Part shown: piece by piece, positions 1 to 32,051 of the stretch | Position numbering within the stretch: position 1 is the stretch's first letter | Layout of the letters: each line of letters starts with the position of its first letter | Position numbers and translations under genes: made by a program | Notes under the pieces: model-generated | The model's database searches: none | Told to the model about the DNA's origin: nothing | What the model saw: the letters and a program-made list of their open reading frames with translations, nothing else | Assembly (NCBI GenBank): GCA_040882355.1 | Contig: JBBEBM010000033.1 | Span: forward strand, 1 to 32,051 | Origin: Dehalococcoidia bacterium | GTDB lineage: Bacteria > Chloroflexota > Dehalococcoidia > DSTF01 > RBG-16-68-14 | Reading direction: 5' to 3' | DNA length: 32,051 bases

Positions 1-23
1 TAGCCCATCGCCCTTCGCCCATC

Positions 24-55
24 TGTTATAGTACCCTTCACACCCTGACAAGGAG
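24..55 (+). promoter_or_regulatory. Putative extended -10 promoter (TGtTATAGT) and Shine-Dalgarno (AAGGAG) of the Eis-like gene
   Basis: TG at 24-25, TATAGT at 27-32, AAGGAG at 50-55, GTG start at 65. Confidence 0.55.
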
Positions 56-64
56 AGACGAGCC

Positions 65-1291
65 GTGAGCTTCCAGATCCGTCCCATCACGCCCGAGGAG
101 TTCGAGCCGTTCGCGAGGGCGAACGCGGCTGGCTTTAGCAACGACCTCTGGCTGGCGCACATGGACGGACCGCCCAGCTACTTCGAGTGCGACCGCTCGC
201 TCGGGGTGCTGGACGGCGAGGAGTTCGTCGGCACGACGAGCATCTTCTCGTTCGACACGACGGTGCCGGGCGGAGGCGCGCTGCCGACGGCGGGCGTCAC
301 CTGGGTCTCGGTGAAACCGACGCACCGTCGCCAGGGCATCCTGGGCCAGATGATGCGCCGCCAGCTCGTCCACGTGCGGGAGCGCGGCGAGCCGATTGCC
401 TCGCTGTGGGCGTCGGAGAGCATCATCTACGGCCGCTTCGGCTACGGGCTCGCCGCCGACACGCTCGACCTCGAGGTCGAGCGGCTGCGCGCGAGCTTCG
501 CCCACGAGCCGCCGTCGTCCGGGCGCGTGCGGATGATCGACCGCGACGGGGCGCTCGCCTCGTGGCCCGCCGTCTACGACGCGGTGCGCGCCCAGCACCC
601 CGGCCTCCACAGCCGGAGCGAGGCGTGGTGGAAGGACAAGACGCTGCCGGAGAAGGACATACCCGGGGGCGGCGGTTTCACCGGCCGCTTCTTCGTCCAG
701 TACGAAGAAGACGACCGTCCACTGGGCTACGCTCGCTATCGGGTGCGGCACGCCGGCGAGAACGGCCTCGCGAACGGCACGCTGGCGGTGCAGGAGCTGA
801 TGGCCGCGACCGACGGCGCCTACGCGGCGCTCTGGCGCTACCTGTTCGGCGTCGACCTGATCGGGACCGTGCAGGCGCGCCTTCGCCGCAGCGACGAGCC
901 GCTGCGCTACATGCTCGCCGACCCTCGCCGCCTCATTCGCCGTCCCGCCGACAGCCTCTGGGTGCGGATCATCGACCCGGTCGTCGCGCTCGAAGGCCGT
1001 CGCTACGCCAGCGAGGGACGCCTCGTGCTGGACGTGCGCGACGCGTTCTGCCCGTGGGTCGAGGGACGCTACGAGTTGGAGGGCGGGCCCGCCGGCGCGA
1101 CCTGCCGGACGACGACCGCCGAGCCGGACGTGTCGTTGAGCGCCGCCGACCTGGGCGCGGCGTACCTGGGCGGGACGCGCTTCGGCACGCTGCAACGCGC
1201 GGGACGCGTCGAGGGCGACTCGAAGGCCGTCCATCGCGCCGACGCGATGTTCGCCTGGGACCCGCTGCCGTGGTGCCCGGAGGTATTCTAG
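65..1291 (+). CDS. eis: Eis (enhanced intracellular survival)-family GNAT N-acetyltransferase with C-terminal SCP2-like domain
   Basis: 408 aa; acetyl-CoA motif VSVKPTHRRQG, LWASESIIYGRFGYG, LWVRIID, LGAAYLGG and a C-terminal W-C-P-x-x-F end typical of the Eis family. Confidence 0.9.
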   Translation: MSFQIRPITPEEFEPFARANAAGFSNDLWLAHMDGPPSYFECDRSLGVLDGEEFVGTTSIFSFDTTVPGGGALPTAGVTWVSVKPTHRRQGILGQMMRRQLVHVRERGEPIASLWASESIIYGRFGYGLAADTLDLEVERLRASFAHEPPSSGRVRMIDRDGALASWPAVYDAVRAQHPGLHSRSEAWWKDKTLPEKDIPGGGGFTGRFFVQYEEDDRPLGYARYRVRHAGENGLANGTLAVQELMAATDGAYAALWRYLFGVDLIGTVQARLRRSDEPLRYMLADPRRLIRRPADSLWVRIIDPVVALEGRRYASEGRLVLDVRDAFCPWVEGRYELEGGPAGATCRTTTAEPDVSLSAADLGAAYLGGTRFGTLQRAGRVEGDSKAVHRADAMFAWDPLPWCPEVF

Positions 1292-1382
1292 GGAGTCCGC
1301 CTGCGGCGGGCGACTCACCCAGACAACTCACATAGCGATGTTTGTCCTTCCCACCCGCCCGCCCAGAAGAGTAAATGCGACT

Positions 1383-1433
1383 GGGGGACACCCCCAGACC
1401 CCGGCAGCGGGGCTCCGCCCCTCTGCACTCCCC
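1383..1433. repeat. Intergenic palindromic dispersed-repeat-like element (GGGGGACACCCCCAGACCCC...GGGGCTCCGCCCCTCTGCACTCCCC)
   Basis: Nested inverted repeats GGGGG-ACA-CCCCC and GGGGC-TCC-GCCCC in a non-coding gap; resembles dispersed repeats of GC-rich bacteria; single copy in this window. Confidence 0.55.
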
Positions 1434-1494
1434 GTAAGCACTCGATTCGCGAAGTCTCGGACAAGTCGACCCGAGGTCGCAGGAACGGAGCTCA

Positions 1495-1848
1495 ATGATC
1501 GATACCGCCCTCGCCGAAGCCGACTACTGCTACCTGACGACGACGGGTCGGGTGAGCGGGAAGCCGCACGAGATCGAGATCTGGTTCGGGCTGCGCGGCG
1601 ACACCCTCTACATGCTCTCGGGCGGGGGCACGCGCGCCGACTGGGTGCGCAACATCAAGAAGGCGCCTGCCGTCAAGGTTCGCATCGGCGAGACGACGTT
1701 CGCGGGCACGGCGCGCATCATCGAGGGGACGGAGGAGGACGAGACAGCGCGCAGCTTGCTCGTCGAGAAGTACAGCCCGGGCTACAGCGGCGACCTCTCC
1801 GGCTGGCGCCGGACGGCGCTGCCGGTGGCCGTCGACCTCGGAGGCTAG
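1495..1848 (+). CDS. Deazaflavin (F420)-dependent oxidoreductase, nitroreductase/DDN family
   Basis: 117 aa; YLTTTGRVSGKPHEIEIWF and ADWVRNI...PAVKVRIG motifs. Confidence 0.85.
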   Translation: MIDTALAEADYCYLTTTGRVSGKPHEIEIWFGLRGDTLYMLSGGGTRADWVRNIKKAPAVKVRIGETTFAGTARIIEGTEEDETARSLLVEKYSPGYSGDLSGWRRTALPVAVDLGG

Positions 1849-2051
1849 CGCGCGCCGGGCTTCAGCTCGCCCAGCAGCCGGCGTGAGGTCTCGCTGATCT
1901 CGTCGACGGCGCGGTCGAAGGCGTCAGTGTTGGCGCGCGACGGCTGGCGGTAGCCGCTGATCTTGCGCACGAACTGCAGCGCCGCCGCCGCGACTTCATC
2001 GTCGCCGGCGACCTCGTCGGCGCGCCTTAGCTGCTTGATGCTGCGGCACAT
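1845..2051 (-). CDS. DUF2277-family small protein
   Basis: 68 aa; MCRSIKQL...AAALQFVRKISGYRQPSRANTDAFDRAV signature; extended -10 TGCTACCAT 6 nt upstream of the ATG. Confidence 0.85.
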   Translation of the reverse strand: MCRSIKQLRRADEVAGDDEVAAAALQFVRKISGYRQPSRANTDAFDRAVDEISETSRRLLGELKPGAR

Positions 2052-2093
2052 GCCCCGATGGTAGCACGAGCCGGAGCGCCGGAGGAGCGGCTG

Positions 2094-2384
2094 CTAGTCG
2101 TCGCCGCGCCAGCCGAGACGGGTCGTCACCCGGAGATCCCCCTGCTTGGTAGGTGAAGCGACCTGCCTGGCCAGATCTTCGGCCTGACGCTCAACCGAGG
2201 GCCGCTCCAGCGTACGCTTGGCATCGTACGTGCGACGCAGGTCCTCGTTCCCCAGTACTTCATACGCCTGGTTCAGCTCCGCCACACGTTTCGGCGAAGC
2301 GCCGAAGGCGGCGCGCCAGTAGGCGGCCTCGATCTCTTTGAAACTGGCGTTTGGCGCAACGCCGATGACGCGATAGTAGTCCAA
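2094..2384 (-). CDS. J-domain-like protein 1 (HPD motif absent), C-terminal RLGW
   Basis: DYYRVIGV..AS..EI..AYWR..A / ELNQAYEVLGNEDLRRTYD matches J-domain helices I-IV; start placed at TTG 2384 behind GAAGGGAG (ORF track starts at 2402). Confidence 0.75.
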   Translation of the reverse strand: MDYYRVIGVAPNASFKEIEAAYWRAAFGASPKRVAELNQAYEVLGNEDLRRTYDAKRTLERPSVERQAEDLARQVASPTKQGDLRVTTRLGWRGDD

Positions 2385-2606
2385 CGCGATACTCCCTTCC
2401 AATGTGGATCATCTCGCAGTGACGGACGCCATGAGCCCGCCGCCGTCGAGGACCTGGCGCAGGCGTGGCAGTGTTGCCGTGGGTGGTGGTCTGGTGCGTG
2501 AAGTGCGGTAGTGCGCGCCTGCGTCGCAGGCAGGGCAACGGTCCGTCCCGCCGGGCGGCCGCTCGCCTCTAGGTCTCCATACGTTGGGCGCACGTGGGAG
2601 CGACCT

Positions 2607-2626
2607 CCTACCGTACTACCTTCGGC
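2607..2626 (-). promoter_or_regulatory. Conserved upstream element copy A (GCCGAAGGTAGTACGGTAGG), possible alternative-sigma -10 region
   Basis: 15/20 identical to 3348-3367; both lie upstream of a J-like paralog. Confidence 0.4.
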
Positions 2627-2658
2627 TGATGCGCGGAGATCTGTCGCCACGGAGGCGA

Positions 2659-3225
2659 CTACATCGCCTTCGGCCAGCCGAGGCGCCTGGTGAAGCTGAG
2701 CGAGTCGTCCGGCTCCTCGACTTGCACGTTCGCCTGAGTCTTTCGCTCCGAGGGCGCGGGCTCGGGGTTGGCCTGCGCCATCAACGGGGCCGGGGACACG
2801 TCCGCCGGCGCAGTGCGGGGCTCCTCGCGTGCGAGCTCAGCCTTCGCCTTGTGGGGTGACCCAGCGGGCGCTGGCTCAGCCCGGGCTGGTCCGTTTGACG
2901 GCTCAGGACCCGCTACTCCGACCTGCTGCTCAGCTTCGACGCGGTCCGCCGGCTGGAGCTGCGCCATCACTGGTGTCGGCGGTGCGCTTACCGGCTCCGG
3001 GCGAGGCTCCACCACGTGGCCAGCGTCCGCCCACTGGGCATCATACGCGCGCCGCCGCTCCTCGTTGTTTAGCGCTTCGTAAGCCTTGTTCAGCTCGGCG
3101 CGCTGCTCATCGGTGGCGGCGCCTCGCGCCAAACGCCAGTAGCCGGCTCCGATCTCCCGGAAGTCGGCGCTGTGCGGCACCTCGAGAACCTCGTAGTAGT
3201 CCGCGTTGTTCACCTTCAGTGCCAA
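2659..3225 (-). CDS. J-domain-like protein 2 (HPD absent) with Pro/Ala-rich linker and C-terminal RRLGWP
   Basis: DYYEVLEV..AD.REI..GYWRLA / ELNKAYEALNNEERRRAYD; start likely TTG 3225 after GGAGG (ORF track starts at 3237). Confidence 0.75.
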   Translation of the reverse strand: MALKVNNADYYEVLEVPHSADFREIGAGYWRLARGAATDEQRAELNKAYEALNNEERRRAYDAQWADAGHVVEPRPEPVSAPPTPVMAQLQPADRVEAEQQVGVAGPEPSNGPARAEPAPAGSPHKAKAELAREEPRTAPADVSPAPLMAQANPEPAPSERKTQANVQVEEPDDSLSFTRRLGWPKAM

Positions 3226-3347
3226 TGGATCCTCCAAACTGGGGCGGGGGTGAGGTGCTCTCTAGGCAGCGCCACGACTTGCCCTTGCCGGCCCTGCCGC
3301 CCCGTCGCCGCCTCCACGCACACGGCGGAGGTCGTCGCCTTCAGTTC

Positions 3348-3367
3348 CCTACCTAAGTAGCATCGGC
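3348..3367 (-). promoter_or_regulatory. Conserved upstream element copy B (GCCGATGCTACTTAGGTAGG)
   Basis: 15/20 identical to 2607-2626; GCCGAT resembles the sigma28-family -10 box. Confidence 0.4.
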
Positions 3368-3407
3368 AGGCGGGCCGCTAATCCGCTGCGCGTCCGGAGC
3401 GCGGCTG

Positions 3408-3719
3408 TCAGACGCTGGGCCAGCCGAGACGGGCCATGAGGCCGCCAACCCCGCCGGACTGAACGGTGAGCGTCTCGGCCTGGCTCTCGATGGAGGGCCC
3501 GATGAGAGCGCGCTGGGCGTCGTAGGCCCGGCGACGCGCTTCGTCGCCCAGCACCTCGTAGGCCTCGTTCAGCTCGGCGACGCGCTCGCCGGGTGCGGCG
3601 AAGGCGAGGCGCCAGTACGCCGTCTCGATCTCCCGATAGGCGGCGGTGGGCGCAACACCCAGGGCGCTGTAGTGGTCTGGCAGGGCCGGCCTGCGGCCAT
3701 TCTTGGTGGGTATGCTCAT
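3408..3719 (-). CDS. J-domain-like protein 3 (HPD absent), C-terminal RLGWP
   Basis: DHYSALGV...A.YREIETAYWRLA / ELNEAYEVLGDEARRRAYD; ATG at 3719 avoids overlap with the upstream SDR gene; 103 aa. Confidence 0.75.
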   Translation of the reverse strand: MSIPTKNGRRPALPDHYSALGVAPTAAYREIETAYWRLAFAAPGERVAELNEAYEVLGDEARRRAYDAQRALIGPSIESQAETLTVQSGGVGGLMARLGWPSV

Positions 3720-3753
3720 CGCCCTATCCAACGAAGGGAACGTCGAGGGCGTT

Positions 3754-4756
3754 TCAGTCCAGCGCTGCGAGCGCCGCATCCTCCGCCGCGTAGTCGAACC
3801 ACTCCGGCTTGCCCGTGGGGCGGTGAGCGCGCTCCCACTCGATGGCGCGGCGGAGCCCTTCGTCCCGTGAGACAGCCGCCGCGTGGCCCAGCTCATCGCG
3901 GATGCGGGTGGTGTCGCAGACCAGGTCCTGCGCGTAGTCGCCACCGGGCGGCGTCAGGTGCCCGGGCAGGCGCTCACGCGGCAGCGCCACGACACGCCCA
4001 GCCCGCGGCGCGGCCCAGCGACTCGACCCACCCGGCATAGGTGAGGGCTTCCGCGTCACCGACGTTGTAGACGCGGCCCGCCGCGCGCTCGTCCGTCGTC
4101 GCCAACGCAATCGCCGCCGCGACGTCCCCGACGTAACCGCGCGTCCAGCGCCTGCGCGCCACGTCATCCGCGAGCACGATCGCCGGGCGGCCGTCGTCCA
4201 TCCGTTTCAGATCGATGAAGAGCCGGTGCTGGTAATCGGCAGGGCCGTAGACCATCGGCAGGCGGAGCACGGTGCCCGCTACGTCCGGGCTGCTCATCAC
4301 CGCGCGCTCGACGAGGAGCTTCTCGTAGTCGTCCAGTCCGCGCCCCTCGCCTCGATACGGGTAGAGGCGCTCGCGCAGCGGGGCGTCTTCGGTGAGGGGG
4401 ACTGGTTCCGGCGGGCCGGGCTCCGTGCCGTGGAAGCGCCCGTACGCGCGGTAGACGTCCATGCTGCTGACGGCGACGATCCGCAGGGGGACGCCGCGGA
4501 CGGCATCCAGGGCGATACGCGCCTCACCTTCGGTGTACGCCGCCATGTCGAGGGCCACGTCCGGCCCGAAGCGCCGGACCGCATCGCGGAGGTCCGGTAG
4601 GCGCGCGCGGGCGCCGTGCAGGTGCTCGACTTCCGATGGCAGGCCGGCCTCGGTCTCGCCTCGATGGAAGACAGCGATGCTATGGCCGAGCCCGACCAGC
4701 CTTCGAACAACCGGCGGGCCGATGAAGCGAGTGCCTCCGATAACGAGGATGCGCAT
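3754..4756 (-). pseudogene. NAD-dependent epimerase/dehydratase (atypical SDR), split by an apparent frameshift near 3997
   Basis: MRILVIGGTRFIG Rossmann start at 4756, plus SSMDVY, YEK, LRLPMVYGP and YNVG; the expected C-terminus (RVVALP...DTTRIRDELG...AIEWER) is in another frame (track ORF 3754-4167). Could be an assembly error. Confidence 0.8.
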
Positions 4757-4830
4757 GGCGGATGCATGGTAGCGCGGCCTCGACCATGCCGGCGGGGTAG
4801 GCGAAGCCGCCCTGCGGTACCGCGACGTAT

Positions 4831-4873
4831 CTTGACAGCTTGCTTCCCTTGACAGAATATGCTGTGCTATTAT
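4831..4873 (+). promoter_or_regulatory. rpsA promoter region: two CTTGACAG copies and extended -10 TGcTATTAT
   Basis: TTGACA at 4832-4837 and 4849-4854; TG 4865-4866 plus TATTAT 4868-4873; AT-rich island between divergent genes. Confidence 0.55.
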
Positions 4874-4964
4874 GGCGAAGCTGCCCCGGCTTTGATCCGA
4901 CGTACCCCCCGTCACGGCAGGCGAGCCGGCCGCACCCAAAGACGCCAAGGAGGACCGCGCTACG

Positions 4965-6936
4965 TTGACCACTGATTCGCAAGCTGAGACGCCGGTTGGA
5001 GGGGTCGGCGAAGAGAGCTCCGACATGGGCGCCCTGCTCGAAGGGAGTCTCGACTACAAATCCGCTGAGCGCGGCGAGATCGTTGAAGGCACCGTGATGA
5101 GCCTGGAGCGCGAGGGCGTCCTCGTCGACGTCGGCTCGAAGTCCGAGGGCATCATCCCGCGCAACGAGATGCACTCCCTGGGTCCGAACGCCTCGCTCGA
5201 GCCCGGCGAGAAGGTGCTCGTCTTCGTCATGCAGTCGGAAACGGGCGAGGGCCAGATCCTCCTGTCGATCGACAAGGCGCGCGGCGAACGCGGTTGGCGC
5301 ACGCTGCAGGACCGCTTCGAAAGCGGCGAGAGCTTCGAGGGACAGGTGACGGGCTACAACCGCGGCGGGCTGCTCGTGAACGTGGAGGGTGTGAACGCCT
5401 TTGTGCCGCTGTCGCAGCTCGTCGGGCTGCGGCCGGAACGCGGCGAGAACAACGGCGGCAACAGCCTGGCCGACGCGGTCGGGCGCACGCTGCGGCTGAA
5501 GGTGATCGAGATCAACCGCCGGCGCAACCGTGTGATCCTGTCGGAGCGGGCCGCGCTGCAAGAGTGGCGCATGATCCAGAAGGAGCGCCTGATCCAGGAG
5601 CTGCGCGAGGGCGACATCCGGCGCGGCCGGATCAGCAGCGTGCGCAACTTCGGCGTTTTCGTCGACCTGGGTGGCGCGGACGGCCTCGCGCATCTCTCCG
5701 AGCTTTCGTGGGAGCGTGACAAGTCGCCGATGGAGCTCTTCAAGGTAGGCGACGAGGTCGACGTCTTCGTGACCAAGGTCGACCCGGAAAACAAGAAGAT
5801 CGCCCTGAGCCTGCGGCTGGCTAACCCGGGGCGGTGGGACGAAGTCGTTTCCAAGTACCAGGAGGGGCAGGTGGTGCCGGGCCTGGTGACGAAGGTCGTC
5901 ACGTTCGGTGCGTTCGCGCGCATCGAAGGTCCTGTCGAGGGCCTGATCCACGTCTCGGAGCTCGTCGACCGGCGCATCGGCCACCCGAAGGAGGTCGTGC
6001 GCGAGGGCGATCTGCTTCCGCTGAAGATCGTGCGCATCGAGCGCGACCGGCACCGGCTGGGGCTAAGCCTGCGTCGCGGACGCGAAGACGGCGAGACGAT
6101 GGGCTTCGTGTTCACCGACGGCGGTGAGGTGCTCTCCGTGCCGGACGACATCCGCAAAGAGTTCGAGGAGCGCGAAGGGCCGATCTCGCAGCTCACGCGG
6201 ACCTTTGAAGAAGAGCAACCCGCCGCGGCCGTATCCGAAAGGCCGCCGACGGCTGTGGAACAAGCTGCCCCTGAAGCCGCGGCCCCCATACTGGAAGCGC
6301 CCGCCGCCGAGGTCGCGCCAGCCGTCGAGGTGCGGGAAGAGCCGGCGTCCGCTATGCAAGAAGCGTTCGCTCAGGCTGGAGCGCTGGCGACTGAGGAGCG
6401 GAGCGCAGAAACCGATGCGGCTCCTGAGGCCGTTGCCGGGGCTGAGGTCGAGGCCGATGCCGCCACGGACGAGGCTGCCGCTCCCGCCGTCGCGGAGGCG
6501 ACGGCCGATTACGAGGAGCCGGCCGNNNNNNNNNNNNNNNNNNNNNNNNNNNNNNNNNNNNNNNNNNNNNNNNNNNNNNNNNNNNNNNNNNNNNNNNNNN
6601 NNNNNNNNNNNNNNNNNNNNNNNNNTCGCGCAGGCTGCGGCCGACAACGAGGAGCCGGCCGTCGCGCAGGCTGCGGCCGACAACGAGGAGCCGGCCGTCG
6701 CGCAGGCTGCGGCCGATCACGAGGGGGGTCCGATCGCAGCAGCGGTCGATGGGCCGCCTCCGGAGCTGATGGAATCACCACCCGAACCTGTGCCCGCTGC
6801 GGAGGCGCCTGAGGGCGCAATCGCGAGCGACGAAGCTGCCGGCGAGACAGCGGCTGAAGAGCCGGACGCAGTGCCGGTCGCCGAGGCCTCCGGGCAAGCC
6901 GGAGGCGAGGAGGGAGAGGAGGCTCAAACCCTGTAA
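4965..6936 (+). CDS. rpsA: 30S ribosomal protein S1 (four S1 domains) with a long acidic Ala/Glu/Pro C-terminal extension; spans a 100-N gap
   Basis: VLVDVGSKSEGII, NRGGLLV, FGVFVDLGGADGLAHLSELSW and FGAFARIEGPVEGLIHVSEL S1 repeats; SD AAGGAGG before TTG; after the gap the same 12-aa repeat continues in the 6124-6936 frame to TAA. Confidence 0.9.
6490..6724 (+). repeat. 36-bp coding tandem repeat (VAQAAADNEEPA)n in the S1 tail, flanking an assembly gap
   Basis: Unit TCGCGCAGGCTGCGGCCGACAACGAGGAGCCGGCCG at 6626 and 6662, partial copy at 6698, degenerate copy at ~6490-6525. Confidence 0.85.
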
Positions 6937-7017
6937 CCGTAGGCAGCGCTCCAGCGTTCTGGACTTCGCAACGAACCGTGTGATAAGGTGAAAATGGAGT
7001 TCTAGGGAGTTGTTTTG

Positions 7018-9486
<2,469 letters not shown>

Positions 9487-9509
9487 GCCTCAGTTCGAAC
9501 GAACACCAC

Positions 9510-9540
9510 AAGCGGCAGGTCTGAGACCTGCCGCTTTGTT
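9510..9540 (+). terminator. Hairpin after clpC (AAGCGGCAGGTC-TGA-GACCTGCCGCTT + TGTT); intrinsic terminator or REP-like palindrome
   Basis: Perfect 12-bp inverted repeat between convergent genes. Confidence 0.7.
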
Positions 9541-9553
9541 GTCACCATCGACG

Positions 9554-10062
9554 CTAGCGGGTGCCTTCGATCTCTTCGCAGTACGCGGTGCCGAATTGCA
9601 GTGTGCCGTCATCTGCAAAGTGCACGGGGAAGGACACGGTTGGTTCTCCCACTTCCAGGGCGCCCGGAGAAACGTTCTCTATGGGATCGCCGTGCTTCAC
9701 GCGGCCCTTCGCATCGCCCGCCACGATCCACCGCACCCGGCCGTCCTCAATCCGACGGACGCATCGAAGTAGCACCGCTGAACGATCCCGCCGCCGTCCT
9801 CGAACTCCACCGCATTCTCGGAGGTGAGCCGGCCGTCGGGTAGCCTCGTACCACGTTCGTGGATGAGATCGCGCGGGATGTCCCTGCCCACGAGCGCGGC
9901 CGGCCGCGTCGGGACGCGGCAGTCGCTCGGCATGCCAGTCGCCAGGCTCCAGATCGTCGGGCCGACGACGGTCGCCAACAGCGTCGCCAGGGCGAGCTTT
10001 CCAGGTTCCACGTGGCGCTCCACGAGCAGTATCGCTCGATCCCCAAGGCATTTCAAGTGCAT
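9554..10062 (-). pseudogene. Hypothetical protein, apparently frameshifted near 9753
   Basis: Third-position GC bias favours frame 9697-10188 upstream and frame 9554-10051 downstream; restoring one base gives ...YFDASV-RIEDGRVRWIVAG...; start uncertain; no family recognised. Confidence 0.4.
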
Positions 10063-10177
10063 ACGTTCGACTGAATGAAGGAGATCGACCGAGAACTCGG
10101 CGATGCGCGCTTGTTCTCTCTGACGAGGCTTTGGGTGTATACTACGCGAGCGGGGCGGGCTGGCGCGGGAGCGTTCG

Positions 10178-11599
10178 GTGAGGAACACCGTTGCGGCCCC
10201 ACGGGGGGCCGTCGCCCGCGCACCTGCCGGCGCTGCTCTCGCATCGGCGCGAGCGGCGCTGGGTGATCACGCCCTCCAGCTCGCCCTGATCATGGGCGGC
10301 GCCCTCGTGTTCCGGCTCGCCTGGATCGCCTACTCCGGCTGGCAGCCGACGCCTGACGACGATGCCTTCCGCTACGACTTCACCGCGCGCGCCCTCGTCG
10401 AGGGCCAGGGCTACGTCCACCTGAACAACCTGCCGACGGCGTTCTGGCCGCCCGGCTACCCGCTGCTGCTCGCCGTGGCGTACAAGATCTTCGGCGCGGG
10501 CGCGACGACAGCGCAGTTGCTCAACGTGCTGCTCGGCACCGCAACGGTCGGCCTCGTTCACCTGATCGGTCGGCGCACGGTCGGCGAGCGGGCGGCGCTG
10601 GTCGCGGCGGGCATCGTCGCGGCGTTCCCCAGCCTGATCTTCTTCACGGCCGTCACGCTCTCCGAGACGACGTTCACGTTCCTGGTGCTGCTCGCCGTCT
10701 ACCTGCTCCTGCGCGAATCGGACCCCGAGCGTACGGATGCGGGCGGGCGCAACCTGCGGCTGCTGTTCATCGCGGGCCTCGTCATCGGCTACGCGAGCCT
10801 GGTGCGCGGGCAGGCGCTGCTGCTGCCGCTGGTGCTCGTGCCGTTCTGGGTGCGCTCCGGCTTTGCGCGGCCGGCGATCACCGACAAGCTCGTCGCGCTG
10901 GCCTTGGGCATCGGGCTGGTCGTGGCGCCGTGGACCATCCGCAACGCCGCCGAGATGGGCGCGCCGGTGCTCATCTCGACCAACGCCGGCGTCGACTTCT
11001 GGATCGGGCATCACGAGGGCGCGACCGGCCGCGGGCAGATGGCGGACGAGCTGTTCGCCGGCCACCCGGAGCTGGACACGACGGAGCGCGAGGTGGCGGT
11101 CAACGCGGACGGCTTCCGCGACGGACTCTCATACGCGATCTCACATCCCTGGGGTGAGCTGACGCTGCCGGCCAAGAAGCTCTTCTGGCTCTACAGCCAT
11201 GATGCAGAAGCGCTGCTCTGGAACGAGGGTCACGGCGGCCAGCCGTTCCTGAGCGGCGCCGAGGAGTTTCTGCTCCTGGGCTTCTCTAACGGCTACTACT
11301 ACATCGTCATGGGGGTCTTCGTCTTGGGCGCGGCCCGCTGGTTCTCCTGGCGTGAGCCTGGCCGGGTCCTGCTGATCTCGCTCATCACCTACTGGACGCT
11401 GGCCCATCTGGTCTTCTTCGGCGACCCGCGGTTCCATGCGCCGATCATGCCCATCATCGCACTCCTGGCGGCGGTACCGATCGCGGCATTTCGCTGGGGC
11501 GACGTGGACGAGGGTGAGGTGGGAGCGATCGGAGCGTCATTGAAGCTATCCGAAGCCTCTGATATGATCCCGGTGTCGGCCCGAGCCGATAAGGCATAG
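10178..11599 (+). CDS. Integral membrane glycosyltransferase, GT-C fold (ArnT/PMT, family 39-like)
   Basis: Many hydrophobic segments; PDDDAFRY loop, PTAFWPPGYP, LSET.F, PWTIRN, STNAG and FFGDPRF motifs. Confidence 0.8.
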   Translation: MRNTVAAPRGAVARAPAGAALASARAALGDHALQLALIMGGALVFRLAWIAYSGWQPTPDDDAFRYDFTARALVEGQGYVHLNNLPTAFWPPGYPLLLAVAYKIFGAGATTAQLLNVLLGTATVGLVHLIGRRTVGERAALVAAGIVAAFPSLIFFTAVTLSETTFTFLVLLAVYLLLRESDPERTDAGGRNLRLLFIAGLVIGYASLVRGQALLLPLVLVPFWVRSGFARPAITDKLVALALGIGLVVAPWTIRNAAEMGAPVLISTNAGVDFWIGHHEGATGRGQMADELFAGHPELDTTEREVAVNADGFRDGLSYAISHPWGELTLPAKKLFWLYSHDAEALLWNEGHGGQPFLSGAEEFLLLGFSNGYYYIVMGVFVLGAARWFSWREPGRVLLISLITYWTLAHLVFFGDPRFHAPIMPIIALLAAVPIAAFRWGDVDEGEVGAIGASLKLSEASDMIPVSARADKA

Positions 11600-11637
11600 A
11601 TGATAGACCCCTTGGCTCGCAGAGACCCGCGCAACGT

Positions 11638-13311
11638 ATGAACCGCGTCATTCTCGCCATCCTGGGCGTGGTGGCGGCGCTGGTGCTTGCCGTGGGCGTC
11701 GTCGTCATCGTGCTCGTCGCGGGCGGCGGCGACAGCGATAGCGGGAACGCCCAGACCGACCCAACCGAAGAGGACGGCGACGGCGGCGAACGGACCGAAG
11801 GCGAGCTGCGGCTCCTGGGCGCAGAGCCGATCACGCTCGACCCGCACCTGGCGCAGGACGCCAGCTCCGCCGTTTACATCGTCGAGATCTTCGGCGGGTT
11901 GCTCACCATGGACACCGATCTCCAGGTCCAGCCCGACCTGGCCGACGCGATCCCGACAATCGAGAACGGCGGCAAGGTCGTCAACCCGGACGGCACCGTC
12001 ACCTACGCCTTCCACATCCGCGAAAACGCCCTCTTCCACGATGGCAAGCCCGTCCTAGCGGAGGACGTGAAGGCGTCGCTAGAGCGCGCCGCGGACCCCG
12101 CGACGCAGTCGCTCGTCTCGGCGTTCTTCTTAGGCGACATCGTCGGCGTGACGGAGAAGCTGCGCGATCAGACGGAGGAGGTGAGCGGTGTCGTTGTCGT
12201 CGACGATCGCACCGTCGCGATCACGATCGAGACCGACAGCCCGTCGTTCCTCTTCAAGCTGACCTATCCGACTGCGTTCGTTGTGGACGTCGACCAGACC
12301 GAGGCCAACCCCGACAACTGGACGCGCAACCCGAACGGCACGGGGCCTTACAAGCTGGACGAGTGGCGCTTCGGCGAGCGGATCGTGCTCCAGGCGCACG
12401 AGCGCTACCACCTGGGCGCGCCCAACGTAAAGACGGTGCGCTACCTGCTCGCCGGCCAGCCGGTCACGCTCTATGAAGCAGGCGACATCGACGTGACGGG
12501 TGTGGGCATCGACGACCTGGAGCGCGTCCAGGACCCGGCCGACCCGCTCAACGCGGAGTACCACACGGGCAGCCGCCTCGCCGTCGACTACGTCGGATTC
12601 AACGTGAACGCGCCGCCGTTCGACGACCCGCTGGTGCGGCAGGCGTTCGCGATGGCGATCGACAAGGAGCAGATCGCGCAGACGGTCCTGCTGGACGCCA
12701 TTCCAGTCGCCAACAGCATCATGATGCCGGGCCTGCCGGCATACGACCAAGCGGCCCAGGCGCCGGCGTTCGATCCAGAAGGAGCAGTGCAGCTTCTGGA
12801 GGACTCGAGCTACGGCGGGCCCGACGACCTGCCGCCGATTACCCTCGCCGAGAGCGGCGCCGGCGCCAGCTCCGGCCCGGGCACCGCGGCGATCGTTGAG
12901 ATGTGGCGCCAGAACCTTGGGGTGGAGGTCGTAATCCAGCAGGCGGAGTCCGCGACGTTCTTCCAGGACGTCGACCAGGGCAGGTATCAGATGTTCCTGC
13001 TCGCCTGGATCATGGACTATCCGGACGAAGAGAACATCCTCAACATCCACTTCGATAGCGAGAGCCCGAACAACAACACCGGCTACGACAACCCGCAGGT
13101 CGACGATCTGCTGCGTCAGGCCTTCACTGAGCCGGACCGGACCGCCCGCACGGACCTCTACCGTCAGGCTGAACAGCTCATCCTGCAGGACGTCGCGTGG
13201 TTCCCCCTGTACTTCGACCGCTATCACGTGCTGATCAAGCCGTACGTGCAGAACTACCTGATCCCGCCCGCCATCGTGCCGCGCCTGCGCTTCATCACGC
13301 TCACGCAGTAA
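11638..13311 (+). CDS. Peptide/nickel ABC transporter substrate-binding protein (family 5, OppA/DppA-like)
   Basis: N-terminal hydrophobic anchor; TLDPHLA, PDLA, FHDGKP..AEDV, PNGTGPYKL and PPFDDPLVRQAFAMAIDK motifs. Confidence 0.92.
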   Translation: MNRVILAILGVVAALVLAVGVVVIVLVAGGGDSDSGNAQTDPTEEDGDGGERTEGELRLLGAEPITLDPHLAQDASSAVYIVEIFGGLLTMDTDLQVQPDLADAIPTIENGGKVVNPDGTVTYAFHIRENALFHDGKPVLAEDVKASLERAADPATQSLVSAFFLGDIVGVTEKLRDQTEEVSGVVVVDDRTVAITIETDSPSFLFKLTYPTAFVVDVDQTEANPDNWTRNPNGTGPYKLDEWRFGERIVLQAHERYHLGAPNVKTVRYLLAGQPVTLYEAGDIDVTGVGIDDLERVQDPADPLNAEYHTGSRLAVDYVGFNVNAPPFDDPLVRQAFAMAIDKEQIAQTVLLDAIPVANSIMMPGLPAYDQAAQAPAFDPEGAVQLLEDSSYGGPDDLPPITLAESGAGASSGPGTAAIVEMWRQNLGVEVVIQQAESATFFQDVDQGRYQMFLLAWIMDYPDEENILNIHFDSESPNNNTGYDNPQVDDLLRQAFTEPDRTARTDLYRQAEQLILQDVAWFPLYFDRYHVLIKPYVQNYLIPPAIVPRLRFITLTQ

Positions 13312-13328
13312 GCAGGCGGCACCCCGCC

Positions 13329-14324
13329 ATGCCGCTCCTCGGCTACGTGATCCGACGCCTCCTCTGGTTACCGGTGATCCTCTTCGCCGTGTCGTTCCTG
13401 ACGTTTACGATCACGCGCTTCGGGCCCGGCGACCCGATCGCCGTGCTGGGGTCGAACTACCAGGACCCGGAGACGTTCGCGCGGGTGCGCGAGGAGCGCG
13501 GCCTGGACGAGCCGTTCTACGAGCAGTACGCCATCTACATGAAGGGCGTGATCACCGAAGGCGACTTCGGCGAAAGCGTCACCATCTACCGAGATCAGGA
13601 CGTCTGGGACATCATCTGGCCGCGCATGCTTGTGTCGATCCAGGTAGGCTTCCTTGCGCTGGTGATCGGTTTCACCGCGGGCACGGCCGTCGGGCTCTAC
13701 TCAGCGACGCGGCAGGGGAGCTGGCAGGACCCGCTGGCGATCAGCAGCTTCCTGCTCTTCCAGTCGATCCCAGTGCTCGTAAGCCTGCCCTTCTTGATGC
13801 TGATCTTCATCGTGAGGCTGGGCTGGCTGCCGGCGACCGGCTGGGGCGGGCCGGACGTGGACGTGGGGCCGCAGACGATATCGCTGGGTATCTTCAGCAC
13901 GCACATCATCCTGCCAACCATCGCCCTCTCGCTGCCCATGGTCGCCGGCGTGGCGCGCCTGGTGCGAGCGACGACGCTCTCCGTGCTGCACGACGACTAC
14001 GTGCGTACGGCGCGGGCGAAAGGGCTGCCGGAGGGCACCGTGGTGAGGCGGCACGTCGCGCGCAACTCGCTGCTGCCGCTCGTCACCGTGATCGGCCTTT
14101 CGATGGTCTCGCTGCTCGAGGGCGCCTTCTTCGTTGAGATCATTCTCGGTATCCCGGGCATCGGTTCGCTCTCGTTTCAGGCCGCGACGAGCCGCGATTA
14201 CGACATCATCCTCGCGCTCGTGCTGATCCTGGCCTTCGTGTTCGTCATCGCCAACATCGTCATCGATGTCATCTACACGGTGATCGATCCGCGCATCCGC
14301 TATGACGGACAGGGAGGCGCCTGA
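13329..14324 (+). CDS. Peptide ABC transporter permease (OppB/DppB-like)
   Basis: YVIRRLL start at ATG 13329, PGDP, GDFGES, EAA loop DYVRTARAKGL, RDY and DPRIRY. Confidence 0.92.
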   Translation: MPLLGYVIRRLLWLPVILFAVSFLTFTITRFGPGDPIAVLGSNYQDPETFARVREERGLDEPFYEQYAIYMKGVITEGDFGESVTIYRDQDVWDIIWPRMLVSIQVGFLALVIGFTAGTAVGLYSATRQGSWQDPLAISSFLLFQSIPVLVSLPFLMLIFIVRLGWLPATGWGGPDVDVGPQTISLGIFSTHIILPTIALSLPMVAGVARLVRATTLSVLHDDYVRTARAKGLPEGTVVRRHVARNSLLPLVTVIGLSMVSLLEGAFFVEIILGIPGIGSLSFQAATSRDYDIILALVLILAFVFVIANIVIDVIYTVIDPRIRYDGQGGA

Positions 14325-15490
14325 TGGCCGAAGCGACCGCCGGGCTGCCTATTGAGCCGACCCTTGAGCGAGCGCCCTCCAGCCCGTGGCGAGTCGCGAC
14401 GCGCCGCCTTCTGGGCAAGCGGATCGCTCTCACCGCGCTGGTGATCATCACCATCTTCTACCTCATGGGGCTGTTCGCGCCCGTCCTGGCGCCGCAGGAC
14501 TACCGAAACCAGGACCTAGAGAACACCCTCCAGGCGCCATCCCAGGAGCACCTGCTGGGCACGGACCGGCTGGGTCGCGACATGCTAAGCCGGGTGATCT
14601 GGGCGGCTCGCACCACGATCATCGTCACAGTGGCTACCGTGGTCACCGGGGGCCTGGTGCTGGCCGTGGGTCTGGGTATGCTCTCCGGCTATGCCGGCGG
14701 CAAGACGGACACCGCCATTATGCGGACGGGCGAGGTCTTCGCTTCGCTGCCCGCCCTCCCTCTACTGATCCTGATCAATACGACGATGCGCTTCCGGGCA
14801 AAGCAGAGCGTCGAATGGCTGGAGAGCCACATCTCAAGCGAGGCGCTCCAGGACGCGCTGGAGGCGCGCTCCGGCCCGGAGTTCGTGTTCATTGTCATCC
14901 TGGGCCTGCTGGCCGCCGCAGGCCTCCTGGGGCTCGTCGCCTGGCTGGCGGCGGGCGAGGAGCGGCGGAGCGGGGTCTGGCTTGTGCCCGGCGTGGTCGC
15001 GGCGTTCGTCATCCTCTCACTCTGGCTGGTGCAGGGCATCTTTGCGACCGGCGGCGCCGAGGACTACTTCCTCATTTTCGGGGCGCTCGCGCTTTTCAGT
15101 TGGGTTGGCGGCGCACGCGTGATCCGCTCGCAGGTGCTGTCGCTACGGGAGACGGAGTACGTGCTGGCGGCGCGGGCGATGGGCGCGAGCACCTCGCGGA
15201 TCCTCATGTCGCACCTGCTTCCCAACGTGAGCCCGATCATCATCGTCAGCGTCTCGGCCGGCCTCGGAGCCATCGCCGGGGCCGAGATCGCCTTGACGTT
15301 CCTGGGCGTGGGCATCCACGAGCCGACCCCGAGCTTTGGCGCGCTGATCTACGAGGCGAGCAACTTGCGGACGATCGACAACTACCCGTACCTCCTGCTG
15401 GCGCCGGCAATTGTCGTGGCGATGCTGATCTTCTCCTTCAACTTGCTGGGGGACGCCCTGAACGACGTGCTGACGCCCCGGTCGCGGTGA
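14324..15490 (+). CDS. Peptide ABC transporter permease (OppC/DppC-like) with an internal insertion
   Basis: HLLGTDRLGRDMLSR, EYVLAARAMGAS, HLLPN and FNLLGDALND; start overlaps the preceding stop (TGATG). Confidence 0.92.
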   Translation: MAEATAGLPIEPTLERAPSSPWRVATRRLLGKRIALTALVIITIFYLMGLFAPVLAPQDYRNQDLENTLQAPSQEHLLGTDRLGRDMLSRVIWAARTTIIVTVATVVTGGLVLAVGLGMLSGYAGGKTDTAIMRTGEVFASLPALPLLILINTTMRFRAKQSVEWLESHISSEALQDALEARSGPEFVFIVILGLLAAAGLLGLVAWLAAGEERRSGVWLVPGVVAAFVILSLWLVQGIFATGGAEDYFLIFGALALFSWVGGARVIRSQVLSLRETEYVLAARAMGASTSRILMSHLLPNVSPIIIVSVSAGLGAIAGAEIALTFLGVGIHEPTPSFGALIYEASNLRTIDNYPYLLLAPAIVVAMLIFSFNLLGDALNDVLTPRSR

Positions 15491-15523
15491 CCGCCCTCAG
15501 GTTCGCTGAAGGGCAGGCGCGGC

Positions 15524-15532
15524 TGGTATAAT
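15524..15532 (+). promoter_or_regulatory. Extended -10 promoter TGgTATAAT of tig-clpP-clpX
   Basis: Perfect TGnTATAAT ending 18 nt before the TTG start. Confidence 0.7.
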
Positions 15533-15550
15533 TCAGTGCAGGGGGCATAG

Positions 15551-16873
15551 TTGAAGGTCTCTACAGAACGCCTTCCCCAGAGCCAAATAGCGCTGCAGAT
15601 AGAGGTGGATGACGAGCGCCTGGCAAGCGCGAAAACGTCCGCCTACCGCCGTATCGCGGCCAAGACGCGCATCCCCGGCTTCCGGCCGGGCAAGGCGCCT
15701 CGAGAGGTCGTCGAGCGCCACGTGGGGGAGCACACGATCTTCCACGAGGCAGTCGACCGGCTGCTGCCTCAGGTCTACCAGGAGGCGCTCGAACAGGAGT
15801 CGATCGACCCCATCGACAGGGCGGAGTACGAGATGGTGACCGAGGAGCCGCTGGTCGTCAAGTTCACCGTGCCCGTGCGGCCCGAGATCGACCTGGGCGA
15901 CTACGGCTCGATACGCATCGCGCGGGAGCCGGTGGTCGTCGAGCCGGAACGCATCCAGGAGAACCTGGAGGCGCTCAGGCGCCGCTACGCCACGCTGGAG
16001 CCGGCCACGCGGCCCATCCAGTGGGGCGACGTGGTGCGGGCCGACGTGCAGGGTACGGTGGACGGTACGGCGCTGGTGAACGAAGAGGACGCGGAGTTCC
16101 AGCTCAATGAAGGGCGACCGATCTCGCTGCCGGGCTTCGCTGAGGCGCTCCTGGGCACGGAGAAGGGCGCGACGCTCGACTTCGATGTGACAGCGCCCGA
16201 AGAGGTCACGGACGAGCGTCTGCGAGGCAAGACGGCGCATTACCAGGTGCAGATCAAGGAAGTGAAGCAGGAGGTGCTGCCGGAGCTGGACGACGAGTTC
16301 GCCCGGCAGGTGGGCGAAGGCTTCTCCGACCTGGCCGCGCTCCGTTCGCGCGTGGAGGAGAACCTCCGCCAGGGGCTGGAGCAGGAGGCGGAGCACAAGC
16401 AACACGACGCCATCCTGGAGGCGCTGGTCGGGCGGGCCAAGATCGAGTATCCGCCGGTGCTGCTCGATAGGGAGACCGCGCGCCTTCTGCGAGAGCAGAC
16501 GGGCACAGGCGCGTCGCAGGCAGACCTTGAGCGCTACCTGCAGCAGGCCGGCAAGAGCGAGGCTGATCTGCAGGAGGAGTTGCGCCCTTTGGCCGAGACG
16601 CGTTTGTCTCGCTCCCTAGTGTTGTCGCAGGTAGCCGAAGCCGAACATATAGAAGTAACTGACAGCGAGGTCGAGGCCGAGATCGAGCGGCTGACCTCCG
16701 GCGCCGGCGATCAAGCAGAGGAAGTGCGCCGCCTGTTCTCCGAAGAGAACGCGAAGGAGAGCCTGCGGCGCACTCTCATGACCCGAAAGACGCTGGACCG
16801 GCTGGTCGAGATCGCGTCTTCCGACGGAACGGAGCCGGAGGCCGTCGAGGCAGGAGCCGCCGACGCCGGCTAG
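15551..16873 (+). CDS. tig: Trigger factor
   Basis: Ribosome-binding signature [14 protein letters not shown]-like region ([10 protein letters not shown]), LPELDDEFA; upstream of clpP-clpX. Confidence 0.96.
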
Positions 16874-16938
16874 CCGAAGGACCGGGAAGGAAACGACCAG
16901 GCCATGCGGCCTGCAGGTGTGAAGGAGCAGTACACCTC

Positions 16939-17547
16939 ATGATGAGCAACCTACCGCAGAACGTGATGATCCCGTCGGTGATCGAGACGAGCCCCCGGGG
17001 GGAGCGCGCGTTCGACATCTACTCGATGCTGCTCAAGGAGCGGATCATCTTCATGGGCACGCCGATCGACGACCAGATCGCGAACCTGGTGATCGCCCAG
17101 CTCCTCTTCCTGGCGCGAGAGGACCCGGACAAGGACATTCAGATGTACATCCACTCGCCCGGGGGCATCATCCCGGCGGGGCTGGCGATCTACGACACGA
17201 TGCAGATTATCCGGCCGGACGTCGCCACGTACTGCGTGGGCGTGACGGCGAGCATGGCGACGATCCTGCTCTCCGCCGGCACGAAGGGCAAGCGCTACGC
17301 GCTGCCCCACTCCACCATCCACATGCACCAGGCGATGGGCGGCGGTCGGGGCCAGGCCGTGGACGTTGAGATCATGGCCAAGGAGCTGCTCCGCGAGAAC
17401 GAGATCATCCGCCAGATCCTGGTGCAGAACACGGGTCAGAACGAGGAGCGAATTCGTCGCGATTTTGACCGAGACTTCTATATGGACCCGCACCAGGCTA
17501 AGGAGTACGGCATTGTCGACGAGATCCTCTCGAGAATAGAGGACTGA
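16939..17547 (+). CDS. clpP: ATP-dependent Clp protease proteolytic subunit
   Basis: [25 protein letters not shown], catalytic Ser in TASMA, His in MHQ, Asp in DRD. Confidence 0.97.
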
Positions 17548-17611
17548 GCGAACTTCGGGTAGCTTCGGAGCGTTATGGCTGAGAGAGAGACGGGAAGAGA
17601 GGTTAGCTGGC

Positions 17612-18934
17612 ATGACGGGTAGTCGGGCTGGCAGGACGCAGTACCACTGTTCCTTCTGTGGGAAGAACCAGGACCAGGTCAAACGGCTGATCGCCGGCCC
17701 TGGCGCGGTCTACATCTGCGACGAGTGCGTGGAGCTGTGCCGCGAGATCATCGATGAGGAAGTAGCGGGCTCGCCCCGACCCAAGGCAACGAGCCAGCGC
17801 GTCCCGCCCCCGCGACAGGTCCAGGAGCATCTCAGCCAGTACGTCATCGGCCAGGACCAGGCCAAGAAGGTGCTCGCGGTGGCGGTGTACAACCACTACA
17901 AGCGCATCAACACCAACGCCATCCAGGACGACGTGGAGCTTGAGAAGAGCAACATCCTGCTCCTGGGCCCCACAGGCTGCGGCAAGACCCACCTGGCGCG
18001 CACGCTGGCCCGCATCCTGGACGTGCCGTTCACCATCGCCGACGCGACCGCGCTCACGGAGGCCGGCTACGTGGGCGAGGACGTGGAGAACATCCTGCTC
18101 CACCTGATCCAGGCGGCGGACTTCGACATCCAGCGCGCCGAGCGGGGCATCGTCTACATCGACGAGATCGACAAGATCGCCCGCAAGAGCGACAACCCAT
18201 CGATCACGCGCGACGTCTCGGGCGAGGGCGTGCAGCAGGCGCTGCTGAAGATCATCGAAGGCACCGTAGCGAACGTGCCGCCTCAGGGCGGACGCAAGCA
18301 CCCGCACCAGGACTTCATTCAGATCAACACCGGTGGCATCCTCTTCATCTGTGGCGGCGCCTTCGAAGGGCTGGACAAGATCATTGAGCGGCGCCTCTCG
18401 CAGGACAAGCGCTCGATGGGCTTCAAGGCGGACTACGCGGGCAAGCGCGGCCAAGAGCGCGCCGACGAGCTGATCAAGCACGTCACGCACGACGATCTGC
18501 TCCAGTACGGTCTGATTCCTGAGTTCGTTGGCCGCCTGCCGATGGCCGTGGGGCTGGAAGCGCTGGGCCGCGACGAGCTGCGCCTCATCTTGACGGAGCC
18601 GCGGAACGCGCTGATCAAGCAGTTCCAGCGCTTCTTCGCCATGGACGGCGTGGAGCTGGCCTTCACCGACGACGCGCTGGACGCGTGCGCCGAGGACGCC
18701 ATCCGTCACAAGACGGGCGCGCGCGGCCTGCGCACCGTCCTGGAGGACGTCCTCCTGGACGTAATGTACGAGATCCCGTCCCGCAGTGACGTGAAGAAGT
18801 GCGTCGTCACGGCCGAGTCGATCCGCAGTCACCAGCGGCCGCTGCTGCTCACGCGCACCGGCCAGGTGGTACCCAGCGAGCCGATCACACCCGCGGACCC
18901 GGAAGACGACGAGGCCAAGGACGCCACCGCCTAG
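17612..18934 (+). CDS. clpX: ATP-dependent Clp protease ATP-binding subunit ClpX
   Basis: Zn finger CSFCGK...ICDECV, Walker [21 protein letters not shown] loop, GARGLR. Confidence 0.97.
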
Positions 18935-18953
18935 CCAGCTTCTCAGCACAGAT

Positions 18954-18988
18954 CGAAAGGGCCGCNNNNNNNNNNCTCGGCCCTTTCG
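18954..18988. terminator. Inverted repeat between convergent clpX and the vWA gene; likely bidirectional terminator (loop contains a 10-N gap)
   Basis: CGAAAGGGCCG (18954-18964) / CGGCCCTTTCG (18978-18988). Confidence 0.6.
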
Positions 18989-19018
18989 GATCATCCGGCC
19001 TGGACGCGGCGTGTTGCG

Positions 19019-22000
19019 CTAGGGTTCGCTCGTATTCGGGTTGATCGGTTCCTGCGGCGGGTGCGGCTCGGCGCACGTGCTGGTGTGGCGGCCGTACACG
19101 AACTGCACGTCCTTGATGTCGACGTCGCCGTCGCCGACGATCTGGCCCGACGGCTCCAGGTCGAAGCGCTCGTTGTAGAGCAGCGAGCCGAGCGTCACGC
19201 CCCAGCGGAACGCGAGGAGCTGCTGGTCACGAATGTCGACGGCACAGTCTCCGTTGACGTCGCCTTCCAGCCAGCGGATGGTGAGGTCGGCGTCCTCACA
19301 GCGGTCGCCCTTGATGGGGTGACCCTGCAGGTCGGCCAGGTTGCAGCCCACGTTGAGGATCTCGACCACGATCCCGTTCTCCTGGTTCGCGCGGATGATT
19401 GAGTAGAGCTCCGGTTGCGGCCGGACGATCACTCGCGCAAGCTCCAGCGAGGTGCTTACCGGGCCGTCCTTGCCCACCACGACGCAGCCGATCCGCGCTA
19501 AGCCGTCCGGCTGCAAGCCCTGGTCCTTGTCGTCGATGAAGCAGGTCATCCCCGTCTCGGTGGGGTACTGGCCCGGCTCGATGTTCACGCACACCAGGTC
19601 CTCATCGAACAGCACCTCGAACTCGAAGCCGCCGATGATCTGGGTCTCGGTCGGGTCCTTCGGATCGGGCGTGCTCGGCAGGTTGGTGAGCCGGTGCTCG
19701 AAGACAACCTTGTTCGTGCTCGCCTCGCAGGTGCTGGGTGGCAGCTTCACGCCCTGGGCCGTCAGGAACAGGTTCGCCTGATCCGGGGACTTCACGTGCG
19801 AGGGAGAGCCGGTCGGCGTTGGCTCGCCCGGCGTCGCCGTAGCTCCGCCTCCTGGGTCCGTGGCCGTGGGTGTCGCCGTCCTGGTTGCGGTGCGCGTCGC
19901 CGTGGGCTGCGGCGTGTTGGTGGCCGTTGCCGTCGCCGTCCGGGTATTGGTCGGCGTTGCCGTTGGCTCCGGGGTATCGGTCGGCGTTGACGTCGGCGTG
20001 CGCGTGTTCGTCGGGGTCGCTGTTGGCTCAGGCGTATCGGTCGACGTGGGTGTCGGCGTGCGCGTGTTCGTCGGGGTCGGCGTGTCCGTCGCCGTCGGTG
20101 TCGGTGTCGGCGTATCTGTCGAGGTGGGAGTTGGCGTGCGCGTGTTCGTTGGGGTTGGCGTATCGGTCGCCGTCGGCGTCGGCGTGCGTGTATTCGTCGG
20201 AGTCGGCGTATCGGTCGCCGTCGGCGTCGGGGTGCGCGTCTTCGTCGCCGTCGGCGTATCGGTCGGCGTCGGCGTGCCCGTCGGGGTATTGGTCACGGTG
20301 GGCGTCGGCGTGCGAGTCGGCGTGTCCGTCGGCGTGCTCGTGGGCGGCGGCGTCAGCGGCGTGTCCGTTGGGGTCGGCGTATCGGTCGGCGTCGGGGTGT
20401 CCGTTCCCGTGGCTGTCGGAGTTGGCGTGCGCGTAACGGTAGGCGTCGGCGTGCGCGTCGCTGTGGGCGTGTTGGTGCCCGTGTTCGTCGGGGTGGGCGT
20501 CCGGGTCGGCGTGTCTGTTGGGGTCGGTGTGTTGGTACCCGTGTTCGTGGGCGTGGGGGTCCGCGTCGGCGTGTTCGTCGGGGTCGGCGTGTTCGTGCCG
20601 GTGTTGGTCGGAGTGGGTGTCCGCGTGGCCGTATTCGTCGGCGTCGGCGTGTTGGTGCCGGTGTTGGTCGGCGTAGGCGTGCGCGTCGGCGTATCCGTCG
20701 GCGTCGGCGTGCGCGTGTTCGTCACCGTCGGCGTCGGCGTGCGCGTGTTCGTCGCCGTCGGCGTCGGCGTGCGCGTGTTCGTCGCCGTCGGCGTCGGCGT
20801 GCGCGTGGCTGTCGCCGTCTTCGTCGGCGTCGGCGTCGGCGTGATGTTTCCGCAGCCGAGGTCGAGCTCTGTCAGACCACCCGAGTTTGCGTACACAACC
20901 TCGATGCGCCGTACGCCGCCGATGTTGACGTTGAACGTCTGGACGCTGCCGTCAGCGCCAATAGGCATCGGCACGGTCCCGAGCGATACGTTGCCGCTGT
21001 CGAAGAACTCCGCGTATGCGTTCGGGTCCGCGTCGTGGTCGACGAAGACGAACGAGTACACGATGCGGTCGTGGTCGAAGGTGTAGATCTGGACGCCGCC
21101 AGCCACGCTGTCGTTAGGGGAGTCTACGAGGCCGTTCGCTGGCGACGTGTCGGTGACGTTTTCAGGAATGATCGAGATGTTGCCGACGTCCACCTCCAGG
21201 TCCGGGTCGGCGGTGCCCGTCTGGAACGTGTCGAACACGATCGTCGTGTTCGGCCGACCGTTGTTGGCCAGCGCGGAGAGGTGGATGCCATCGGCGGCGT
21301 ACTGCTCCGCCAGGATGGTCCCGTGGGGCAGGCCGTCGTAGTCCAGCACCAGCGGCACGCAGGAGCCGAGGGTCGGCGTCGGCGTGAAGGTGGGCGTCCG
21401 AGTCGGCGTGAAGGTCGCCTGAGGCGCGACGGTGTTCGTTGGCGTGGGCGTCCGCGTCCGTGTCGCCGTCTTGGTCGCCGTCTTGGTTGGTGTCGCGCAG
21501 ATCGCGTTCGCGATCTGGTCGAAGAGCTGACTGATGTCGTCGGGCGAGCCGTTGACGTAATGCGCCGGCGACGAGGCCAGGAGCTGGTTAAGCGTGGCGT
21601 CGTCGTTGGAGCTTTGCGAGTAGCCGATGACGTAGACCTGGGTACCGGCGAGCTTCGTCTGGGCCGCCCAGTAGACCGAGTAGACGTCAGCGCCGTCACC
21701 GCTGAAGTAGGTGTCCTGCGTCACGACACCGCTGCGCCTCACCGCCAGCTCGTCACTGTGGCCGCTGACGAAGACCGGAGCGCTGCCGGGATTGGGCCCG
21801 TTTGTCGGATGCACCTCGAACGTGCCGTTGTTGTTGGCGTCCAAGTACAGCGTGCCGTCGATGATGCGGAAGTTGGCTGGCGGGTTGGGCACAACGCCGT
21901 CGAAGTTGTAGTCGTCTGAGTTGTTCAGGGAGCCGCTGTCGTTCGCGTCCAGCTCGTTGATCGGCGAGCTGTTTGAGCGGTTCACCGTCCACAGGCCGTT

Positions 22001-22696
22001 GACCACGATGAAGTCGGCCGTGGAGTCGCCACCGGGAAAGTCGACGCTCAGGTCGTCGGCGGAGTCGATGATGCCGTTGTCGTTCACGTCGATGTGGAAG
22101 TCGTTCTCGCTGCCCGAGTCGTCGATGTCGAGCGGCCGGTTAGAGCCGCCGTCGGAGAGGATCACCATGTAGTCGTTGGTGTCGGGATCGCTGTCGGGCT
22201 CGGTCGGCAGCTCCAGTTGGAGCTGGGCGAGGTTGATGGCGCGGCCGACGTTCGTGTTGCCCAGGGCGTTGTAGCCGGTGATGTCGCTGCGCAACGGCAC
22301 GGCGTTGGTGGTCAGCGTCTCATCGGTTGTCGCGCTGCCGCTGGAGAAACCGATGAGCGCGATCTGGTGAGGAGTCAGGTCATTGTCGCTTGGGCCGCCG
22401 GCGAAGGCGTCGATGAAGCCGATGGCCGCGGTCCTGGCGTTCTCGATCTTGTTCGCCTGGTCGTCCATGCTGCCAGAGTGGTCGAAGACGATGGCGATAT
22501 CGACGGGATTCGCACAGCTCTCCTCGCCGGTAGCGCCGGCGAGCTGTCCGTTTGCGGAGAGGAGGGTGACGAGCGCGCCAACCGCCACGACGAGCGCTCC
22601 CACGGTGAGGCCAAACCACCCGACGCGCCGCCAGAGCGCGCCCGCATAGGTGATGCGCGATTGATCCTTGCGCTCAAAGCGAGAGTCAAGCCCCAA
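19019..22696 (-). CDS. Large secreted surface protein: signal/TM - vWA domain - beta-rich domain - Thr/Pro stalk - cohesin-like domain - dockerin-like domain
   Basis: Hydrophobic N-terminus; MIDAS DHSGS, TNVG and ILSDG; ~340-aa TP-rich tract; [14 protein letters not shown] cohesin-like strand; [13 protein letters not shown]...GDGDVDIKD duplicated Ca-binding loops. Confidence 0.85.
19810..20845 (-). repeat. Thr/Pro-rich coding repeats (units such as [10 protein letters not shown], 30 bp)
   Basis: Near-exact 30-bp repeats GTCGGCGTCGGCGTGCGCGTGTTCGTC(G/A)CC at ~20697-20810, degenerate elsewhere. Confidence 0.9.
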
Positions 22697-22872
22697 GCGA
22701 GTCTCCCTCTACGATATTGCACCGCAAGCCCGCTCCTGGCAGGCAGCAGCATCTAGTGCGGGGAAAAGTATAGGGGCGCTGCGTCGGCGGGGAACCAACG
22801 CCACCAGTCAGGTTGAATCTAGCAGAGTATTGCCAAGGGTGTCAACCCCAAAGGCCCGCCTGAGCCGAAATT

Positions 22873-23775
22873 TTATGCCTGGAGCTGCGAATCTGAGCCG
22901 GATGGCGGGCTACCGCCGCCCCGCCGGAGCAGAACAGCGCCCCCAACCACGGCAAGGGCGACCGCCACGACCGCCGCGATCCCGATGATGACCCAGACGG
23001 AGCTTCCGCCGCCGCTCCCCTCAAGCTCCACTGACGCGCTCTGCGGGTCGTGCGGGATGTTGACTATCTGGCCTTCCTGGCTGCCGGGCGGGTCAACGTC
23101 GTCCAGCAAGAGCTGCGTATCGGTGAGTTGCAACTCGGCCGTGCCATCGCCGATCGCTTCGAAGGTCATCGTGGCGAGGGCATCCGAACCTGATACGCCC
23201 GCTGGACCGTCGAGAGAGACGGGCGGCCCCGAGCTGAAGCAGTTGATGAAGACGCGCGTTCGTTCTACTTTTCCGACCTCCAGCGCCTTGTCCGTCTCCG
23301 ATGCCGGGAACCAGGCCGTAACGGCGCCCTCGCCCTCGTCAGGCGCCTGGATGATCACTCCTTGAATCGTATTCAGCTCCGTGTCGATCTGAGAGACCGA
23401 CCCGCTCAGCTCCACCCAGCCGTTCGGGCTGTCGACGCACTGGGGCTCGCGCTCGCCGTCGATGAAGAACGGCTCCATCTGACCCGATACGAGCCGGAGC
23501 TGTTCGTGGTCGTAGTCGATGAAGGCGTCGAAGCCGGCAAGGTGCTCGACGTTCTCGATCACCAGTTGCACGTCGAACTGCTCGCCGTCGGCGATGGGGC
23601 CCGGCGGCGCCTCAACGCGCAGGACGGTCGAGGCCGCCCCCGCCGTCGGCGTGGGGGAAGGTTCCTGGGCGAGCGAGATGGACGGCCCCAGCAGGAGCGC
23701 GGCCAGCGTCGCTGCGACGGCAAGCGCAAGCGTCCGCCTGCCGGGCCTGCGCGTTCCTGAATCGTGGACCGTCAT
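22873..23775 (-). CDS. Cohesin-domain protein with signal peptide and C-terminal membrane anchor
   Basis: Signal peptide ...SISLA/QE; GEQFDVQLVIENVEHLAGFDAFIDYDHEQL and SGSDALATMTFEAIGDGTAELQL cohesin motifs; GSGGGSS linker, TM helix, then RR; ATG 23775 lies 9 nt after TATACT. Confidence 0.8.
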   Translation of the reverse strand: MTVHDSGTRRPGRRTLALAVAATLAALLLGPSISLAQEPSPTPTAGAASTVLRVEAPPGPIADGEQFDVQLVIENVEHLAGFDAFIDYDHEQLRLVSGQMEPFFIDGEREPQCVDSPNGWVELSGSVSQIDTELNTIQGVIIQAPDEGEGAVTAWFPASETDKALEVGKVERTRVFINCFSSGPPVSLDGPAGVSGSDALATMTFEAIGDGTAELQLTDTQLLLDDVDPPGSQEGQIVNIPHDPQSASVELEGSGGGSSVWVIIGIAAVVAVALAVVGGAVLLRRGGGSPPSGSDSQLQA

Positions 23776-23821
23776 TTGGGTCTGAGTATACAACGATGGG
23801 CCACTATAGTCAGCGGCCACG

Positions 23822-25015
23822 CTAAGGCGCAGACAGGACGATCACGACGTTGTTCCCGCCGAAGGCGAAGGCGTTCGAGACCACATGGCGCAGCTCCACC
23901 CCTTCGCGGGCCTTGGGCACGAAATCGAAGGCCTCGTAGCCTTCGATGGGCGTCCTCAGGCCGACCGTCGGCGGGAGGAAGCGCTCGCGCAGCGCCAGCG
24001 CGCAGATGACGGCTTCGCCCGCGCCGCTGGCGCCCAGCGCGTGGCCGAGCATGCCCTTCGTGGATGAGATGGGGACCGAGGCCGCGCGTTCGCCGAAGAC
24101 CTGTGTGAGCGCGGCCAGCTCCACCGGATCGTTCTGCGGCGTGCCTGTGCCATGCGTGTTGATGTAGTCGATGGCATCCGACGCGAGGCCGGCGTCGGCA
24201 AGTGCGCGGCGGAGCGCCAGCACAGCGCCGGCGCCCTGCTCGTCCGGCCTGACGACGTGGAACGCGTCGGCGCTCGCTCCCGAGCCGGCGACGCGCGCGT
24301 AGGGCCGGACACCGCGACTCTGGACGCGCTCTGCCGATTCCAGCACGACAAAGGCGGCGAGCTCAGCGAGCTGGACGCCGTCGCGCTCCGCATCGAAGGG
24401 GTGAACGCCCGTGGGCGAGATAGCGCGGAGCGCCTCGAAGCCGGCAAGCGCCATCCTGGTAAGCACCTCGGCGCCGCCCACGACGGCGACCTCCGCCCGG
24501 CCGCCACGGATAAGGTCGGCGCCAACGGCGATCGCCTGGGCGCCGGCGGCGCAGGCGTTGACGAAGGTGAGCTGGCGCCCGCGAAGACCGAGGCGGACGG
24601 CCAGCTTGCTGGTGGTGGCGTTGGGCGGCTGCAGCGGGTCGGGATTTTCCATGATGAGGGCGGCTTCGGACGCGCCCAAGGAGCGCGTGATCGCCCGCAT
24701 GTCGCCGGCGGCGGTGCCCAGCGCCAGCGTGGCGTCCTCCGGCAGTGAGCCGTCGAGGCCGGCGTCGGCGATCGCTTCGCGGCAGGCGCGGAGCGCGAAC
24801 GCGAGGCAGCGTCCTTCCTCCAGGTCGGCCCCATCGCCGGCAAAGGCCGCATCGTCGACCTCCGCGCCCTGGCCGATGCGGAAGTCCGCCGGATCGAGCT
24901 CGCGCAGCCGGCCGAGCCCGCAGCAGCCCGCGCGCAGTCCTTCCACGAAGGCGACTTTCCCGACGCCGATGGGCGAGACGATGCCCAGGCCGGTGATGTA
25001 CGCGTCGCTGCTCAC
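23822..25015 (-). CDS. Beta-ketoacyl-ACP synthase (FabF-like / type II KS), catalytically intact
   Basis: Cys in NACAAG, His in THGTGT, Lys/His in STKGMLGH, SNAFAFGGNN. Confidence 0.93.
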   Translation of the reverse strand: MSSDAYITGLGIVSPIGVGKVAFVEGLRAGCCGLGRLRELDPADFRIGQGAEVDDAAFAGDGADLEEGRCLAFALRACREAIADAGLDGSLPEDATLALGTAAGDMRAITRSLGASEAALIMENPDPLQPPNATTSKLAVRLGLRGRQLTFVNACAAGAQAIAVGADLIRGGRAEVAVVGGAEVLTRMALAGFEALRAISPTGVHPFDAERDGVQLAELAAFVVLESAERVQSRGVRPYARVAGSGASADAFHVVRPDEQGAGAVLALRRALADAGLASDAIDYINTHGTGTPQNDPVELAALTQVFGERAASVPISSTKGMLGHALGASGAGEAVICALALRERFLPPTVGLRTPIEGYEAFDFVPKAREGVELRHVVSNAFAFGGNNVVIVLSAP

Positions 25016-26100
25016 GGCGGAGCCCTCACCACGAGGCTGGTCACCGCACCGCCCATCTCGAAGGCGTTGACGAGGACCGTCTCGCCGGCCTTGCCCTCCA
25101 GGTACGCGAGGCCCACGAGCAGGCTGATGGCGGCGGCGGCACCGAGCGTTTCGCCGAGCAGTCGCTTCGGACGCAGCAGGGTCAGCGACGCGCCACGCTC
25201 GCCGAAGACGGCATCGACCGCCGCGCGCTCGCAGCGCTCGGCGAGCTCATCGCCGCTTGCGAGCACGACCGTCGAGACCGCGTCCGCCGCGACGCAGGCA
25301 TCGGCAAGCGCGCCGCGCATTGCGCTGGCGAGCGCCGTGCCATCGTGGTCCGCGCTCCACGGCAGGGCGACCTCCTGGGGCTCGGACGCGGCGCCTGCGC
25401 CGATCAGCTCCGCGAAACGGGAGGCGCCGCGCGCCTCGGCGTGCGCCGCCTCCTCGAGCACGACGAAGGCCGCACCCTGCGCCGGCGCGGGATGCTCGAC
25501 GCCGGAGCGCCGCACCAGCTCGTGGAAGTAGCGCAGGCACTTGGGAGACTGGAACTCGCCGCCGCCGGCGACGACGGCAGGGTCGCGGCCGCCGCGCACC
25601 CAATCGAGTGCGACCTCAAGGGCGCTGCTGCCGCCGAGCACCGTCGTGCTGCCGCGCAGGCCCAGCGCGATGCCGACGCGGCTCGCGGGCATGCTGAGCA
25701 GGCTATCGACGAAGACGGCGGGGCGCGCCGCCCGCGGCCCGGACGTCAACAGGCGCTCGAGGTAGGGCTCAAGCCAGGTGGTAGGGCCGAAGATCGTGTT
25801 CATCGCCAGACCCACGTCATCGAGCGGGCCGTCGCCCGTCGCGAGCCTCGCTTCGCTTAGCGCTTGGCGGACAGCAGCCGTCGCCATCGCGCCCAGGGGC
25901 TCGTCGTGCCTGGCCGCGACAAAGGCAGCGAGCGCGTCGGCATCGGAGAGGAGGTGGCAGAGCGGCGGCTCGTCGGGCAAGGCGCCGAGGAAGGGGCGCG
26001 GCCCCGCGCCCTGCTCCGCTCTCACCGCCGTTGCGAACGACGGCCAATCGCAGCCGATGGGCGACAGGACGCCGCGGCCGGTGATGACGGCGCGTTTCAT
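25012..26100 (-). CDS. Non-catalytic ketosynthase homolog (chain-length-factor-like)
   Basis: KS fold (RAVITGRGVLSPIG, QGAAFVVLEE, PKRLLGETLGA), but the catalytic Cys loop is missing (TVLGGSSAL), there is no HGTGT, and the second His is Glu. Confidence 0.85.
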   Translation of the reverse strand: MKRAVITGRGVLSPIGCDWPSFATAVRAEQGAGPRPFLGALPDEPPLCHLLSDADALAAFVAARHDEPLGAMATAAVRQALSEARLATGDGPLDDVGLAMNTIFGPTTWLEPYLERLLTSGPRAARPAVFVDSLLSMPASRVGIALGLRGSTTVLGGSSALEVALDWVRGGRDPAVVAGGGEFQSPKCLRYFHELVRRSGVEHPAPAQGAAFVVLEEAAHAEARGASRFAELIGAGAASEPQEVALPWSADHDGTALASAMRGALADACVAADAVSTVVLASGDELAERCERAAVDAVFGERGASLTLLRPKRLLGETLGAAAAISLLVGLAYLEGKAGETVLVNAFEMGGAVTSLVVRAPP

Positions 26101-26402
26101 GCGGGAGGATCGCGTTGCTCGCTGAGGAGCTGTTTGAGGAGCGCCATCACCTGGTCCACGGTGCGCAGGTCCGCCGGATCGATTTCGGTCGGCAGGACGA
26201 GGTCGAACGCCTCCTCCAGCTCGGTCGCGATCTCGACCGCATCGAGCGAGTCGAGGCCGAGCGACTCCTCGCCTTCGTCGAGGCTGTACAGTGGGTCGTT
26301 GTTCCCGATCTCCTGCCAGGTGAGCGGGCGCTCGCGCGGCGTGCGCATGAACACGTCGGCGATGATCTCCTTCACGCGCTGCTCACTCAGGGGTTCGCTC
26401 AT
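26097..26402 (-). CDS. Acyl carrier protein
   Basis: LGLDSLDAVEI phosphopantetheine site, ELEEAF, LRTVDQV; acidic, 101 aa. Confidence 0.92.
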   Translation of the reverse strand: MSEPLSEQRVKEIIADVFMRTPRERPLTWQEIGNNDPLYSLDEGEESLGLDSLDAVEIATELEEAFDLVLPTEIDPADLRTVDQVMALLKQLLSEQRDPPA

Positions 26403-26449
26403 GACGGCGCTGCAGCGTCAGGGTAGCATGGCGTGGCGCGTTGATCGCG

Positions 26450-27145
26450 TCAGCGCGCCGTCACTTGGGCGGCGTCGAGCGCCACCCGGAAGCCGTAGTC
26501 GTTGTAGCGGAACGCCGGGTCCAGACTGCTGCGGGCGGCGCAGCGGCTGATCTTGATCTGGTGGCGCCAGGCGCCGCCGCGCGAGGCGCGACGGGTGCCG
26601 CTGGCCGGGCCTTCCGGGTCGCGTTCAGGCGAATCGCGATAATAGCGCGCGCCGTACCAGTCGGAGCACCACTCGTGGACGTTGTACGCCATGTCGAAGA
26701 GGCCGTAGCCGTTCGGTGCGGACAGACCGACCGAGCGAGGCGCGTCCTGCTCGAACCGCCCGCCTGCCTCGCCGGGATCGTCGCCCCAGGGGAAAAGCGC
26801 GCCCTCGACACCGCCGCGCGCCGCCTTCTCGCGCTCCGCCTCGGTGGGCAGGCGATAGGAACTGCCGCTCACGGAGCGCAGCCAATCGCAGTAGGCAACG
26901 GCGTCCAACCAGCTCACGCCGACGACGGGCTGGTCGGGCGCGTTGAAGCGCGCGTCCTCCCAGAAGCCGGGCGGCTGGCGCGCACTGGCGCCAAGGAACG
27001 CCTCGTACTCTCGATTCGTCACCGGCAGGAGCGCGATGCGAAACGCGCTCACCCAGACGCGATGCGCCGGGCGCTCGTCGGACCGGCCGGCGTCGTCGCC
27101 CATAGTGAACGCGCCGCCGGGTATGAGGGCAGTGGGAGGTTCCAT
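26450..27145 (-). CDS. Formylglycine-generating-enzyme-fold protein (SUMF1/EgtB/PvdO family)
   Basis: IPGGAFTMG, ERPAHRV, PVTNREY, PVVGVSWLDA, RLPTEAE.EKAARGG, PNGYGLFDM..NV.EW, RGGAW and GFRVA. Confidence 0.92.
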   Translation of the reverse strand: MEPPTALIPGGAFTMGDDAGRSDERPAHRVWVSAFRIALLPVTNREYEAFLGASARQPPGFWEDARFNAPDQPVVGVSWLDAVAYCDWLRSVSGSSYRLPTEAEREKAARGGVEGALFPWGDDPGEAGGRFEQDAPRSVGLSAPNGYGLFDMAYNVHEWCSDWYGARYYRDSPERDPEGPASGTRRASRGGAWRHQIKISRCAARSSLDPAFRYNDYGFRVALDAAQVTAR

Positions 27146-27153
27146 GACCGCCC

Positions 27154-28182
27154 TTACGGCGTGACGACCACCTTGCCGAACTGGGCGCGGTCGAGCAGGC
27201 GCTGGACGGCCTGGCGGATCTCGGAAAGCGGGTAGACGTTGTCGACGACGGGCTTGATGCGGCCCGACTTTACGAACGGCAGCGCCGTCAGCAGCTCCCC
27301 CTTCGTGCCCAGGAACGAGCCGAGGATCGACTGCTGGGCGAGGAAGAAGCGGCTGATGTGGAACGCGCCGTCGTTGCCCGCGGTAGCCCCGCAGGTCACC
27401 AGGCGACCGTTACGCGCCAGCGCACCGACGCTGCCGGCGAAGATCTCGCCGCCGACGTGCTCAACGACAACGTCGACGCCGCGGCCGCCGCTGAGGCGCC
27501 GCGCCTCCTGCGCCAGGTCGGAGGTTGCGTAGTTGATCGTCTCGTCGGCGCCGAGCTCGCGGGCCCGCTCGAGCTTGGCATCGGAGCCGGCGCTGGCGAT
27601 CACACGCGCGTCGCGGAGCTTGGCGACCTGAATCGCGAAGACGCCGACGCCGGACCCGGCGGCGTTCACGAGCACGGTCTCCCCCTGGCGGACCTGCGCC
27701 CTTGTGACGAGCATGTGCCACGCGGTGACGAGCGTCAGCGGCAGCGACGCCGCCTCCTCGAACGAGAGGCCGCCAGGCTTCGGGACGACGTTCTCCGGCG
27801 AGACGGCGACGAACTCGGCGAGCCCGCCGGGCACGCCCTGGCCGAGGACGCGAAACTGCGGACAGTTGTTGTCCTCGCCGGAGAGGCAGGCGCGGCACTG
27901 GTTGCAGCTCACCCCCGACTGCAAGAGCACCTCCGAGCCCGCGCTGATGCCCCGCACCGCCACGCCGACGCTTTCCACCACGCCGGAGACGTCGGCGCCC
28001 AGGAGCCGGGGCGGGTCGAAGTTCGCGCCGGGCGGCATCTTCGCCGCCCACGCCTCCAGGTGGTTGAGGGCGCAGGCGCGCACGCGCACCAGCACCTGGT
28101 GCGGGCCTGGCTCGAGGTCGGGCGCGTCCTCGTAGACATAGGAATCGATCCCGGCGCTCTGATGGATGCGTGCCGCTTTCAT
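27154..28182 (-). CDS. Zinc-binding medium-chain dehydrogenase/reductase (QOR/enoyl-reductase-like)
   Basis: Structural Zn CNQCRAC...C, AAGSGVG nucleotide motif, GRLVTCGATAG and GKVV; catalytic-Zn positions replaced (ALNHLE, GAD). Confidence 0.9.
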   Translation of the reverse strand: MKAARIHQSAGIDSYVYEDAPDLEPGPHQVLVRVRACALNHLEAWAAKMPPGANFDPPRLLGADVSGVVESVGVAVRGISAGSEVLLQSGVSCNQCRACLSGEDNNCPQFRVLGQGVPGGLAEFVAVSPENVVPKPGGLSFEEAASLPLTLVTAWHMLVTRAQVRQGETVLVNAAGSGVGVFAIQVAKLRDARVIASAGSDAKLERARELGADETINYATSDLAQEARRLSGGRGVDVVVEHVGGEIFAGSVGALARNGRLVTCGATAGNDGAFHISRFFLAQQSILGSFLGTKGELLTALPFVKSGRIKPVVDNVYPLSEIRQAVQRLLDRAQFGKVVVTP

Positions 28183-28269
28183 GAGGGCCTCCTGACCGCA
28201 TGCGAAGGTGTTCGACGCTACAATTCGGCATGGTAGAGCCGAACGGCTCCGCGATCAACGAAGGGTGCC

Positions 28270-28692
28270 ATGGCCAAGGACCCCCGCCCGCGTAATCAGC
28301 CGCTGCTCACCGAGGAGGAGGTGGCCGAGCGACGCCACATCCTCCTCGCGGGCATCGAGCAGTTCAACGATGGCTACTTCTTCGAGGCGCACGAGACGTG
28401 GGAAGACCTCTGGTACCCCAGCCCCTGGCCGATGCGCCAGTTCCTGCAGGGCGTGATCCAGGTAGCGGCGGCGCTCGTCCATCTCATGCGCCACGAGTAC
28501 CCAGGCACGATCCGTTTGCTCGACGCGGCGCTGGAGAAGCTGCAACAGTTCCCGGAGGTCTACCTGGGCATCGATAACGCACGGCTGATCGAAGACGTTC
28601 GTCGGGCGGGGGAGGAGCTGCGCGCGCTCGGGCCGGACCGTTTCGAGGAGTGGGCCAGGGACAGCGTTCCGCAGATCCGCGTCGTAGAGTGA
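28270..28692 (+). CDS. DUF309-family protein
   Basis: GIEQFNDGYFFEAHETWEDLW and FLQGVIQVAAALVH signature. Confidence 0.88.
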   Translation: MAKDPRPRNQPLLTEEEVAERRHILLAGIEQFNDGYFFEAHETWEDLWYPSPWPMRQFLQGVIQVAAALVHLMRHEYPGTIRLLDAALEKLQQFPEVYLGIDNARLIEDVRRAGEELRALGPDRFEEWARDSVPQIRVVE

Positions 28693-28734
28693 GAGCACTC
28701 GAGCATGGTGTGAACTGGCCTTCAGGCCGCTGCA

Positions 28735-28761
28735 AGATGCTTCGCTGCGCTCAGCATGACA
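28735..28761. repeat. REP-like dispersed element AGATGCTTCGCTGCGCTCAGCATGACA
   Basis: Intergenic imperfect palindrome resembling the widespread GTCATNCTGAGCGCAGCGAAGNATCT repeat type; single copy here. Confidence 0.55.
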
Positions 28762-28923
28762 GAAGGCCTGCAGGTGCTGTTACACTTCGGCAACAACTGG
28801 CGGCGCTGGGGCGGCTATCCTGGGATCATGACGAAGCGACCCCTTCCCAAGAGCGCCTTCGGTGAGCACCAGCATGGCTCCACCCGGTTCCCTCCCTTGC
28901 ACCTGGCAACAGCCGGGAGGGCC

Positions 28924-30030
28924 ATGCGATCGTTCAGGTTCCCGTTCCTGGCCGGCCTGACACTGCTCGCCGTCCTCGTTGTCTCCTGTACCGGAGGAAG
29001 TAACGCTGCCACCAGCACCGGTACACCGTCAGGCACCTCCCGTCCAGCGGCCACCGAAGAACCTGCGACCGATTCGGACAGCCCGCTCTCCACCGAGGAG
29101 ATCGTACGCCGGCTGCGCCCTTCGGTCGTGCAGGTGCTCACCGAAGGCGCGACTTCGGATATCTTCGGCCAGCTCGAGCCGTCGCAGGGGATCGGCACGG
29201 GCGTGATCATCGACGAAGAAGGGCACATCATTACAAACAATCACGTCGTGCGCCTCGGCGGCTCGGAGATCGCGAGCCAGATCACCGTCACGCTGGCGGA
29301 CGGCAGCACAGCGGATGCGGAGGTGGTGGGCACCGACCCGCAGACCGACCTCGCCGTGCTCAAGATCGACGCGTCCGACCTCACACCAGCGGCGCTCGGC
29401 AGCTCCGCTGACCTCGCTGTGGGTGAGGATGTCGTCGCGATGGGCTTCGCGCTGGGGCTCGAAGGCGAACCGACGGTTAGCCGCGGCGTGGTGAGCGCCA
29501 AGAGCCGCACCATCCAGGAAGAGACGGTCTCGATCAACGACGCGATCCAGACCGACGCGAGCATCAACCCGGGCAACAGCGGCGGCCCGCTCGTTGATGA
29601 AGAGGGTCACGTCGTCGGGATCAACACGGCCATCATCTCCAACGCGCAGAACATCGGGTTCTCGATCTCGATCGACCTCGCGAAGCCGATCGTCGAAGAG
29701 CTGATCGATAGCGGGCAGGTCCAGCGCGGCTATCTCGGTGTTCAGCTCACAGACATCACGCCCAGCCTCGCTCAGAACCGCGACCTGCCGGTCGACGAAG
29801 GCGTCGGCATCGTGCAGGTCGTGTCTGGCTCACCAGCCGACGAGGCCGGCCTGGAGCAGAACGACATCATCGTCGGCCTGGAAGACGAGGAGATCACCAA
29901 CACCGGCGACCTGCTTGAAGCGCTGCGCGCGTACCAGGCCGGCGACACCGTCACCGTGCGCCTCTACCGCGATGACCAGCAGCAAGAGGTCGAGATCACG
30001 CTGGGCCAGCAGCCGGAATCGACACAGTAG
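28924..30030 (+). CDS. htrA: HtrA/DegP-family serine protease with one PDZ domain; probable lipoprotein
   Basis: Lipobox-like VVSC; triad TNNHVV / TDLAVLK / GNSGGPL; PDZ GYLGV...SPADEAGL; SD GGGAGG before ATG 28924. Confidence 0.93.
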   Translation: MRSFRFPFLAGLTLLAVLVVSCTGGSNAATSTGTPSGTSRPAATEEPATDSDSPLSTEEIVRRLRPSVVQVLTEGATSDIFGQLEPSQGIGTGVIIDEEGHIITNNHVVRLGGSEIASQITVTLADGSTADAEVVGTDPQTDLAVLKIDASDLTPAALGSSADLAVGEDVVAMGFALGLEGEPTVSRGVVSAKSRTIQEETVSINDAIQTDASINPGNSGGPLVDEEGHVVGINTAIISNAQNIGFSISIDLAKPIVEELIDSGQVQRGYLGVQLTDITPSLAQNRDLPVDEGVGIVQVVSGSPADEAGLEQNDIIVGLEDEEITNTGDLLEALRAYQAGDTVTVRLYRDDQQQEVEITLGQQPESTQ

Positions 30031-30052
30031 TCCCGCGCCACTGCCGGGCGAC

Positions 30053-30162
30053 CGAAGGCCAGGCTCTCAGGCCTGGCCTTCGCGTCTCCACAGCGTGGCT
30101 CGCAGGCTCAAGACCTGCACTTCGGGCCTGCCAGCGCCGGCCAGGCTGAAGGCCTGGCCTAC
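30053..30162. repeat. Cluster of three REP-like palindromes
   Basis: CGAAGGCCAGGC-N6-GCCTGGCCTTCG (30053-30082), GCAGGCTCAAGACCTGC (30102-30118), and GGCCAGGC-TGAAG-GCCTGGCC-TAC (30139-30162; GTAG-headed on the minus strand). Confidence 0.65.
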
Positions 30163-30192
30163 GTGTGCGGGGGCTCGCTAGACTGAGACTAC

Positions 30193-31164
30193 ATGATCAA
30201 GCGAATGCTCCGCCTGCTCGCTCTCTTCTGGGCCGCGTTCTGCAGCCTCAACATCTACGCCCGTTTCGCCGTGCGACGCTTCGAGGATCTCGATCCGGAG
30301 ACGGCGGGCGTGCCCGGGTCGTTCATCGACGTCGACGGCGTGCGGGTGCACTACGTGGAAGCGGGCCACGGCGAAGCGGTGGTGCTGATCCACGGCTGGA
30401 ACGGCTCCACGTTCAACTATCGCCACGCCATCCCTGAGCTGGCGCAGCACTTCCGCGTTGTGGCGCTCGACCTGAAGGGCTACGGCTACTCCGAGCGCCC
30501 AAAGCACGGCGAGTACACGCTGGCCTCGCAGGTCGAGCTCGTGCGTGGGCTGATGGACAGGCTGGGCGTCGAACGCGTCCACGTCGTTGGCCACTCGATG
30601 GGCGGCGACATCGCGATGCGGTTCGCGGGGAAGTTCCCTGAGCGAGTCCAGCGACTGGTGCTCGTCGCCGCGGCGACGGACCGGGACAGGCGCCGCGCGA
30701 ACCGCTTCGCTGCATTCGTCCGGCCGATGCTACCAATGATCGCCGTGCTCACGCTCCACCGTCGCGGCTTCCGCGAGCGCGCCCTGCGCTCGTCCGTACA
30801 GGATCCCGCGTACGTCACGCCTGAGGTGATCGAAGGCGCCTTCCGCCCGATGCGCATGAAGGGCCACCAGCGAGCGATGGGACAGCAGATGGTCGACCAC
30901 CTTCGCGACGAGCCGTTCGACCCGGCTTCGCTCCGGTTGCCGACGCTCATCCTCTGGGGTGAGAGCGACCGCTGGATCCCGCCGGCTCAAGGCGATGAGC
31001 TGGCGCGCAAGATACCTGACGCTCGACTCGTATCGGTGCCGGCCGCAGGCCACCTGCCGCTGGAGGAGCAGCCCGCGTTCTGCAATCGAGAGCTGCTGCG
31101 CTTCCTGCTCCCGGCCGCTCCGGAGCTCACGCCCGAGCCGGCGAGCCAGGACGCCTTCGCGTAG
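30193..31164 (+). CDS. Alpha/beta-fold hydrolase
   Basis: LIHGW, DLKGYGYS, nucleophile GHSMGG, LWGESD, AGHLPLEE; N-terminal hydrophobic segment. Confidence 0.92.
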   Translation: MIKRMLRLLALFWAAFCSLNIYARFAVRRFEDLDPETAGVPGSFIDVDGVRVHYVEAGHGEAVVLIHGWNGSTFNYRHAIPELAQHFRVVALDLKGYGYSERPKHGEYTLASQVELVRGLMDRLGVERVHVVGHSMGGDIAMRFAGKFPERVQRLVLVAAATDRDRRRANRFAAFVRPMLPMIAVLTLHRRGFRERALRSSVQDPAYVTPEVIEGAFRPMRMKGHQRAMGQQMVDHLRDEPFDPASLRLPTLILWGESDRWIPPAQGDELARKIPDARLVSVPAAGHLPLEEQPAFCNRELLRFLLPAAPELTPEPASQDAFA

Positions 31165-31168
31165 CTTT

Positions 31169-31654
31169 CTAGGCCCCCAGGCGCCGGTAGCCGCCCCGGA
31201 AGAACAGCAGCGGCAGCGACTCCTGAAGCACCTCGCCGCCCTGCACCGCGCCCAGGAAGATCGTGTGGTCGCCGCCGGCGAAGCTGTCCGTCACCTCGCA
31301 CTCGAAATAGGCCAGGGAGCCCTCGATGATGGGCGCGCCGTGCTGACCCAGGTGGTAGGGGACGCCGCGCAGGCTGTCTCGCTCGGGCGGCTCGTGGCTG
31401 GCGAAGAGGCGCGAGACCTCCTCCTGGTCCTCCGTCAGGATGTTGACGCCGAAGCGCCCGCTCTCTTCGAGCTGCTGGTGAGCGTGCGCTGTGTGGTCGA
31501 CGCAGACGAGCAGCAGCAGCGGGTTGAGTGAGACCGACGTGACCGCGTTCGCCGTCATGCCGTGCAGCCGGCCATCGTGCGCGGACGTGATCACGGTGAC
31601 CCCGGTGGCGAAGTGGCCGATGATCTGGCGGTAACGCGCCGTATCGATGGTCAT
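31169..31654 (-). CDS. Flavin reductase-like (FMN-binding split barrel) protein
   Basis: GHFATGVTVIT, GMTANAVTSVSLNP, GDHTIFLG and PLLFFRGGY; SD AGGAGG before ATG 31654; extended -10 TGCTAGAAT at 31694-31686. Confidence 0.93.
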   Translation of the reverse strand: MTIDTARYRQIIGHFATGVTVITSAHDGRLHGMTANAVTSVSLNPLLLLVCVDHTAHAHQQLEESGRFGVNILTEDQEEVSRLFASHEPPERDSLRGVPYHLGQHGAPIIEGSLAYFECEVTDSFAGGDHTIFLGAVQGGEVLQESLPLLFFRGGYRRLGA

Positions 31655-31714
31655 GTGGTGGCCTCCTGCGGGTGCGGTTGGGCGTATTCTAGCACTGAGC
31701 GCGTCAGTGGACAG

Positions 31715-31738
31715 GCAGACCTGAAGGTCTGCAGCTAC
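31715..31738 (-). repeat. REP-like element GTAGCTGCAGACCTTCAGGTCTGC
   Basis: GTAG tetranucleotide followed by a 7-bp perfect hairpin; same CTTCAG core as 30139-30162. Confidence 0.6.
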
Positions 31739-31805
31739 CGCCGGCACGCTCCGGCCAGCTCCTCGTTCGACAAAGGGTGGGCGGATTCACTATCATGCAG
31801 TGACC

Positions 31806-32051
31806 ATGATCGCCGCGACAAGCAACTGGGAGGCCGAGCAGCTCGACGCGAAGCTCTCGAAGCGCGTCGCTGCGATCGGCAGCGTCTGGTGGGTGGCCGG
31901 CATGCGCCAGGAGCCGCCGCCCGTGCCGCCGATCATGTTCACAGGTGGCATCCCCGACCCCGACACCCTGCCCATCGACGACCTGATTGAGGTCTCGAAC
32001 CTGATCCTGCGCCGCGAAGGGCCGGACGCGCTCCGCTACGGCGGCCACCAG
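31806..32051 (+). CDS. PLP-dependent aminotransferase (class I, LysN/MocR-type), 5' part only; runs off the window
   Basis: My translation: MIAATSNW...PIMFTGGIPDPDTLPIDDL...REGPDALRYGGHQ, matching the ISFxGGxPDPxxFP...ALQYG N-terminal pattern; not in the ORF track because it has no stop. Confidence 0.75.
   Translation, partial: MIAATSNWEAEQLDAKLSKRVAAIGSVWWVAGMRQEPPPVPPIMFTGGIPDPDTLPIDDLIEVSNLILRREGPDALRYGGHQ

Follow-up and report, generated by a model that had tools for sequence, protein, structure and literature searches.

J-domains are defined by HPD-dependent activation of Hsp70. HPD-less J-like proteins have, to our knowledge, been studied mainly in organelles. In canonical J-domains, HPD substitutions abolish Hsp70 stimulation in every system tested, and basic residues place the domain on DnaK, according to the available portions of PMC8215388 and PMC7289447; the list of these residues used here is taken from PMC8215388. 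J-domain/Hsp70 interfaces are also described as evolutionarily variable in the available text of PMC7289447. CbpM blocks the J-domain of CbpA (PMC8215388, as far as the text is available), and Pam16 is the J-like partner of Pam18 (available text of PMC3237618 and PMC3806816). In Shewanella oneidensis, AtcJ has a 21-residue C-terminal extension that binds AtcC, the Kd being 7 nM, as given in the available part of PMC6715715.

Here, we describe three tandem genes, J1, J2, and J3, in a stretch of 32,051 nucleotides of Dehalococcoidia DNA, hereafter the window. Their products come from a previously undescribed, conserved protein family in uncultured Chloroflexota. They are J-like proteins in the loose functional sense that the J fold is kept, HPD is lost, and selection acts on them. 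Our preferred reading, to which we assign a probability of roughly 45%, is that J1-J3 are functional, lineage-restricted small J-like proteins acting as Hsp70-uncoupled two-site adaptors, in which a Trp-bearing J-like module is combined with a tethered docking peptide.

Three co-oriented genes for J-like proteins without HPD

J1 (positions 2094..2384, minus strand) encodes a 96-aa HPD-less J-like protein with the tail RLGWRGDD. J2 (2659..3225, minus strand) encodes 188 aa with the tail RLGWPKAM, and its length includes a Pro/Ala/Glu-rich linker of ~115 residues. J3 (3408..3719, minus strand) encodes 103 aa with the tail RLGWPSV. Identity to J1 is 45% and 55% for the other two paralogs. The open frames, all co-oriented on the minus strand, cover 2094-2402, 2659-3237, and 3408-3719/3944, with longer ORFs reaching 2402 in J1 and 3237 in J2 and the frame of J3 running upstream to 3944. 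The TTG codons at 2384 and 3225 and the ATG at 3719 are likely the real starts, since a Shine-Dalgarno-like purine run precedes each of them (GGAAGGGAG before TTG 2384 and GGAGGA before TTG 3225). The two TTG starts agree with the called products P0001 and P0163, respectively, and ATG 3719 agrees with P0157 and with four 103-aa orthologs. The stretch is covered, with zero differing letters, by contigs from four DNA runs within one study; a single contig of run X1, the possible source, spans the whole stretch, and run X2 has one 1641-base contig that covers 2678-4000. An assembly artefact can therefore not account for the tandem layout. An Rfam search gave zero matches in the window; a promoter scan gave 0 sites, and a terminator scan gave 1 site, on the plus strand, versus 0.7 expected by chance.

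The J fold is recognized by several approaches. The J-like domains of J1 (2223..2381), J2 (3040..3201), and J3 (3519..3677), all on the minus strand, match the Pfam DnaJ profile PF00226 with E-values of 2.1e-9, 3.7e-9, and 8.1e-10, respectively, and with scores of 37-39 bits (cut-off 27.8). In each protein, 53-54 residues fill profile positions 1-63. The AF2 model of J1 (core pLDDT 84-90) has four helices at residues 9-13, 21-32, 37-50, and 53-81 in 102-aa numbering, with a shortened loop between helices II and III. Its best Foldseek matches in the PDB are J-domains, namely CbpA (3ucs), Tid1, and T. thermophilus DnaJ; for single-domain J-domain entries among the top matches, target-normalised TM-scores are 0.49-0.79 and rmsd values are 1.1-2.0 A.

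In three alignments to solved J-domains, 10 residues are missing where the HPD loop and the beginning of helix III would be. Compared with the two canonical DnaJs of the same genome, the gap is 8-9 residues and takes the HPD tripeptide with its flanks. The helix II-III loop is thus reduced to a few residues, and the HPD tripeptide is gone. The initial annotation had described three co-oriented J-domain-like paralogs lacking HPD, and the minus-strand ORFs, the PF00226 matches, and the gaps of 8-10 residues bear this out. Its description of helix II as EIE(A/T)AYWR or EIGAGYWR also stands, the three paralogs reading EIEAAYWR, EIGAGYWR, and EIETAYWR. At positions 22, 26, 27, and 48 (HPD being 33-35), both canonical DnaJs of the genome are basic, one of them with the helix III register offset by one residue, whereas J1-J3 are basic only at 27. 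Position 26 is Trp, so that the invariant Trp of the J-like family replaces a basic DnaK-contacting residue of canonical J-domains. Judged by sequence, the features for canonical DnaK stimulation are gone from J1-J3. From established J-domain biochemistry, we infer that these proteins would be unable to trigger ATP hydrolysis by DnaK in the canonical manner.

A non-canonical co-chaperone that still activates DnaK, coupled without HPD, is a very improbable alternative. The genome has one full-length canonical DnaK, which keeps R167, and two short Hsp70 matches (20-43 bits, about 100-130 profile positions); the search of this genome showed no second Hsp70. The loss of stimulation upon HPD substitution cited above (PMC8215388, available text) also argues against such activation. 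Lack of HPD is common among the J-type domains of this genome, where HPD is present in 2/10 and absent in 8/10, and Trp is found in six. Further HPD-less J-type proteins are encoded on contigs C47 and C4 (with Tyr-Trp) and C51 (without), and hydrophobic transmembrane-like segments follow their J-type domains. A relative (G021) likewise has a Tyr-Trp-type J-like protein followed by a hydrophobic transmembrane-like segment.

Family, selection, and genomic neighbourhood

The J-like family is narrow, being found in 20/93 genomes of the order, with members in families f1 and f5 and none in f2, f3, and f4 at the threshold applied. When J-type stretches were parsed by pattern (n=111), 60 had a short loop of 12-18 residues and 55 had Trp after Tyr; HPD occurred in 0/60 and 0/55, respectively. 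All close homologs (23/23) lack HPD and carry the Tyr-Trp pair, and Y28, W29, N44, A46, and R56 are invariant in a 31-sequence alignment. In a class-level search with the family-wide alignment, canonical DnaJs also scored 50-57 bits and the family was not separated, so the tally of 120/201 genomes is no family count. Scans of genome and metagenome contigs returned mostly canonical J-domains and a handful of family members, including L036, L050, and L154-L158.

Small genes duplicated in tandem often decay, and J1-J3 could be redundant J-protein duplicates without a function of their own. This reading is already disfavoured, and we regard it as extremely doubtful. The frames are intact and have Shine-Dalgarno-like sites. 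In the domain, dN/dS was 0.13-0.43, and thus below 0.45, in 10/10 pairs, each comparison covering 53-55 codons with dS above 1 (saturated) in some pairs. Every paralog has its own orthologs in other metagenomes, which are 71-81% identical and keep the tail; equal lengths of the contigs of 6-7 kb that carry the closest orthologs suggest a tandem arrangement outside this genome as well. In trees, support is 100/100 for the J1 clade and 98/90 for the J2 clade, and each of the two has its own tail ending. These comparisons indicate that J1-J3 are under purifying selection and are not decaying copies. The initial annotation had likewise proposed selection rather than decay and had named HPD in close homologs and dN/dS near 1 as observations that would contradict it; HPD was found in 0/23 close homologs, and no domain pair approached a dN/dS of 1. 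Its argument that three diverged copies share the loss needs to be revised. HPD was lost in a single event, which all family members inherited from their ancestor, and not in three parallel ones.

J1-J3 go back to an old triplication and interrupt a conserved block of epimerase, DUF2277, and GNAT genes, into which they were inserted. In same-family relatives (5/5), the flanking genes are adjacent, without a J-like gene, S1, or clpC. The clpC gene had been placed about 3.3 kb from the array, and its start at 7015, 3.3 kb from J3, agrees with this. The wider claim of a proteostasis-rich region holds for the window, which contains clpC, tig, clpP, clpX, and an HtrA-like protease, but not as a trait of the family. 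As a candidate partner, clpC was rejected: it adjoins a J-like gene in 0/14 loci of relatives and is absent from the five syntenic blocks. DUF2277 was rejected as well; it is present in 29/41 relatives, including 8/8 genomes of family f2 without the J-like family, and never adjoins a J-like gene there. A cyclophilin with an N-terminal extension is present in 41/41 genomes and is adjacent only in genus g2 (5/5 there), and an IMPDH-like gene is a convergent neighbour in just four loci, all of family f5. Neither was retained as a partner. At the loci examined, no neighbour is conserved across the family, and neighbours differ between genera.

The C-terminal tail and possible modes of action

All three proteins finish with R-L-G-W and 3-4 further residues, a feature absent from the initial annotation. 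The motif lies at 2109..2120 in J1, 2674..2685 in J2, and 3420..3431 in J3 (all minus strand), and the corresponding DNA belongs to repeat family D3. R95, L96, G97, and W98 are invariant in the three paralogs. In the family alignment of 31 sequences, the tail aligns at the C-terminus. A disordered linker of variable length follows the domain, and behind it the present subfamily has a conserved [RK]-L-x-W motif. RLGW or RLDW ends 20/23 close homologs. Among short-loop Trp-type representatives, the motif was found by pattern in 19/39, and several proteins stop directly after the domain. In the AF2 model of J1, the tail is predicted as coil with pLDDT below 50 and does not pack against the domain. 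Residues 88-97 of a KLxW subfamily member are predicted as a separate short helix (pLDDT 51-56). A variant in family f5 ends in a Phe/Leu/Val-rich segment of 13-17 residues followed by FRP[DEG].

These tails could serve as peripheral membrane tethers. A C-terminal amphipathic or Trp anchor would then keep the J-like domain on the membrane. This would make J1-J3 the soluble-to-peripheral counterpart of Trp-type J-like proteins with transmembrane anchors, which the same genomes encode. The transmembrane-like segments encoded on C47, C4, and C51 and in G021, the short tail helix predicted in the KLxW subfamily, and the hydrophobic end of the f5 variant are in line with such an anchor. However, the last 11 residues show no remarkable hydrophobic moments; the values range from 0.05 to 0.72 and rank first among the post-domain windows of the same protein in only 3/20 proteins. 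Wimley-White sums for the J1-J3 tails are -0.2 to -1.7 kcal/mol, and these tails hold Gly and Pro and are predicted to be coil. We consider a membrane tether quite unlikely.

Alternatively, J1-J3 might act as a brake on DnaK/DnaJ. Without triggering hydrolysis, the J-like domain would dock on the J-site of DnaK or, in the way Pam16 binds Pam18, on the DnaJ J-domain, and the basic-hydrophobic tail would enter the substrate groove of DnaK. J1-J3 would thereby act as competitors of DnaJ or fix DnaK in a single state. The basic-Leu-x-Trp tails resemble basic-flanked hydrophobic peptides, which we take to be typical DnaK clients. The J-domain fold found by Pfam, AF2, and Foldseek fits this reading, as does the presence of one canonical DnaK (R167 and N170 do not vary among 18 relatives) alongside two HPD-bearing DnaJs. 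The Pam16-Pam18 pair and the blocking of CbpA by CbpM count as precedents. On the other hand, the whole HPD loop and 3/4 of the basic docking positions are gone, and none of the loci examined shows linkage of the family to dnaK or dnaJ. Furthermore, DnaK occurs in 21/25 genomes searched, including those of families f2, f3, and f4, whereas the J-like family was found in none of f2 and f4 and in one f3 genome at a looser threshold only. No Pam16 family appeared among the Pfam matches of J1-J3 at E up to 10, which speaks against a relationship with Pam16 as well as against the brake. Taken together, we see braking as unlikely.

In the preferred two-site adaptor reading, the Ala/Gly-rich, Trp-bearing face of helix II would form one binding surface. 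The tethered C-terminal peptide may provide a second docking site, by analogy with AtcJ's C-terminal extension. What would set the three paralogs apart is the length of the linker and the identity of the last 3-4 residues. The undocked tail of J1 and the separate helix of the KLxW member favour a free docking element; the lack of a neighbour conserved across the family and the absence of the motif from about half of the short-loop Trp-type representatives count against this reading. Since J-domain/Hsp70 interfaces are variable, J1-J3 may also bind DnaK without stimulating it. As a speculative extension that we hold to be improbable, the Tyr-Trp J-like domain could represent a lineage-wide repurposed J fold in Dehalococcoidia-type Chloroflexota, with the Trp face as a new binding mode. 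This mode might be a non-activating DnaK clamp, in which the domain occupies the J-site and the tail fills the substrate groove so that the chaperone is braked or parked, or an Hsp70-free module that binds peptides or helices; in both cases, the three co-conserved paralogs would make up a set, either graded or hetero-oligomeric.

The J-like family offers a compact bacterial example that combines a deleted loop, one invariant, presumably exposed Trp, a tethered C-terminal motif, and three co-retained paralogs under selection. A partner, if found, would show the role of a J fold freed from Hsp70, or a DnaK held without firing. J1-J3 are small and should be easily expressed, which makes the question testable even though the organism is uncultured.

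Comparison with known J-type systems

J1-J3 share the four-helix fold of the canonical DnaJ/CbpA J-domain (PF00226; PDB 3UCS, 4J7Z, 5NRO). The core residues in common are Tyr in helix I, Ala-Tyr in helix II, Leu-Asn-x-Ala-Tyr-Glu-x-Leu in helix III, and Arg-x-x-Tyr-Asp in helix IV. In contrast to the canonical domain, J1-J3 lack HPD, have a loop shorter by 8-10 residues, have lost the basic helix II/III face, and carry Trp at position 26. Unlike DnaJ and CbpA, they comprise just 96-188 aa and have no G/F, zinc-finger, or C-terminal client-binding domains. Against the CbpA model (NCBIfam NF007618), they score 24-30 bits versus a cut-off of 403, with zero DnaJ_C matches; the JGI name 'curved DNA-binding protein CbpA' is therefore unjustified. 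Membership in the DnaJ equivalog was also rejected (NCBIfam). A partner, if found, would also correct the current automatic 'CbpA/DnaJ' annotation.

Mitochondrial Pam16/Tim16 (Magmas) resembles J1-J3 in having a J-type fold without a functional HPD. In the accounts available, Pam16 acts by binding rather than by Hsp70 stimulation, and it pairs with the J-protein Pam18 at the translocase. ARC6/ZipN (Ftn2) of chloroplasts and cyanobacteria, as far as the available descriptions go, contains a prokaryote-derived HPD-less J-like domain that serves as a membrane-tied interaction module. This domain is similar to the Trp-type J-like proteins with transmembrane anchors in the present genome. However, ARC6/ZipN are described as division-machinery membrane proteins that are large and have multiple domains, whereas J1-J3 are small and soluble and have another signature.

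J1-J3 differ from AtcJ in lacking HPD and a conserved operon partner. They are also not members of the AtcJ family (NCBIfam NF050028), with J1 at 19.4 bits and J3 at 18.1 bits versus a cut-off of 150, the model not being listed for J2. Like J1-J3, AtcJ is very small and consists of a J-type domain with a short C-terminal extension. Since this extension docks a partner according to the available part of PMC6715715, AtcJ provides the closest architectural precedent for the action proposed for J1-J3.

The three genes and their predicted fold

Three ORFs lie on the minus strand of the window at 2094-3944 and encode the tandem J-like proteins J1 (2094-2384), J2 (2659-3225) and J3 (3408-3719). The products of the other two ORFs are 45% and 55% identical to that of J1. 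The likely start codons, each preceded by a Shine-Dalgarno-like purine run, are TTG at 2384 (J1, 96 aa), TTG at 3225 (J2, 188 aa) and ATG at 3719 (J3, 103 aa), and these readings equal the called products. The tandem layout is real, since contigs from four DNA sequencing runs of one study cover the array stretch with zero differing letters and single contigs span it: one contig of run X1, possibly the source run, covers the whole stretch, and a 1641-base contig of run X2 spans 2678-4000. ORFs, Pfam and alignments to J-domains bear out the sequence readings and coordinates of the initial annotation.

Each protein matches positions 1-63 of the Pfam DnaJ profile (PF00226) using only 53-54 residues, with E-values of 2.1e-9, 3.7e-9 and 8.1e-10 for J1, J2 and J3 and scores of 37-39 bits against a cut-off of 27.8. 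Among solved structures, 25 J-domain chains matched by sequence at E <= 0.01, and three alignments to solved J-domains place a 10-residue gap at HPD and the start of helix III. Compared with both canonical DnaJs of the same genome, J1-J3 lack 8-9 residues at this place, a stretch that takes in the HPD tripeptide and its flanks. In an AF2 model based on a 31-sequence family alignment, residues 8-60 of J1 fold at pLDDT 84-90, with helices at 9-13, 21-32, 37-50 and 53-81, and the final 20 residues (pLDDT < 50) are undocked from the domain. The top Foldseek entries in the PDB are J-domains (the CbpA J-domain 3ucs, Tid1 and Thermus DnaJ), with target-normalised TM-scores of 0.49-0.79 and rmsd of 1.1-2.0 A for the single-domain ones. 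The domain is followed by a Pro/Ala/Glu-rich linker whose length differs widely: roughly 25 residues for J1 and J3, roughly 115 for J2. All three proteins then end in RLGW plus RGDD, PKAM or PSV, a tail absent from the features listed in the initial annotation.

By sequence, J1-J3 are J-like proteins in a loose sense, lacking two features that define a functional J-domain protein, HPD and the basic face. Membership in the CbpA, DnaJ and AtcJ equivalog families was rejected (15-32 bits versus cut-offs of 150-619), and "curved DNA-binding protein CbpA", the name given by the source, over-annotates them.

Family signature, distribution and selection

HPD-less J-like proteins are already known as a class; this family turned up in no paper in full-text literature searches. 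When 1.84 billion cluster representatives were searched with a profile, 74 proteins matched at E <= 1e-10. Loop and tail were counted with hand-made patterns for the helix II/helix III spacing and for the tail. Loop spacing is bimodal: of 111 parsed J-type stretches, 60 fall in a short-loop class (12-18 residues) in which HPD never occurs. Trp follows Tyr in 55 of the parsed stretches, again with HPD in none, and all 26 HPD-bearing stretches belong to the 20-33 spacing class. Among the best 150 representatives, 63 were parsed as single-domain proteins of at most 200 aa, the other 87 being larger, multi-domain or unparsed. The short-loop Trp type accounts for 39 of these 63, and the tail pattern, basic-hydrophobic-x-aromatic at the C-terminus, is matched by 19 of the 39. 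Y28, W29, N44, A46 and R56 are invariant in the 31-sequence alignment. All but W29 are also conserved in canonical J-domains, which leaves the Trp and the short loop as the only marks of the family's own. Tails are of the types RLGW-P/R (as in the window), KL-x-W-[YH]-L-x and RLG-x-x-F-x-W, and a longer-loop variant ends in FRP[DEG]. A KLxW-type member is predicted to have the same core (pLDDT 86-91), with helices II and III joined by a turn of one residue, and its tail is modelled as a short helix of its own (residues 88-97, pLDDT 51-56).

The order was surveyed with a tighter 7-sequence profile at E <= 1e-12, a threshold that had separated HPD-less small ORFs from canonical DnaJs in preceding searches. 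Matches were found in 20 of 93 genomes. Besides the window's genome, these belong to families f1 (8/15) and f5 (11/36); at this threshold there was no match in f2 (0/21), f3 (0/18) or f4 (0/2). Only the window's genome has three copies among the 93. Among named records, the best matches come from Chloroflexota and Dehalococcoidia MAGs, and Chloroflexota is the commonest phylum in the nearest ESM Atlas cluster, where only 4 of the 91 members have a known phylum.

Non-self homologs number five for J1 (74-81% identity) and four for J3 (71-78%). For J2 there are four with 57-72% identity across at least 70% of the protein, and one partial homolog (76% over 29%). A maximum-likelihood tree of 30 sequences recovers clades for the J1 type (100/100) and the J2 type (98/90) and groups the J3 type with the J1 type (94/92); each type keeps its own tail ending. 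Homologs of different types occur on equally long contigs of 7071 (J1 and J3), 6106 (all three), 1753 (J1 and J2) and 1182 bases (J2 and J3), which suggests that these genes sit together elsewhere too. At the DNA level J1-J3 have diverged to 65-72% identity over the 93-base core and 71% over the 28 tail-encoding bases, which makes the triplication old.

HPD is absent and Tyr-Trp present in all 23 close homologs, and the ending is RLGW or RLDW in 20 of them. Over the first 55 domain codons, Nei-Gojobori dN/dS is 0.13-0.43 in all ten pairs (three paralog pairs, seven between relatives), and it is 0.15-0.81 for linker and tail; these estimates come from small samples, with dS above 1 in some cases. 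The initial annotation had read the genes as selected rather than decaying, which these values and the HPD-less homologs support; decay of the duplicates is extremely improbable. It had also drawn on the same loss in three diverged copies. From these comparisons, the shared form and low dN/dS indicate that the loop deletion is one inherited event retained under selection, not three losses in parallel.

Genomic setting and J-domain repertoire

The initial annotation placed the array in a proteostasis-rich region near clpC. This is true of the window, where clpC lies at 7015-9486 and trigger factor, clpP, clpX and an HtrA-like protease are also encoded, but the linkage is not kept: clpC adjoins the J-like gene in none of 14 relatives' loci, where surroundings vary. 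The epimerase, DUF2277 and GNAT acetyltransferase genes that flank the array are directly adjacent in all five same-family relatives, and therefore the array is an insertion in the window's lineage. Within the fetched stretches, the J-like gene, the S1 gene and clpC occur in 0/5 of these syntenic regions; a sixth stretch, from f2, matched DUF2277 only.

In all five genomes of the related genus g2 (loci L109, L112, L114, L016 and L017), a single J-like gene lies directly upstream of a cyclophilin gene on the same strand, 45-130 bases away. This cyclophilin-type prolyl isomerase, with an N-terminal extension of about 113 residues, is present in 41 of 41 genomes searched and adjoins the J-like gene in g2 only. 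The f5 variant is convergent to an IMPDH-like gene in four loci. DUF2277 occurs in 29 of 41 relatives, including all eight from f2, a family without any J-like match, and in none of the 41 beside a J-like gene. In a single case (L113, in a relative's genome, G008), the J-like gene is divergent from the first gene of a nuo-type NADH dehydrogenase operon.

Several neighbours have features of their own. Between the GNAT acetyltransferase and DUF2277 lies an F420H2-dependent quinone reductase-like gene (1495-1848, plus strand). The five syntenic relatives carry no counterpart at this position, which makes the gene a second lineage-specific insertion in the block. The NAD-dependent epimerase gene upstream of J3 (3754-5026, minus strand) is split over two frames: the N-terminal part (3974-5026) matches Pfam Epimerase, and the C-terminal part (3754-4167) is in another frame. 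It is one continuous frame in five relatives, and sequencing-run contigs contain no variant. The frameshift marks a pseudogene or else comes from an indel in the assembly. An N run at about 6520-6620 interrupts the S1 RNA-binding protein gene (4965-6812, plus strand), whose long, acidic C-terminal extension includes a 36-base tandem repeat (6626-6724, 2.8 copies). A 1225-aa ORF with an N-terminal VWA domain (19019-22696, minus strand) contains about 1 kb of imperfect 30- and 60-base repeats (19860-20840), which account for the extreme skew of this kilobase in both GC and AT.

In the 94%-complete genome, PF00226 identifies ten stretches, nine over the cut-off. Only two keep HPD, both in class-A-like DnaJs on contig C60. 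The eight others comprise J1-J3 and five domains on contigs C47, C4, C51, C70 and C29 (loci L005, L007, L008, L265 and L271); six have Tyr-Trp (J1-J3, C47, C4 and C29). Transmembrane-like segments follow the domain in three larger HPD-less proteins, on C47 and C4 (with Tyr-Trp) and C51 (without). Two larger HPD-less proteins retain a full-length loop with HPD replaced. This looks like an evolutionary series from the canonical domain, through gain of Trp with loss of HPD, to a shortened loop. The genome encodes one full-length DnaK of 630 aa, with R167 and N170 invariant among 18 relatives, and no second Hsp70 was seen in it. DnaKs of this order (L123, alignment A4) have a near-invariant C-terminal V-E-G-E-[FY]-R-E-V behind a variable acidic tail.

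DnaK contacts and a candidate adaptor

In the passages cited from PMC8215388 and PMC7289447, H33, P34 and D35 of the J-domain contact the DnaK linker, the substrate-binding domain and R167, and ATPase stimulation is lost on HPD substitution in all systems tested. According to the same passages, the basic residues 22, 26, 27, 48 and 51 position the J-domain on acidic DnaK residues. With the register set by HPD as 33-35 in the genome's own DnaJs, positions 22, 26, 27 and 48 are basic in both (one of them has its helix III register shifted by one residue). In J1-J3, only position 27 is basic, and position 26 is the invariant Trp. We infer that J1-J3 are unable to fire DnaK canonically; that they activate it by a non-canonical route is very unlikely. 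The small-residue, Trp-bearing face of helix II may instead form a new binding surface, on which the Trp would be exposed, judging from the role of position 26 in canonical domains.

By analogy with Pam16 or CbpM, J1-J3 could also act as a brake on DnaK/DnaJ, which we consider unlikely; a Pfam search gave no Pam16 match for J1-J3. Peripheral membrane tethering, to which the transmembrane paralogs of the same genome and the predicted tail helix would point, is rather improbable, and the hydrophobic moments of the tail are unremarkable.

The tail is conserved, lies behind a disordered linker and is predicted to be undocked in cis, and so has the hallmarks of a short docking motif. The favoured reading, to which we give a probability of about 45%, is that J1-J3 are two-site adaptors uncoupled from Hsp70 activation; the lost HPD and basic face, the docking-like tail and the example of AtcJ all argue for it. 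One site would be the helix II face with its Trp, and the other the linker-tethered tail acting as a docking motif. In the short J-protein AtcJ, a C-terminal extension of 21 residues binds AtcC with a Kd of 7 nM (PMC6715715). Docking through such an extension makes AtcJ the closest worked example for J1-J3.

Follow-up and report, generated by a model that had tools for sequence, protein, structure and literature searches.

The window analyzed here is a 32,051-nt stretch from an uncultured Dehalococcoidia bacterium (GCA_040882355.1, contig JBBEBM010000033.1, positions 1 to 32,051). Two neighboring ORFs on its minus strand, gene A (22873..23775) and gene B (19019..22696), were taken from the ORF list, which confirmed the two-gene observation of the first-pass annotation. 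Gene A codes for a membrane-anchored, single-cohesin protein of 300 aa from an ATG at 23775, and gene B for a cargo surface protein of 1225 aa with a TTG start. A scan for sigma-70-like consensus sequences gave two sites where 0.4 were expected, both on the minus strand and both consensus matches only: one in the 177-bp gap between the genes (22816..22845; TTGACA-18-TAGATT) and one upstream of the gene A ATG (23785..23813).

Gene A codes for a membrane-anchored cohesin

The longest ORF of gene A (22873-23820) opens at a GTG at 23820. The start was set at the ATG at 23775, because all seven homologues begin at the matching residue in the alignment. Close homologues were rare, with only seven among 5.8 billion clusters. 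The translation was read as a signal-peptide-like N-terminus (23665..23775) with a basic n-region, a hydrophobic core and SLAQ-E (RRPGRRTLALAVAATLAALLL...SLAQE), and the hydrophobicity scan also placed a hydrophobic segment there. A beta-rich ectodomain follows. The C-terminal part (22876..23016), defined by translation, model and hydrophobicity scan, consists of a Gly/Ser linker, a TM helix (22927-22995) and a basic cytoplasmic tail, in the order ELEGSGGGSS, hydrophobic helix W276-L298 (P0002 numbering; 275-299 in the AF2 model) and LLRRGGGSPP. These three elements are kept in 8 of 8 family members, and no LPXTG motif was seen in gene A. The topology established in this way matches, as the sequence features support, that of a type I membrane protein. 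Only one TM-anchored member of the anchor family was found in the genome by profile search.

The cohesin domain (23017..23637; P0002 residues 62-268) was assigned by AF2, fold search and profile. The AF2 model had high pLDDT across residues 62-268, and the structure prediction that had been proposed for the anchor returned a cohesin fold: the best match was 1g1k_A (Z 14.9, rmsd 2.2 Å, 135/143 residues aligned), and 49 of 50 among the matches listed were cohesins. The best Foldseek match had an E of 1.4e-7. A profile built on the anchor (A1) matched the Pfam-positive cohesins of a scaffoldin encoded on contig C44 with a full-sequence E of 4.2e-25. Solved cohesins share 9-17% sequence identity with the domains described here, and Pfam Cohesin scored 16.9-18.1 bits, below its cut-off of 24.1. 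Translation and fold thus agree with the earlier description of gene A as a signal peptide, a cohesin-like domain, a Gly/Ser linker, a TM helix and RR.

Gene B carries a VWA head, a stalk and a cohesin-dockerin tail

The gene B protein has a single hydrophobic segment, at its N-terminus (22553..22618; residues 27-48, 22 residues by hydrophobicity scan), and none was detected by the scan at the C-terminal end. The 1225-aa protein therefore ends, as had been claimed, in a dockerin-like region without a membrane anchor. The N-terminal segment may be a cleaved signal peptide or an uncleaved signal anchor; if it stays in the membrane, docking is not needed for retention.

The claimed vWA head on a Thr/Pro stalk was borne out by Pfam, the translation and the repeat structure of the DNA. 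The VWA domain (21461..22501) has an intact MIDAS-type motif, D72-x-S74-x-S76, as read from the sequence, and an Asp/Asn-rich insertion of ~170 aa. Pfam VWA matched the whole protein with an E of 3.3e-9 (37.6 bits against a cut-off of 23.8) and the cut piece in two stretches with an E of 1.5e-10. The middle domain (20777..21331; residues 456-640) belongs to a family without a name: a Pfam search with E up to 10 gave no match, Atlas feature matches reached at most 0.84 with none named, and homology was found to the cut cargo of a relative, L068 (E 1.8e-85). The stalk (19802..20776; residues about 641-965, ~320 aa) is encoded by tandem-repetitive DNA with arrays at 19860-20842. No Logan contig spans this repeat between 20186 and 20778, so the join between the head and the tail of gene B depends on the original assembler. 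A separately assembled 920-aa protein of the relative L060, with VWA, Thr/Pro and the C-terminal module described below, supports the predicted architecture.

The tail contains a domain absent from the first-pass annotation, a second cohesin fold (19277..19780; P0001 residues 1-168) directly preceding the dockerin (19061..19276; P0001 residues 169-240). The best fold match of this tail cohesin was 4uyq_A (Z 12.6, rmsd 2.5 Å, 132/143 residues aligned), all 50 of the matches listed were cohesins, and Foldseek gave an E of 1.1e-6; Pfam gave no match to it. The dockerin has a canonical first calcium loop and an atypical second one. It matched the dockerin chain 2y3n_B by phmmer (E 7.3e-4), and the family 'doc' profile matched a Pfam-positive dockerin protein of the same genome (C62:65758-67092, E 3.9e-12). 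The Pfam HMMs proposed earlier as a check, Cohesin and Dockerin_1, did match, but both below their cut-offs (Dockerin_1 on gene B, 15.1 bits against 22.9). Both domain assignments are supported by fold and profile.

Linkage and distribution of the anchor and the module

The cohesin-dockerin (Coh-Doc) dyad is conserved as a C-terminal module: it has 541 cluster representatives, and its loci are nearly all from Chloroflexota. Of the 150 best representatives, 146 have the cohesin part, and in 127 of these 146 the dockerin comes directly after it. The anchor/cargo model as first drawn accounted for the dockerin, but left unexplained that the cargo tail has its own cohesin in an obligate dyad.

Linkage was analyzed in 21 anchor loci, the window and 20 relatives. 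A module-bearing gene adjoins the anchor or shares its cluster in nine and lies 2 kb off in one; in another one the module starts at the contig end, as judged by eye. One locus is cut off within the stalk after a homologous VWA head (E 1.8e-85), and in five a downstream exported ORF enters Thr/Pro repeats and then leaves the contig. One was cut early, and three had no module gene nearby. The linkage is established by immediate neighbors in several families, and in relatives of another family (L062-L065) the cluster consists of a scaffoldin, a module protein and an anchor. Among 41 related genomes, which are not independent and in which A1 profile matches include generic cohesins, both parts were found in 28, neither in 9 and discordant results in 4. 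One family had the anchor in 0/8 genomes and the module in 0/8.

These data bear on whether the likeness lies in the fold alone. The ligand of the gene A beta-sandwich might not be a dockerin at all but, say, a glycan or a component of the envelope, with adjacency reflecting shared regulation of surface proteins; a common fold shows no function, both domains score below the Pfam cut-offs, and 3/21 loci lack a module neighbor. We give this only the slightest chance, given the homology, at profile level, with cohesins and dockerins that Pfam recognizes elsewhere in the genome, the predominance of cohesins in the listed fold matches, and the co-distribution and linkage of anchor and module.

Modeled docking of gene B on gene A

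The complex prediction proposed earlier was run with the anchor cohesin, the cargo dockerin and two calcium ions. The model reached an ipSAE of 0.77 (runs 0.77, 0.77 and 0.79), while the best of three controls reached 0.36. Among solved complexes the pass mark is attained in 116 of 157 cases, and among mismatched pairs in 2 of 215. Near relatives of genuine partners attain it too (10 of 12 colicin pairs), and a pass says nothing of specificity. The runs shared at least 96% of contacts with a partner pLDDT of at least 67. On the dockerin side, the modeled contacts involve residues 182-193 and 222-234, stretches that each follow a calcium loop. When the tail was modeled alone, dockerin pLDDT was about 40 (36-43 over residues 190-230), against 67-68 in the complex. 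Solved structures include many cohesin-dockerin complexes, so the model may have passed by recall.

The near-constant pairing of the two halves would also fit a self-contained dyad, in which the dockerin pairs in cis with the cohesin next to it, or two tails exchange reciprocally, and the tail serves as a stable cap, a dimerization unit or a sorting tag with no docking on gene A. An archaeal protein whose cohesin, 2xdh, is among the fold matches is reported to combine both modules in a single polypeptide. This arrangement is decidedly improbable: the whole-tail model placed the dockerin without confidence, docking on the anchor cohesin was confidently predicted, and the conserved neighboring anchor gene would be left unexplained.

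A wider network in the genome

The proposed census of dockerin-bearing proteins indicated that the gene pair is one node of a bigger network. The C44 scaffoldin is a multi-cohesin protein of 1623 aa with four to five anchor-like cohesins and an LPATG end, and further cohesins are on two C43 proteins. Besides gene B, at least five other Coh-Doc proteins were found, so that one anchor gene faces at least six module-bearing proteins. Their dockerins are 66-78% identical between paralogues, which makes several cohesin partners plausible. As had been noted for the locus, no glycoside hydrolase was found, here in a scan of 28 proteins of the genome that bear a cohesin or a dockerin. No SLH domain was found in the genome. 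The genome also has 51 matches over the cut-off to the flexitail family NF041520, which has a weak overlap with dockerins recognized by Pfam (E 4.6e-4 on L085) and gave no match to the gene B tail with E up to 10. Anchor-module clusters are kept in the flexitail-free genomes G017, G021, G025 and G028.

The same system could therefore be wired differently, with the gene B dockerin on the C44 scaffoldin cohesins or on the cohesin of another Coh-Doc tail, and the anchor taking a different dockerin, for example that of the scaffoldin or an adaptor. Gene A is not the only source of anchor-type cohesins, because the A1 profile matches the scaffoldin repeats; the similar dockerins, the excess of module proteins over the anchor, the scaffoldin-containing clusters, which fit a hierarchy, and the passing of cousins in the complex test all point the same way. 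We regard this wiring as unlikely, albeit a serious possibility: the anchor directly adjoins a module-bearing gene in several families, its complex model beats the controls, and the modeling, which covered the anchor cohesin as partner, gave nothing in favor of another.

Proposed explanation

We propose, with a probability of roughly 0.55, that gene A supplies the receptor and gene B the ligand in a lineage-specific cohesin-dockerin surface-assembly system of uncultured Dehalococcoidia, cellulosome-like yet apparently non-cellulolytic. Gene A would be exported and anchored in the cytoplasmic membrane by its C-terminal helix, its basic tail facing the cytoplasm and its one type-I-like cohesin left just outside. 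Gene B would also be exported, and helices 1 and 3 of its C-terminal dockerin, presumably calcium-loaded, would rest on the beta-sheet face of the gene A cohesin. The ~320-residue stalk would then project the VWA head with its MIDAS motif, together with the middle domain, off the cell surface, where this head may bind a ligand for adhesion. The tail cohesin, as an obligate partner of the dockerin, could be an X-module-like buttress or an extra docking site.

Several observations weigh against this proposal: the sub-threshold Pfam scores, the atypical second calcium loop and low pLDDT of the dockerin alone, a complex that is a predicted confidence and possibly recall of a textbook pair, the cohesins offered by the cargo itself and by the C44 and C43 proteins, the three loci without a module gene, and the unbridged repeat in gene B. 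The first interpretation, that A is the membrane anchor and B docks on it, is thus partly supported; the complex model and the recurrent gene pairing favor it, while the choice of partner is predicted only.

Comparison with known systems

Single-cohesin anchors include ScaE of Ruminococcus flavefaciens, with the XDoc of ScaB/CttA, and OlpA/OlpC and SdbA of Clostridium thermocellum. CttA is a non-enzymatic adhesin displayed via XDoc. The cellulosome anchor structures 2zf9, 4iu2/4iu3, 3ul4, 4dh2 and 2bm3 were among the fold matches, and OlpC (4dh2) matched with Z 13.6 to the anchor and 11.8 to the tail cohesin. As in ScaE, OlpA, OlpC and SdbA, a surface-fixed single cohesin is predicted here to accommodate a dockerin at the C-terminus of a second exported protein. 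Unlike the cellulosome anchors, gene A is held by a TM helix without LPXTG in a genome without SLH, its cargo is a VWA protein in a scanned network without glycoside hydrolases, and its host is an uncultured Dehalococcoidia. The gene B tail resembles XDoc in having a beta-sandwich fused ahead of the dockerin, but this domain is a full cohesin fold instead of an Ig-like X module.

The Clostridium perfringens toxin-complex has cohesin-dockerin pairs joining secreted proteins outside the cellulosome, and its structures 2jh2, 2vo8, 2w1n and 2o4e were among the fold matches (Z 10.5-13.0 to the anchor model). Those pairs, however, link glycoside hydrolases together with no tie to a membrane anchor. 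Peer et al. in 2009 (FEMS Microbiol Lett 291:1) reportedly described non-cellulosomal cohesin/dockerin modules including the Archaeoglobus fulgidus cohesin (PDB 2xdh), which matched both models here (Z 13.5 anchor, 10.8 tail cohesin). The likeness is the presence of cohesin and dockerin in non-cellulolytic organisms; in place of what are mostly catalogued single occurrences of scattered modules, we found a conserved two-gene unit, a Coh-Doc C-terminal family and a scaffoldin in the genome. According to a review, what these modules do outside the cellulosome is not known (PMC5244752).

A literature search found no description of such a surface system in Chloroflexota, in agreement with the earlier claim. 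Flexitail (NF041520), a C-terminal domain known from Chloroflexota surface proteins, is likewise a tail common to many exported proteins of this genome, but it has no cohesin half. The planctosome of freshwater Planctomycetes, in the sections of its report that describe it, is a non-cellulolytic, cellulosome-like surface complex proposed in silico, with a cohesin anchor protein, a dockerin and cohesin adaptor and dockerin-bearing cargo (PMC6461901). Both models are in silico proposals. Neither a TM-anchored cohesin nor a terminal Coh-Doc dyad is presented in those sections, and the planctosome differs from the present system in a lamin-tail domain anchor on the outer membrane, a peptidase cargo and a diderm host (PMC6461901).

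Gene A encodes a membrane-anchored cohesin

The first-pass annotation had described two adjacent, co-oriented genes, gene A (the anchor) and gene B (the cargo), and our ORFs and translations agreed with that description. The pair lies on the minus strand, flanked on one side by clpP/clpX (16939-18934, plus strand) and on the other by two ketoacyl-synthase-like ORFs (23822-26100, minus strand). The longest ORF of gene A covers 22873-23820, but its start is likely the ATG at 23775, the end coordinate adopted at first pass, because seven of seven homologues in the database begin at the matching residue. The translated protein opens with a basic n-region, a hydrophobic core and SLAQ-E, continues with about 205 beta-rich residues and ELEGSGGGSS, and closes with a 23-residue hydrophobic helix and LLRRGGGSPP.... 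The tail beyond the RR, 15 residues long, is conserved among homologues. Reading of the sequence found no LPXTG-type motif ahead of W276, before the C-terminal helix, and this ruled out gene A as a sortase substrate.

The cut-off of the Pfam Cohesin model (PF00963), 24.1 bits, was reached neither by the whole gene A protein (16.9) nor by its ectodomain cut out alone (18.1), and the ectodomain match spans profile positions 12-51 only. A precomputed PF00963 hit was present on one of the seven homologues (P0007). PDB sequence searches with the anchor, as a single sequence and as a profile, returned just spurious matches of the TM region to MHC chains, whereas the cohesin nature of the anchor surfaced only in the fold search. 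The AF2 model had pLDDT >80 across most of residues 62-268 and matched the cohesin 1g1k_A with a Z score of 14.9 (rmsd 2.2 A, 135/143 residues); all but one of the 50 entries listed in this search were cohesins, with types I, II and III represented. Foldseek with the same model gave 82 matches at E <= 0.001. When six-frame ORFs of the genome (G000) were searched with the anchor-family profile, it matched repeats within a protein of 1623 aa encoded on contig C44 (E 4.2e-25); this protein is itself positive for Pfam Cohesin (E 2.1e-27). Since the AF2 fold match, the profile link to the C44 protein and the PF00963 hit of the homologue coincide, we consider it settled that the gene A ectodomain is a cohesin. 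The cohesin fold proposed at first pass was thus borne out by structure prediction.

Among the ORFs of the genome, the profile search found a TM helix combined with a cohesin of this type only in gene A. A scan of the genome contigs with sequence patterns of the anchor family found no relative, because the patterns had been drawn from a genus-specific insert.

Gene B carries a VWA head on a Thr/Pro stalk

Gene B (19019-22696, minus strand) is an ORF of 1225 aa with a TTG start. Its single hydrophobic segment, of 22 residues, is near the N-terminus and may be either a cleaved signal or an uncleaved one; none is present at the C-terminus. Pfam VWA (PF00092) matched at E 3.3e-9, with 37.6 bits against a cut-off of 23.8, and the translation reads D72-H-S-G-S76, a MIDAS motif. 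An insertion of about 170 aa in the VWA domain (cargo residues ~200-300, window ~21800-22100) displays three EF-hand-like Asp/Asn loops; Pfam gave no match inside it. The middle domain of gene B matched no Pfam family, and an Atlas look-up placed it in unnamed clusters only, at 0.84 or less. It is followed by about 320 residues of Thr/Pro stalk, coded by tandem-repetitive DNA, and by a 253-residue tail that holds both of the calcium-binding loops quoted in the first-pass annotation. Logan contigs tile the stalk repeat at 20186-20778 but none bridges it, so the join of head and tail rests on the original assembly. The same architecture of VWA, stalk and tail module was found in a 920-aa protein of a relative (L060).

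The 177-bp gap between gene A and gene B contains a sigma-70-like site by consensus match only, so the two genes may be separately transcribed. No RNA runs containing the window stretch were listed. The clpX and cargo genes converge, and the sequence between them includes 10 consecutive N (18966-18975). Flanked by the two arms of an inverted repeat, GAAAGGGCCG ... CGGCCCTTTC, these N occupy its loop; the structure looks like a shared terminator hairpin whose loop was masked or unresolved.

The tail is a conserved cohesin-dockerin module

The first-pass annotation recognized a dockerin at the end of gene B but missed the cohesin fold directly before it. Tail residues 1-170 fold as a cohesin in the AF2 model; the fold search gave 4uyq_A with a Z score of 12.6 (rmsd 2.5 A, 132/143 residues), and all 50 entries listed were cohesins. 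Pfam matched no family to this domain (cargo residues 973-1140) at E up to 10. In two paralogous proteins on contig C43, a cohesin of the tail type occurs together with a Pfam-positive cohesin.

For the dockerin, the Pfam Dockerin_1 (PF00404) cut-off of 22.9 bits was missed by the 253-aa tail (11.5 bits) and by an 89-aa piece of it (15.1 bits); both Pfam models named at first pass, Cohesin and Dockerin_1, therefore fell short. In homology searches, phmmer aligned 50 residues of the tail with the dockerin chain 2y3n_B (E 7.3e-4), and a profile of the last 75 tail residues matched a protein of the same genome (C62:65758-67092, E 3.9e-12) that carries Pfam Dockerin_1 at E 7.1e-15. The first loop fits the dockerin pattern D-x-N-x-D-x-x-x-D-x-x-D, and its D174, V181 and D185 are invariant among 23 sequences. 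The assignment made at first pass is upheld by this homology. The second loop is atypical, while aligning with the second repeat of 2y3n_B, and AF2 on the tail by itself gave one helix here (183-192) with pLDDT of 36-43 past it; the value was 67-68 in the complex model. Taken together, the domains of the two genes are very probably a cohesin and a dockerin.

When 1.84 billion cluster representatives were searched with the tail by phmmer, 541 matched at E <= 0.001, including 374 at E <= 1e-10 and 118 at E <= 1e-30. Each of the best 150 of the 541 contained the dockerin half; 146 also had the cohesin half, and in 127 of these 146 the two were contiguous. In the same 150, the dockerin ended no more than 25 residues from the C-terminus in 117 and was followed by more than 100 residues in 22. 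Heads vary among the proteins bearing this module. The dyad of cohesin and dockerin is a conserved unit. A scan of species-representative genomes with the tail-family alignment gave 78 loci, 77 of which were titled as Chloroflexota, Dehalococcoidia or Chloroflexia MAGs; the remaining one, a Woykebacteria record, was matched by the dockerin part alone. The comparison of anchor and tail families by hhalign (13.8% probability, over an N-terminal stretch) was uninformative because the tail alignment is made of full-length proteins.

The dyad had no Pfam hit over the cut-off and no NCBIfam hit. The flexitail, a C-terminal domain of Chloroflexota surface proteins (NCBIfam NF041520, cut-off 40 bits), was ruled out as an identity of the tail: NCBIfam matched no family to the tail at E up to 10 or to whole gene B at E up to 1, and the window's contig (C33) was not among the 61 NF041520 matches in the genome, 51 of which were over the cut-off. 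All of these matches were C-terminal in open frames of 100-2500 aa, one of them (C52:59518-60921) immediately after a Pfam cohesin. The flexitail was present in 15/15 genomes of the window's own family, and in 1/8 and 1/7 genomes of two sister families that retain anchor-dyad clusters; such clusters occur in genomes with no flexitail match at all. Literature under the name 'flexitail' concerned unrelated antibody engineering only.

Cohesins and dockerins elsewhere in the genome

Pfam scans of G000, whose completeness is 93.9%, matched dockerin 23 times and cohesin 14 times at E <= 1; C33 had no match of either kind. The dockerin census proposed at first pass was thus obtained genome-wide, with the window's own dockerin missing from it. 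With our own profiles and six-frame ORFs, the dyad was found on six complete ORFs: the window cargo, C44:17598-19790, the two C43 proteins, C75:24733-25971 and the C44 1623-aa protein. Fragments were present on C58, at the start of C51 and at the end of C61.

The 1623-aa protein (C44:7359-12230, L079) is scaffoldin-like, with a signal, four to five Pfam cohesins, a dyad near residues 1139-1332 and about 280 residues of Thr/Pro stalk. It terminates in LPATG, a hydrophobic helix and RARRRQE, a sortase-type sorting signal, and the genome has one sortase match (C29:23459-23887). A genome search found no SLH domain. The two tandem C43 paralogues (C43:68089-72242, L080; 650-660 aa) consist of a Pfam cohesin, a Thr/Pro linker, the dyad, another Thr/Pro linker and a further tail-type cohesin, and look like adaptors with three cohesin folds and one dockerin.

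With Pfam we scanned 28 proteins of this genome that bear a cohesin or dockerin (2 + 6 + 20, covering part of the dockerin matches). The families found were VWA, DUF11, RCC1 and PD40/FG-GAP/NHL, all of them seen on cargo, together with Big_1 and Peptidase_M23. No glycoside hydrolase or CBM was listed on these 28, in agreement with the first-pass annotation, which had noted the lack of glycoside hydrolases. Dockerin-bearing glycoside hydrolases with a cellulose-binding scaffoldin, which define a cellulosome, were accordingly not seen among them. Gene A and gene B are likely members of a cohesin-dockerin surface network.

Linkage of anchor and dyad in related genomes

We compared 21 anchor loci, the window and 20 from related genomes. 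A dyad gene was adjacent or in the same cluster in nine (window, L059, L060, L062-L066 and L075) and 2 kb away in one (L061). In L070, the downstream ORF stops at the contig edge within the first residues of the dyad, as judged by eye, and in L068 a homologous VWA head downstream (E 1.8e-85) is cut in the stalk. Five loci (L067, L069, L071, L074 and L078) have an exported ORF that enters Thr/Pro repeats and leaves the contig, and one (L077) is cut early. The dyad gene was absent from the fetched stretch in the remaining three (L072, L073 and L076).

The gene order in L062-L065, which come from four genomes of another family, is scaffoldin, dyad protein of about 570-600 aa, anchor. A hydrophobic segment lies close to the C-terminus of this dyad protein (positions 522-560), so it may itself be membrane-bound. 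Two anchors have two tandem cohesins before the TM helix (L066:3717-4877, 387 aa; L070:6156-7397, 414 aa). Assemblies of this lineage break repeatedly in the stalk repeats (L067-L071, L074, L078, and C51 and C61 of G000); therefore cargo genes beside anchors are often truncated, tail fragments are found alone at contig edges, and MAG counts of Thr/Pro-stalk proteins are underestimates.

The anchor profile matched 30 of 41 related genomes and the tail likewise 30, both being found in 28, neither in nine and one without the other in four, in counts where the anchor profile also matches generic cohesins and the genomes are not independent. One family had neither the anchor (0/8 genomes) nor the tail (0/8).

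Predicted docking of gene B on gene A

In solved cohesin-dockerin complexes, the helix after each calcium loop meets one face of a cohesin sheet. We modelled the anchor cohesin (residues 62-268, 8-row alignment) with the cargo dockerin (tail residues 160-245, 23-row alignment) and two calcium ions. The ipSAE was 0.77 (0.77, 0.77 and 0.79 in individual runs), against 0.36 for the best control; the mark for such models is reached by 116 of 157 solved complexes and by 2 of 215 mismatched pairs. The runs share at least 96% of contacts, with partner pLDDT of at least 67. The modelled contacts are made by dockerin residues 182-193 and 222-234, the helices after the calcium loops, with one face of the cohesin sheet. 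This pass may be memory, because like complexes have already been solved; it shows likeness to known pairs and says nothing on partner specificity or on binding by this copy. The docking of gene B on gene A proposed at first pass is supported as a prediction. We put the probability that the cargo dockerin binds the anchor cohesin at about 0.55. The observation made at first pass was confirmed, and its interpretation was partly supported.

Other candidate partners of the cargo dockerin are its own neighbouring cohesin and the cohesins of the scaffoldin and adaptors. The module dockerins are 66-78% identical among paralogues, so one anchor would serve many tails. Alternatively, the dyads might be self-complementary, each dockerin binding the cohesin of the next tail. 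Exported proteins with differing heads would then join head-to-tail through their dyads into fibres or a mesh, primed and held by gene A as the one cohesin in the membrane, or by the sortase-linked scaffoldin. We consider such chaining improbable; if true, it would be a protein coat made by cohesin-dockerin polymerisation in a lineage without SLH-type anchoring.

Docking of gene B on gene A is the reading that we prefer. Components that would make up a complete display system occur together in one uncultured Dehalococcoidia genome, namely an anchor in the membrane, a multi-cohesin scaffoldin of the sortase type, adaptors, and a tail family (541 representatives) on non-enzymatic heads. They provide concrete protein pairs with which the role of cohesin-dockerin systems outside cellulosomes can be tested, and a candidate explanation for the attachment of these bacteria to particles or partners. 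The Coh-Doc module may also supply new orthogonal binding pairs for protein engineering.

Comparison with known cohesin-dockerin systems

To our knowledge, cohesin-dockerin pairing is understood almost wholly through the cellulosomes of Firmicutes. Non-cellulosomal cohesins and dockerins were reportedly catalogued by Peer et al. in 2009. In ScaE with XDoc/CttA, and in OlpA/OlpC, a dockerin with a fused module is received by a single anchored cohesin.

According to one review, what these modules do outside the cellulosome is not known (PMC5244752), and a comparable in-silico model has been put forward for Planctomycetes (PMC6461901). One published study of Anaerolineae genomes, in the part available, reports no dockerin. 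The first-pass annotation was aware of no such system in Chloroflexota; the literature on cohesin or dockerin in Chloroflexi, Chloroflexota or Dehalococcoidia, judged mostly from titles, likewise shows none.

The arrangement in the window resembles cellulosomal surface anchoring by ScaE and OlpA/OlpC in that a single anchored cohesin would take a dockerin with a fused module. Unlike in those systems, the anchor is a TM helix, the dockerin is fused to a domain of cohesin fold, and the cargo looks adhesive. A type II/III X-dockerin dyad has an Ig-like X module ahead of its dockerin; in gene B a fused beta-sandwich is present and obligate at this place, but it aligns with cohesins. The cohesin-dockerin logic is already known; what differs is the TM anchor, the cohesin-fold partner of the dockerin and the adhesive-looking cargo.
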